The notes under the pieces were generated by a model that was not told the DNA's origin, made no database searches, and saw only the letters and a program-made list of their open reading frames with translations. Positions 1 through 64,000 of a stretch of DNA of 64,000 nt are shown in pieces. Numbering within the stretch: the first letter of the stretch is position 1; each line of letters begins with the position of its first letter. Position numbers and translations under genes: made by a program. Origin of the DNA: Candidatus Foliamicus sp. (GTDB lineage Bacteria > Pseudomonadota > Gammaproteobacteria > Steroidobacterales > Foliamicaceae); contig OZ250178.1 of NCBI GenBank assembly GCA_965238055.1, forward strand, positions 2,924,791 through 2,988,790, read 5' to 3'.

Positions 1-10296: not shown

Positions 10297-10441
10297 GGCG
10301 GGACCTCCGGGAATAATGGCTTCCCGGAGGGTCGCTCAACCGCACATCCCTGTTCAAGTCGACACCACGCTAAATCGAAGGAAAATGACTGTTGTTCATA
10401 CAGTTACGTGAATCACAGGCTCAGTTAACCGGACAGTAGTG

Positions 10442-10787
10442 TTTCAGGGTCATTAGTGAGTTTGATGCTTTCGCCATAAACGACGTTCATCCGATCAATT
10501 ACACGCTGAACTGCTACTCGCGGCGTATACCCAACATTTGCCAGTGCCTCAGGCACTAGAATCGGCGCAAAAGACACATCCCGATCTCGAAATGTTTGCC
10601 ATACGACTACAAGGATAAAGGCAAAAATTAAGGCGAGAATCAGCAGCTTAAACGGGCCTTCAAGCGTAGTCTTGCGTATAGCGCTTAAGACCATTCCCAC
10701 TGACGCCCGAGAAACCTTGCGAATCATCCCGATGCCACGTTCCATTGCACTATTAATAGACTGTTGGCGCGTTTGCTTTCGTCCCAT
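10442..10787 (-). pseudogene. Membrane-anchored protein truncated by the IS4 end
   Basis: TM helix then VPEALANVGYTPRVAVQRV; the ORF ends only inside the IS4 IR. Confidence 0.6.
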
Positions 10788-10820
10788 CCTCTGTGCCTTC
10801 GCTAGATCTTCCGGTTGGGT

Positions 10821-13601
10821 TTAGTGTGTTGGCCGCACGGCGTTTTTCTTCATTCCGGCTGCCAATGGCGTATACATCTTTTCGTAAAGCGCGAACAGGT
10901 GCTCCACACGCTCGCGCTCTGAAGCGAAGCCGGTGGGACAATAGAGTCGGTCCACAGCACGGTCAAGCGCCTGATGCGCCTTGCGCAGGTTCGGCGGCAT
11001 CAGATCGGGATCGTAGAGGTTGGCGAGAGTCGCGTCCCGATGCGCGGCCCGCGCGTCTAGCACTGCCTGGGCGAGCGGCTCCAGCCGCCATAGGCCCGAG
11101 TGCTTGGGTGGCATAGGGAAGGTGTTGTAGTTGACGCCCACCGAATACTGATAACGGCTTTCAAGCCGCCCGCCGATGTACCGTGTCCATGCCATGTGCA
11201 TGGCCGAAGTCAACAATGCGAAGTCGGTGAGCGTCCCGTTCGCCAGCAGACGGAGCTTGTTGCTCGGAATTATTGGCGGTTCTAGCCAACCTATGGGCGC
11301 GTACTCCCGCCGCTCTGAACTGACTTCAGGAATCACTAGAAAAGGAGCGGTGGGAATGACATTGACATGATAGAGCGTCGGCGTGGCGGCGAGCTTTTTC
11401 GTGGGTGCACTCTTGCTTGCCTCACGGTAGGTGCGGACAGCGGCGATGCGGTTCCGAACGCTTGGCAGCCGCGCCAGCACGTCAGGCGGCGCATCCTGCA
11501 GCGCCAGAATCCAGCGCTGCCGGCCTTGTAGATATTCACGCGCACCGATGAATGGACGAAGATACTGTGCAGCCCCTGGCTCCATTTCCAGAAACGCGGC
11601 GCGTTCCTTCGTATCGAAAATATAGTGGCCCCCGTCGATTGGTTTAGAACCGATAATCAGCCTGTCCATTCTATTGATTGGCGCACTCTCCTTCCCCACG
11701 ACCAAATGCGGGTCGGAGAGACCGCCAGCGTCAAAAAGATAGGGAGACAGCGCCGCGTGAGTGCTTTCCTCCGGTTCGCCGTTGATGTCGGGATAACTGA
11801 ACAGACGCTTTTCCGGTCTAGCGGCGTCCCGCCGATCAAGGCCGAGAATGACGACATGCACATGCGCCTTGCCGCGTGCGTCGGATCCCCACGCGAAAGT
11901 GCGGTGCGCGAAGGATATCTCCAGCTTGCAGCGCTCGAACAGGATCGACCATAGCTGTGCAACCTGCTCACCTGCCGTGATCGAGTTAGTGGCGACGAAG
12001 CCTATGCGGGCATTGCTGTCCCCTATATATTCTCCCGCCTTGATAAACCACGCCGCGACGTAATCAAGCGTGCCGCCGCTCTTGCCGAGTGCCGCAATCC
12101 CGCGCACTTGGGCACGTTGCTCTGTCGTCTGAAACTTCGCGCCCACGAAGGGCGGATTGCCGAACACGAAGGAGCAATCACCCGGCGGCAGCAAAGCGGA
12201 CCAGTCTGTTTCCAGCGCGTCGCCGTGCATGATGTGCGGCGAGCTTTCCAGAGGGATACGCACATAGCTCTGACCAAACTCAAGGCTCAGTCGATTGTTC
12301 ATGATGTGGTCCATCATCCACATCGCGGTTTCGGCAATACGGGCGGGAAACTCTCCGAGTTCGATACCGTAGAACTGCTCCACATCGACGAGCGACAGCT
12401 CTTCCGCCAGAGCGTCCAATTGCCGATTGGGATGAATTTCTTTGAGCACCTCGATTTCAAGCTGCCGCAATTCCCGGTAGGCAATGATGAGGAAGTTGCC
12501 GCAGCCGCAGGCGGGATCGAAGAAGCGCATCCGGCCCAGCTTTTCCTGAAAACGCCGAAGGTCGGCGTGTCGGCGGCTGTCCTTGCGGGACTTGAGGCGC
12601 TCGAACTCGCCCCGAAGATCGTCCATGAATAACGGCTCAATCACCTTGAGGATGTTCTTTTCGGTGGTGTAGTGTGCGCCTTGGGCGCGGCGTTGCTCCG
12701 GTTCCATGACCGATTGGAATAGCGCCCCGAATATGGCGGGCGAAATGTTCGACCAGTCGAAGCGGCACACGTCCAGAAGCGCTTCGCGCATGGAAGCGTT
12801 GAAAGAGGGTGTGCGCAAGTGCTCGCGGAACAGGTCGCCGTTGACATAGGGGAAACGCGCCAAATCCTCATCCAGAAGCGGACTGCGCTCATCTTCGGGC
12901 GAATTCAGGACCTCGAACAATTGCCGCAGCCACGGTCCCAGGTCTGCGCCGTCCTCGCTGGTGCGGGTTTCGATGAATTCCAGGAAGATGTCGCGCGGCT
13001 CGAAGATGCCGGTGTCGTCGGCGAACAGGCAGAACACAATGCGCACCAGGAAGCGTTCGAGGTCGTGGCCCCGGTAGTTGGCGGCGTGGAGCGCGTCGTG
13101 CAGCCGCCCGACTAGTTCCGCGGCCTTGATGTTGGCGGGATCCTGATCTCGGAAGGTGCGCTTCTGCACGCCGAGGATGAAGCCGAAATACTCCACATGC
13201 GCGGGAAGTTCCTTGAGGCTGAATCGGACCTCTGTGCGCTCGTCCAGATCGTGCAATTCGAAAGTCTGAAAATCGCTCACGAGGATGAAGCGGGGGCGGT
13301 CTCGCTCCTTGAGCGCGTCGAAATATTCTCCGGCCTGACCGTAGGCTTTGCTGAGATCACGCCCGGCGCTTTTCTGCTCCACGATCAGAACGCCGGGCCA
13401 GAACAGGTCGATGAAGCCGGAACTGTTGTCGAGCTTCGCTACATGCTCCTCATAGCGCGCCACCGAGCGGCGCTCCACGCCGAACACCCGGAAGAAGGCA
13501 TTGTAGAAGCTGTGCGTTTCGCTTGTTTCGCGAACCGCGTTGCTCCATTCGTCGGCGAATGTGGCCGCACGGACTCGGACCTCGTTCCACGAGAGGCGCA
13601 T
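10821..13601 (-). CDS. MmeI/YeeA-like Type IIL restriction-modification enzyme
   Basis: N-terminal IDLFWPGVLIVEQKS nuclease motif, GAHYT, DPACGCGNF (motif I), GNPPF (motif IV), C-terminal TRD; 926 aa. Confidence 0.92.
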   Translation of the reverse strand: MRLSWNEVRVRAATFADEWSNAVRETSETHSFYNAFFRVFGVERRSVARYEEHVAKLDNSSGFIDLFWPGVLIVEQKSAGRDLSKAYGQAGEYFDALKERDRPRFILVSDFQTFELHDLDERTEVRFSLKELPAHVEYFGFILGVQKRTFRDQDPANIKAAELVGRLHDALHAANYRGHDLERFLVRIVFCLFADDTGIFEPRDIFLEFIETRTSEDGADLGPWLRQLFEVLNSPEDERSPLLDEDLARFPYVNGDLFREHLRTPSFNASMREALLDVCRFDWSNISPAIFGALFQSVMEPEQRRAQGAHYTTEKNILKVIEPLFMDDLRGEFERLKSRKDSRRHADLRRFQEKLGRMRFFDPACGCGNFLIIAYRELRQLEIEVLKEIHPNRQLDALAEELSLVDVEQFYGIELGEFPARIAETAMWMMDHIMNNRLSLEFGQSYVRIPLESSPHIMHGDALETDWSALLPPGDCSFVFGNPPFVGAKFQTTEQRAQVRGIAALGKSGGTLDYVAAWFIKAGEYIGDSNARIGFVATNSITAGEQVAQLWSILFERCKLEISFAHRTFAWGSDARGKAHVHVVILGLDRRDAARPEKRLFSYPDINGEPEESTHAALSPYLFDAGGLSDPHLVVGKESAPINRMDRLIIGSKPIDGGHYIFDTKERAAFLEMEPGAAQYLRPFIGAREYLQGRQRWILALQDAPPDVLARLPSVRNRIAAVRTYREASKSAPTKKLAATPTLYHVNVIPTAPFLVIPEVSSERREYAPIGWLEPPIIPSNKLRLLANGTLTDFALLTSAMHMAWTRYIGGRLESRYQYSVGVNYNTFPMPPKHSGLWRLEPLAQAVLDARAAHRDATLANLYDPDLMPPNLRKAHQALDRAVDRLYCPTGFASERERVEHLFALYEKMYTPLAAGMKKNAVRPTH

Positions 13602-13670
13602 CAGTACGCGTTGCCGGCCTTTTTTAGTGTGCGGGACAGCTCATACGGCTTCGGGCTCACAGCCATCGAG

Positions 13671-13922
13671 TCATCCGAAAAGGGTTTCACGGACCTCGCT
13701 CTTTGGCCGATCCAGGAAATCCGCGACGTCGGACACGATTCCATCCAGGGTGCCAATGTGCAAATCCCGGTGCCTTGGCACTGTCACGCTGTGCCGCTTC
13801 GCGTCCGCGTTCGTGCGCGTGACAGTCATGTGACTTCCCTTCGTTCGGGTCACACGATACCCGTAGTGCCGAGCGAGCAGCCCTGCGACCTTCTCACCGG
13901 AGAGGTCGCGCGGAACCTTCAT
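13671..13922 (-). CDS. hicA: HicA-family toxin
   Basis: KGSH catalytic motif, VTVPRH, GTLDGIV. Confidence 0.85.
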   Translation of the reverse strand: MKVPRDLSGEKVAGLLARHYGYRVTRTKGSHMTVTRTNADAKRHSVTVPRHRDLHIGTLDGIVSDVADFLDRPKSEVRETLFG

Positions 13923-14131
13923 ACGGCGATGGCGTCCTCTCTTACCAGGTGCAATCGGATGACTCTCGGCACATCCGCTTCATCGAAGTGACAGAGGACG
14001 GCATCCCGCGCCATCACCTTCAACTCGGGCCAGTCCTCGCCCTGGGTGAAGATGCTATGTCCCAGGGCACGCGCTTCGTATCCACCTTCCATCGACTCGG
14101 TGACCTCGAAAATAATCTCGCGTGTCGCCAT
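13919..14131 (-). CDS. Short HicB-like antitoxin
   Basis: EGGYEARALGHSIFTQGE; 4-bp overlap with hicA. Confidence 0.75.
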   Translation of the reverse strand: MATREIIFEVTESMEGGYEARALGHSIFTQGEDWPELKVMARDAVLCHFDEADVPRVIRLHLVREDAIAV

Positions 14132-14506
14132 ATGCGTTACCTCATTGTCTCGGGGCAGGATTGACTACAGATGTCCCGCTGCCAGCAGCAGGATAACGAT
14201 ACTGGGTCACTATAGCGAATATCGTGCGCCGAATGTTCGCGGGATCACGATATTCGTCACATTCATCTATGGAAATAGTGAATGTCGCGCCTAACGGTCT
14301 GCGCGTACGCATTGGAGCTCCATTTCCCGGCCGCTGACACTTAGTTTCTACGCCTTGTCCCTTCCGCTCCTTGACGCAAACGTAATTTGAATCATCCTAA
14401 AGATCAGACCAGCTTGGCAGTACAGTTGTGGGTAACGATGTGGGGCATGACAAGGCGCAGGAATAAAAACATGAATAAAATCGGTAAGTTACAATTGATA
14501 TTCTGA

Positions 14507-14521
14507 TCCGGCCCCGGACAT
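14507..14521 (+). repeat. Second copy of the 15-bp att core
   Basis: TCCGGCCCCGGACAT, identical to 6639-6653. Confidence 0.65.
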
Positions 14522-14556
14522 TGGAACATTTCAGGAATATCCGGAGGAAATAGCAC

Positions 14557-15564
14557 ATGCAGTGTGTACAGCTCACAGCGTCTGGTCTCGAAAATCTGAG
14601 AATCGCATCTCAACCTGCGCCGCAGCCGGGGGCCGGCGAGGTTCGCGTGCGGATGCACGCGGCGGCGATCAATTACCGGGATTTCATGATCTGCGCCGGT
14701 ATGTATGGCGGCGACAAGGAATATCCGCTCATTCCTCTTTCCGACGGGGCAGGGGAGGTCGAGTCGGTTGGCTCGGACGTTACGCAGTTCCAGCCCGGTG
14801 ACCGGGTGATGACCGTTTTCTGGCAGGATTGGGAGTCCCAGCCTGTCCGTCCCGGCGTGCGCACTCGTTCCACCGGCTCCGAGGCTCCAGGGGCGCTTAC
14901 CGAAGTGGGCGTGTTCCCGGAGTCCGCCTTGCTGGCCGTGCCCGGCGGGATGTCGATGGAAACCGCAGCTTCATTGGCCTGCGCTGGTGTAACTGCATGG
15001 ACCGCGCTGCATTGCGGCGGGCCGATTGGGCCGGATTCGAAGGTGCTTCTCCTGGGTACCGGTGGCGTATCCATCTTTGCCCTGCAAATCGCAAAGTCGT
15101 TTGGGGCAACCGCGATCATTACCTCTTCCAGCAATGAGAAGCTCGAGCGAGCCAGGGAGTTGGGCGCGGACGAGACTATCAACTACAGCGAAACAGCCGA
15201 GTGGGGACCGAAGGCCTTCTCGCTTAGCGGCGGGGGCGTAGACGTGGTGGTAGAGACCGGAGGCATGGGCACGCTGGGGCAATCGCTGCAGGCCCTTGGG
15301 CTGAATGGGTCGATCGGTATTCTGGGCGCGCTGAGCGGCATAAGTGCTGAAATGAACGCGATGGCGCTGATTGGCAAGTGCGCCGGCATTCATGGTATTA
15401 CGGTCGGCGCCCGTGACGATCATCGGGCTTTGAGCGAGCATCTCGCAAGGCACGGTATTTCGGCCGTTGTCGACCGGGAGTATTCCTTGACCCAAGGCCC
15501 CGAGGCCATTGCATCCATTACTCAGGGCAATCATTTCGGCAAGCTGTTGGTGCGGATCGCCTAG
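14557..15564 (+). CDS. MDR-superfamily NAD(P)-dependent oxidoreductase (alcohol dehydrogenase/quinone reductase-like)
   Basis: AINYRD, PLSDGAGEV, GTGGVS, HFGKLLV. Confidence 0.88.
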   Translation: MQCVQLTASGLENLRIASQPAPQPGAGEVRVRMHAAAINYRDFMICAGMYGGDKEYPLIPLSDGAGEVESVGSDVTQFQPGDRVMTVFWQDWESQPVRPGVRTRSTGSEAPGALTEVGVFPESALLAVPGGMSMETAASLACAGVTAWTALHCGGPIGPDSKVLLLGTGGVSIFALQIAKSFGATAIITSSSNEKLERARELGADETINYSETAEWGPKAFSLSGGGVDVVVETGGMGTLGQSLQALGLNGSIGILGALSGISAEMNAMALIGKCAGIHGITVGARDDHRALSEHLARHGISAVVDREYSLTQGPEAIASITQGNHFGKLLVRIA

Positions 15565-15573
15565 CCGCTCGCC

Positions 15574-16188
15574 ATGCTTCAGGCGCAAGCGGTCACTCTG
15601 TGGCGGGGCGAACGACGCCTCTTTCACGAACTGACATTCGGCCTAGAGCGCGGATCTCTGTTGCTGCTTCGCGGACCGAACGGCGCCGGCAAGAGTTCCT
15701 TGTTGCGGGTATTGGCCGGCTTGCTGCCGGCTGAAAGCGGCACGGTAGAGCTCGACGGACTGGTGCAGAGCGCTGACCCGGCGCGCTATTCGCGAAGCCT
15801 TGCCTGGCTGGGACACAAGGACGGGATCAAGGGCGAACTGAGCGTGCAACGCAACCTGGCCTTCCTGCTGCGTATGGCGGGCCGCGCCGGGGAGCAGGGC
15901 GACTTGCTGCGCCGGGCGGGGTTGCAGGGACTTGAGGAGCGCAGTGCGTCGCAGCTCTCGTATGGGCAACGGCGGCGGCTGGCCCTGGCGGGGTTGATCG
16001 GCACTGCTGCGCCCTTATGGTTGCTGGATGAGCCGGACGCCAACCTGGACAAGCAGGGAAGGTCCTGGCTGTGTCAGGAACTCGAAGCTCACCTGGCCGG
16101 GGGTGGCTGTGCCGTGTTGGCGGGTCACCGGATGGATTGGCAGGTCCAGGCGCCCGTGTCGCAATTGATCCTGGGTGTTGGACGATGA
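15574..16188 (+). CDS. ccmA: Heme ABC exporter ATPase CcmA
   Basis: GPNGAGKS, LSYGQRRR, WLLDEP; first gene of the ccm operon. Confidence 0.93.
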   Translation: MLQAQAVTLWRGERRLFHELTFGLERGSLLLLRGPNGAGKSSLLRVLAGLLPAESGTVELDGLVQSADPARYSRSLAWLGHKDGIKGELSVQRNLAFLLRMAGRAGEQGDLLRRAGLQGLEERSASQLSYGQRRRLALAGLIGTAAPLWLLDEPDANLDKQGRSWLCQELEAHLAGGGCAVLAGHRMDWQVQAPVSQLILGVGR

Positions 16189-16850
16189 ATATCTGGCTCG
16201 AAGTCTTGAGGCAGGAATTCATTATTTACTTTAAGAAGGGGACACATATCATTATTAATATTATGTTTTTCCTATGCTCCACTTCCTTGTTCTCGATCGT
16301 GACGGGAATCGATCAGGCGCTGCTGGCCCAATGGGGCGCTGGGGTGATCTGGGTGATCGCGTTCCTTTCCATGTTGCTTGCCATGCCTCTGTTGTTCCAG
16401 CCTGACCGTGAAGACGGAACGCTGGACCTGATGCTCCTGAGCGCAGTCGATCCCGCCTGGCTTTCACTGGCCAAGGCCGGTGCGAACTGGTGCGTGTTCG
16501 GCCTGCCGCTGGTGCTGCTTTCGCCGTTGCTGGCTATCAGTTATGGCATGGATGGCCCGGCGCTGGTGGTTCTTCCGGCGACGCTGGCGCTGGGTACACC
16601 TGCCTTGAGCATGCTGGCGACCGTAGCGGCGGCATTGACGGCCGGACTGCGCCGGGGCGTGGGTTTGCTGGCGCTGTTGGTCCTGCCGCTGTCATTGCCG
16701 GTGTTGCTGTTCGGCGTTCGGGCAACGGGACTGGCGATGGCGGACCAGCCGGTGGCAGCCCCCTTGCTGATGCTTGGCGCTTTTCTATTGTTGGCGCTGG
16801 GATTGTTGCCCTGGGCGGCAGGAGCAGCGCTGAGAGCAACGGCGAACTGA
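16185..16850 (+). CDS. ccmB: Heme exporter permease CcmB
   Basis: DREDGTLDLMLL, LLVLPLSLPVLLFG; ATGA overlap with ccmA. Confidence 0.9.
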   Translation: MNIWLEVLRQEFIIYFKKGTHIIINIMFFLCSTSLFSIVTGIDQALLAQWGAGVIWVIAFLSMLLAMPLLFQPDREDGTLDLMLLSAVDPAWLSLAKAGANWCVFGLPLVLLSPLLAISYGMDGPALVVLPATLALGTPALSMLATVAAALTAGLRRGVGLLALLVLPLSLPVLLFGVRATGLAMADQPVAAPLLMLGAFLLLALGLLPWAAGAALRATAN

Positions 16851-16950
16851 CTGCACGGGCGCCGCGCAGAGGACGCGGGCGCCGAGTCATTTGCGGGACA
16901 GGACACGCCCCCACAAGCTAAAATATGGCGTTCAACTTTGCGTGATCCTC

Positions 16951-17721
16951 ATGCCCAAGCGGCTGCCCAAAATCCCATTGCCCAACTGGCTGCACAAACT
17001 GGCTTCGCCACCGCACTTCTACCGGATAGCGCGACGTCTGGAGCCGTGGATGCTGTGGACCGGAATTCTGGCTATCGCGGTCGGCGCCTTCGGCGGGCTT
17101 CTGCTCGCGCCGCCGGATTATCAGCAGGGCGACGCTTTCCGCATCATCTATTTCCACGTGCCGGCGGCTTATCTGGCCATGCAGCTCTATGCACTGATGG
17201 CGGTCAGTTCCGCGATCGGCCTGGTCTGGCGGATGAAGTTGGCGTATGCCATTTCCGCGGCCACGGCGCCGGTGGGGCTGGCGTTTACCGGGCTCGCGCT
17301 GGTGACCGGCATGTTGTGGGGGAAGCCCATGTGGGGTGCTTATTGGAGCTGGGGCGACGCCCGGCTGACCTCGGTTCTGGTGATGTTTTTCCTGTACCTG
17401 GGCTACATGTTGCTGCATGCATCGCTGGAAGAACGCACAACCGCGGACCGTGCCGCCGGAATCCTCGCGGTAGTGGGTGTAGTGAACCTGCCGATAATCA
17501 AGTTCTCGGTGGAATGGTGGAGCAGCCTGCATCAGGGGCCCACCATTTCACGGCTGGAGGCCCCGGCGATAACCTGGGACATGCTTTGGCCGCTGCTGGT
17601 GATGATCGTCGGGGCGATCCTGTTCTCGCTTTCGGTCACGCTGACCCGGGCAAGGGCGGAAGTGCTGCTGCGCGAGCGAAGTGCGCGCTGGGTACGCGAC
17701 GTCGTGGCGGTGGGAGCATGA
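16951..17721 (+). CDS. ccmC: Heme exporter protein CcmC
   Basis: RIIYFHVP, WGKPMWGAYWSWGDARLTS, SLHQ. Confidence 0.95.
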   Translation: MPKRLPKIPLPNWLHKLASPPHFYRIARRLEPWMLWTGILAIAVGAFGGLLLAPPDYQQGDAFRIIYFHVPAAYLAMQLYALMAVSSAIGLVWRMKLAYAISAATAPVGLAFTGLALVTGMLWGKPMWGAYWSWGDARLTSVLVMFFLYLGYMLLHASLEERTTADRAAGILAVVGVVNLPIIKFSVEWWSSLHQGPTISRLEAPAITWDMLWPLLVMIVGAILFSLSVTLTRARAEVLLRERSARWVRDVVAVGA

Positions 17722-17897
17722 GCGAGTTTTTTTCCATGGGTGGTTACGGCGCCTTCATCTGGCCTTGCGTGATAATGTCATTTGCGATCCTGGTGGGTCT
17801 TCTATTGACCGCGCGGCGGCGCTTGCGCAGCGTGCATCGCCGGATCCGAAATCTGAGCGTGGCGCCGGACGAGGGCGCCTGGGAGTTGCGCGCATGA
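17718..17897 (+). CDS. ccmD: Heme exporter protein CcmD
   Basis: MSEFFSMGGYGAFIW, 59 aa, between ccmC and ccmE. Confidence 0.85.
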   Translation: MSEFFSMGGYGAFIWPCVIMSFAILVGLLLTARRRLRSVHRRIRNLSVAPDEGAWELRA

Positions 17898-18340
17898 CAC
17901 CGCGGCGGCGCAGAATGGTGGCGATGTCACTGGGGCTGGTCACCCTGGCAGCCGCTGCCGTGTTGGTGTTCACGGCGTTCGAGCAGAACCTCCTGTATTT
18001 CTATACGCCTACTCAGATTGCCGAAGGCGAGGTCCCGACGCATCAGCGCCTGCGGGTAGGAGGGCTGGTGGAGCGGGGCAGTGTAAGGCGCTCACCCGGC
18101 TCGCTGGAAGTGCGATTTGACGTCACGGACCTGGATCAGACGATCACCGTGGCCTATGCGGGCGTGCTGCCGGACCTTTTCCGCGAAGGGCAGGGCGTGA
18201 TTGCTCACGGCAGGCTGGGCGTGGACGGGCTGATGCACGCCGACGAAGTGCTGGCCCGCCACGACGAGAACTACATGCCGCCCGAAGTTGCGGAAATGCT
18301 GGAAGAACGGGGACATCCCCCGGATGCTTCCCTGCCTTGA
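17894..18340 (+). CDS. ccmE: Heme chaperone CcmE
   Basis: LPDLFREGQG, LARHDENYMPPEV. Confidence 0.95.
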   Translation: MTPRRRRMVAMSLGLVTLAAAAVLVFTAFEQNLLYFYTPTQIAEGEVPTHQRLRVGGLVERGSVRRSPGSLEVRFDVTDLDQTITVAYAGVLPDLFREGQGVIAHGRLGVDGLMHADEVLARHDENYMPPEVAEMLEERGHPPDASLP

Positions 18341-18351
18341 GCAGCAAGCTT

Positions 18352-18434
18352 CCCGGGAACGAGGGCGTTCCCGCCCTCGGTAACTTCGTCGAGGGCGGGG
18401 ACGCCCTCGTTCCCAGGGGGACGCCCTCGCTCCA
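18352..18434. repeat. REP-like inverted pair plus a partial third unit
   Basis: GGGAACGAGGGCGTTCCCGCCCTCG and its inverse in the ccmE-ccmF spacer. Confidence 0.8.
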
Positions 18435-18442
18435 AAGCAGTC

Positions 18443-20374
18443 ATGATTCCTGAAATCGGTCAGATCAGCCTGGCGCTTGCCTTGTGCCTGGCGCTGGCGC
18501 TGGCGGTGTTTCCGCTGGCCGGCGCTCACATGGGTAATTCCCGCTGGATGGACGTGGCGCGGCCGTGTGCGCTGGGCATGCTGGCATTTACGGCGCTTGC
18601 GTTTGCGATGCTGGCGGTGAGTTTCTTCAATCACGACTTCAGCGTGCAATACGTGGCCCTGCACTCGAACCTGAAGTTGCCCGTGTTGTACCGCTTCGCC
18701 GCCATATGGGGCGCGCACGAAGGATCGCTCGTCCTGTGGCAGCTCATCCTGTGCGCGTGGACTGCGGCCGTCGCCTTTGCCAGCCGTTCACTCCCCCAGG
18801 CCGTAACAGCCCGCGTGCTGGGCGTTCTGGGATTGGTCAGCGTAGGCTTTTTGCTGTTCATCCTGTTGACCTCAAACCCCTTCCTGCGCATGTTTCCCCC
18901 GGCAACGGACGGCGCCGACCTCAATCCTCTGCTCCAGGACCCCGCGCTGGCCATACATCCGCCGATGCTCTACATGGGTTATGTGGGCATGGCAGTGCCT
19001 TTTGCATTTGCCATCTCCGCGTTGTTGAGCGGCAAGCTGGATCCGCGCTGGGCCCGCTGGACCCGCCCATGGACTACTGCCGCATGGATGTTTCTGACGG
19101 TAGGTATCGCTCTGGGTAGCTGGTGGGCGTATTACGAGCTGGGTTGGGGCGGCTGGTGGTTCTGGGACCCGGTGGAGAACGCCTCGTTCATGCCGTGGCT
19201 GGCCGGGACCGCGCTGATTCATACCCTGGCGGTTACCGAGCGCCGCGGGCTGTTCGGCAACGCTACGCTGCTGCTGGCGATCGCGGCCTTCGGCTTGAGC
19301 CTGCTCGGCACTTTCCTGGTGCGTTCCGGTGTGCTGGTTTCGGTGCACGCCTTTGCCAGCGACCCGGCCCGGGGGCTGTTCATTCTGATATTCCTGGCCG
19401 TTGTACTTGGCAGTTCACTGCTGTTGTACGCGTTCAGAAACGTGGCGATGAACCCGCAAACGGGCTTCAAGCTGGTATCGCGTGAGTCGGCGCTGCTTGT
19501 CAACACGGTGCTATTGAGCGCCGCCACGGTCCTGGTGCTGTTCGGGACCCTTTATCCATTGGCCCTGGATGCCCTGAACATGGGCAAGATCTCGGTAGGC
19601 CCCCCGTACTTCAACCTGGTATTCATTCTTCCCATGCTGCCCTTGTTGCTGGTGGTGGGAGGGGGCATGCACGCTTCCTGGCGGGCAACCGACAACGACG
19701 CCTGGGGGCGCAAGCTCCGGGTTCCGGCGGTTGCTGCCGTGCTGATCGGCATCGCGCTTACCGTGGCGGCGTACGGATATGCCGGCATCCTCACACTGAT
19801 CGGGATGGTGACCGCAGCCTGGGTAATTGCCTCTGCTTTGCGCGACCCGATTGCCTGGTTGCTTCGGCGTGGTCCCAAGCCGGGGCGTTCGACCTGGGGA
19901 ATGCAGTTGGCGCATTGCGGCCTGGGCGTTACCACGCTGGGAGTCGTTGTCGTGTCGGCCTGGGGAGTGGCAACGGACCGCAGTCTGGCCATAGGCGAAA
20001 GCCTCGAAGTATCGGGCTATGAATTCCGGCTGGACGGTGTTGAAGACGTGCAGGGTCCCAATTACCAGGCCGTTCAGGGTGTCGTTGCGGTTTCACGCAA
20101 CGGCGAGCCGGTGTCCACGTTATATCCGCAGAAGCGCGTCTATGAAGTGCAGCAGAGTCCGATGACGGAGGCCGGTATTGATCCGGGCTGGCGGCACGAT
20201 CTTTTCGTGGCCCTGGGCGAACCGTTGGGTAACGGGGCATGGAGCGTGCGGGTGCAGGTCAAGCCGCTGGTTCGTTTCATCTGGCTGGGTGCGCTGATTA
20301 TGGCCCTGGGCGGCCTGCTGGCGATTTCCGATCGGAGGTACCGGCCTGTCTCGAAGAGGAAAAGCGGCTCTTGA
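18443..20374 (+). CDS. ccmF: Heme lyase CcmF
   Basis: WGAHEGS, WAYYELGWGGWWFWDPVENAS, SVHAF. Confidence 0.97.
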   Translation: MIPEIGQISLALALCLALALAVFPLAGAHMGNSRWMDVARPCALGMLAFTALAFAMLAVSFFNHDFSVQYVALHSNLKLPVLYRFAAIWGAHEGSLVLWQLILCAWTAAVAFASRSLPQAVTARVLGVLGLVSVGFLLFILLTSNPFLRMFPPATDGADLNPLLQDPALAIHPPMLYMGYVGMAVPFAFAISALLSGKLDPRWARWTRPWTTAAWMFLTVGIALGSWWAYYELGWGGWWFWDPVENASFMPWLAGTALIHTLAVTERRGLFGNATLLLAIAAFGLSLLGTFLVRSGVLVSVHAFASDPARGLFILIFLAVVLGSSLLLYAFRNVAMNPQTGFKLVSRESALLVNTVLLSAATVLVLFGTLYPLALDALNMGKISVGPPYFNLVFILPMLPLLLVVGGGMHASWRATDNDAWGRKLRVPAVAAVLIGIALTVAAYGYAGILTLIGMVTAAWVIASALRDPIAWLLRRGPKPGRSTWGMQLAHCGLGVTTLGVVVVSAWGVATDRSLAIGESLEVSGYEFRLDGVEDVQGPNYQAVQGVVAVSRNGEPVSTLYPQKRVYEVQQSPMTEAGIDPGWRHDLFVALGEPLGNGAWSVRVQVKPLVRFIWLGALIMALGGLLAISDRRYRPVSKRKSGS

Positions 20375-20916
20375 CCTCGAGCACGCGACGCATTCCATGG
20401 CTGCTACTGCTGCCGTGCGCAGTGCTGCTCGGCCTGGTGCTGCTCTTCGGGGTCAGTCTGGGCCGTGATCCCACCCTCGTGCCTTCACCGCTCATCGGCA
20501 AGGCGGCGCCTGGGTTCTCGCTTCCGCGGCTGCTCCAGGACAGCGCCACCATGTCGCTGGCGGACGTTGAGGAAGGGCCGTGGGTGCTGAATGTCTGGGC
20601 AAGCTGGTGCCAGGGTTGCGTGGTCGAGCATGAGTTCCTGCTGGGGCTGGGCCGCGCCGGCGTGCCGCTCTACGGCCTCAACTGGAAAGATGCGCCCGCC
20701 GACGCCCGGCGCTGGCTTTCCTTGCGCGGCAATCCCTACAGGGCCATCGCCGTAGACGAAGACGGCCGCGCGGGGATCGACTGGGGCGTGTATGGTGCGC
20801 CGGAGACCTTCCTGATCGATGCCGAGGGCGTTGTTCGTTACCGGCACGTAGGCCCGCTTGGCGGCCGGGTGTTCGCGGAAGTGTTTGTGCCCGTGCTCAC
20901 CGGCAGCGCGCAATGA
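20371..20916 (+). CDS. ccmG: Thiol:disulfide interchange protein CcmG/DsbE
   Basis: WASWCQGC, GVYGAPETF; TTG start overlaps the ccmF stop. Confidence 0.92.
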   Translation: MTSSTRRIPWLLLLPCAVLLGLVLLFGVSLGRDPTLVPSPLIGKAAPGFSLPRLLQDSATMSLADVEEGPWVLNVWASWCQGCVVEHEFLLGLGRAGVPLYGLNWKDAPADARRWLSLRGNPYRAIAVDEDGRAGIDWGVYGAPETFLIDAEGVVRYRHVGPLGGRVFAEVFVPVLTGSAQ

Positions 20917-21320
20917 AAAAGCTGGCGGCCGTTGTCCTGGCGCTTTGCGCCTTCAACGTGTTCGCGGTGGACACCCTGCCGCCGCTTAAGACTGCCGATC
21001 AGCAGAGTCTGTATAAGAAGCTCCTGGAAGAAGTGCGTTGCATGGTCTGCCAGAATCAGAACCTGGCGGATTCCGATGCGCCCCTGGCCCGCGACATGCG
21101 CCGCGAACTTCGCCGCATGGTGGAAGAAGGTGCGACCGAGACTGACGTCAAGCAGTTTCTGCTGGACCGGTACGGCGATTTCGCCCTGTACCGTCCCAGG
21201 CTCGCGCCCAACACGCTGCTGCTTTGGGCTGGTCCCGGTGTGGTTCTATTCGTGGCCCTGAGTGTGCTGGTGCTGGTGATTCGCCGCCGCATGAGCTTGC
21301 CGATACCCGACGACGAATGA
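20913..21320 (+). CDS. ccmH: Cytochrome c biogenesis protein CcmH
   Basis: RCMVCQNQ, RYGDF. Confidence 0.93.
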   Translation: MKKLAAVVLALCAFNVFAVDTLPPLKTADQQSLYKKLLEEVRCMVCQNQNLADSDAPLARDMRRELRRMVEEGATETDVKQFLLDRYGDFALYRPRLAPNTLLLWAGPGVVLFVALSVLVLVIRRRMSLPIPDDE

Positions 21321-22333
21321 GCGCCTGGGGCGGATTCCTGGTAATAGCCATCCTGCTCGCGTTGGCCGCTTTGGCCTGCGTGGCCGTTCCCCTGTGGCGT
21401 GATCGCGAGAGGCCCACCAGTACTGCTGCATTGACCGCGTCCAGTCTGTTGATCCCGGCACTTGCGGTTTTCGTGTATCTGCAGTCCAGCAATCATGAGT
21501 GGGCGCACGCAGGTCTGGATGCCGGCGGGGCTGGACCGGCGCCTTCGGTAGACGAGCTAATCGAGCCGCTGCGCGCGCGCCTTGAGCAGTCCCCCGAGGA
21601 TCCGCGCGGGTGGATGCTGCTGGGCGCAGCCTACTCTCAGGTCGGGCGCTATCCTGAAGCGGTCGGCGCCTATGATCGCGTGCTGGCACTGACCGGTGGG
21701 GCGGACATCTCGGCGCTGATGGGTAAGGCCGAAGCACTGATCCTGGACAACCCGGAGACATTGCTGCAAGAAGCCGGAGAAATGGTGGAACAGGTGCTGC
21801 TGGCGGACCCGGCCAACCCCAGGGGCCTTTGGTACGGCGGCTTGAGGGCCAGCGCAAGCGGCGAGGAAATCGTCGCCGTACGGCGCTGGAGAGCCATGCT
21901 GGAGGGACCGGTCACTCCCGAAGTGCGAGCCATCGTTGAACAGGAACTGGCACGGCTTGGCGTTTCGGTTTCGGCGGGAGCGAGCACGGCTACAGTGGGT
22001 TCGGTCGAACTGCGCTTGCGCCTCGGCCAACCGGCATCGCCACCTGCGGGGGCTGTGCTATTCATCGTGGCGCGCATTCCAGGTCAGGCGGGACCGCCGC
22101 TGGCCGCCAAGCGCGTGGACAGCGCGCGCTTTCCTCTGGAAGTTCGACTCAGTGATGCCGACGCCATGCTTCCGGGGGCCAGGATTTCCGATCAATCCGG
22201 ACTGGACATTACCGCCCGCCTGTCGGCCAGCGGGCAAACCACGCGCGGGGCCGGCGACTACGAGGCACAAGGACTCTGGCAGGCCGGGCAGGGGGGCATG
22301 GAACTCGAGCTCAAGCCTGTAACGCAGCCATAG
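21317..22333 (+). CDS. ccmI: CcmI/CycH-like TPR protein
   Basis: Two TM helices, TPR-like GWMLLG, C-terminal GPPLAAKR..FPL..LSD. Confidence 0.82.
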   Translation: MSAWGGFLVIAILLALAALACVAVPLWRDRERPTSTAALTASSLLIPALAVFVYLQSSNHEWAHAGLDAGGAGPAPSVDELIEPLRARLEQSPEDPRGWMLLGAAYSQVGRYPEAVGAYDRVLALTGGADISALMGKAEALILDNPETLLQEAGEMVEQVLLADPANPRGLWYGGLRASASGEEIVAVRRWRAMLEGPVTPEVRAIVEQELARLGVSVSAGASTATVGSVELRLRLGQPASPPAGAVLFIVARIPGQAGPPLAAKRVDSARFPLEVRLSDADAMLPGARISDQSGLDITARLSASGQTTRGAGDYEAQGLWQAGQGGMELELKPVTQP

Positions 22334-22358
22334 AGGCGCGGCGGGACAATAATGCAAT

Positions 22359-24053
22359 GTGACTGACCCGAAGCTCCGGTTACTCATTGTCGGCGGATAC
22401 GGTACGTTCGGCGGCCGCCTTGCCGAATTGCTGTGCCGCGAGCCCGCCATCTCACTGTTTATCGCCGGCCGCTCTCAATCGAGGGCAGAGGCCTTTTGCG
22501 AGAAGCTGCCCCAGGGGGCGGATCGTGAACCGGTCGTGTTGGATCGCGAAGGCGATGTGGCGGGAAATCTTCGGAAGATCGCCCCGGACCTGGTCGTGGA
22601 CGCGTCCGGCCCCTTTCAGACATACGGGAATGATCCCTATTCGTTGATCAAGGCTGCACTGGCGACCCGAACCAATTACGTGGACCTGGCCGACAGCCCG
22701 GAATTCGTTCGGGGCGTTGCGCAATTTGACTCGGCGGCGCGTTCTGAAGAACTGTTTGTTCTTTCCGGCGCCAGCAGCTTTCCAGCGCTCACCGCCGCCA
22801 TGGTTCGCGATCTTGCCGGTAATATGCGCGAGATCGAGTCGATTGTGGGAGGCGTGGCGCCTTCTCCCTACGCAGGCGTGGGATACAACGTGATCCGCGC
22901 CATTGCGGGCTACGCCGGCAAACCCATCAGCGTTCGGCGTGGCGGCCGTCAAGAGGTTGCCCGCGGCCTGACGGAATCAATCCGTTACACGATTGCGCCA
23001 CCGGGCGCGATTCCTCTGTTTCCCCGCAGGTTTTCGCTGGTGAATGTTCCCGATCTCAAGCTCCTGACCGATGAGTGGCCCGAAGTGCGATCGGTCTGGA
23101 TGGGCGCGTCTCCGCAACCTGCCTTGCTGCATTGCTTGCTGCGCTGGTTTGCGAGAGCAGTTTCTCTCGGCCTCATCCCTTCCTTGACGCCGCTCGCCCG
23201 GCTCATGCATCAGGCGGCCAACACGATTCGCTGGGGCGAACATCGAGGCGGCTTGTTCGTGGAAATCACCGGTGTCGGTGCTGGCGGAGAGAGAGTCCGG
23301 CGTTCCGGACACCTGCTGGCGGAAGGATCCCACGGCATGTACATCCCCTCGATGGCGGTCGAGGCCATAGTTCGCAACTGGCTGGGCGGGCGCCCGCCCA
23401 GGCCCGGCGCCCGCTCGGCTTCCGCAGACCTTGGGTTGGATGACTACAAGCGTGTTTTCTCGGGCCGAGCCATTGTCCTGGGCAGGCGCAGCCCAAAAAC
23501 AGCGGCAGGAGAGTGCTTGCATGCGCAAGTGCTGGGGGAAGCCTTCAACGCGCTGCCGCCGGCGCTCAGGGCCGTGCATGGCGCGGGCCCACACCTGAAA
23601 CTGAGCGGCGAAGCATCTATCACGCGGGGCAGGGGAGTCATCGCACGTTTGCTTGCCTATCTCCTGCGCTTCCCCCCAGCAGCTGGCAAGGTTCCGGTGT
23701 CCGTAACTTTCGAACGCCACGGAAGTTCCGACAGGTGGACCCGGAACTTCGGAGGACAGGTATTTTCCAGCACGTTCACCGCCGGTACTGGTCGCTACGA
23801 GCACCTGCTTTGCGAGCGTTTTGGCCCCATCCTTCTAGGCATGGCCCTGGTGCCGGAGAGAAATCGGTTGAACCTTGTGATGCGTAGATGGGGCTTCTTG
23901 GGCGTTCCGCTGCCACGATTCCTGGCTCCCGGCGGCGACTTATTCGAGTATGAAGAAAACAGCCGATTCTGTTTCGACGTTGAAATCCGCCTTCCATTGG
24001 CGGGTCTTGTGATCCGTTATAAGGGCTTTCTTAACCGAACAAATACCGGCTAA
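22359..24053 (+). CDS. Saccharopine dehydrogenase-like oxidoreductase fused to DUF4166
   Basis: GGYGTFG, DASGPFQ, YVDLAD; C-terminal W.RNFGG..F.S...ERFGP. Confidence 0.8.
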   Translation: MTDPKLRLLIVGGYGTFGGRLAELLCREPAISLFIAGRSQSRAEAFCEKLPQGADREPVVLDREGDVAGNLRKIAPDLVVDASGPFQTYGNDPYSLIKAALATRTNYVDLADSPEFVRGVAQFDSAARSEELFVLSGASSFPALTAAMVRDLAGNMREIESIVGGVAPSPYAGVGYNVIRAIAGYAGKPISVRRGGRQEVARGLTESIRYTIAPPGAIPLFPRRFSLVNVPDLKLLTDEWPEVRSVWMGASPQPALLHCLLRWFARAVSLGLIPSLTPLARLMHQAANTIRWGEHRGGLFVEITGVGAGGERVRRSGHLLAEGSHGMYIPSMAVEAIVRNWLGGRPPRPGARSASADLGLDDYKRVFSGRAIVLGRRSPKTAAGECLHAQVLGEAFNALPPALRAVHGAGPHLKLSGEASITRGRGVIARLLAYLLRFPPAAGKVPVSVTFERHGSSDRWTRNFGGQVFSSTFTAGTGRYEHLLCERFGPILLGMALVPERNRLNLVMRRWGFLGVPLPRFLAPGGDLFEYEENSRFCFDVEIRLPLAGLVIRYKGFLNRTNTG

Positions 24054-24117
24054 GCCGCTGTGTCCAGTCGACTCAATTACGCCGGCAATTTCTGTCCTGC
24101 AGTCCAGGGAAAGTGAA

Positions 24118-24411
24118 TCAGGCTGAACTCGGTTTGATCGTGGCTCTCAGCCAGTCAGGCAACTGCTCAATCTTCCTCATCCCATCGGGTTTCTTTGTCA
24201 GTTTGAATGTTACGGCCTGACCCTCAGCCATTCGCACCAAGGTTCCTGCTGTGTTTTCCGATACCTCGCCTTTACGCCAAGCCTCAAAGAGGATCTCTGC
24301 GGGTCGAATGCCAAGGCACAGCAGATAGTCGTAGTTCCTGTTTGATCGTGGTGTATGTTCTCGAATTACTCGAAGCATCAGATCAACGGGCTTCACTACG
24401 GTGGAGTCCAA
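24118..24411 (-). CDS. Short hypothetical protein, possibly an internally deleted restriction endonuclease
   Basis: Coupled to the MTase stop; at most 97 aa; no PD-(D/E)xK motif visible. Confidence 0.4.
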   Translation of the reverse strand: MDSTVVKPVDLMLRVIREHTPRSNRNYDYLLCLGIRPAEILFEAWRKGEVSENTAGTLVRMAEGQAVTFKLTKKPDGMRKIEQLPDWLRATIKPSSA

Positions 24412-25112
24412 ATTGAGCCGGTGCTGCCTTTCTTCCAGAAAATGAGGAAGTAAGAGTGATTCTTACGCGCGTGAACTTGCTTGGCCGCACGGCTGATGCC
24501 CGGGCGATTATTACGCATTACGACAAACAAATCTTCGGCAACAAACCCCAGATTCTCGTACTCCTGGATGATTTCGAGATGCGTGAATCGCTGCCGGTTT
24601 GAACAAACTTCGTCTTGACACTTGACAATCAGTACTCCCCTATCGCGCAGAACACGGCAGGCTTCTACACCGGTATCGGCATACAACTCCAATACAGCTT
24701 CGTGATATTTGCTCTTTGTCTTGTTACCGGTCAGGTTATTGCGGTAATAGTTCTCGAATGGTTTGTGGCTGGAATGCGCAGTGCCCCCCGGTGTATGCAT
24801 GTAAGGAGGATCAAAAACTACGCAGTCCAACTCGCCGTCCTGATAGGGCAAATCACGGCAGTCGATTCCGTCTGTGAGGTCACTCGACCTAAGACGAAAC
24901 TTGCCGGGGGCCACATTGCGCCAGAAAACGCCTTTTCCGTAAGTAATATCTGCGACGAGGCTTTCGGGCGCTACATACAAGTCCAGTATTTTCGGGAATA
25001 CATGCTCGTTGGCCGATTGGTACGCGCTGAGAACAAGATCATTGGTTGGTGAGCCGCGCCGCACAATCCTCTTCTTGCGCTTTGTTTGGTGCTGTTCTAC
25101 AAACAAATCCAT
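24396..25112 (-). CDS. Small amino-DNA methyltransferase
   Basis: DITYGKGVFW (SAM motif), VFDPPY, GVLIVKCQD. Confidence 0.8.
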   Translation of the reverse strand: MDLFVEQHQTKRKKRIVRRGSPTNDLVLSAYQSANEHVFPKILDLYVAPESLVADITYGKGVFWRNVAPGKFRLRSSDLTDGIDCRDLPYQDGELDCVVFDPPYMHTPGGTAHSSHKPFENYYRNNLTGNKTKSKYHEAVLELYADTGVEACRVLRDRGVLIVKCQDEVCSNRQRFTHLEIIQEYENLGFVAEDLFVVMRNNRPGISRAAKQVHARKNHSYFLIFWKKGSTGSIWTPP

Positions 25113-25272
25113 GGCTCTTCACCTCCCTGTGAAGCGTAGTATCGCCAAGTTTGCCGAGCGGTTATTTTGCCCGAATCTTGCCGCCAGTCTGAGGCTGGGC
25201 TCGGCAAAGCGTATTCTGGGTAGCGTTCATTGCCTCAATGCGTTTGTGGAGTTCGCACCGCCAGCGCGAAAC

Positions 25273-26127
25273 TCAGGTCTGAGCCGTTACAACCCTCCTG
25301 GCAGGCAGACGGAGATCACGCACCAGGTGAAGTTGCTTCATCAGCAACAGGCCCAGCCAGGTGATGTCGAGCTGCCACCAGCGCAGACCGTGGCGCGCAG
25401 AATAGGCCCAGCGGTGGTGATTGTTATGCCAGCCTTCGCCCAGTGTCAGCAAGGCAACAAGGAAATTGTTCCGGCTTCCGTCGCCAGCGGCGTTGGGGCG
25501 CGTTCCCCAAAGGTGGCAGACCGAGTTCACCATGAAAGTGGCATGCCAAAGCGCCACGGTGCTGATGAAGAAGCCCCAAACGAGGATCTGCAGGCCGCTG
25601 GTCCCCAGTTCCGGGTTTAGCCAATTCAACAATGCGCCCAGGCCAAATAGCATCAGGGCCTGCCCAAGGATCAGAAAGATGTAGCCCTTCTGCAAAATCT
25701 TGATCTCAGGGTAACGGTGCAGGTCCTTCACGTTGGCGTAGTTGCCCCCAAAGCAAACGGCATCCCACATCCAACCCATATGCGCATACCAGAAACCGCG
25801 TTGCACGGGCGAGTGCACGTCGCCATCACGCTCGGAATAGCGATGGTGGCGCCGGTGATGGGACGCCCACCAAAGGGGTCCGCCCTGGGTTGCGCAGCTA
25901 CCCAGCAGGGTCAGCATGAAGCGGACGGGACGCGAGGCCTGGTAGGAGGAATGGGCCAGCAGCCGGTGAAAACCCGCCGTCACGCCGAATGCTCTCAGAA
26001 AGTAAAGCACGCCGGCAACAATTGCCGCGGTCTTGCTGACTCCCGTATAGATGGCCCCGAAGCAAGCAAGGTGGAAGCCGATCATTCCTACGATGACGCC
26101 TCGAGCCTTGTTTTGCGCCTTTTGCAT
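25273..26127 (-). CDS. Acyl-CoA (delta-9-type) desaturase
   Basis: His boxes HRLLAH, HRRHH, WHNNHH. Confidence 0.92.
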   Translation of the reverse strand: MQKAQNKARGVIVGMIGFHLACFGAIYTGVSKTAAIVAGVLYFLRAFGVTAGFHRLLAHSSYQASRPVRFMLTLLGSCATQGGPLWWASHHRRHHRYSERDGDVHSPVQRGFWYAHMGWMWDAVCFGGNYANVKDLHRYPEIKILQKGYIFLILGQALMLFGLGALLNWLNPELGTSGLQILVWGFFISTVALWHATFMVNSVCHLWGTRPNAAGDGSRNNFLVALLTLGEGWHNNHHRWAYSARHGLRWWQLDITWLGLLLMKQLHLVRDLRLPARRVVTAQT

Positions 26128-26207
26128 CGCAATCCTCTGTTGGTGTTCCCCAATCCCCCGCTGCCGGTGTGTGAATCCGGCATGCGTAAGAACTACGAAT
26201 TATAGCC

Positions 26208-27566
26208 GTGGACATCCACATAACTCCGCGCCTTAAGGTCGCCGTCGTGGGTGCGGGTGTATCCGGTATTACCGCTGCCAGGGAGCTGGATGAAGAGCAT
26301 GACGTGACCTTGTTCGAGGCGCGTGCCGAGGCGGGGGGCCACACCCGCACGTATCCGTTCGAACGTTTTGGTCGTGAGTATCGGGCGGACCTGGGATTCA
26401 TGGTCTTCAATCAAGCCAACTATCCGCATTTCTCGCGCATGCTGGCCGAATTGAGTATTCCTACTCGCGATACGCAGATGAGTTTCAGCCTGCGCTGCGA
26501 TCGTAGCGGCCTTGAATACCACGGCAGCACGACGAACCAGCTCTTTTCGCAGCGGCGCAATCTGTTCCGCCCCAGGCATTACCGCATGCTTCGCGAAATC
26601 CTCCGGTTCAATCGCGACGCCAGGACGGCCCTGGCGGAACGTGAAGACGAGCTTGCCGCAACCAGCGTGGCGGAATTCCTGGCTGAAGGCCGTTACGCCC
26701 CTGAATTTGCCGATGATTACCTGTTGCCGATGACGGCGGCAATCTGGTCCTCATCCGTGCAGGCCATAGAGAGTTTTCCCAGCCTGTACCTGTTGCGCTT
26801 CATGGCGAATCACATGTTGCTTGGCGCCAAGGAGCATCGCCAATGGAGCATGATTCCCGGAGGGTCCGATCAGTACGTGAACGCGGCGCTGGGGCGGATG
26901 CGTGGCCGGGTGCGCGTCAACGCTCCGGTGCGCGCCGTGGCCAGCGATGGCGCCAGCGTTCGCATCGAAACCGATCGGGGGTTTGAGCTGTTCGATGCCC
27001 TGGTATTGGCTGTCCACAGCGATCAGGCACTTTGTATGCTGGAGGACCCCACACCCCTGGAACGGCAGGTTTTGAGCGCGATCCCTTATCAGCGCAACAA
27101 GGCGGTAGTGCACACCGATCGGCGCGTACTGCCCAAACGCCCCCTGGCCTGGGCATCCTGGAACTACTATCGGGATGCAAACAGCGGCCGGCAGGCTTCC
27201 GTCAGTTACAACCTCAACATCCTGCAGCACCTCGAGTCGCCTGAGCCCATTTGCGTGACGCTTAACCCGCTGCGTGCGATTCGCGACGAGAAGATCATCA
27301 CTACACTCCGCTTCGCCCATCCACTATTCAGCGCAGACGCATTTGCTGCCCAGGCGAGGGTGGACGACATGAACGGAGCAGGAAACCGCTTCTTTTGCGG
27401 GGCGTGGACCGGATGGGGATTTCATGAAGACGGGGTGGTCAGCGGTCTGAAGGCGGCGGGCAGCCTGCGTGAATGGGCGGCCGGCAGGAAATTTCAGGCA
27501 AAATTCGCATATGCAAAGCGCAATCTACGAGGGTTTGGTCAGGCATATCCGGCATCAACCGGCTAG
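26208..27566 (+). CDS. FAD-dependent oxidoreductase (COG2907-like, UfaD-like)
   Basis: GAGVSG, GGHTRT, DLGFMVFN..NYP, AWASWNY, GFHEDG. Confidence 0.88.
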   Translation: MDIHITPRLKVAVVGAGVSGITAARELDEEHDVTLFEARAEAGGHTRTYPFERFGREYRADLGFMVFNQANYPHFSRMLAELSIPTRDTQMSFSLRCDRSGLEYHGSTTNQLFSQRRNLFRPRHYRMLREILRFNRDARTALAEREDELAATSVAEFLAEGRYAPEFADDYLLPMTAAIWSSSVQAIESFPSLYLLRFMANHMLLGAKEHRQWSMIPGGSDQYVNAALGRMRGRVRVNAPVRAVASDGASVRIETDRGFELFDALVLAVHSDQALCMLEDPTPLERQVLSAIPYQRNKAVVHTDRRVLPKRPLAWASWNYYRDANSGRQASVSYNLNILQHLESPEPICVTLNPLRAIRDEKIITTLRFAHPLFSADAFAAQARVDDMNGAGNRFFCGAWTGWGFHEDGVVSGLKAAGSLREWAAGRKFQAKFAYAKRNLRGFGQAYPASTG

Positions 27567-28260
27567 GCACGCGTTCCAGTATCGTCTGTTCATGGCCTAC
27601 GTGGACCTGGACGAACTGGATCAGGTCTTTGCCGATAGATGGTTGTGGTCTGTGCGCCGTCCGGCTCCCGCGCGTTTTCTGCCACGCGATCATCTCGATG
27701 GGAACTGTGGCAATCTTGCCGAAGGTGTGCGCGCCCTGATCCGCGAGCGCAGTGGTTTGCGGCTCAATGGTCCGGTAAGACTGCTGACGCACTTGCGTTA
27801 TTTCGGCTATATTTTCAACCCGATCTCGGTGTACTACTGCTTTGAGGAAGGAGACCCCAGGCCACGTTGCTACGTATTGGAAGTGAGCAACACACCCTGG
27901 AAGGAACGGGTCTGTTACGTATTGCCTGCAATCGATGCGAATCCTAGGAGTAAAGGAGAAGTATTTGAATTCAATAAGGAAATGCATGTTTCACCTTTTA
28001 TTCCCATGGACATGCAATATCGTTGCTGGGTCAGCGAGCCTGGTGAGCATTTGTCGATGAGCATTGACGTGCGGCGCGACGAAACAACCACATTGCAGAC
28101 CAGCCTGGCATTGTCCAGGCGCCCGGTCACCGGCGGGGTGCTTGCCCGAAGCCTGTTGCGTTTCCCCTTGATGACCGCCAACGTCGCATTTCGCATTCAC
28201 TTGAACGCGCTACGCCTATGGCTGAAGGGCGTAAAACCACTGGCGCACCTCGGATCGTGA
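27511..28260 (+). CDS. DUF1365 protein (UfaO-like)
   Basis: FNPISVYYC, EVSNTPW, KEMHVSPF. Confidence 0.88.
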   Translation: MQSAIYEGLVRHIRHQPARHAFQYRLFMAYVDLDELDQVFADRWLWSVRRPAPARFLPRDHLDGNCGNLAEGVRALIRERSGLRLNGPVRLLTHLRYFGYIFNPISVYYCFEEGDPRPRCYVLEVSNTPWKERVCYVLPAIDANPRSKGEVFEFNKEMHVSPFIPMDMQYRCWVSEPGEHLSMSIDVRRDETTTLQTSLALSRRPVTGGVLARSLLRFPLMTANVAFRIHLNALRLWLKGVKPLAHLGS

Positions 28261-29480
28261 ATTCACAGAACAAGCATCCGCTATCGCGATCGATGTGGCG
28301 GGACCCCGTGCAGAAGCGTCTGGACAATTTGCGCAACGGCCGGCTGGAGGTTATTGAGGATGGTGAGACTCGCTTTCTCGGAGGGCAGGGCGAATCAGAA
28401 TCACTGCCGTGGGCCACAATCGAGGTTCTGGACAGCGCTTGCTGGCAGGCGATTGCAACGGGCGGTGCGCTGGGAGCTGCAGAGTCGTTCATGAGGGGCG
28501 AGTGGCGTTCGCCCGACCTTGCCGGGTTATTGCGGTTGGTGTTGCGCAACGAGTCCGTGCTTGCGGGCATGGAGGAGCCCTTTTCCTTGTTCAGCGCGCT
28601 GCCGCGCTGGATCGGACATCTTCTTCGCCGCAACACCCGCTCTGGAGCGCGGCGAAACATTGCGGCGCATTATGATGTGGGGAACGACTTCTTTCAGCTG
28701 TTTCTTGACCCAACGATGTTGTATTCCTGCGCCTTTTTCCCATCCGAAGAGAGCAGCCTTGAAGAAGCATCGATTGCCAAATTGGACCGGCTTTGCGCTA
28801 AGTTGAAGCTTCGGCCGGGATTGCGGGTACTGGAAATCGGAAGCGGGTGGGGCGCCTGCGCCATTCATATCGCCCGAAAACACGGTTGCGAGGTGCTGAG
28901 CGTCACGATTTCCGAGCAACAGCACGCTGAGGCCACGCGACGGGTCAAGGCCGCGGGCCTGGAGGACCTTGTCGAGATCCGGATGCAGGATTACCGGGAC
29001 ATCCGCGGGCAGTACGACCGGCTGATATCGATTGAAATGATCGAAGCGGTGGGCGCTCAGTATTTGGACCTGTTCTTCAAACGCTGCAGCGAGCTCCTGG
29101 CGTCTGACGGAATGATGGCGCTTCAGGCCATCACCATCGCCGATCAGGCTTACCGGGGCGCGTTGAAAAGGGTGGATTTCATCAAGAGCTATATCTTCCC
29201 GGGAGGTTTTCTGCCGTCAGTCGAAGCGATCATGGGCGCGGTGCGCAGGCGCACGGATTTTCGCCTGGTGCGCATGGACGACATCGGCAGTCATTACGTA
29301 CGCACCCTACGCCTTTGGGCAGACGCCTTGCACAGGAACTGGCGCGCGGCAGGAAAACTTGGTTATTCCAGTGAGTTTCTGCGCATGTACGAGTTCTACT
29401 TCCGATACTGCGAGGCCGGATTCGCGGAGCACACCATCGGCGATGCACAAATGCTGTTCGCCAAGCCCCAGGCAGGCTAG
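28257..29480 (+). CDS. cfa: Cyclopropane-fatty-acyl-phospholipid synthase family methyltransferase
   Basis: NIAAHYDVGN, LEIGSGWG, SIEMIEAVG, YIFPGG. Confidence 0.9.
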   Translation: MNSQNKHPLSRSMWRDPVQKRLDNLRNGRLEVIEDGETRFLGGQGESESLPWATIEVLDSACWQAIATGGALGAAESFMRGEWRSPDLAGLLRLVLRNESVLAGMEEPFSLFSALPRWIGHLLRRNTRSGARRNIAAHYDVGNDFFQLFLDPTMLYSCAFFPSEESSLEEASIAKLDRLCAKLKLRPGLRVLEIGSGWGACAIHIARKHGCEVLSVTISEQQHAEATRRVKAAGLEDLVEIRMQDYRDIRGQYDRLISIEMIEAVGAQYLDLFFKRCSELLASDGMMALQAITIADQAYRGALKRVDFIKSYIFPGGFLPSVEAIMGAVRRRTDFRLVRMDDIGSHYVRTLRLWADALHRNWRAAGKLGYSSEFLRMYEFYFRYCEAGFAEHTIGDAQMLFAKPQAG

Positions 29481-29483
29481 GGA

Positions 29484-29512
29484 CCTGGGAGTGAGGGCGT
29501 CTCGCCCTCGAC
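29484..29512. repeat. Single REP-like unit
   Basis: CCTGGGAGTGAGGGCGTCTCGCCCTCGAC. Confidence 0.7.
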
Positions 29513-29581
29513 TATGGAAAGCGCGTATTCATTCGCGCCGTGAAATGGGCATAATGTATATTATGTAAAGTTACACGCCTA

Positions 29582-29641
29582 ATGGATCTCCACACTCTGG
29601 TCATCTACGCGCATCTGGTGCTGTTCGTCTATTGGCTGGGG
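29582..29641 (+). pseudogene. 5' stub of a membrane protein gene
   Basis: MDLHTLVIYAHLVLFVYWLG, then abrupt loss of protein-like character. Confidence 0.35.
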
Positions 29642-29714
29642 CCGGTTGCGATGAGCTCGAGCCCTGCGGCTATCGGCGATCTAGTGCTGCGCTTCGCCAC
29701 CATGCCGAGGGGGC

Positions 29715-30524
29715 TTAGGGCCGAGATTCTTGTGCCTCGCGCAAGAGCTCAGCATCCTCCTCGTCCAACCCCTCCTCCATCCGCCGTTTACCTTCTGCGG
29801 GTGCCTCGCGGTAGTCTCTGAGCCAGCGCTGGGTCTCGTAGTACTCCTCCATGCCGGCCAGTCCTCGCTCGGCGACCAGGTCATGCACCTCCAACCACTG
29901 CGTCACCACGTCTTCTTCGGCATCTCGAAATTGCAGTTGCTCCGGCGTTGGCGACCGCAGAAGATCTCTGAGAGCTTCCCCAGCCCGTGGATGCCCCGAC
30001 ATGGACAACCCGAAGACCGCATACGTGCTCAGCAGCAGATCGTATTCCTCGTACGAGTCCCGATACGGGACGACGCCTATCACGTTGCGTTCTCTCCATA
30101 CCTTAGGTGTCAGTCCTTCGATTAGATAGTCTAGGGCGCGTTCACTCCCCGTGCGGTTAATCAGGTACCCTAAAGACCACATTGCTGAGCTGCGAGCGTT
30201 ATTTTGGGCGCGGGAGATCGACGGTGAGCCACCTTTCTCTATAAGGGTGATCAACACCCCAACCGTCCGCTCGTCGCCCACTACGCCGAGCAAGGACGCA
30301 GCACGCGACCAGTACTCCTCATCCGCGTCTGAGTTGAGCACCTCGATTAGGGCAGGTACGGCTGTGGAATCGAACAGGGTTGACAACTCTCTGTATGAAT
30401 ATCCGTGAATTGGTTGATATCGGATGTATTCACGGACGTCTGGTTGCTTCACTTGCTGGCTGGAAACGTTTGTTCCAAGAGCGAGTGTCAATGCAAGGAC
30501 CGTGAAGGCGGACTGCCAATTCAT
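29715..30524 (-). CDS. Secreted HEAT-repeat-like protein
   Basis: RBS AGGAG, signal peptide MNWQSAFTVLALTLALG, AVPALIEVL...RAASLLGVVGDERTVGVLI. Confidence 0.7.
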   Translation of the reverse strand: MNWQSAFTVLALTLALGTNVSSQQVKQPDVREYIRYQPIHGYSYRELSTLFDSTAVPALIEVLNSDADEEYWSRAASLLGVVGDERTVGVLITLIEKGGSPSISRAQNNARSSAMWSLGYLINRTGSERALDYLIEGLTPKVWRERNVIGVVPYRDSYEEYDLLLSTYAVFGLSMSGHPRAGEALRDLLRSPTPEQLQFRDAEEDVVTQWLEVHDLVAERGLAGMEEYYETQRWLRDYREAPAEGKRRMEEGLDEEDAELLREAQESRP

Positions 30525-31349
30525 ACAGGTTCTCCTATCGTCATGATTCCGCTCACATAGTGCGTTGCGTCTAAAAGTTTGGAATGCGCATGAGATTACT
30601 TTCAAATTGGTCCACCCTCCTGGCGGACGGAAAAATTGCGACACATAGGCACAAGCCGATAGCGAATGATCGTACTGACATGATCTACCTCGATGACTCC
30701 AGGTTGTGTAAAGCAGCTTCTTGGCGCCAAGCATCTGCTCGGTCGCGCAAATGAGCTGGCCACTCTTCCGGGGGCAGGCGCCTGGCTCTCGTGACCACCT
30801 TAATGGACGGGGCGACGGCCGTCTTGACATGGTTGTCCAGCCACTTGAGCTGGGTCGGTCCAATAAGCTGCTCCAGATATTCGCGATGCGAGTTGAGGAG
30901 CGACTGTTTTCGTGCGTCATAGCGCTCAAAGAAACCTTCCGGTTCCAATATCTCCCTGAGCGTAACCCCATACGGCAACTGGATCACATGGCGAGGATCA
31001 ACTCCGGCGGGCAGCGGGGGCGCATTGCGAAGCGGAAAACGAGCCCGAATCTCCGAGCGCGCCTCATCCTCAATGCTCGTAAGTTGTCGCAGGTAGTCTT
31101 GCCCTGCCTGCAACACGGCATCGGCTTCAAAAGACTGCAGACCTCGAAGATTCTCCACAGGCGCAATCGCTTTGAGCGAAAGTGAATCGAGGGACGCGTA
31201 GAGCGCCTTCCAGGCGCGCCACTCCGGCACCGGTTTGTGTTCCGGCGGACCGTCGGTCAACGGCACCGGCGGCGGTACGATGATGTCTTTTAGTAGGGTC
31301 GCGAGATCCTCCGGATCTATCTCAGCATTGTTTCGTAACGGACCACTAG

Positions 31350-32989
31350 CCCGCATATTGCACGAGCACGATAGCGGCGCGACGAGATGGGATTTTGCGG
31401 AGCCTTGAACGCATGATCGTGCATTTGCGGACGTGAACGGGTCAGGAGAACCGCTCAATGGTTGCGATTTTGGCCTGTATAGGGCCGTTTTGCGGTCGCA
31501 GAGCGAGCGAACCGGGGGCTTTAAGCAAGCCTGGCGGAAAGCGGCTTTGAGGCGTTGTTATCCGGGCTTAAGCCGTGCAGCGGCCAGGGAGAACAGGTCC
31601 TGGTAGGGATGGGCGCTGGACAGCAACAACTGCACGCGGCGGGTGTTGCGCAGCACTACGGCGCCGATCTTCAAGAGCTTAAGCCGGATGGTGCCGACAT
31701 AAGCGCGGGCCAGTTCGGTGCCGGGGAGTGCGATCCGGCGGATGGTATTCAACAGCACGTAGGCCAAGGCCGATAACAGCACCCGATACTGGTTGGGCCA
31801 CCACTTGTGGCAACTTGTGCGGTCGGAGAACAGGTCCAGCTGCTGCTCTTTTATCCGGTTCTCCATATCGCCGCGAATGCAATACTCCGCGTCGTATAAG
31901 TGCTGCGGCGCACCGGCCAGGTTGGTCACGATGTAACGCGGGTTGGACCCCCGGGCGGAATATTCCGCTTTGACGATCACCCGCCGGGGTTGATCCCAGG
32001 TGTTGGCGGCATACCGGAACTCACCGAACTGCCGCTGCTTGTCTCCCGTGCGTTCAAACGCATCCTGCGCCTGGTTCAATAGGGGCTGGGCCAGCGCGTT
32101 CAGCCGCGTATTGCGGGCGATGCCGACGATGTAGCCCACATCGTGGCGGTCACACCATCGCAACATCCGCCAGCGGCAAAAGCCACTGTCGCCGCGGAAC
32201 ACGATCTTCACCTTCGGCCAGGCGCGGCGCAGCCGCTTGACCAGCAGCGCCAGGATCGCCCAGGCGTGCTTGGCTCCATCGATCTTGCTCTTGCGAAGAT
32301 AGCTCACCAAAAGCCGGTCCCCGCAAAACACATACAGTGGCAGAAAACAGTAAGCGTCGTAATAGCCGTGATAAAACCGGCCCTGCTGCTGACCATGCAC
32401 CCGGTCGTCGGTGGCGTCGAAGTCCAGCACCAAGCGCCGTGGCGGATGCTTATAAGAGTCAATGAACTGTTGAACCAAGACCTCGTGCAGCCGAACCGCC
32501 TCTTGGCGCCCGGCCCGATTCTCAAACCGGCACAAGGTCGAAGCGCTGGCCAAGACCCGATCCTTGTCCACCGCCGTTTGCAGCGCCAGGTCTCCGCGCA
32601 ACTCGTCGTGATCGTTTAAGTCCTCATAGCCCAGCGCCAAACCGTAGACCCGCTGGCGAACGATCGCCAAGGCATCATGAAAGCAACTGGCCCGGCGGCG
32701 GGACTGCTTGCAGCTTGACCGGCAAGGTCAAGCATCCGTCAGCACCTTGGCCACCCGCTCGGTCAGGCCCAACCGCCGGTCGGCCTCGCGAAGCAGCAAG
32801 ACGCCGCCGTTGGAGGTGATGTCGCCGCCGGAAAAACTGGCCTCAACCCGGCGTCCTTTACAGGTTGGAAATGGCAAGTGTTCTTGGATACAATCTGTCA
32901 TGGGCAAAGTGCCTTTCGATATCAGTGTAAGTACCTGTATTCTATCGAAAACCAAACACTTTGCCCCCTTTACTCATGCAATATGCGGG
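31350..32989 (-). mobile_element. IS1380-family element (1640 bp)
   Basis: IRs CCCGCATATTGCA and TGCAATATGCGGG; CTAG TSD at 31346-31349 and 32990-32993. Confidence 0.93.
31558..32901 (-). pseudogene. IS1380 transposase with an in-frame stop
   Basis: FSGGDITSNGG, GYEDLNDH, LDFDATDD, RGDSGF, RGDMENRIKE; TGA at 32728-32730. Confidence 0.88.
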
Positions 32990-33293
32990 CTAGAGGGCAG
33001 ATCCGAATGAGGCGCTAAGTTTTCAAAAATCTTGTTCTCGCCCGGCAGGGACTTGTCCGGCGGAACTTGATTGCCGTCATTGGGATCAAGAAAAACCAGA
33101 AATGCAACTGCTACGCAAACGAGAAGGCAGGCAATTGTTGTCCATTGCGACTTCTGCATGCACACTCACCTTTCCGTAACTACCAATATAGATATCGAGT
33201 CTACCGCCCGGGACGGCGCTATTGGCTTGTGCTCAGGCAATCAAAGCGCAGGCCGAGGCAACCGTTTGCTTTGCTGCCGAGGCGGCCAGCTTG

Positions 33294-34682
33294 TTAGTCG
33301 GAGTGCTGCTTGAGGCTGGCGATCGCCGTGGCTGGCGCCGTCGCGGGCGCCGCGACACCCATCACATGAACCTCGGTCGTGACGATCTCGCCCTTCTTCA
33401 CACGTTGCTCCCAGGCCACATGTGACGTTCCATCCGCTGCCGTCGCAATCACCGGGTAGCGTGAGTTGCCTTCTGGCGTGGGCAGCGGCCAGGGACCTAC
33501 AAAGGTCTCGCCGTGATCGTACGATTCCGCCATGTATAGCCGGTAAGGGCTCTTGCGACCTTCGCTAGAATGCCATACCAGGCGCACTACCCCGCTGGGC
33601 GTCACGGAAATAACCGGGGCGTCGCTGAACTTGGAGGTTGGATGCACGGGCACGGCATCCTCGAAATCCAGCGCTCCGTTGCTGGAGCGGCTGAACCAGA
33701 CGCCTTTGTGATCGGGGCCGGCGGAGTACGACACGGAATAGACATAGTTTTCGTTGACGGCCATGTCGGTGGGTTTGAGCGGGCAGCCGCCGATAATCCA
33801 GGGATCGATCGGCAAACGCGCCAATTCAGGCCAGGTAGCGCCCTGGTCGGTGGAACGAAGCACAACGCTGTCGCGGGAGCCGTCATCGAAGACATGCCGG
33901 TAGGACACCAGCATCGCATCATCCCCCACGAAGTCCGCTACCAATTGGCAACAGGGGCAGACAACCCCCCGCGCGAATTCGATTTCTTTGCCAAACGTTG
34001 CTCCTCCGTCCGACGAAGCGGCAGTAAACAGCGTGGCGCCTTCGTTCGAATCGCCCATGTAGCGCGTGTCCAGCCAGAAAGTATGCACTGTGCCATCCGG
34101 TCCCACCGCCATGGTTCCGAATGCGTGTGCCGCGCCCAGTTCTTCGCCCAGGAGCCCTCGCCCATCCTTGTTGACGTGCGAATTGAGCATAACGGCTTCG
34201 GAAAACGTCGCGCCCTTGTCCGTCGATCGCGTGTATTGAGACGCGATTACATCCAGCCGCGTTTGCGTGGAAAGCGCGTTGGCCGGATAGAAAATGTGGA
34301 CCGTTCCGTTGTTGTCGGTGCTGACTCGCGGCTTGCTGACCTGGAAACCCCAGATTACGCCGCGTTCATGGTTGACCATCGCCGGCGCCTCAAAGCTGGC
34401 GCCGCCATCATCGGATCGCGCAATCAACAAATCCACCGCGGAGCGATGACTGTGTTCGCCCGGTTTGCGCATCGGCGGCGGCCCTGTCGGCATGGGCCGG
34501 TCCAGCCATACGACATACAACTCGCCATCGGAAGAGACCGTGATTTCCGGGCTGAAGGAAGCCCTCTCGGGTGCTCCGAGTTTGTACTGGTAAAGGATTT
34601 CCGCCTTGCCCCACACCGCGGACGGCAGGAACAGAAAGGCGGCAACCAATGCGAGTGCGCTAATGTACGCTCTTTGCAACAT
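33294..34682 (-). CDS. Secreted BNR/Asp-box (sialidase-like beta-propeller) protein
   Basis: Signal peptide; repeated SxDxGxTF/W; CPCC motif. Confidence 0.82.
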   Translation of the reverse strand: MLQRAYISALALVAAFLFLPSAVWGKAEILYQYKLGAPERASFSPEITVSSDGELYVVWLDRPMPTGPPPMRKPGEHSHRSAVDLLIARSDDGGASFEAPAMVNHERGVIWGFQVSKPRVSTDNNGTVHIFYPANALSTQTRLDVIASQYTRSTDKGATFSEAVMLNSHVNKDGRGLLGEELGAAHAFGTMAVGPDGTVHTFWLDTRYMGDSNEGATLFTAASSDGGATFGKEIEFARGVVCPCCQLVADFVGDDAMLVSYRHVFDDGSRDSVVLRSTDQGATWPELARLPIDPWIIGGCPLKPTDMAVNENYVYSVSYSAGPDHKGVWFSRSSNGALDFEDAVPVHPTSKFSDAPVISVTPSGVVRLVWHSSEGRKSPYRLYMAESYDHGETFVGPWPLPTPEGNSRYPVIATAADGTSHVAWEQRVKKGEIVTTEVHVMGVAAPATAPATAIASLKQHSD

Positions 34683-34696
34683 GATCTTTTGCTCCG

Positions 34697-35293
34697 GTGA
34701 GCCTTACGCAACCAATCCTAAATAATACACCCGGGCGTGGTTCCATCCTTGCAGGGATTGTGGCCGTCGCGTCCCTTGCTCCCTGTACGGTTTGGCCGGG
34801 AGACGGAACACAGGAAGAATCCGTGGAACTCTTGGCAACGGAGCTTGAATACGTCAACGCCGAAGATCTCCTGCCACTTCTTGAGCAGCATCGCGGCAAG
34901 GTGGTCCTGGTGAACTTCTGGGCTACCTGGTGCGGCCCTTGCATACATGAGATTCCGGCGTTGATTCGCCTGAGGGAGAAACTGGATCCTTCGACCTTTG
35001 CCCTGGTGGCAATTTCCGTGGACGATCCTGCGGACTCCCCGTGGCTGGTTCCCGATTTTATAGAAACACGATTTCCCAAATGGAACAGCTACTTAAGCTC
35101 GGAAATTGAGGATTATCTTCTGGTTGAGGAACTGGATCCCTACTGGCCGGGAGTGCTGCCGGCGAACTACGTGATCGGTCCCGATGGCGCCGTTGCCCGG
35201 GCGATGCTGGGTGGACACAGTGAGGAGAAGTTCGAAAGCGCCATCGCCGCCGCCATGCAGGAAGGCGAAACGAGTTTGGACTCTTCGGATTGA
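34697..35293 (+). CDS. TlpA-family thiol:disulfide reductase
   Basis: VNFWATWCGPC; start codon uncertain. Confidence 0.85.
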   Translation: MSLTQPILNNTPGRGSILAGIVAVASLAPCTVWPGDGTQEESVELLATELEYVNAEDLLPLLEQHRGKVVLVNFWATWCGPCIHEIPALIRLREKLDPSTFALVAISVDDPADSPWLVPDFIETRFPKWNSYLSSEIEDYLLVEELDPYWPGVLPANYVIGPDGAVARAMLGGHSEEKFESAIAAAMQEGETSLDSSD

Positions 35294-35294
35294 C

Positions 35295-35322
35295 CCCCTG
35301 GTGTCGTGAAACGACATCGGGG
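35295..35322. terminator. Hairpin between convergent genes
   Basis: CCCCTGGTGTCG-TGAAA-CGACATCGGGG; no clear U-tract. Confidence 0.45.
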
Positions 35323-35336
35323 CCGTCTGACAGGCC

Positions 35337-36368
35337 CTAGGGGCTCACTCCCAGGCGCTTGTGCATGATGGGGCTGGTGGTCGTGTATTGAAGGTGGACC
35401 TTCTTCCCGGGGTTCAATAATTCCTTGGCCGCAAACGCCGCCAGCGCCGCTTCGTGGAAGCCGCTCAAGATGAGTTTTTTCTTTCCCGGGTAGTGGCAGA
35501 TATCGCCGATGGCGAAGATGCCCTCAACGTTCGTCTGGAACTTTTCCGGGTCCACGTTGACCGTCTTGCGGTTCATGTCCAGGCCCCATTCGGCGATTGG
35601 CCCCAGCTTTGGCGCCAGGCCAAAGAACACCAGTAATTCATCCACTTCCAGTGGTTCCTGTTCAATGTCGCCCACCGTCAGTGTGACTGCCTTGAGGACT
35701 TCGTCTTCGAGGTGCAGGCCTGTAGCGCGAGCATTTTCCTGTAGCGCAGCCCTGCCCTGCGCCACGAGATCCTTGAACTGCGCCACGGATGCGGGCGCCG
35801 CGCGATACTCCTCACGCCTGTGGACCAGCGTTACCGATGTGGCAATACCGTGCAGTTCGAGCGCCCAGTCCAGCGCCGAATCGCCACCTCCGAGGATCAA
35901 CAGGCGATTGTCCTTGAAGCGCGAAGAGTCCTTTACGCGGTAGTGCAGCTGGCGCCCTTCAATAGTGTCAGCCCCATCGAGCCGAATCCTGCGAGGCTGA
36001 AACGAGCCTACTCCGCCGGCCAGGAACAATGTGCGAGCCGTAAATCGGGTTCCCGCCGCGGTTTCAATGCGAAAGCCCTCCCCTTCTCCCAATGGCTCCA
36101 CTACCGTGACTTCCTGTCCCAGGTGGAATTGCGGGGCGAAGGGTTCGATCTGCTTGAGCAGGGCATCCACCAGCTCTTGCGCGCTCAGTACCGGGATCGC
36201 CGGAATGTCATAGATGGGTTTGTCGGGGTAGAGCTCCGAGCATTGGCCGCCTGGCTCCCGGAGTGCGTCGACGAGGTGTGCCTTGACGCCCAGCAATCCC
36301 AACTCGAAGACCTGGAATAGCCCGCAGGGCCCGGCGCCTACGATCAGTGCATCAGTTTGAATGGTCAT
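35337..36368 (-). CDS. Ferredoxin-NADP reductase (TrxR-type)
   Basis: GAGPCG, GGQCSELYPDKPIYDIP, GGGDSALDW, YPGKKKLILSGFHE. Confidence 0.9.
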   Translation of the reverse strand: MTIQTDALIVGAGPCGLFQVFELGLLGVKAHLVDALREPGGQCSELYPDKPIYDIPAIPVLSAQELVDALLKQIEPFAPQFHLGQEVTVVEPLGEGEGFRIETAAGTRFTARTLFLAGGVGSFQPRRIRLDGADTIEGRQLHYRVKDSSRFKDNRLLILGGGDSALDWALELHGIATSVTLVHRREEYRAAPASVAQFKDLVAQGRAALQENARATGLHLEDEVLKAVTLTVGDIEQEPLEVDELLVFFGLAPKLGPIAEWGLDMNRKTVNVDPEKFQTNVEGIFAIGDICHYPGKKKLILSGFHEAALAAFAAKELLNPGKKVHLQYTTTSPIMHKRLGVSP

Positions 36369-36449
36369 AACGGGTTCCGGGCCGTTCCCAAACGGGACAA
36401 GCCGCGAGCGGAATTATAAGTTGGGGCGCCGGAGCGATACACTTGCGCC

Positions 36450-38189
36450 ATGAAAACCAGCGCCCGCCCGCTCATCCTGTTTGGCGCCGCCCTGCTGATA
36501 TTGACGGCGGGTTTCGGGCTGCGCGATCCCTGGCCGCCGAACGAGCCGGAGAACGCGCTGGCGGCTGCCGAAATGCTGCGGCACGGCAGTTGGCTGGCGC
36601 CTACACTCGCCGGAGAACTGTTCGTCCAGCAGGGACCCCTGTATCTCTGGATACTGGCGGTCTTCCAATGGTTGTTCGGCATGCGTGTCGGGTTCCTGTT
36701 GCCGTCTTTTCTCGCCGGCGTCGGTATTCTCTGGCTCACCTACGACCTGGCCCGAAGAATCTGGGACGATTCGGCGGCTTTCTGGTCCGGCGCCGCGTTG
36801 TTGGGTTGTGTGCAATTTGCGCTTCAGGCGCATGGAGCCGGCGGCGACATCGTGCAATGCTTCTTCATCGTCCTGGGCTTGTATGGCCTGGCGCGCCATC
36901 TCCTGCTGGGGCCCGCATGGCGCTATTTCCTGCTGGGTTGCGCGGGTTGTTCTCTGGGGCTGATGTTCGATATTTCCGGCTTGCTTCCGCTGTTGCTGTT
37001 CGCACCCTGGCTGTGGGTTGTGCGCCGCCGTTGGCTGAGACAAAGGCTGGATTGGGATGTGAAATGGCTGGCCGGCCTGGGTGTCCTTGTGGCGGCGCCC
37101 GGGTTATGGCTGATACTGCTCTGGACCGCCGATTCCGAAGCGGTTGCAACCTACAGGACGATGCTGCCGGCAGTCTGGCCCCTGGGCGCCGGGCCTACGT
37201 CCTGGAACGACCTTTATCCCTTTTGGTACTACATCGTCCAGGTGGCGCCGTGGGCGTGCTTCCCCCTGGTCCTTACGCTGCCATGGATGCGTTATGGATG
37301 GACGGAGGGTCTGCGCAGGCGGGACCCTGCCCTGCTTTGTCTGATCACCTGGTTCTCCGCGGTATTGCTGCTACTCTCGATCAGCCAGGCGAAGCAAGCG
37401 GCTGATTTCCTGCCGATACTTCCCGCGTTGGCGCTGGCCTGTGGTCCGCATCTCTCAGGGGCGCTACAGAGATTACATTGCCGCCGCACGCTGATGCTGG
37501 GAATGATGGCGGTGCTCCTGGCGCTGCTCATCCCCATGTTGCTGGTCTACGGTGTGGCGCCCACCAATGAGCCGGCGATCACGTCACTGTCCGACGGATC
37601 CCCCTTCTGGTTCAACCTGCTGAATCCCTCGCGCCTGGCCTTGCTGCTGGAGATCAACTCCGTTCATCCGGTCGTCGTGCCCTTCCTGATCGTCGCGAGC
37701 GTTGCTGGCCTGGGCGGACTCCTTGCGGCGGGAAGCCGGCGGGCGGCCGCCGTGACCGGCTGCATCATCGTGTACTTCTGGATGCTGCTGGGGTGGGGGA
37801 CGTTTTCACTGCTGAACGAGGGCCGCTCGGGCAAGGCGATCACGACCGCAGCACTGGTTAACCTTCCTGAAGGCACGGAACTGGGGCTGGCCGACTGGCG
37901 CGCCCAGCAATTGCTGCATATGGACCGGCCCGTCACCCATTTCGGGCGCCGCCGCGCCGACCGCCGGCAGGAAATTCTCGATGCCTCCGCCTGGTTGAGC
38001 GCCGCTCCCGGCAGGATACTGCTGGCGCCCGAGGAGTATCGATCCTGGTGCTTCAGAAACGGGTCCGGAATCCCCTTGGGCTATGCTCACCGCAGAAACT
38101 GGTACCTGCTCGATCCCGCCACGCTCCGCCCCGAGTGCCGGCTGGACGAGCCCCCAAAACGCGTCGTGCACTTCTCCGGCTGGCGCTGA
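36450..38189 (+). CDS. ArnT-like (GT-C) membrane glycosyltransferase
   Basis: LRDPWPPNE, multiple TM helices, PFWYY. Confidence 0.75.
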   Translation: MKTSARPLILFGAALLILTAGFGLRDPWPPNEPENALAAAEMLRHGSWLAPTLAGELFVQQGPLYLWILAVFQWLFGMRVGFLLPSFLAGVGILWLTYDLARRIWDDSAAFWSGAALLGCVQFALQAHGAGGDIVQCFFIVLGLYGLARHLLLGPAWRYFLLGCAGCSLGLMFDISGLLPLLLFAPWLWVVRRRWLRQRLDWDVKWLAGLGVLVAAPGLWLILLWTADSEAVATYRTMLPAVWPLGAGPTSWNDLYPFWYYIVQVAPWACFPLVLTLPWMRYGWTEGLRRRDPALLCLITWFSAVLLLLSISQAKQAADFLPILPALALACGPHLSGALQRLHCRRTLMLGMMAVLLALLIPMLLVYGVAPTNEPAITSLSDGSPFWFNLLNPSRLALLLEINSVHPVVVPFLIVASVAGLGGLLAAGSRRAAAVTGCIIVYFWMLLGWGTFSLLNEGRSGKAITTAALVNLPEGTELGLADWRAQQLLHMDRPVTHFGRRRADRRQEILDASAWLSAAPGRILLAPEEYRSWCFRNGSGIPLGYAHRRNWYLLDPATLRPECRLDEPPKRVVHFSGWR

Positions 38190-38207
38190 CTTCGCTGCAG
38201 CAGCAGT

Positions 38208-38819
38208 CTAGTCTGCGCCGGGTAGCCCCATCCACTGCCCTTCGCGCCAGTACCAAATCACGGACGCCTTTTCCAGAAAATTGTCATCGATACCGTCGTG
38301 ATCGAGAGGAGGTAGATCGATAGGAGGTACAGGAAGTTCAATGTCTTCATACCACTCGTGGTATCTGCGGATGGTTTGCGGGCTCGCTACTACGATTCTG
38401 CGGGAGAAATAGTAGTGCCTGCTGCCCGCCGCTGCTTCTTGCAAGTAACTGCGGTCCGGCTGTGGGGCCAGCTCATCCACGCGCTCAACAAGCCCGCTGC
38501 GGAAAACCAGAATCGAAGAGATTTGTTGACGAGAGCACAGCACCGCAATGTCCTGGGTTTTTGCCTGCGTAAATCGTCCCAGGATCACATTGTTGAGACT
38601 CTTGGGGTGGAACGCCTGCGGGATCGTGCAACCCCTTTTCTTGAGATCCTCTCTTACTACCCCGGGAAGCTCGTCGAACGCATCCGGCGAGAGCCGCGTA
38701 ACGTTGTCTTCGCTGGCACTGCTTAGGCTACCTGCCGTTTCTTGGGTACCAAGTACTACGGCAGCGGGGAGTATTGCTGCGAGGATGCAAAGCCCAGCCA
38801 TCCTGGGCAAGTTAGACAT
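38208..38819 (-). CDS. Secreted hypothetical protein
   Basis: Signal-like N-terminus, RGCTIPQ, HDGIDD.F.EKAS; start codon uncertain. Confidence 0.6.
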   Translation of the reverse strand: MSNLPRMAGLCILAAILPAAVVLGTQETAGSLSSASEDNVTRLSPDAFDELPGVVREDLKKRGCTIPQAFHPKSLNNVILGRFTQAKTQDIAVLCSRQQISSILVFRSGLVERVDELAPQPDRSYLQEAAAGSRHYYFSRRIVVASPQTIRRYHEWYEDIELPVPPIDLPPLDHDGIDDNFLEKASVIWYWREGQWMGLPGAD

Positions 38820-38875
38820 GCCAATTGATGCAGAAATAAGACGACTGATCTTATCTTTCGTCAAGAGCAAGCGAA

Positions 38876-39214
38876 TCAGCACTGAGCCAGCAGTCCTGCT
38901 TCCGGTGAAATTTCCTGAACCAGATTGTTCTTGATTCCTGATATTACAGCCTGTCCTTCAGCCTCCTCCAGCACTACTCCGATTCCTCGCCGGCGGCCCC
39001 GAGAGCGGCCCTCTGCGCTGATCCAGGCAACGCGGCCGGCGACGCTGTGTTTCGCTCCGCCCGGCAGTTGCACCAGAAGCACCAGCTCTTCGGCCAATGC
39101 GTGTTCCCGCCTTGTCGCAACAAAAAGTCCGGCGGGTTTCAGGAAAGGTATCCAGGCTCTTGCGACGGCTTCGGGATCCTCAAGCACCAGGGAATAAAAG
39201 CCCGGGACCTTCAT
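38876..39214 (-). CDS. pilZ: Type IV pilus PilZ-like protein
   Basis: PFLKPAGLFVAT, GRVAWI; directly after holB. Confidence 0.75.
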   Translation of the reverse strand: MKVPGFYSLVLEDPEAVARAWIPFLKPAGLFVATRREHALAEELVLLVQLPGGAKHSVAGRVAWISAEGRSRGRRRGIGVVLEEAEGQAVISGIKNNLVQEISPEAGLLAQC

Positions 39215-40185
39215 TTGCCGACACAAAAGCCACCGTACCAGTCTTGCAGGAGCACTGCGAGAGCCAGTTCCTCATTGGTGCTGAAGCGCTCGGTTCGACG
39301 GTAGCCCATGACCTTCTCCAAATGATCAAAGCTGTGTCGAATCATGTCTTGGCGCCGGTCCGCCGACAAGCGAGAAATACGGCGCTTCTGGGCATTATTT
39401 TCCGCTGAAGTCCAATCCCGTACTCGTCGAGAGGCGCACCGGAACAGAAAGTCGCAACAGAATCGCAGCGGCAGGTCCTTCCAGTTTCGTGCAACTTCGA
39501 CCGGCGTTGCGGAACGCCTTTCCAGCGTTGCGAGCTGGACACTCATCGCCCTGGCCCGTTCGTCCAGGCCTTCTGCGTGCAAGTCCCTGGCCAGCAAGGG
39601 GCCGCCTCCGGCCAGGCGCAGCGCATTGTCCCAATTCACGCCTGCTTCCTGATCGGAAAGCCAGCGGATCGCGGAGTCCGAGGGCACTGCGGGTGTTTGC
39701 ACCAGCCGGCAACGACTGATGATAGTGGCCGGCAATGGCGCCGGGTTTTCGGCGACCAGCAGGATGTAGCTGTCGGGCCTTGGTTCTTCAAGAATCTTGA
39801 GGAGACTGTTCGCTGCCGAGCGTGTCATCGTCTCCGCCGGGCAAATCGCCGAAACTCGCGCGCCCTCCCCATAGGTGCTCAGCAGCATGAAATCGATCAA
39901 TTCGCGGATCTTCTCCACTGAGAGTGATTTGCCGGTCTCGGGTGCGGCTGGATGAAGATTCGCGTGAAGGGTGGTTTCGGGCGCCGTTTCCGCGGGCCAG
40001 ACAGCCCGCTCCGCATTCAGAATTCGCTGAGCCAACCAGGCGGCAAGACGGCGGCGGCCGGTGCCGCGTTGACCACATATCAGTAAGGCATGCGCCAATT
40101 GTCCCTCTTGAATTTGTGTTTCAAACTCTGCCTCCAGGGACTCAAGCCAGGGAAGCGCAGTTCCATGTGTCGGCGCTGAGTTCAC
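39211..40185 (-). CDS. holB: DNA polymerase III delta' subunit
   Basis: HALLICG, AANSLLKILEEP, TIISRC; follows tmk. Confidence 0.88.
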   Translation of the reverse strand: MNSAPTHGTALPWLESLEAEFETQIQEGQLAHALLICGQRGTGRRRLAAWLAQRILNAERAVWPAETAPETTLHANLHPAAPETGKSLSVEKIRELIDFMLLSTYGEGARVSAICPAETMTRSAANSLLKILEEPRPDSYILLVAENPAPLPATIISRCRLVQTPAVPSDSAIRWLSDQEAGVNWDNALRLAGGGPLLARDLHAEGLDERARAMSVQLATLERRSATPVEVARNWKDLPLRFCCDFLFRCASRRVRDWTSAENNAQKRRISRLSADRRQDMIRHSFDHLEKVMGYRRTERFSTNEELALAVLLQDWYGGFCVGK

Positions 40186-40246
40186 AGTATGGATTTAATA
40201 AAAAACATATATGTCAGTTATATATATAAAATATATAGAATAATAT

Positions 40247-40879
40247 TTAAGTATTGGAAGTCATGAATTCTCGCAGGATATCCACCAATTCGGTGTTGAC
40301 CTTGGCTAGTGCTTGCGAGGCATCCACAATTTGATAGGCCGCACCGCCGGCTGCCGCTCGTTTGAGGTAACCGTTGCGGACTCGTTCGAAGAACTCAGGA
40401 CTTTCGCGCTCGAACCGGTCGTTGCTTTGTGCTCCGCCCTTGCGGGAAAGCCCGACGCTGACAGGAGTGTCCAGGAGAATGTTGAGGTCGGGTCGCAGGT
40501 CGCCCAGGACCTGCATTTCAAGCATCTCCACATGCTCAACCGGAATGCCGCGCCCGTATGCCTGGTAGGCGTAACTGGAATCCACAAAGCGGTCACAAAG
40601 GACCCACGCCCCCCCTTCCAGTGCAGGCAGGATTACTTCGCGCACCGACGCGCTGCGCGCCGCGAACATCAGGAGCAGCTCGGCCTGGGGCGACAGGTCG
40701 GTGACTGCCGGATCCAGCAGGATATCTCTCAGGCGTTCTCCCAGCGCCGTGCCTCCGGGTTCGCGTGCCGGGACTACCGGTATGCCCTGCCCCTTCAGCC
40801 AGTCTGACAGGAACGCCGTATGCGTGGACTTGCCGACGCCTTCTATGCCTTCCAGGACTACGAATCGGCCGCGGCTCAT
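40247..40879 (-). CDS. tmk: Thymidylate kinase
   Basis: EGIEGVGKST, REPGGT, DRFVDSSYAYQ. Confidence 0.95.
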   Translation of the reverse strand: MSRGRFVVLEGIEGVGKSTHTAFLSDWLKGQGIPVVPAREPGGTALGERLRDILLDPAVTDLSPQAELLLMFAARSASVREVILPALEGGAWVLCDRFVDSSYAYQAYGRGIPVEHVEMLEMQVLGDLRPDLNILLDTPVSVGLSRKGGAQSNDRFERESPEFFERVRNGYLKRAAAGGAAYQIVDASQALAKVNTELVDILREFMTSNT

Positions 40880-40930
40880 GTCAGTGCCTTGAGAACTCGC
40901 GTGACACGACACTAGTCATACGGAGCGAGT

Positions 40931-41965
40931 CTACTGGCTGCCGCTGCGCCGCGCCCGCTGGCTGCGCACCAGGGAAGACACTGCGGCATTGTGCTGCGCA
41001 AGCGTGTCGTTGAATACGTGGCTGCCATCGAGTTCGGCCGATGCGACGTAGTAGAGGGAGCTGCCGGCGCGTGGTTGCACCGCCGCGCGCAGAGATGCGC
41101 TGCCGGGAAGGGAGATGGGAGTTGGCGGAAGCCCGTAGCGTGTGTAGGTGTTGTACGGCGTGTCCTCACGCAGATGGGCTCGGGTAATGTCTCCGGCGTA
41201 GGTATCTCCCAGACCGTATATCACGGTGGGGTCCACCTGCAGGCGCATGCGGAGCTCAAGCCGCCGGGAAAGCACACCCGCGATGGTGGGGCGCTCGTCA
41301 TCCAGCCCGGTCTCACGTTCGACGATAGACGCCAGGACCAGCGCCTCATAGGGATCGGCAAACGGCAAATTTACGGCACGCTGCTCCCAGGCTGCCGCCA
41401 GCCTTACCTCCATGAGCTCGTGGGCGCGCAAGAGCAAGTCCGCATCCGTTTCGCCGCGCGTGTAGGCATAGGTATCCGGGAAAAACCATCCTTCGGCGCT
41501 CCCGTAACTTAAGTCCAATTCAAGCGCAAGGTCGAGTGGGTCTTGCGCCTTGAGTGTCGCGAGCAGGGGTTCCTCGCCGGCCAGCGCCCTGAGCAGCTCT
41601 CTCACGGTCCATCCTTCAATGATCGTGAAATAGTGTTGCACCACGTCACCACGCACCATGCGTTCCAGCAGCCGCTTATGCGTGTCTCCTGCCTTGATAC
41701 GGTACTCTCCGGCCTGAATTCGCTCGGCGTCACCTGCCACATAAGCGGCCAGCTTGAACAGCCAGGGCCTCATGAGAATCTCTTCTTCCTCCAGGCGCCG
41801 GACTACCGCATTCAGGGAGTCGCCCGGTTCCACGACAACGCTCTTGTCGGCGGACCCCCGCGCCAGGGGGCTTTCGAGCGCCAGTCGGCTTGAATACAGG
41901 CCTGCCATGACCAGCAGCACGGCCGCGGCCGCAGATGCAACCAGGGCCTTGCCTTTGCGATTCAC
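40931..41965 (-). CDS. mltG: Endolytic transglycosylase MltG
   Basis: LASIVERET, LQVDPTVIYG, PYNTY..GLPPTPI. Confidence 0.95.
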   Translation of the reverse strand: MNRKGKALVASAAAAVLLVMAGLYSSRLALESPLARGSADKSVVVEPGDSLNAVVRRLEEEEILMRPWLFKLAAYVAGDAERIQAGEYRIKAGDTHKRLLERMVRGDVVQHYFTIIEGWTVRELLRALAGEEPLLATLKAQDPLDLALELDLSYGSAEGWFFPDTYAYTRGETDADLLLRAHELMEVRLAAAWEQRAVNLPFADPYEALVLASIVERETGLDDERPTIAGVLSRRLELRMRLQVDPTVIYGLGDTYAGDITRAHLREDTPYNTYTRYGLPPTPISLPGSASLRAAVQPRAGSSLYYVASAELDGSHVFNDTLAQHNAAVSSLVRSQRARRSGSQ

Positions 41966-41968
41966 AAG

Positions 41969-43213
41969 CTAAACCCTGCTGAAGACCAGGCAGCCGTTGG
42001 TGCCGCCGAAGCCAAAGGAATTGCTCATCGCCACGTCAATGGGCATTTCACGAGCCGTGTGTGGCACGAAATCCAGATCACAACCCTCGCTGGGGTTGTC
42101 GAGATTGATGGTGGGCGGCGCTACCCCGTCTCGAATGGCCAGAACGCAATAGAGCGCTTCCAGCGCTCCTGCCGCGCCGAGCAGGTGTCCGGTCATGGAC
42201 TTGGTGGAGCTTACCGCCACACGCCCGGCATGGCCGCCGAATACCTTCTTGATGGCGACCGTTTCAACCAGGTCACCCAGTGGCGTGGAGGTTGCGTGTG
42301 CGTTGATGTAATCGACATCCTCGGGACCCAGGCCGGCGTCAGACAGTGCTGCACGCATGCAGGCCGCAGCCCCGGCGCCGTCCTCGGCAGGCGCGGTTAT
42401 GTGATAGGCGTCGCTGCTCATGCCGAAGCCGGTCAGCTCGGCGAGGATATCGGCCCCGCGGGCGCGGGCGTGCTCCATTTCCTCCAGCATCAGGCAGACG
42501 GAGCCGCTGGCAAGCACGAAACCATCGCGGTCCCGGTCCCAGGGACGGCTGGCTCGTTCCGGCTCGTCGTTACGCAGCGACAGTGCGCGCGCCGAGGAGA
42601 ATCCGCCGATTCCCAGGTAGGCGATACAGTGTTCTGTGCCGCCCGCCACGCAGGCATCGGTCTCCCCGTAGGCAATGGCGCGAGCGCCCAGGCCGATGGA
42701 ATGCGTAGAAGTAGAACAGGCCGTTGCGGTGGCGATATTCGGGCCGCGGGCGCCGATCTGTATCGAGATCAAGCCGGCCGGCATGTTCACGATAATGCCC
42801 GGAACCAGAAACGGTGAAATGCGGCGGGGGTTGTTTTTCTCTCTATAGCGTTCATGAGAGGTTTCGATGGTGCGGATGCCACCAATGCCGGAGCCCACGT
42901 AGACGCTTACCCGCTCCGCGTTCGACGCATCGATCGTAAGTCCCGAAGAACGTACCGCCTGGATTCCAGCGGCAACTCCGTAGTGGTTGAAAGGATCGAA
43001 CCGCCGAACCTCGCGAGGTTCCATGTACTCGGTGGGATCAAAGTCGCGGATCAGTCCCGCAATTCGGGACGGAAAATTGCCGATGTCGGGCAGTTCCTGG
43101 TGTGCGGAAATCCCGCTTGAGCCCTCCAGGACCGACTGCCAGGCAGTCTCGGGATCGTTGCCAACCGGGGTAATCGCACCGGCGCCCGTCACAACTACGC
43201 GACGTCCTTGCAT
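41969..43213 (-). CDS. fabF: Beta-ketoacyl-ACP synthase II
   Basis: TACST, INAHATST, TGHLLGAAG, NSFGFGGTN. Confidence 0.96.
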   Translation of the reverse strand: MQGRRVVVTGAGAITPVGNDPETAWQSVLEGSSGISAHQELPDIGNFPSRIAGLIRDFDPTEYMEPREVRRFDPFNHYGVAAGIQAVRSSGLTIDASNAERVSVYVGSGIGGIRTIETSHERYREKNNPRRISPFLVPGIIVNMPAGLISIQIGARGPNIATATACSTSTHSIGLGARAIAYGETDACVAGGTEHCIAYLGIGGFSSARALSLRNDEPERASRPWDRDRDGFVLASGSVCLMLEEMEHARARGADILAELTGFGMSSDAYHITAPAEDGAGAAACMRAALSDAGLGPEDVDYINAHATSTPLGDLVETVAIKKVFGGHAGRVAVSSTKSMTGHLLGAAGALEALYCVLAIRDGVAPPTINLDNPSEGCDLDFVPHTAREMPIDVAMSNSFGFGGTNGCLVFSRV

Positions 43214-43263
43214 TTCAGGTACTCCGGAGGGGCGAACCCTTCAAGCCGGCCACGCCGGCCGGG

Positions 43264-43503
43264 CTATTCCTCAAGACGCGCGGAAATAAAGTTGATTGCT
43301 TCCTGAACGGTCGTGATCTGCTCTGCGTTCTCGTCGGGGATTTCGGTCTCAAACTCTTCTTCCAGCGCCATGACCAACTCAACGGTGTCGAGCGAATCGG
43401 CGCCCAAGTCGTCCACGAATGAAGATTCATTCGTAATACTGGACTCGGACACGCCAAGCTGCTCGGCGATGATCGCTTTGATCTGTTGTTCAACGTTGCT
43501 CAT
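43264..43503 (-). CDS. acpP: Acyl carrier protein
   Basis: [20 protein letters not shown]. Confidence 0.97.
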
Positions 43504-43624
43504 AGATCCAATTCCCCTAGGAGCCGGGCAAACCCGGCGCTAAAGCCAGAAACCCTCATTTTACCGGAATACCGCCCTGCAAGGCTATGAAACGGTGTGC
43601 TTTCGAACCGGTATGGGAAGGTGA

Positions 43625-44374
43625 TCAGCCCATCCACATTCCGCCGTTGACGTGAAGGGTGATACCGGTGACATAGGATGCAGCCGGAGACGCCAGGAAA
43701 ACCGCGGCGCCGGCCACATCCAGCGGCGAGCCCGCGCGACCGGCCGGTATCGCTGAGACCATCGCGTCCTTTCGCTGGGAGGAAATGGCGGCCGTCATGT
43801 CCGTTTCGATATACCCCGGCGCAATCGCGTTTACGGTAATTCCGCGGCTGGCCACTTCCTGTGCAAGCGCCCGGGTAAAGCCCAGCAGTCCGGCCTTGGC
43901 CGCTGCGTAGTTCGCCTGCCCTGGTGCGCCTGAAACGCCCACCACCGAGGACAGGTTGATGATGCGGCCCCGGCGCGCCTTGAGCATGCCGCGCAGGCAG
44001 GCCTTGCAAAGCCGGTAGGCAGAATTGAGGTTCGTGTTGATGACGTCCTGCCAGTCATCCGGCTTCATGCGCAGGAGAAGGTTGTCCCGGGTGATACCGG
44101 CATTGTTGACCAGGATCGTGGGCATGCGCCCGGACAAGTCGCCCATTAGTGCCTGCACGCTCTCATCAGACGCTATGTCAAGCACCTTCCCCGAATCCTT
44201 GCTGCCTAAGGCCGCAGAAATGCTCTCCGCGCCCGCAGGCGTGGTGGCGGTTCCGATGACATCGGCGCCGGCTGCCTGAAGCTGCCGTGCGATCTCCGCG
44301 CCGATTCCTCGCGTAGCCCCGGTGACCAGCGCTATTTCTCCGCGCAGCGAGAATAGATTGGAACCATCAGACAC
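43625..44374 (-). CDS. fabG: 3-oxoacyl-ACP reductase
   Basis: TGATRGIG, NNAGITRD, YAAAK. Confidence 0.95.
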   Translation of the reverse strand: MSDGSNLFSLRGEIALVTGATRGIGAEIARQLQAAGADVIGTATTPAGAESISAALGSKDSGKVLDIASDESVQALMGDLSGRMPTILVNNAGITRDNLLLRMKPDDWQDVINTNLNSAYRLCKACLRGMLKARRGRIINLSSVVGVSGAPGQANYAAAKAGLLGFTRALAQEVASRGITVNAIAPGYIETDMTAAISSQRKDAMVSAIPAGRAGSPLDVAGAAVFLASPAASYVTGITLHVNGGMWMG

Positions 44375-44417
44375 GCAAAAAAATTATAGGCGATAGCTTC
44401 CCGAATCTCGCTCTGGC

Positions 44418-44891
44418 ATGATTGGCGGAATGCAAGTGTCGTGTCCCCGTCCGAAGGAATCTCCTGAGCGCAAGCGCGGTTTCACGCTCATGGAACTCCT
44501 GGTCGTCCTGGCGATCATCGGAATCCTTGCAGCCATAGCGACCGGTGTTTACATCAGCCGCGTGGATGATGCCCGGATTACGCGCGCTCGGGCGGATATC
44601 CAGACTATCGAGGCTGCCGTGGATATTTTTCGACTGGATAACTTTCGCTACCCCACAAACCAGGAAGGGCTGAAGGCGCTGGTGGAGAAGCCGAACGATC
44701 GGGATCTCCGCTGGCCGCAGGGCGGTTACATGCGCCGCCTGCCCGTCGATCCCTGGAACCGGCCGTATCTCTATTCCACTCCCGGGCGGCGCGGTGAGGT
44801 GGACATCTATACCCTGGGGCGCGACGGCGAGGAAGGCGGCGAAGGCCAGGATCGGGACATAGGCAACTGGAATCTCGATCAGCAGTCGTGA
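44418..44891 (+). CDS. gspG: T2SS major pseudopilin GspG
   Basis: GFTLMEL prepilin motif, YPT..EGL.AL, DPWNRPY. Confidence 0.93.
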   Translation: MIGGMQVSCPRPKESPERKRGFTLMELLVVLAIIGILAAIATGVYISRVDDARITRARADIQTIEAAVDIFRLDNFRYPTNQEGLKALVEKPNDRDLRWPQGGYMRRLPVDPWNRPYLYSTPGRRGEVDIYTLGRDGEEGGEGQDRDIGNWNLDQQS

Positions 44892-45424
44892 TGGCAAACG
44901 GGGAAGCCACCCCCAGGGCGCGCGGCTTTACGCTGATAGAAATCCTCGTTGTCCTCGCCCTCATCGCACTGCTTACCGGTCTGGCGGCGCTGTCCGCCGG
45001 GGCCGCCGGCAGCCCGGTGGAGCGCGAGGCACGCAGGCTGGCTTCCACCTTGCGTCTGGCCGTGGATGAAAGCCGCCTGCAGGGGCGAGTCCTGGGTCTG
45101 AGATTCGACCAGGAAGGCTATTCGTACCTTGAACTGCTGCCCGGTGAGCCCGATGGTGAGCCCGGGTTCAATTTCATCTGGAAGCAGTCAGCCCAAAGGG
45201 GCGCCCTGGCGCCCCGATCCTGGCCCGAACCGCTCAAGTTCGAATTGAGGATCAATGGACGATTGGTGACCGAGGGATTGCGAAGGCCGTCTCGCCCACC
45301 CCAGATTGTGTTGTTGCCCGAGGGAGAGTTCACGCCGTTCTCGCTCCGGCTGATCGGCACGAGGGAAGCCGGTGCGGTCATGCGATTCAGTTCTTCAGGA
45401 CTGCTGGAGATACAAACCCGGTGA
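44888..45424 (+). CDS. gspH: T2SS pseudopilin GspH
   Basis: GFTLIEIL, GEFTPF. Confidence 0.85.
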   Translation: MMANGEATPRARGFTLIEILVVLALIALLTGLAALSAGAAGSPVEREARRLASTLRLAVDESRLQGRVLGLRFDQEGYSYLELLPGEPDGEPGFNFIWKQSAQRGALAPRSWPEPLKFELRINGRLVTEGLRRPSRPPQIVLLPEGEFTPFSLRLIGTREAGAVMRFSSSGLLEIQTR

Positions 45425-45804
45425 AACGCGGCTTCACCCTGCTTGAAGTAATGGTGGCCCTGGCTGTGGTTGCACTGGGTTTGAGCGCGGCGTTCACCGC
45501 AATGGGCCAATCGTCCCGCTCGGCGGAACAATTGCGAGTGCGCACACTGGCCCAATGGGCCGCGGCCGATGCACTCACTGCGCTGCGCCTTGCAAACGAG
45601 GCGCCCCGCAGGGAGCTGCTCAGGCGGGAGGAAATCTCGGGCCGAATGTGGTGGGTGGAGTATCGCGTGCAGGCAACCGACGCGGAAGTCCTGCTCGATG
45701 TGGAGGTGGCCGTGGGCATGGAGCGGAACGCACCTTCCCTGGCAACCGCGCGGGGAATGGTCCGCCTGAAGGCTGACCTGGACTGGACTGTCCTGCCAGA
45801 GTGA
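45421..45804 (+). CDS. gspI: T2SS pseudopilin GspI
   Basis: GFTLLEVMVAL; position in the operon. Confidence 0.85.
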   Translation: MKRGFTLLEVMVALAVVALGLSAAFTAMGQSSRSAEQLRVRTLAQWAAADALTALRLANEAPRRELLRREEISGRMWWVEYRVQATDAEVLLDVEVAVGMERNAPSLATARGMVRLKADLDWTVLPE

Positions 45805-46412
45805 TGAACTTCCGAACCCGAGGCTTCACCCTGATCGAGCTGCTGGTCGCCCTGGCGGTCTTCGCCGTTATGGCGACACTCGCATTCGGGGGCCTGGGTG
45901 AAGCGGTCACACAATCGCAACGGCTGGATGCTTCGCAACAGCGTTGGGCGTCGCTGCAGCGCACGGTAAGGATTGTGGAGAACGACATCGCGCAAATGCG
46001 AGCCCGGCCGGTGCGCGGCATCCTGGGACAGGACTATGAGCCGGCGCTGCGGGAGGCGCGCGCAAGTGGATTGATCCTCACCCGTGGCGGCTGGTTGAAC
46101 CCGGCCCTGCTGCCGCGCGCAGAACTGCAGAGGGTGAGGTACCGATTGCTGGATGGACGGCTGCTGCGCGAGTACTGGCCGGTATTGGACCGAATCGGAG
46201 CGACTGACGCCGGCGGAGAAGTTCTGTTGACGGACGTTACGGAATTTCGCCTGGAATTTCTGCCGGTGAGAGGGTCCGGAGGTGAAACCTGGACAGACTC
46301 CTGGCCGCCGCCGGGAGAAACCTCCCTGGAGACGCTTCCCGCCGGCGTGCGGCTGACCGTCGACGCGGCGGGCCTTGGCCGGGTAATTCGCCTGATTGAG
46401 GCCGGAAGTTGA
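45801..46412 (+). CDS. gspJ: T2SS pseudopilin GspJ
   Basis: GFTLIELLVAL, TRGGWLNP, LQRVRY. Confidence 0.88.
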   Translation: MMNFRTRGFTLIELLVALAVFAVMATLAFGGLGEAVTQSQRLDASQQRWASLQRTVRIVENDIAQMRARPVRGILGQDYEPALREARASGLILTRGGWLNPALLPRAELQRVRYRLLDGRLLREYWPVLDRIGATDAGGEVLLTDVTEFRLEFLPVRGSGGETWTDSWPPPGETSLETLPAGVRLTVDAAGLGRVIRLIEAGS

Positions 46413-47365
46413 ACCCGTACCGTTCACAGCGGGGCCTGGCGCTGGTATCTGCGCTGTTGATCGTCAGCCTGGCGGGCATACTCGCCGCCGGCCGGATGTT
46501 CAGCCTGCAGCTTGAAATCAAGGCCACCGCTTCCCTGATGGACAGCTCCCGCGCCCGCCTTATCGCGCTGGGGATCGAGGAGATGGCCATGGAGTTGCTG
46601 CTTGCCGACGCCGTCAACAGCGATACGGACCATTTCGGAGAATCCTGGGCGCGAGGATTGGGCGCCATGGATGTGGGACCGATGTTGGTCCAGGGGACCA
46701 TAGAGGACATGCAGGGACGTTTCAACATGAACAACCTGGTGACCCCTCAGGGAACAGCGGACCTGATTGCGGTCGAACAGTTTCGGCGCCTTCTTCGGGT
46801 TCTGGGGCTGGAAGAGATCCTGGCCGTAAAGGCGCTGGACTGGATGGACGCGGACAACTTGCCCCAGCAGCAAGGCGGCGCGGAAGATGAAGCGTATACG
46901 CGGCTTGACCCACCCTACCAGGCGCCCAATCGGCCGATGGAGGACATTTCGGAATTGCTGGCCGTGGAGGGCTTTGATGCCGTTTCCTGGAGCATCCTGG
47001 CGCCGCATATCACGGCGCTGCCTGTCGCCGGCGCGCCTACGCCCGTAAACTTGAACACCGCCGGCCTGGCGGTATTGCTGTCGCTGACCGACGGCTCCAA
47101 CCAGGTCCAGGTCCAGCGGTGGCGCGAACGGCAGCTGTCCGGCGGAATAAACGATATGAGCGAAGTGCAAGGCGCCCTGCCCGCCGGAATGAAGGATCGC
47201 GTTGCGCCGTCCAGCGACTGGTTTGCTCTGCGCCTGGCCATTCAGCTTGGCGACACCCGTTTCTTCATGACCAGCCTGCTGGATCGGCGGTCCGGCCAGA
47301 TTCAAACGCGATGGCGCCGGCAGGGATTGCCGGCTGAGGCATGGCTGGCGCCTGCGGAGAGCTAG
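46409..47365 (+). CDS. gspK: T2SS pseudopilin GspK
   Basis: RGLALVSAL, QGRFNMNNL, DWMDAD, VNLNTA. Confidence 0.9.
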   Translation: MNPYRSQRGLALVSALLIVSLAGILAAGRMFSLQLEIKATASLMDSSRARLIALGIEEMAMELLLADAVNSDTDHFGESWARGLGAMDVGPMLVQGTIEDMQGRFNMNNLVTPQGTADLIAVEQFRRLLRVLGLEEILAVKALDWMDADNLPQQQGGAEDEAYTRLDPPYQAPNRPMEDISELLAVEGFDAVSWSILAPHITALPVAGAPTPVNLNTAGLAVLLSLTDGSNQVQVQRWRERQLSGGINDMSEVQGALPAGMKDRVAPSSDWFALRLAIQLGDTRFFMTSLLDRRSGQIQTRWRRQGLPAEAWLAPAES

Positions 47366-47379
47366 GCAGGGGCCGCGGC

Positions 47380-48603
47380 GTGGAACACCTGATCGTTCGA
47401 TTGATGGGCCCGGAGGGCGGTGCTTCCTGGCAGTTGGTGGATGGGCATGGCGCGCCCCTTCCCGAATGGGGCGCCGGGGAGCTGGATCAGGCGGCCGCGC
47501 TTTCTGAAGGCCGCAAGGTGGTGGTGCTGGTTCCGTCCCGCGAGGTTTTTCGCGCCAGGCTGAACCTGCCTGCGCGCGGACGGCGCGCGGCGGTGAAGGG
47601 TGTGCGCTATGCGCTGGAGGACCGTATAGCCGGGGATGTGGAGGACATGCATTTTGCGGTTGGGCCGGCCTCGGGGGACCATCTCGACGTGGCGGCCATT
47701 GAACGCCAGCGAATGGTCGATTGGCTGGACCGCTGTTCGGCTGCGGGTCTTGCGCCGGTAGCGGCATATGACGAGGGCGATGCCCTGCCCGAGCTACCCA
47801 ACGCGGCTGTTGCGCTGCTGGAGCCGGACAGGCTCTTGCTGCGGAACGGCAGCGGACAATTGGTTGCGGCCGAGCCCGCGGAATTGGCGGGTCTCGTCGA
47901 GATCCTCTGCGCCGAGCATGCTGGCGAGGACGCCGCTCCTTTTCGCCTGGTGATTTATTGCGATTCCGCATTGGAGAGTACGGCGCGCGAAGCGATGTCG
48001 AAGCTGGCCGGACGTGAGGTCGAATTACGGCTCCTGGAGCAGGGAGTGATGGCGCAAATGGCCGCAGAGGCACTTTCCAGCCGCGCAATCAATCTCATGC
48101 AAGGGGAATTCAGGCCACGTGATGGCCAGGCTCGCTCGCTTTTGCAAGTCCTCCTCGGTTTGTTGGCTGTTGGGCTGCTCTACCCCGCATATCTGGGGCT
48201 GGACGGCTGGCGCGCCGAAAGAGAATTTCAGGCGGTAGAAGCGGTGGTGGACGCGCGCCTTGAGCGGCTGATGCCGGATGTTAGCGAGGGAGAGACGCTG
48301 CGGGCGGAATGGCGCCGCCGTATCGCCTCTGCGGACCTTTCAGCGGCAGCCAGCAGCGACGAGTTCCTGCGCCTTCTCCAGGCGCTGGATACCAGCGGTG
48401 GCGAGAAGACACGAGTCATCGGCCTGAGTTACGGCAATGGATCAACCCAGGTCCAACTGCGGGCCGCTGATATGGACACGCTGGAGGAGACACGGCGACG
48501 CCTCCGCTCCAGCGGGTACTCGGTCTTGATTCAAACCGCGGCGCCCGAACCCAATGGGGCGGTGCTCGGCGAACTGAACCTGCGTAATGAACGCGATCGC
48601 TGA
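47380..48603 (+). CDS. gspL: T2SS protein GspL
   Basis: YALEDRIA..VEDMHFA, INLMQGEF. Confidence 0.85.
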   Translation: MEHLIVRLMGPEGGASWQLVDGHGAPLPEWGAGELDQAAALSEGRKVVVLVPSREVFRARLNLPARGRRAAVKGVRYALEDRIAGDVEDMHFAVGPASGDHLDVAAIERQRMVDWLDRCSAAGLAPVAAYDEGDALPELPNAAVALLEPDRLLLRNGSGQLVAAEPAELAGLVEILCAEHAGEDAAPFRLVIYCDSALESTAREAMSKLAGREVELRLLEQGVMAQMAAEALSSRAINLMQGEFRPRDGQARSLLQVLLGLLAVGLLYPAYLGLDGWRAEREFQAVEAVVDARLERLMPDVSEGETLRAEWRRRIASADLSAAASSDEFLRLLQALDTSGGEKTRVIGLSYGNGSTQVQLRAADMDTLEETRRRLRSSGYSVLIQTAAPEPNGAVLGELNLRNERDR

Positions 48604-49129
48604 ATTCTGGAACGCCCGGAACGCCCGCGAGCAGTTGTTGCTGGTCTGCCTGGGCATCGTTGTCCTGGGAGCCATCTGGTTTTTGGTCGTGGTGGTTCCG
48701 CTACAGGCTCGCGTGGACAGCTACAGGCAGGAAGTAGTGGCGGAACGCGCTCTGCTGGAGAGCGTCAATGGTTTGAGCGGCCGAATGCAGAACTTGCCGG
48801 CGCCACGGGCGCGTTCGGACACTTCGATGCTGCTGGTCGCCAACCGGTCATTGCGCGACGCAGGTCTTGACGCGTACCTGGAGGAAGGCAGTGCCGATGG
48901 AGATCGCCGCGTACGCCTGCGGCTAGGCAATGCGCCGTTCCCCAGGGTAAGCGCCTGGCTGGCGGGCCTTGCCGTTCAGGAAGGAATAAACACCGTGACC
49001 GCCGACATACAAGCAGGCGACACAACGGGTTTTGTTCAGCTGAGCCTGGTGCTGGAACGCAGGGACTTTGCTGGGAGTGAAGGCATCCCGCCTGCACAGA
49101 GGGCGGGACGCTCTCGTTCCCGGGGTTAG
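48587..49129 (+). CDS. gspM: T2SS protein GspM
   Basis: W...NAREQ plus TM helix; the 3' end reads through a REP element. Confidence 0.78.
   Translation: MNAIAEFWNARNAREQLLLVCLGIVVLGAIWFLVVVVPLQARVDSYRQEVVAERALLESVNGLSGRMQNLPAPRARSDTSMLLVANRSLRDAGLDAYLEEGSADGDRRVRLRLGNAPFPRVSAWLAGLAVQEGINTVTADIQAGDTTGFVQLSLVLERRDFAGSEGIPPAQRAGRSRSRG
49071..49125. repeat. REP-like inverted pair
   Basis: CTGGGAGTGAAGGCATCCCGCCT...GAGGGCGGGACGCTCTCGTTCCCGGGG. Confidence 0.7.
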
Positions 49130-49163
49130 GGGTTGATTTGGAACAGTATCACTGAGATGACTC

Positions 49164-49490
49164 ATGGCTGAATATCAAGTAACGCGCCCCGTGCGGCGCA
49201 CGCCGGTGCATCCCGGCGAGATCATGCGTGATGACGTATTACCAGCAATCGGATTGTCTGTAAGTGAAACGGCCAGGCGGATTGGCGTTTCGCGTCAGCA
49301 GCTCCACCGTGTCTTGGCCTGCACCCACCCGATCACGACAGAAATGGCCTTGAGGATAGGGAAATATGCCGGCAATGGGCCGGAGCTTTGGTTGAGGTTG
49401 CAGCAGAATTACGATCTGTGGCATGCGGAGAAGCGATTGAAGCGGGAACTGGACAGGATCGAGGCGAACGCCAGCGGCGCTAACCCCTGA
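49164..49490 (+). CDS. higA: HigA-family antitoxin/HTH regulator with no adjacent toxin
   Basis: HPGEIM, ITTEMALRI, WLRLQQNYDLW. Confidence 0.85.
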   Translation: MAEYQVTRPVRRTPVHPGEIMRDDVLPAIGLSVSETARRIGVSRQQLHRVLACTHPITTEMALRIGKYAGNGPELWLRLQQNYDLWHAEKRLKRELDRIEANASGANP

Positions 49491-49503
49491 CCCGCACGGT
49501 TCA

Positions 49504-51081
49504 ATGACTGAATCTCGCACCCAAGATAAATCCCTCGAATCCTGGATCTGGGATGCCGCGTGCTCCATCCGCGGCGCCAAGGACGCGCCGAAGTACAAGG
49601 ACTACATCCTCCCCCTCATCTTCACCAAGCGCCTCTGTGACGTATTCGATGACGAGTTGAACCGGATCGCCGCCGAGGTTGGTTCGCGCGAGAAGGCGTT
49701 CGGTCTCGCCAAGGCCGACCACAAGCTCGTCCGCTTCTATCTGCCCCTCGTCCCAGAAGACACGGAGCAGCCGGTCTGGTCGGTTATTCGCAAGCTCTCC
49801 GACAAGATTGGAGAATGCGTTACCACCCATCTACGGTCCATCGCCCGCGAGAACTCACTACTGCAGGGCATCATTGATCGGGTTGACTTCAACGCTACAA
49901 CCCACGGCCAGCGCGACCTCGACGATGACCGCCTCTCAAACCTTATAGAAGCCATCAGCACCAAGCGCCTTGGGCTTGACGATGTTGAGGCCGACATAAT
50001 CGGCAAGAGTTACGAATACCTCATCCGCAAATTCGCTGAAGGTAGCGGCCAGAGCGCTGGCGAGTTCTACACCCCCGGAGAAGTAGGCGAGATCATGGCC
50101 CGTGTCCTGGCGCCCGATCCAGGCATGGAAATCTACGATCCCACCTGCGGCTCCGGCGGCCTTCTCATCAAGTGTGAACTCGCCATGGAGGCCAAAACGC
50201 AGGCCGCCAAGCAGGCGAAATACGCGCCTCTCAAACTGTTCGGCCAGGAATACATCCCCGAGACCTGGGCTATGGCCAACATGAACATGATCATCCATGA
50301 CATGGAGGGACAGATCGAGATTGGCGATACTTTCAAGAATCCCAAGTTCCGTGCCGAGAAAAACGGCAAGCTCCGCACTTTCGATTGCGTGGTCGCCAAT
50401 CCCATGTGGAATCAGAAGGAGTTCACCGAAACCGACTACGACAATGACGAACTCGATCGTTTCCTTCCAGGTTTTCCCGGCAAGTCCTCCGCCGACTGGG
50501 GCTGGGTCCAGCACATTCACGCCAGCCTCAAGCCCAGATCGAGTAGCCAACACGCGGGCCGCGCCGCCGTCGTCCTCGACACCGGCGCCGCCTCCCGCGG
50601 CTCGGGCAATGCGGGAACCAACAAGGAGAAAACCGTCCGCCAGTGGTTTGTTGACCACGACCTCATCGAGAGCGTCCTCTACCTGCCCGAGAACCTCTTC
50701 TACAACACCACCGCCCCAGGCATCGTGCTCTTTCTCAACAAGGGCAAGCCCAAGTCCCGCCAGAGGAAGGTGCTCCTCGTCAACGCCAGCCAGATTTTCG
50801 AGAAAGGCGATCCCAAGAACTTCATCCCACCCGCGGGTATCGACCGCATTACCCAGATCCTGATCGAATGGAAGGAAGAAGAAAAACTCAGCCGAATCGT
50901 GGATCACGCTGAATTGAAGAAGAACGACTACAACATTTCCCCCAGCCGCTACATCCACACCGGCGAAGCCGAGACCTATCGGCCGCTGCCGGAGATCGTG
51001 GCGGAACTGGATGCGGTTGAAGCAGATGCGAGGGAGGCGGACAAAGCGCTCCGCACAATCCTCAAGCAGCTTGAATCATGA
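49504..51081 (+). CDS. hsdM: Type I RM methyltransferase subunit
   Basis: GEFYTP, YDPTCGSGG, VANPMWN (variant motif IV). Confidence 0.95.
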   Translation: MTESRTQDKSLESWIWDAACSIRGAKDAPKYKDYILPLIFTKRLCDVFDDELNRIAAEVGSREKAFGLAKADHKLVRFYLPLVPEDTEQPVWSVIRKLSDKIGECVTTHLRSIARENSLLQGIIDRVDFNATTHGQRDLDDDRLSNLIEAISTKRLGLDDVEADIIGKSYEYLIRKFAEGSGQSAGEFYTPGEVGEIMARVLAPDPGMEIYDPTCGSGGLLIKCELAMEAKTQAAKQAKYAPLKLFGQEYIPETWAMANMNMIIHDMEGQIEIGDTFKNPKFRAEKNGKLRTFDCVVANPMWNQKEFTETDYDNDELDRFLPGFPGKSSADWGWVQHIHASLKPRSSSQHAGRAAVVLDTGAASRGSGNAGTNKEKTVRQWFVDHDLIESVLYLPENLFYNTTAPGIVLFLNKGKPKSRQRKVLLVNASQIFEKGDPKNFIPPAGIDRITQILIEWKEEEKLSRIVDHAELKKNDYNISPSRYIHTGEAETYRPLPEIVAELDAVEADAREADKALRTILKQLES

Positions 51082-51600
51082 ACCGGGACAACCTCAACAT
51101 CATCCAGAGTAATGCCGGCCTCGTCGCCGACATGCGGAATATGATCGGACAAACTCGTAGTGGCGTCACGCGCGCGGTTAGTGCCGGCATGACGTTCCTT
51201 TACTGGCGGATCGGTAAACGTATCCAAATGGAAGTCCTTCAGTACGAACGCGCTGAATACGGAAGGGGAATTCTTGCCACACTGTCGCAAGAATTGAGCG
51301 CTGAATTCGGTCGTGGCTACAGCTATTCCGCTCTTACCCGGATGGTCAAGTTTGCCGAAGCGTTTCCCGATGAAGAGATTGTCGCTGCACTGCGGCGACA
51401 ATTAGGCTGGACCCACTTCAAGGCGTTGATTCCGATCCGGGATCCTTTGAGACGAGATTTCTACGCCGAGATGTGCCGTGTTGAACGGTGGAGTATCCGC
51501 ACACTCGCCAGCAAACTGGACTCCATGCTCCACGAGCGCACCGCGATATCGAAAAAGCCATCCTGCGGGAACTTGAGAACTTCCTCCTCGAACTCGGCAC
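51078..51600 (+). pseudogene. YhcG/DUF1016 gene with an intact N-domain and a deleted nuclease domain
   Basis: LYWRIG, RAEYG, LGWTHF, ERTAISKKP, then out-of-frame ILRELENFLLELG. Confidence 0.85.
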
Positions 51601-51779
51601 TCCTCAGCAGGGAGGGAAGAGCTTCGCCAACCGCTATATTTCCCGAGCTCAGGAGAACTAATCATCCGACAATCATCCGATTTCCTGGCTGGAATCGTCC
51701 GGCCAATCGGTGGAATGGTCAGAAGTTATCAGGTCTGGTCTCGTCAACCATCGGAAACGCTTCATCAGCGGAACGACAA

Positions 51780-52349
51780 TGACGGGACCGCGGATGTCCA
51801 ACCAACCCGAGGGTATCGCCCGCTATAAGAATCCAGAGCGGTCGAACGATTTGGCCTGCAATTGGTTGCATAACCGGAACACTTTGGAGGTTCTGGGTAT
51901 TTGGGAGAGCTCCGCAACCTCGGTTTTAATTCCGTCGAATTTGACGGAATTAAAACACAGGCCGGTCGGAAAAGTTTCACCCTCACTCCGAAGCAATGGA
52001 TCGAGAAAACGGGCACCATCCATACCCATCTCATCCCGACCGAGATTGCCGCGAAACAAGCCACCATCACCTATACCACAACGAAGCCGACGTGCTCAAT
52101 GTCGCCCTCTTCGGCCAGACCGCCCGTGAATGGCGCGATGCGAACCCGGATAAGGACGGCAACATGCGCGACCACGCCACCCTGGAGCAACTCCTCGTCC
52201 TCGCCAATCTGGAAAACATGAATGCCGAGTTCATCCACATGGAACTGACGCAGAGGGAACGCTTGAAGCGCCTCAACGCCATAGCCATCCGCCAGATGCA
52301 GACCCTCACCGCCCGCAGCCTGAAACAGCCAGAAGGAGGTGTGGAATGA
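51780..52349 (+). pseudogene. KilA-N-domain protein remnant (two frameshifts, internal deletion)
   Basis: IARYKN..NWL.NRNTLE.LGIWE / FNSVEFDGIK..FTLTPKQWIE / EADVLNVALFG.TAREWR in three frames. Confidence 0.75.
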
Positions 52350-52471
52350 ACTGGGGCGGAACAAAGGAGAACGCACTTTCCAGTCTGCTGCATGGCGAGT
52401 TGAGAATCCTCCCTGCGGCCAGGGAGATGGACGAGCCCTCGTGGGAGATTCTGGAGAAGATCGGGATATGA
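52346..52471 (+). pseudogene. 41-codon remnant ending in a diverged copy of the hsdM 3' end
   Basis: AREMDEPSWEILEKIGI* aligns without gaps to HsdM AREADKALRTILKQLES*. Confidence 0.5.
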
Positions 52472-53721
52472 ACGATTCCAATCTATTGATCAAACCATTG
52501 CCGCCTGGTTGGGAAAACTACCAATTTGGCGACGTGTGCAGGTGCGTAAAGGACTCCTACAAGCCAGTCGAAGGCGGCGCCACTCCTTATGTCGGCTTGG
52601 AGCATCTTGCGCAGGGGTTCCCCGCTTTCGTCGGTCGTGGAACGGAAAGCGACATCAAGTCCTCGAAAACCACTTTCAAAATAGGAGACGTTCTATTCGG
52701 CAAGCTCCGGCCATACTTGAGAAAAGGAGCCCAAGCGGATTTCGATGGAATCAGTTCAACCGACATCCTTGTCTTTCGTACTGATAACAGGTGCGAATCG
52801 GATTTTCTGAAGTTTCTTGTCCACAGCGATGAATTCATCAACCATGCAAAATCGACAACTTCCGGCGTTCAACACCCACGGACTTCGTGGCCGTCGCTTA
52901 GGGAGTTTCACCTGTCACTCCCCCCACTCCCCGAACAGAAGAAGATCGCTTACATCCTTTCGATGGTGCAGCGAGCGACCGAAGCGCAGGAGCGGATCAT
53001 TCAGACCACCACCGAGCTGAAAAAGGCCCTCATACACAAGCTCTTTACCGAAGGCCTCCGCAACGAACCCCAAAAACAAACCGAAATCGGCCCTGTGCCC
53101 GAAAGCTGGGAGATCGTGGAGATCGGCGAGCTTGGAAAATGCGTCACCGGTTCGACACCGAAAACGAAAGTAGCGGCATTCTACGATCCGCCCAGCGAAG
53201 ACTTTATTGCTCCCGCCGATCTCGGGGTGCGTCGCTACGTTTATGATTCGAAGAAGATGATCTCTCCAGAGGGAATTGAATCGATCAGGGCGATTCCAAA
53301 GAACGCTGTGATGTGCGTCTGTATCGGGTCAAGCATTGGTAAAGTTGGAATGACCTTCCGAAAAGTTTCCGCAACAAATCAGCAGATCAATTCCATTGTT
53401 TGCAAAGAGGGGCGGGATCCTGATTTTGTGTTCTACCTCCTGAGCTACTTCCGAGAATATTGGAAAGGCTTCGCGACTTTCGGGCCTGTTCCGATTCTGA
53501 GCAAAGGCCGCTTCTCGTCTATTCTCGTTCCACTACCAAAATCGATCGAGGACCAAAAGAACATAGCTAAGCCGCTGCTTGCTCTCGATGCCAAAATTGA
53601 AATCACCGAGAGGAAGGTCGCATCCCTCAAGAACCTCTTCCTCACCATCCTTCACGAACTAATGACCGCGAAGACTCGCGTTCACGAATTGGACCTAGTC
53701 GGAACACAATTTGCAACATGA
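52468..53721 (+). CDS. hsdS: Type I RM specificity subunit
   Basis: Two TRDs, LPPLPEQKKIA, TEIGPVPESW, LHELMT. Confidence 0.93.
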   Translation: MNDSNLLIKPLPPGWENYQFGDVCRCVKDSYKPVEGGATPYVGLEHLAQGFPAFVGRGTESDIKSSKTTFKIGDVLFGKLRPYLRKGAQADFDGISSTDILVFRTDNRCESDFLKFLVHSDEFINHAKSTTSGVQHPRTSWPSLREFHLSLPPLPEQKKIAYILSMVQRATEAQERIIQTTTELKKALIHKLFTEGLRNEPQKQTEIGPVPESWEIVEIGELGKCVTGSTPKTKVAAFYDPPSEDFIAPADLGVRRYVYDSKKMISPEGIESIRAIPKNAVMCVCIGSSIGKVGMTFRKVSATNQQINSIVCKEGRDPDFVFYLLSYFREYWKGFATFGPVPILSKGRFSSILVPLPKSIEDQKNIAKPLLALDAKIEITERKVASLKNLFLTILHELMTAKTRVHELDLVGTQFAT

Positions 53722-56700
53722 AAAAACTCACGATCGATCTCGAACATTGCTACGGCATTAAGAAACTCCAGACCGAGTTTAATTTTGAGTCGCATGGCGA
53801 CGTTTTTACTGTTTATGCGCCGAATGGCGTAATGAAGACATCTCTGGCAAATACCTTTCGAGATGTGAGTAACGGAGCCGCCTCGACGGATCGAATCTGG
53901 AAAATCAACAAAACGAAGCGAGTTATCCAGGATGAAAACGGTGATGAACTTGCACCGGAAAGTATCTTCGTCATTGAGCCCTACAATGAGGGCTATCGAT
54001 CAGATCGGATATCAACGCTTCTCGTCAATGAAGATCTGCGTAAACGCTACGAAGACATCCACAAAGAGATCGACGAGAAGGCGGAGGCTCTAACGGTCGA
54101 GTGGAAGAAACTAACAAAGCTAAAGAAGGGAATCCGGGAAGAATTCTCCAAGTCGATAACACATGACCCGAATGACTTTTATCGGGCTTTAGCGAGAGTC
54201 CGAGAAGAGGTTGAGAATGAGGAGGGAACGGCCCTTGGAAGCATTGTATACACCGACATTTTCAACGCAAAGGTTGAACCTGTCCTTAGTGATCCCAATT
54301 TCATCAGAAAAATCGAGGAATACATTCAGAAGTATGACGAATTGCTGAGTAACTCCACCTTCTTTAAGAAAGGGGTATTTACTCACAATAACGCTGCTGA
54401 AATTGCGAAAAACCTTAACACAAACGGATTCTTCAAAGCGGGACACTCTGTTTACCTCCGGATCAAAGGTGAAAAAATCGAGGTAACGTCTCTGAATGAG
54501 TTGGAGAAGGCGATTCAATCGGAGAAAGAGCTCATTCTCACCGATGAGTCACTAAGGTCCGCCTTCGAGGATATCGATAAGCAGCTTCAAAGAAATGTTG
54601 ATCTAAGGAAATTTAGGCTCTGCTTGGCGGAGAACCAAATTGTCCTTGTCGAGCTTGCTAATCCGGGGCGGCTCCGACAGAAACTGTGGGTTGAATACCT
54701 CATTCGCTCTAGGGCCGCCTATCAGGATCTCCTTTGCTCCTTCAATGAAGGAAAGGACAAGATTGCTGAGGTGGTAAGGGAAGCTAGGACGGAAAGGACA
54801 AAATGGGCAGAGGTGATCCGTATCTTCAACGAGCGCTTCTCTGTTCCATTTGTAGTGCGGATGGACAATCAGGAGGACGTGATTCTGAAGAGGGACGCTC
54901 CAAGCATATGCTTTGACTTTCTAGAAGACTCCGATGATCCTGGGTCAGCGACGGCCCCAATCGAAGAAGGAGATCTGATGAGAGTCTTGAGCAATGGAGA
55001 AAGCCGCGCACTCTACATGCTCAATATCATATTTGAAGTCGAAGCGCGTAAGACTGCTGGGCAAAACACTCTCTTTGTCATTGATGACATCGCTGACTCG
55101 TTCGATTACAAGAACAAATACGCGATAATCGAGTATCTGATGGAGGTAGGTTCGGAGGATGGATTTCAGCAGTTGATCCTAAGCCATAACTTCGACTTCT
55201 ACCGAACGGTCTCCAGCCGTCTCAATCTGAGGCGTCAGAACCGCATTCTTGCAAACAAAGAGAATAGCACCGTATTTCTCCAAGAAGAGATTTATCAAAG
55301 ATCAGCTCCCTTTGCCCACTGGCGCAAGAACCTTACCAAGAATCCGATGCTGATTGCGTCGATTCCCTTTCTCAGGAATTTAGCTGAATTCTCTGGAGAT
55401 GATGCTTCCTATGCCAAGCTAACATCTCTGCTACATATTAAGTCCGACACTTCGCAATTTTCAATTGCCAACCTTGAGACATTGATCAAGATCATTCTGC
55501 ATGACCAGACAGCATTAGTCCTTCCTCACCAAGAAATGCTGAGGTGGTCCCACTTTTTTGGACAGGTCGTTAAGGTGTATTTTGATGCCTCACGGAGGGC
55601 ATTGAGATGACGACGAGACGACGCCGGTTCACGGCGGAATTCAAGAAAAAGGTGGCGCTAGAGGCGCTGCGCGGAGATCGCACGATTCAGACGATAGGGG
55701 CCCGTCACGGGGTGCATCCGAACCAGGTGAGCACTTGGAAGCGGCAGGCCATGGACGGTCTGGGGGATGTGTTCGCGGGTCGGGGTTCGAACCGCGGCTC
55801 GGGTCACGAGAAGACCATCCGGGAGTTGCACGCGAAGATCGGCGAGTTGACGGTGGAGCGGGATTTTTTTCTACGCGGGTTGGCGCGTTGAGTCGTGGGG
55901 AGCGGATCGGGATGCTGGGACGCGGCGGCGAATTGAATTTGAAGCGCCAATGCGCGTTGCTGGGCGTCAGCCGCTCGTCGCGGTATTACAAGCCACTCGG
56001 GGAATCCGCGGAGAACGTGCGGCTGATGCGGCGCATCGACGAGGCGTATCTGAAGTATCCGTTCTACGGCAGTCGGCAAATGGCTCGCCATCTGGGGCGT
56101 CTGGGGCTGATGGCGGGCCGTCATCGGGTCCGGCGGCTGATGGGATTGATGGGGCTGGAGGCGATCTATCGCAAGCCGCGAACGAGTGCGGCGCATCCCG
56201 ATCACCGGGTGTATCCATACCTGCTGCGGGAGTTGACGATCGAGCGGCCGGACCAGGTTTGGTGCGCGGACATCACCTATGTTCCGGTATCTCAAGGATT
56301 TTTCTATTTGGTGGCGGTGATGGATTGGGTGAGCCGGTACGTGCTGGCCTGGCGGCTGTCGAACACATTGGACGGCGCCTTTTGCATCGCGGCGCTGGCG
56401 GCGGCGTTGCGCCTGGGGACGCCGGAGATCTTCAATACGGACCAGGGCGCGCAGTTCACCAGCGCGGCCTTCACCGAGCGGGTGCAAGCCGCGGGCGCTC
56501 GCTGTTCCATGGACGGACAGGGCCGGTTCCTGGACAACATCTTCATCGAACGGCTGTGGCGCTCGCTGAAATACGAAGCGGTGTACCTGCACGAGCTCGC
56601 GGACGGTTTCCAGGCCGAGCGCGTCATCTCGAACTGGGTTGGGTTTTACAACGACTCGCGTCCGCACTCGGCGCTGGACGGGCGCACACCCGGCGAAGTC

Positions 56701-57383
56701 TATCGTGGCATCGCGGTGGCGGCATGAGCGCATCGGCGGGATTCAACCCAGCGGACCCGCCGGGGACCGGCCGCCTTGGAGTCCACACGCCGCGTATTCC
56801 ACCGCCTCCCCACGGGCGCTTTATACGTGGGGAGACCGCGCCCGTGGCAAGCCGGTGGAATACGCTACAGGCCCCGCTTCAACGTCCGGGAGGGACCCGG
56901 CCAGCGGTATTGACACCGGCTCGGTTCGCGAGCACGATTTCGTTTGACGAGGGCACAATCAACCAATCGAAATACACCTTAATAAAGCCCTCGGACTGTC
57001 CAACAAACCAGGACCACCTCATGCTTGTGAAAGATTTGATTTATAAGGTTGCGACGGCGGTCGCCGCAGATCCTACTGAGACTGCCGTCCTTGAAGACAA
57101 GGTTGTGCTCTCAATTGCAATCCGACTAAAGGCTGAAGACTTCATGATTTCAAAGATCAATGATGAGCCTTTCTGGCATGGAATAACGAGCAATCAGACC
57201 ATTGCCTTAATCAAGCGATTCAAAGCGGACTTTCCGGCGGAGAAAGAGAGCATTCAGATTTTTGACCAAGTGAACTTGATGACGCCCGAGAATATTCACC
57301 TCAATTCTTTCATGTATGAGCCAATTCTCGATCTGTCTGTCCAGCATCTGAAGCGGCTGTTTACCAAGGTTGATGTACTTTGA
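53718..57383 (+). pseudogene. ABC/SMC-type ATPase (726 aa when restored) split by IS3
   Basis: YAPNGVMKTS (Walker A), LSNGE (signature), VIDDIADSFD (Walker B), LSHNFDF (H-loop); IS removal restores ...QEMLVKDLIYK... in frame. Confidence 0.85.
55540..57021 (+). mobile_element. IS3-family element, copy 2 (1482 bp)
   Basis: TG...CA ends; TGC TSD at 55537-55539 and 57022-57024; OrfA 55607-55891, OrfB ends 56727. Confidence 0.96.
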
Positions 57384-57769
57384 TCATACCCACTTCTTCC
57401 GAGCACAAGAACGTCCAGGCCCGGATTCTCGCCTACGCCGAGACCATCAGCTGGACGATTGTGTCTCGCGAAGAAGCCGAAGGTGCCTTGCTCGGCCAGT
57501 TTCGCCACCTCCACATCGACGTTAACAAATTTCCCGCGTGGGCGATTGAGCGCAAGAACGCCGCCAAAGACGAGGCGATTGCCCTCGGTGTAGGTGGCAA
57601 CCCAGTTCCGCGACAGGGTGTCGTAGATTTCGATGACGGCGTCGTCGACGAGAAATGGCGACAGGCTGTTGCCAAATTGGCTGGCACCTTTTTGGAACAG
57701 GATTTCCCAGAGAGTGTTTTGCAGGTTCCGAGGTATGTGTGGCAACCACACAATTTCATCACAGCTTGA
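57380..57769 (+). pseudogene. Mosaic remnant: collapsed hsdR 5' end fused to a YhcG-like middle segment
   Basis: Three blocks match the HsdR at 58945 (SEHK.VQARIL, GALLGQFRHLH, KNA.KDEAIALGV), followed by KWRQAVAKL...VLQVP. Confidence 0.75.
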
Positions 57770-57786
57770 ATTTCTGTGAAAGAACC

Positions 57787-58932
57787 ATGCCTGGCAAACT
57801 GATCCGATCTCCACACTACGCCGTCTGGTTAGGCGAAGTGAAATCGCGGATTCAATCGGCGCGGATATCGGCCGCGCGCTCGGTGAATCGCGAGCTGATC
57901 CTGCTCTACTGGGACATTGGGCAAGGGATCGTGGAAAAGCAGAAGGAACTGGGTTGGGGAAGGTCGGTGGTGGAGCAATTGTCGCTGGATTTGAGGGCAG
58001 AGTTTCCAGGGATGCGGGGGTTTTCCGCCAATAACATCTGGCTCATGCGGCAGTTTTACTCGGAATACAGTTCTCGGGTATTTCTTGAACAGTTTGTTCA
58101 AGAAATACCGTCGAAGCGATTGGGTTCCCCGAAGGCGACCGTTGGAGAATCGGCAATTCTTGAACAGCTTGTTCAAGAATTTCTATCGCCAGTGCCCTGG
58201 GGGCATCTTGTTGAGATCGTCAAGAAAGTGAAGGTGCCACGAGAACGGATTTACTACCTCCGGGCAACCGCCCAGTCTGGCTGGACGAGAGCCGTTCTGC
58301 TGAACCAGATCAAAGCTAATGCCTACGGGCGCAGCCTGTCCAAAGGAAAAGCGCACAATTTTCCTCTCGCCCTGCCGGAACATCTCGCCGAGCAGGCTGA
58401 GGAAGCGCTGAAGAGTTCCTACAACCTGGAATTTCTCGGCATCGGTCGGGAGATTAAGGAACGGGAGCTGGAGGGCAAGCTGATCGAGAAGCTGAAGGAA
58501 TTCATCCTGGAACTTGGCTACGGTTTCTGCTTCATCGCCAGGCAACATCGGGTTGTGGCCGGAACGAAAGAGTACTTCATCGATCTGCTCTTCTATCATC
58601 GTTTCCTCAAATGCCTCGTCGCCTTTGAACTGAAGATCGGCGAATTTCGGCCGGAGTTCGCCGGCAAGATGGATTTCTACCTGAATGTGCTGAATGAAAA
58701 GGAACAGGCGATCGATGACAACCCGTCCATTGGGATTATTCTCTGCGCGGAAAAGGATGATGTGGAAGTCGAATTCGCGCTGAAGTCGAAGACTAACCCG
58801 ATCGGCGTGGCGGAATATTACCTGGAGCCGAGCTTGCCGAAAGAACTAAGAGGCAAGCTCCCAACGGCGGAAGAACTTGGTGCGGCCATTGGATTGCCCA
58901 CGAAGCGTCCAGGGAGCGCTAAGAAAAGGTAG
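57787..58932 (+). CDS. YhcG/DUF1016 PD-(D/E)xK nuclease-domain protein
   Basis: LYWDIG, VPWGH, YNLEFL, IDLLFYHRFLKCLVAFELK, GKMDFY. Confidence 0.92.
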   Translation: MPGKLIRSPHYAVWLGEVKSRIQSARISAARSVNRELILLYWDIGQGIVEKQKELGWGRSVVEQLSLDLRAEFPGMRGFSANNIWLMRQFYSEYSSRVFLEQFVQEIPSKRLGSPKATVGESAILEQLVQEFLSPVPWGHLVEIVKKVKVPRERIYYLRATAQSGWTRAVLLNQIKANAYGRSLSKGKAHNFPLALPEHLAEQAEEALKSSYNLEFLGIGREIKERELEGKLIEKLKEFILELGYGFCFIARQHRVVAGTKEYFIDLLFYHRFLKCLVAFELKIGEFRPEFAGKMDFYLNVLNEKEQAIDDNPSIGIILCAEKDDVEVEFALKSKTNPIGVAEYYLEPSLPKELRGKLPTAEELGAAIGLPTKRPGSAKKR

Positions 58933-58944
58933 CATCAAGAAGAG

Positions 58945-61881
58945 ATGCCCACCCCATCCGAACACAAAACCGTCCAAGCCCGCATCCTCACATACGCCGA
59001 AGCCATCGGCTGGACGGTCGTGTCCCGAGAGGAAGCGGAGCAACGGCGCGGGTTTGATCCAGATACGCCACCCAAGGATCGCGCTAAGGGCCGCTCGCTT
59101 TTCTTCGACGACCTGCTGGACGCCAAGGTGCGGGAGTTCAATCCGCGCTACCACGAGGCCGAGGGCGCCCTACTTGGCCAATTCCGCCACCTCCACACCA
59201 ACATTCACGGCAACCGGGATTTCGTTGAGCATCTGCGCAACCGGGGCAAGTTCTTCGACCAGGAGGAGAACCGCGAGCGCGAACTGATCCTGATTGATTA
59301 CGAACGCCCGGAGCGCAATGTTTTCCAGGTCACCGAGGAGTGGGCGTTTCACAACGGCCACTACGGCACGCGGGAGGATGTGGTTTTCCTCATCAACGGC
59401 ATCCCGGTGCTGGTAATCGAGTGCAAGAACGCTACCAAGGACGAGGCGATAGCGCTCGGCGTGGATCAGATCCGCCGTTACCACCGCGAAACGCCCGAAC
59501 TGTTCGTGCCGGAGCAGATTTTCACGGCCACCGACGCCATCGGCTTTTCCTATGGCGTGACATGGAACACGGTGCGGCGGAATATTTTCAACTGGAAGGA
59601 TGCGGAGGTGGGCAAGCTGGAGGCCAAGGTGAAGAGCTTTTGCGCCATCCCGCAGGTGCTCGCCTTTCTGAAGGACTACATCATCTTCGCCGAGAAGGAC
59701 GAAGAGCTGAACAAGTACATCCTGCGCCAGCACCAGACGGGCGCAGTCGAGGCAACTGTTGAGCGCGCCCTTGCCACCGACCGCACTCGCGGCCTCATCT
59801 GGCACACCCAGGGTAGTGGCAAGACTTTCACCATGATCAAAGCGGCGGAGCGGTTGTTCCGCGCGCCGGCGGCTGACAAGCCGACCATCCTTCTGATGAT
59901 CGACCGCAACGAGTTGGAAGATCAGATGCTCAAGAACCTTGCCGCGCTCGGCCTGGGCACCCTGGAGCACGCGAGCAGTATCGCCCGGCTCAACCGGCTG
60001 CTGAAAGATGACTACCGGGGCATCGTCGTAACGATGATTCACAAGTTCCGCGACATGCCGGAGAATCTCAACACGCGCTCGAACATCTACGTCCTCATCG
60101 ACGAAGCACATCGCACCACTGGCGGCGACCTGGGCAACTTCCTCATGGCCGGCCTTCCCAACGCCACCTACGTCGGTTTCACCGGCACACCGGTGGACAA
60201 AACGGTCCATGGCAAGGGCACCTTCAAGACCTTCGGCTGCGAGGACGACCAGGGCTATCTGCACAAATATTCCATTGCCGACAGCATTGAGGACGGCACC
60301 ACCCTGCCCCTCTACTACCAGCTTGCCCCCAACGAAATGCTCGTGCCGCATGAGACCCTGGACGCGGAGTTTCTCGCCCTCGCCGAAGCTGAAGGCGTAG
60401 CCGACATTGAGGAACTGAACAAGATTCTTGAGCGGGCGGTGAACCTGAAGAACTTCCTTAAGAGCGAGGAGCGAATCAAGCAAGTGGCGAAGTTCGTCGC
60501 GAAGCATTACTGCGACAATGTCGAGCCGCTTGGTTACAAGGCTTTTCTCGTCGGCGTTGACCGAGAGGCGTGCGCTCACTACAAGAAGGCGCTGGATGTC
60601 GAATTTGGACAACTCGGCCTTCCGCCCGAGTACTCCGAAGTCGTTTACACGGGGAACAATAACGATTCCGTGCTACTGAAGGAATTCCATCTCGACCTGA
60701 AGCGGGAACGGCAGTTTCGCAAGAGCTTCGGCAAGCTTGACCAGCTCCCGAAGATACTCATCGTCACCGAGAAGCTGCTGACTGGCTTTGATGCGCCGCT
60801 TCTCTACGCTATGTATCTCGACAAGCCGATGCGCGACCACACTCTGCTTCAAGCCATCGCCCGGGTGAACCGCCCGTACGAGAACGAGGCGCAGGAGATG
60901 GTGAAGCCGCACGGGTTCGTCCTTGATTTCGTGGGCATCTTCGACAAGCTCGAGAAGGCCCTCGCCTTCGACAGCGACGAGATCAACGCCATTGTCAAAG
61001 ACCTCAAACTCCTGAAGGTGCTCTTCAAGCACAAGATGGAGCAGAAAGCGCCCGAATACCTGTCCCTCATCGGACCCCGATTCAACGACAAGGATGTTGA
61101 TACTCTCATAGAGCACTTCCGCGATCCTGAGCGGCGCAAGGAGTTCTTCAAGGAATACAAAGAGATCGAGATGCTCTACGAGATCATCTCGCCGGATGCC
61201 TTCCTGCGGCCGTTCATTGAGACCTATCAAACGCTCACCGCAATCTTCCAGGTTGTGCGTAAGGCGTACGCCAAATACGTTCCTGTTGACCGCGAGTTTC
61301 AAAGGAAAACGGAAAGGCTGGTTCGCGAGCATGTGGATTCGTATGTCGCGAAGCTGGAAGAAGAACTGGTTGAAATCAACGCGGAAACCATCGATCTGAT
61401 TAAGGAGTCAAACGCCGGCGACGCAACCAAGGTCATTAACCTGGTAAAGAGCATTGAGAAGTTGGCGAAGGAAGGCAGCGACGATCCGAACCTGATCGCG
61501 ATGGCGGATCGCGCCCGTGCCGTGCAGGAGAGTTTTGAAAGCCGCCAATCCAGCACTGCTCAAGCACTGGAAGATTTACTCAGTGAGGTGGGTAAGAACG
61601 AAGCGCGCAAGAAGGAGCAGGCAAAGAGGTCTTTTGATGGGCTGACGTATTTCGTCTATCGAAGTCTGCTGGATGCCGGGATTGATAAGGCCGAGGAGGT
61701 CAGTCGCAGTATTCGTCAAGCCTTCTCTGAGTTTCCTAACTGGAAGCAAAGCGAGAGTGAGCTTCGCGAGTTGCGCCAGAAAGTGACCTTTGCCATATAC
61801 GCCGAAACGGAGGACCTTGAGCAAGTGGCTTCTGTGGTCGATGAATTATTCACGTTGTTGGAGAAAGCGGACAGGATTTGA
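58945..61881 (+). CDS. hsdR: Type I RM restriction subunit
   Basis: INGIPVLVIECK, HTQGSGKT, IDEAHR, GFTGTP, LLTGFDAP, QAIARVNR. Confidence 0.96.
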   Translation: MPTPSEHKTVQARILTYAEAIGWTVVSREEAEQRRGFDPDTPPKDRAKGRSLFFDDLLDAKVREFNPRYHEAEGALLGQFRHLHTNIHGNRDFVEHLRNRGKFFDQEENRERELILIDYERPERNVFQVTEEWAFHNGHYGTREDVVFLINGIPVLVIECKNATKDEAIALGVDQIRRYHRETPELFVPEQIFTATDAIGFSYGVTWNTVRRNIFNWKDAEVGKLEAKVKSFCAIPQVLAFLKDYIIFAEKDEELNKYILRQHQTGAVEATVERALATDRTRGLIWHTQGSGKTFTMIKAAERLFRAPAADKPTILLMIDRNELEDQMLKNLAALGLGTLEHASSIARLNRLLKDDYRGIVVTMIHKFRDMPENLNTRSNIYVLIDEAHRTTGGDLGNFLMAGLPNATYVGFTGTPVDKTVHGKGTFKTFGCEDDQGYLHKYSIADSIEDGTTLPLYYQLAPNEMLVPHETLDAEFLALAEAEGVADIEELNKILERAVNLKNFLKSEERIKQVAKFVAKHYCDNVEPLGYKAFLVGVDREACAHYKKALDVEFGQLGLPPEYSEVVYTGNNNDSVLLKEFHLDLKRERQFRKSFGKLDQLPKILIVTEKLLTGFDAPLLYAMYLDKPMRDHTLLQAIARVNRPYENEAQEMVKPHGFVLDFVGIFDKLEKALAFDSDEINAIVKDLKLLKVLFKHKMEQKAPEYLSLIGPRFNDKDVDTLIEHFRDPERRKEFFKEYKEIEMLYEIISPDAFLRPFIETYQTLTAIFQVVRKAYAKYVPVDREFQRKTERLVREHVDSYVAKLEEELVEINAETIDLIKESNAGDATKVINLVKSIEKLAKEGSDDPNLIAMADRARAVQESFESRQSSTAQALEDLLSEVGKNEARKKEQAKRSFDGLTYFVYRSLLDAGIDKAEEVSRSIRQAFSEFPNWKQSESELRELRQKVTFAIYAETEDLEQVASVVDELFTLLEKADRI

Positions 61882-61884
61882 TCT

Positions 61885-62214
61885 ATGACGGCCGTTGAAC
61901 ACAAGCGCGAGTTCAAGCAACGCGTCCGGCATTGGGCGGAAAAGTTGGATGTGGAGATTGTTTGGCTGGGTGTTCGTCCGATGCGTAACAAGTGGGCGTC
62001 TTGCTCAACGAATGGCCATCTGAACTTTAGTGATGGGCTGCTTGGTCTTGATGGTGAACTTTGGGATTATGTGATCGTCCACGAACTTCTGCATTTTTCG
62101 GTTCCGAATCATGGCAAGCTTTGGAAGAGCCTGATGCGGGTGCACTTGGGTGACTATGAAAGGCTGGAGGGGCGTTTGAGGGCGGTAAGCACGAATCGCT
62201 CACCGTACTTGTGA
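61885..62214 (+). CDS. Short M48/YgjP(DUF45)-like metallopeptidase domain protein
   Basis: KWASCS, YVIVHELLH..VPNHG. Confidence 0.85.
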   Translation: MTAVEHKREFKQRVRHWAEKLDVEIVWLGVRPMRNKWASCSTNGHLNFSDGLLGLDGELWDYVIVHELLHFSVPNHGKLWKSLMRVHLGDYERLEGRLRAVSTNRSPYL

Positions 62215-62244
62215 TGAAGGCCTAATAAACTGATTCGAGAGGAT

Positions 62245-63366
62245 TCAGCGGCTGGCCCTGGTCCCGAACCCGTGCGACGCCTGTGTGCGTTCGATTTCCG
62301 ACGCAAGAAGTTGCTCGTCCGGTAGCACCATCCGGTACTCGGCTGCCAATACCTTGTTGGCCAAGCCGCCAAGCGCATACCGCGCAACGGCTTCATCCTT
62401 CTGGGCACAGAGAATCAGCCCCACCGGTGGGTTTTCGTCCTCGTGAACCCAATGCTCCCGCGCATAGTTGAGATAAACGTGCATTTGTCCCGCGTCGGAA
62501 TGAGTGAATCTGCCAATTTTCAAATCGACGACGACAAGACATCGCAAACGCCGGTGAAAGAACAGTAGGTCTACTCGATACCATTCGTCCCCAATACGCA
62601 GGCGCTTTTGCCTGCCCATGAAACAAAAGTCTTCGCCCAGTTCCAGGAGAAATGTTTCGAGACGGCGGATCAACGCTTTTTCGAGATCGCTTTCGGAGTA
62701 CTCATCCTTGAGGTCCAGGAATTCAAGGACGAATGGGTCTTTGATTTCTTCCTCTGGAAGTATGCGGCTTTCAGAAGGCATCCTCCGCCCCTTCGTCAAC
62801 ATGGCGGCCTTGTTCTTTGAGGCAGAGGTCCGCTCGTAGAACTGAGAATGTATCTGGCGGTTAAGCTGACGAACCGACCATCCCCCGCGCAGTGCCTCGG
62901 CTTCGTAGAATTCGCGGGCGCCCATGTTTTTGACTGAAAGAAGGCGCACATAGGCGGCCCAAGGGAGTGGAAAGCGTGAGGCGACGCTGGTTAGCGAAGA
63001 TTCTGCAGACGCCGTCTGCAGAATTCCTCTGCCCTCAGATTCCGCAGGCGGTGTCTGCGGAATCGGCCACGCGAGGTAGAACGCCTTCATTTGCCAGACA
63101 TTGCGAAGCGAAAATCCTCGGCCGTAACGGGTAGAAAGGTCAGCGGAAAGCTGCTCTACAGTCTCCTCCCCATAGTCGGCACGCTTCTTCCCTTCCTGCT
63201 CGAACTCCACGATATGCCGCCCGATCAGCCAATACGCGGCGGTCATCACAGCATTTACCGAACGAGCAGCCGAGTGTCTGGCAGCATCGATAATTCTGGC
63301 TACATCTACGAAGATGGGATGCCGCTGGCCATCAAGTTCAGCGGGCTTGTCCAACAGCTTTTTCAT
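62245..63366 (-). CDS. YhcG/DUF1016 PD-(D/E)xK nuclease-domain protein
   Basis: YWLIG, RADYG, IKDPFVLEFL, VDLLFFHRRLRCLVVVDLK, AGQMHVYLNY. Confidence 0.92.
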   Translation of the reverse strand: MKKLLDKPAELDGQRHPIFVDVARIIDAARHSAARSVNAVMTAAYWLIGRHIVEFEQEGKKRADYGEETVEQLSADLSTRYGRGFSLRNVWQMKAFYLAWPIPQTPPAESEGRGILQTASAESSLTSVASRFPLPWAAYVRLLSVKNMGAREFYEAEALRGGWSVRQLNRQIHSQFYERTSASKNKAAMLTKGRRMPSESRILPEEEIKDPFVLEFLDLKDEYSESDLEKALIRRLETFLLELGEDFCFMGRQKRLRIGDEWYRVDLLFFHRRLRCLVVVDLKIGRFTHSDAGQMHVYLNYAREHWVHEDENPPVGLILCAQKDEAVARYALGGLANKVLAAEYRMVLPDEQLLASEIERTQASHGFGTRASR

Positions 63367-63424
63367 GGCTTGCTCTTCGCGTATAGGTAGTTCAGCAGTC
63401 AACGGCCACTCCATAGTGTTTAGT

Positions 63425-64000
63425 CCGAACTTCCGATTGAATTCCCGTTCGATTTGGGTTCAAGTCATTGATTGGCAGGGGTTTTGTAGCTTTACCTGGG
63501 CCTGATGTGTAGCCATGTATATAGGCGAATGATTCATTCCCCTCATTGATTCTCTCTTTATATCAGGCTATACTCCGTGGCCATGTATATCGAGGCCGTC
63601 CCGAACCGCAATTCGCCCCCCGCCGTGCTCCTGCGGGAGTCCTACCGACAAGACGGCAAAGTCAAGAAACGCACCCTCGCCAACCTGTCGAAATGGCCCC
63701 CCGAGGTGGTCGAGGGCTTGCGCGTGTTGCTCAAGGGCGGAACCGCGGTGGGCGCCCTGGCCGAAGCCTTCGAGGTCACGCGTTCTTTGCCTCACGGCCA
63801 CGCCGCTGCGGTGCTGGGCGCTGTCAAGAGGCTGCGCTTCGACCGCCTGATCGACGCGCAGCCCTCGCCGCAACGGGATCGGGTCTTGGCGCTGATCGCC
63901 GCGCGTATCCTGCATCCCGGCTCGAAGCTGGCCGCCGCCCGGGGGCTGGCCGAAGCAACGGCGCGCGACACCTTGGGCGAGGCGCTCGGACTTCAACCGG
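63425..64000 (+). mobile_element. IS1634-family element, partial
   Basis: Left end estimated at CCGAACTTCCG; the right end is outside the window. Confidence 0.65.
63583..64000 (+). CDS. IS1634-family transposase, 5' part
   Basis: MYIEAVPNRNSPPAVLLRESYRQDGKVKKRTLANLSKWP. Confidence 0.88.
   Translation, partial: MYIEAVPNRNSPPAVLLRESYRQDGKVKKRTLANLSKWPPEVVEGLRVLLKGGTAVGALAEAFEVTRSLPHGHAAAVLGAVKRLRFDRLIDAQPSPQRDRVLALIAARILHPGSKLAAARGLAEATARDTLGEALGLQP

Follow-up and report, generated by a model that had tools for sequence, protein, structure and literature searches.

The genes of the YhcG/DUF1016 family were shown to carry an in-frame 27-nt palindrome in double-stranded DNA, with 12-bp arms and a 3-nt centre, and each palindrome was shown to encode a nine-residue α-helix of the DUF1016 N-terminal domain. 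The encoded helix usually ends just before the conserved (P/S)W.H motif, which is also the ancestral arrangement. The palindrome is family-wide, and a literature search found no description of in-frame DUF1016 palindromes.

Palindromes of the restriction-modification locus

The window, the whole stretch of 64,000 nt that was analyzed, contains three DUF1016 genes (g1, g2 and g3) and a type I restriction-modification operon, with the following features:

49504..61881, + strand: type I restriction-modification operon, the context (Pfam and PADLOC)
49504-51081, + strand: hsdM, first gene of the operon (Pfam)
51078..51782, + strand: g1, between hsdM and hsdS, DUF1016 N-terminal domain alone (Pfam)
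52339-53721, + strand: hsdS (Pfam)
53718-55610 and 55950-57383, + strand: two ORFs, PADLOC candidate PDC-S46, between hsdS and the relic
57596..57720, + strand: relic of a DUF1016 linker, inside ORF 57380-57769, just before g2 (translation)
57781..58932, + strand: g2, full-length YhcG, DUF1016_N plus YhcG_C PD-(D/E)XK nuclease (Pfam)
58945-61881, + strand: hsdR, directly after g2 in the operon (Pfam)
62245..63414, - strand: g3, full-length, same YhcG subfamily as E. coli yhcG (Pfam, both N and C domains)

In Pfam, g1 matched PF17761 (E=1.2e-41, residues 19-154); past about residue 160 its tail had no family match and the nuclease domain was absent, and three ORFs searched downstream of g1 gave no Pfam match. 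The reading frame of g2 is open from 57655, while its homologues, which are 381-398 aa long, begin near 57781; its structure model had a pLDDT of 91.1. The score of each palindrome counts the pairs formed, out of 11, at positions 2-12 to either side of the centre base:

51269..51295 (scored 51270-51294), + strand: ILATLSQEL, g1; 10/11 pairs; DNA fold -6.8 kcal/mol
51378..51402, + strand: IVAALRRQL, g1, directly before GWTH; 10/11 pairs; DNA fold -10.7 kcal/mol, z -5.1
57605-57629, + strand: VPRQGVVDF, decayed motif, relic; 7/11 pairs
57653-57677, + strand: KWRQAVAKL, decayed motif, relic; 8/11 pairs
58077..58109 (scored 58081-58105), + strand: FLEQFVQEI, g2; 11/11 pairs, perfect 15-bp arms; DNA fold -14.5 kcal/mol, z -8.4
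58155..58181 (scored 58156-58180), + strand: ILEQLVQEF, g2; 11/11 pairs, perfect 12-bp arms; DNA fold -10.1 kcal/mol
63000..63024, - strand: ILQTASAES, g3; 11/11 pairs, perfect 11-bp arms; DNA fold -10.9 kcal/mol
63038..63064 (scored 63039-63063), - strand: IPQTPPAES, g3; 10/11 pairs; DNA fold -11.8 kcal/mol

All eight hairpins proposed by an earlier, sequence-only reading of this DNA were found at the coordinates given there, six of them near-perfect (10-11/11) and two decayed (7/11 and 8/11), and its claim of a fixed register was borne out, the centre being base 1 of codon 5 of a nine-codon motif in 8/8, read in the frame of its own ORF. Folding as ssDNA gave -6.8 to -14.5 kcal/mol for the six near-perfect sites, values that 0/200 shuffles matched, and -3.9 and -5.9 kcal/mol for the two decayed sites. 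The same reading had counted four YhcG sequences, whereas Pfam found DUF1016 in three, g1, g2 and g3; the fourth, ORF 57380-57769, had no Pfam match at E<=0.001, and the two minus-strand ORFs overlapping it had none at E<=1. Judged from its translation, this ORF is a relic of a DUF1016 linker, because three linker-type motifs, including FLEQDFPES, lie in the right register. NRRQAVAKL-type copies were also numerous.

A hairpin precedes the W motif in all three genes, as had been noticed, directly before GWTH in g1, 4 residues before PWGH in g2 and 11 residues before PWAA in g3. In g2, predicted helices correspond to FLEQFVQEI (residues 99-108 of the 383-aa form) and ILEQLVQEF (residues 123-135), and the two motifs of g3 resemble the IPQTPSAEF type of E. 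coli. In g1, the ILATLSQEL palindrome encodes the helix of a second site, 36 residues upstream of the W-proximal helix, and a plasmid gene of Serratia (L121) is palindromic at this site too, encoding IVVSLARQL there.

A count of hairpins in the 3.39-Mb genome (3-nt loop, stem of 11 or more, no more than one mismatch) gave 114, of which 6 lay in the three DUF1016 genes. The palindrome arms showed no enrichment over chance in the rest of the genome. Short palindromic DNA units are also found in bacteria as REP/BIME and Rickettsia palindromic elements, the latter of which can sit in frame inside genes. Those are high-copy families that are spread genome-wide and share their sequence, unlike the DUF1016 arms, which occur at chance frequency elsewhere and differ between genes.

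Base pairing and covariation across the family

The palindrome was present in 75/83 CDSs of the g2 clade, in 29/31 CDSs chosen by Pfam score (E. coli K-12 yhcG included), and in 14/16 plasmid or viral CDSs from four phyla. It occupies one codon position in Pseudomonadota, Actinomycetota, Bacteroidota and Fusobacteriota, at 29-66% GC. The density was 1.26 per kb inside DUF1016 CDSs and 0.09 in the flanks, a 14-fold difference, and among the 83 CDSs 128 windows with at least 10/11 pairs were centred on codon base 1, compared with 2, 0 and 1 in the other registers. Pairing was 74-98% at distances 2-13 from the centre and 38-47% beyond, and the loop sequence showed no conservation across elements.

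In an unbiased test on the nine codons before xW, a mean of 9.45/11 pairs was obtained and 39/44 genes reached at least 9, whereas the same peptides with resampled synonymous codons gave 5.02 pairs and other in-frame windows 2.71. The suggestion that the constraint acts on the nucleic acid was upheld, since synonymous shuffles within each gene destroyed the palindromes (130 windows observed vs a mean of 2.35 and a maximum of 5 in codon-shuffled controls) and synonymous codons co-varied with the partner arm. In the covariation test 93.9% of cells were paired vs 66.3% after shuffling; 0/500 shuffles were as high, sliding the partner reduced pairing to 32-46%, and changes on both sides were seen in 11/12 pairs. 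It was also confirmed that arm sequences differ while pairing is kept, and the claimed resemblance of copies within a gene was supported, an arm core being common to 31/136 within-gene pairs vs 6.1% of between-gene pairs among relatives.

The register sets codon 1 against base 1 of codon 9 plus bases 3 and 2 of codon 8, and codon 2 against base 1 of codon 8 plus bases 3 and 2 of codon 7, with the next codons following suit towards the centre. Residues 1-9, 2-8 and 3-7 are therefore coupled by Watson-Crick pairing, which results in the observed amino-acid covariation of Leu2 with Glu8, Val2 with Gln8, and Trp2 with Ala7-Lys8. Synonymous choice followed the same rule: the Arg7 codon tracks codon 3 (AGA with TCA, CGA with GCA), and the Ala7 codon tracks residue 2 (GCC with Trp2, GCA with Leu2). 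The third base of the preceding codon was A, pairing with T, in 77/90 sequences.

Turnover and loss of the palindrome

Among E. coli yhcG alleles, a 78-nt deletion and an 80-nt deletion were found, each losing two palindromes (2 and 3), and alleles 95% identical outside the linker carried different, perfectly paired arms, so that palindrome modules turn over within this single species. Another gene (L139) held three identical perfect copies with a 57-nt period. In E. coli K-12 yhcG the motif W is replaced by R, and frameshifted and truncated alleles occur; the palindromes of this apparently decaying gene are less perfect, a hint that pairing depends on continued selection of the gene. Among family representatives, 50/109 have at the palindrome site a peptide unable to encode at least 9 pairs, hence loss of the palindrome is tolerated. 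Of 12 gene copies that are broken or split, 11 still had a palindrome of 9/11 pairs or better.

Maintenance of the palindrome and rival explanations

We tentatively favour, as an explanation that may well be correct, a coding palindrome that homogenises itself, with template switching from arm to arm to maintain it and selection on the protein as a filter. Each arm would be copied from the other: once one arm has mutated, a nascent strand folding back during replication would be templated by the other arm (intrastrand template switching), which would either revert the mutation or write its complement into the other arm. Such copying would explain why the arms drift in sequence yet stay complementary. 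Protein selection would pass just those coupled changes that the helix tolerates, and lying in frame would shield the element from being deleted, as palindromes elsewhere are. Within the tolerant linker, duplication of helix-plus-spacer modules would add extra copies and deletion would remove them, and copies collecting several mismatches would decay. The sequence-only reading had also proposed template switching, which is plausible for keeping the arms paired; the part in which it diversifies a "specificity peptide" found no support here.

Precedents exist for such a process. Lavi et al. 2018 (PMC5941160) found that orthologues retain the short perfect inverted repeats of E. coli more than expected, and proposed that template switching preferentially corrects imperfect repeats to perfect ones. 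The DUF1016 repeats differ in that they occupy one codon register of one protein family in several phyla, their arms turn over completely, they occur in several copies and they impose amino-acid covariation; "yhcG" was not found in the main text of that paper. Mönttinen and Löytynoja 2022 (PMC8794818) described how a single template-switching event can repair the pairing of a stem and introduce multibase compensatory changes, which explains compensatory evolution without unpaired intermediates. The likeness is that one replication event could restore pairing or change several paired bases at once; those hairpins lie in RNA genes where the RNA stem is selected, whereas the DUF1016 stem lies in a protein-coding helix and shows no G·U tolerance. 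Perfect inverted repeats with both arms coding functional protein were also described within protein-coding genes in 2019 (PMC6649704), of up to 284 bp, in many genes of a few mitochondrial genomes and lineage-specific, unlike the 27-nt, gene-family-specific DUF1016 element found across bacteria.

Several observations fit self-maintenance without function: the decayed copies, the palindromes surviving in broken or split genes, the tolerated loss, the chance frequency of the arms elsewhere together with the unconserved loop, and the module turnover in E. coli together with the identical copies of L139. The spread of elements by mismatch (68 perfect, 60 with one mismatch and 48 with two) is what a balance of mutation and correction would give. 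Other observations stand against self-maintenance. Only 6 perfect hairpins were present genome-wide in 3.39 Mb, 2 of them in DUF1016 genes, and this rarity elsewhere means that the drive is not general or requires the coding context. One codon position across four phyla with full arm turnover is much for a neutral process. Mismatches of E. coli palindrome 2 were common to alleles 2-3% apart, and correction is therefore not fast; the less perfect palindromes of the apparently decaying E. coli gene also count here. The extra copies and the second-site palindrome (g1, Serratia L121) could mean that more copies are favoured.

The main rival is a co-opted function, namely a selected cis-acting DNA structure, a hairpin in ssDNA or a cruciform under negative supercoiling, serving as candidate site for a structure-specific protein, with template switching merely supplying the compensatory changes; we regard it as possible, though rather doubtful. 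A binding site for the protein itself had been among the suggestions of the sequence-only reading. The simplest candidate reader would be the NucS/EndoMS-like nuclease of the same gene, and the site would serve either to autoregulate a nuclease that may be toxic or to sense DNA topology or ssDNA in defence, DUF1016 being a candidate defence gene (PADLOC PDC-S02). The predicted YhcG C-terminal domain finds its best fold matches in NucS/EndoMS (PDB 2vld, E=4e-5; 5gke, E=1.6e-4), a mismatch- and branch-specific endonuclease that reads distortions of DNA structure. YhcG differs from NucS/EndoMS by an unrelated helical domain of about 200 aa at its N-terminus, for which no significant PDB match was found, and we know of no such palindromes in NucS genes. 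An 11-12 bp stem is at the lower limit for cruciform extrusion in vivo, which speaks against this rival, as do the representatives that cannot encode the pairs, the palindromes remaining in g1, which has the N-domain only, and in broken copies, and the lack of matching sites in the rest of the genome; a nuclease cutting its own gene would moreover be self-destructive, unless it only binds. In favour are the persistence of the element at one site across phyla while arm sequence turned over completely, conservation limited to structure (a sharp 12-bp stem and 3-nt centre), strand symmetry of the signal, scarcity of such palindromes in the rest of the genome, different arms in paralogues of one genome, and less perfect palindromes where the gene seems to decay. 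Kosinski et al. 2005 (PMC1189080) placed YhcG near DUF91 (by profile) and archaeal Holliday-junction resolvases, which also speaks for this rival.

A recombination or mobile-element site, where a recombinase crosses over or an IS or deletion finds its target or breakpoint, shuffling N- and C-terminal halves or modules, was suggested by the sequence-only reading as well and is unlikely. One E. coli allele class stops exactly after the final base of palindrome 3, and the gene that follows is annotated as transposase, but this breakpoint is a single event; the 78-nt and 80-nt deletions take out palindromes 2 and 3, and in two plasmids a tyrosine-integrase gene lies upstream of the DUF1016 gene, with a 4-nt overlap. 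The 17-fold enrichment of DUF1016 beside programmed-inversion targets (PMC9881135) is explained by residence in type I R-M loci. Trees of the N- and C-parts were incongruent, but no more than those of two blocks inside the C-part. Tyrosine recombinases have an overlap region of 6-8 bp, for which a 3-nt centre is too short, the arms differ between paralogues and thus offer no homology, and reverse-complement loops on identical arms were not in excess (9 observed vs 9.9 expected). An mRNA hairpin, acting as a translational pause for folding, in control of mRNA stability or as a protein-bound RNA scaffold or guide (TnpB-type guide RNAs overlap their own gene), is very improbable. Functional RNA helices are classically recognised by stem covariation in transcribed regions, and the stems, to go by the DNA folds, would be stable as RNA. 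However, among 2057 pairs the G·T mismatches, G·U-compatible on the sense strand, were no commoner than A·C (39 vs 51; 29 vs 46 without the end pair), which counts against the suggested guide RNA; the constraint accordingly looks to be on DNA rather than RNA. Neither strand carries the better palindrome, the loop is unconserved and no Rfam match was obtained. That the protein motif alone is conserved, an amphipathic helix that happens to allow palindromic coding, is hardly credible: the structure model gives a confident helix and resampled codons still yield 5.02 pairs against the background of 2.71, but synonymous shuffling removes the palindromes, codon choice follows the partner arm, and the preceding third base keeps its pairing. 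This reading was refuted by the synonymous shuffle, covariation and codon-resampling tests.

If the palindrome homogenises itself as proposed, it would be a self-perpetuating DNA structure inherited from the family ancestor, for which a dedicated function would be unneeded. In the widespread YhcG/DUF1016 nuclease family, the base pairing of DNA dictates which amino acids co-vary.

DUF1016 genes and hairpins of the window

To our knowledge, YhcG/DUF1016 is a frequent but uncharacterised family in type I restriction-modification operons and mobile elements, and a candidate defence gene. The family (Pfam PF17761 and PF06250; COG4804; PADLOC PDC-S02) was identified by its DUF1016_N domain, called at the Pfam gathering score of PF17761 (32.8 bits). 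Three genes of the window, g1, g2 and g3, exceeded this score, and the genome held three matches. The C-terminal YhcG_C PD-(D/E)XK nuclease domain was present in g2 and g3 and absent from g1.

DUF1016 genes of the window and their neighbours
49504-51081: hsdM of a type I restriction-modification operon, first gene before g1
51078-51782: g1, DUF1016_N only (142.5 bits, Pfam PF17761)
52339-53721: hsdS of the operon, after g1
53718-55610 and 55950-57383: pair of ORFs with PADLOC matches to candidate PDC-S46, in the operon before g2
57781-58932 (ORF open from 57655): g2, DUF1016_N (135.9 bits) and YhcG_C nuclease (199.6 bits)
58945-61881: hsdR, end of the operon, after g2
62245-63414, minus strand: g3, DUF1016_N (140.4 bits) and YhcG_C nuclease (194.7 bits)

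The two PDC-S46 ORFs covered model positions 1-599 and 590-716 of 719, respectively, and may be one split or frameshifted gene; the first (53718-55610) also had a weak SMC_N match. Directly after hsdR, the short ORF 61885-62214 matched a YgjP-like metallopeptidase profile over its C-terminal half only (positions 112-205 of 207); truncation of the ORF or a wrongly called start may explain this. Past the window end, upstream of g3, locus L131 (G000:C1:2986000-3000000, in the same genome) contained an ORF for a DDE_Tnp_1 transposase and two proteins resembling AddAB, both with a PDDEXK_1 domain and one of them a UvrD-type helicase.

In the sequence-only reading, eight hairpins in a common register, two of them called decayed, had been assigned to four YhcG sequences. 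All eight were found in place, and each was centred on the first base of the fifth codon of a 9-codon motif, read in the local frame, as had been proposed. The element is a 27-nt in-frame palindrome with 12-bp arms around a 3-nt centre, and its pairing was counted as Watson-Crick pairs at distances 2-12 from the centre base (n/11). Good pairing held for six of the eight (10/11 or 11/11, one being a perfect 15-bp stem) and not for the other two (7/11 and 8/11), which were located in ORF 57380-57769, the supposed fourth gene. No Pfam match was obtained for this ORF at E ≤ 0.001, nor at E ≤ 1 for two minus-strand ORFs overlapping it, and the DUF1016 genes therefore number three. Judging from its translation, in which three linker-type motifs (VPRQGVVDF, KWRQAVAKL and FLEQDFPES) were recognized, ORF 57380-57769 is read as the remnant of a DUF1016 linker.

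As single-stranded DNA, the six hairpins had folding energies between -6.8 and -14.5 kcal/mol, which no shuffle out of 200 equalled. With the loop set at 3 nt, the stem at 11 or more and no more than one mismatch allowed, the genome (3,390,704 bases, 61% G+C) yielded 114 hairpins, six of them within g1-g3; many of the remainder are members of a single REP-like family. An extra hairpin inside hsdR (61167-61191; 11-bp stem, one mismatch) was unlike the DUF1016 elements and probably arose by chance.

Spread of the palindrome and constraint on the nucleic acid

Because relatives must not be chosen by the palindrome itself, an alignment of C-terminal nuclease domains only was queried against genome contigs. 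A total of 599 pattern matches were obtained, 529 of them encoding relatives, and the best 80 of the 529, distributed over many phyla, were kept and combined with g1-g3 (sample A, 83 CDSs). In this sample, windows with at least 10/11 pairs were centred on codon base 1 in 128 cases, on base 2 in two and on base 3 in none, and one was even-centred. Such a codon-base-1 window was found in 75 of the 83 genes at ≥10/11 and in 81 at 9/11, and the palindrome density was 1.26 per kb in the CDSs, whereas flanks totalling 167 kb had 0.09 per kb. The comparison with synonymous-codon shuffles, one of the checks named in the sequence-only reading, gave 130 observed windows at ≥10/11 against a mean of 2.35 and a maximum of 5 in 40 shuffles.

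Sample B was selected on Pfam score only: among 301 genomes from the window's phylum, PF17761 matched in 63, and the best 30 were taken as loci, which made 31 CDSs with E. coli K-12 yhcG. A palindrome in the same phase with at least 9/11 pairs was present in 29 of the 31, and in 28 it stood directly before the conserved W motif (xW). The subfamilies carrying it (IVQQAVGQL, FVQQVVAQI, IRETLSLEL, ILVSLIREL, IWKSVISKL, IVHALRAQL) shared almost nothing in peptides and arms, and K-12 yhcG contained three copies. Sample C comprised 14 of 30 loci listed from a spread over 527 plasmid records, picked for taxonomic breadth, together with two viral loci, the only two that the scan of viral contigs gave. 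The element was detected in 14 of these 16 CDSs, directly before xW in 11; its carriers belong to Fusobacteriota (29% G+C), Bacteroidota, Actinomycetota and Pseudomonadota, and it was absent from Hymenobacter L118 and one Arthrobacter gene (L129). On two plasmid loci, L117 (P. aeruginosa) and L122 (Salmonella), the start of the DUF1016 gene overlapped the end of the preceding tyrosine integrase/recombinase gene by 4 nt, which suggests a translationally coupled pair.

The palindrome was not universal in the family. Representatives of 50% identity clusters were matched in 22,100 cases (E ≤ 1e-3), and 109 of the best 150 contained the anchor motif. Of these 109, 47 (43%) had before xW a 9-mer able to encode 10/11 pairs or more, versus 2.5% of control 9-mers, and 18 had one able to encode 11/11, versus 0.34% among the controls. 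For 50 of the 109 the ceiling was 8 pairs; about half of the representatives had lost encodability at this W-proximal site.

The constraint acts on the nucleic acid. In samples B and C, where the anchor motif was found in 44 of 47 genes, the nine codons before xW contained 9.45/11 pairs on average, with at least 9 in 39 of the 44. When synonymous codons of the same peptides were resampled, the mean decreased to 5.02 and the probability of reaching 9 was 0.016; other in-frame windows averaged 2.71 pairs, and 0.034% of them reached 9. The co-variation of the arms claimed earlier was likewise borne out in 90 distinct W-proximal elements: 93.9% of cells were paired versus 66.3% after shuffling (0/500 as high), the covariation score was 0.649 versus 0.160, and two-sided changes occurred at 11 of 12 pairs. 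Since these 90 rows had been preselected at ≥9/11 pairs, the test on the nine codons before xW is the stronger one. Sliding the partner by 1-3 columns reduced pairing to 32-46%, and the stem was sharply limited, with 74-98% pairing at distances 2-13 and 38-47% at distances 1, 14 and 15. The codon before the motif had A as third base, pairing with T, in 77 of the 90 sequences.

The same pairing was visible in codon choice and in the peptide. The Arg7 codon tracked codon 3 (AGA with TCA, CGA with GCA), and the Ala7 codon tracked residue 2 (GCC with Trp2, TGG; GCA with Leu2, CTG). Residues 2 and 8 of the representatives were Leu-Glu in 19 and Val-Gln in 19, and neither Leu-Gln nor Val-Glu was among the 25 commonest combinations listed. 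The protein covariation arises because the register pairs codons with codons, and base pairing thereby sets the co-varying residues Leu2-Glu8, Val2-Gln8, and Phe1 or Ile1 with residue 9.

Copy turnover and E. coli alleles

At ≥9/11, one element was carried by 18 genes of sample A, two by 42, three by 12, four by 8 and five by 1, most commonly spaced by 48, 51 or 60 nt. Copies within a gene tended to resemble each other, as previously noticed: the arm core was shared in 23% of comparisons within genes and 6.1% between genes. Among broken or split DUF1016 copies, 11 of 12 still had a palindrome with at least 9/11 pairs. One split copy, L139 (G214:C95:90554-92290), contained three identical perfect palindromes with a 57-nt period, an array of tandem helix-plus-spacer modules.

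Of 5,426 E. coli genomes, yhcG was detected in 4,465, and in 3,349 of them it was covered to 80% or more. Ten alleles were read, and K-12 yhcG (L114) was set against L149-L153 and L144-L148. The K-12 allele had a mismatch in palindrome 1 that other alleles lacked, and R stood where other E. coli alleles have the conserved W of the PW motif. In a divergent allele with 95% identity outside the linker, the arms of palindromes 1 and 2 were different yet perfect; at palindrome 1 three adjacent pairs differed, and both versions were perfect. Mismatches in palindrome 2 were common to alleles 2-3% apart. Palindromes 2 and 3 were removed together by an in-frame 78-nt deletion and by a frameshifting 80-nt deletion, and one allele class had the last base of palindrome 3 as its own final base; the gene that came next was annotated as transposase, but no Pfam match was found for it. 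These alleles suggest that yhcG may be decaying in parts of E. coli. In Logan contigs of four runs covering g2, no variant letters, indels or joints were seen in the two palindromes; rare variants are invisible in contigs, so this result is silent on loop flipping and arm conversion.

Neutral or selected maintenance of the palindrome

The fold of the encoded protein was modelled from 96 sequences (pLDDT 91.1); a first model from 39 close sequences, with a pLDDT of only 64 and meaningless Foldseek hits, was discarded. The g2 motifs were located in predicted helices 99-108 and 123-135, before the PW motif at 139-140. The C-terminal domain best matched NucS/EndoMS in Foldseek (2vld_A, E = 4.2e-5; 5gke_A, E = 1.6e-4; probability 1.00 over about 130 columns), and the D268, L284 and K285 columns were nearly invariant in the 96 sequences. 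The model indicates that the YhcG nuclease domain is a NucS/EndoMS-like PD-(D/E)XK fold, with putative activity. In agreement with this fold, Kosinski et al. 2005 (PMC1189080) had linked YhcG by profile to DUF91 and to junction resolvases of archaea. No significant PDB match to the DUF1016 N-domain was found by Foldseek or by sequence profile (best E = 0.065 in the profile search).

A motif kept for its peptide only can be practically dismissed, given the resampled codons. A role of the palindrome in the mRNA is very improbable: among 187 unique elements (2057 pairs), G·T mismatches numbered 39 and A·C 51, or 29 and 46 without the end pair. In an RNA stem under selection G·U pairs should be tolerated, so the lack of such tolerance points to DNA rather than RNA; the pairing signal was also strand-symmetric and the loop sequence variable. 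A functional RNA stem-loop was rejected on this ground and because no relevant Rfam match was found at E ≤ 1 in 49000-64000, the only one being a chance miRNA match (56791-56866; 28.6 bits, the gathering score being 95). A REP-like or mobile repeat family, in which one palindrome recurs many times over the genome and mainly outside genes, was also rejected, since the eight arm motifs occurred 2-14 times in 3.39 Mb, own copies included, against 1.6-6.5 expected; the arms were not enriched elsewhere in the genome as targets in trans. The genome does have a high-copy REP-like palindrome family of unrelated sequence (arm core CGTCCCGCCCTC and its complement; e.g. 109358-109396, 957264-957322 and 2479138-2479190), which makes up a large share of its long hairpins. 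Recombination or a mobile-element role is improbable, too. In its favour, Table 2 of PMC9881135 shows 'DUF1016 family protein' 17.4-fold enriched beside programmed-inversion target genes, above type I M (8.2-fold) and S (9.0-fold). The trees of the N- and C-parts reject each other, but equal-sized C-part blocks do so as strongly (ΔlnL 396-535 vs 418-446), and therefore no specific recombination-junction signal exists. Loop inversion was unsupported, as reverse-complement loops on identical arms occurred in 9 of 77 pairs versus 9.9 expected, and the E. coli breakpoint at palindrome 3 is one event. Tyrosine-recombinase core sites consist of inverted arms around a 6-8-bp overlap region; a site of this kind was rejected, as the unpaired centre is only 3 nt and pairing reaches 87-98% from distance 2 outward.

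The results as a whole agree with a DNA palindrome with arms kept complementary. The explanation we prefer, and hold tentatively, is that it is neutral and self-perpetuating, and that the arms would copy each other by intrastrand template switching. Near-perfect arms conserved in orthologues and paired multi-base changes were found, as expected of such homogenisation. Lavi et al. 2018 (PMC5941160) offer template switching as the cause of conserved perfect repeats in E. coli, and Mönttinen and Löytynoja 2022 (PMC8794818) as that of compensatory changes made in one step. Neutral self-perpetuation would account for the decayed copies, the persistence in broken genes, the variable loop, the loss in about half of the representatives, the module turnover and the lack of matching sites elsewhere in the genome. 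A selected structural site, most simply for the putative binding of the family's own NucS-like nuclease, is a serious possibility of lower probability; it accounts better for how deep and precise the retention is, for the scarcity of such palindromes elsewhere in the genome and for the slow correction in E. coli. Its specific form, in which the palindrome is a candidate DNA ligand of the YhcG nuclease and a gene-internal operator or sensor within the domain helping to recognise it, we consider unlikely. The NucS-like protein would then bind the hairpin or cruciform when supercoiling or single-strandedness changes, e.g. during phage attack or DNA entry; this putative binding would set YhcG expression or license its activity, and every paralogue would keep a private arm sequence.

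The closest known systems are template-switch-maintained inverted repeats, the coding palindromes of Nematomorpha mitochondria, and REP-like elements, whose defining high-copy spread the DUF1016 palindromes lack. Palindromes in DUF1016/yhcG genes were not found described in the literature searched, which covered articles without supplements, so the list of Lavi et al. 2018 could include a yhcG repeat. The finding would be categorically new if the palindrome is a ligand of its own product. In either case it is a clear example of DNA pairing shaping a protein, and ties a DNA-level process to protein evolution in a family with 22,100 matched cluster representatives. Palindromic modules explain why the linker of YhcG proteins is hypervariable and prone to indels, and the covariation of the palindromes could pass for structural contacts in coevolution-based prediction, a possible confounder. 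The three copies in E. coli K-12 yhcG make the readings directly testable, and if the palindrome is functional, it would offer the first mechanistic way into YhcG/DUF1016 action.
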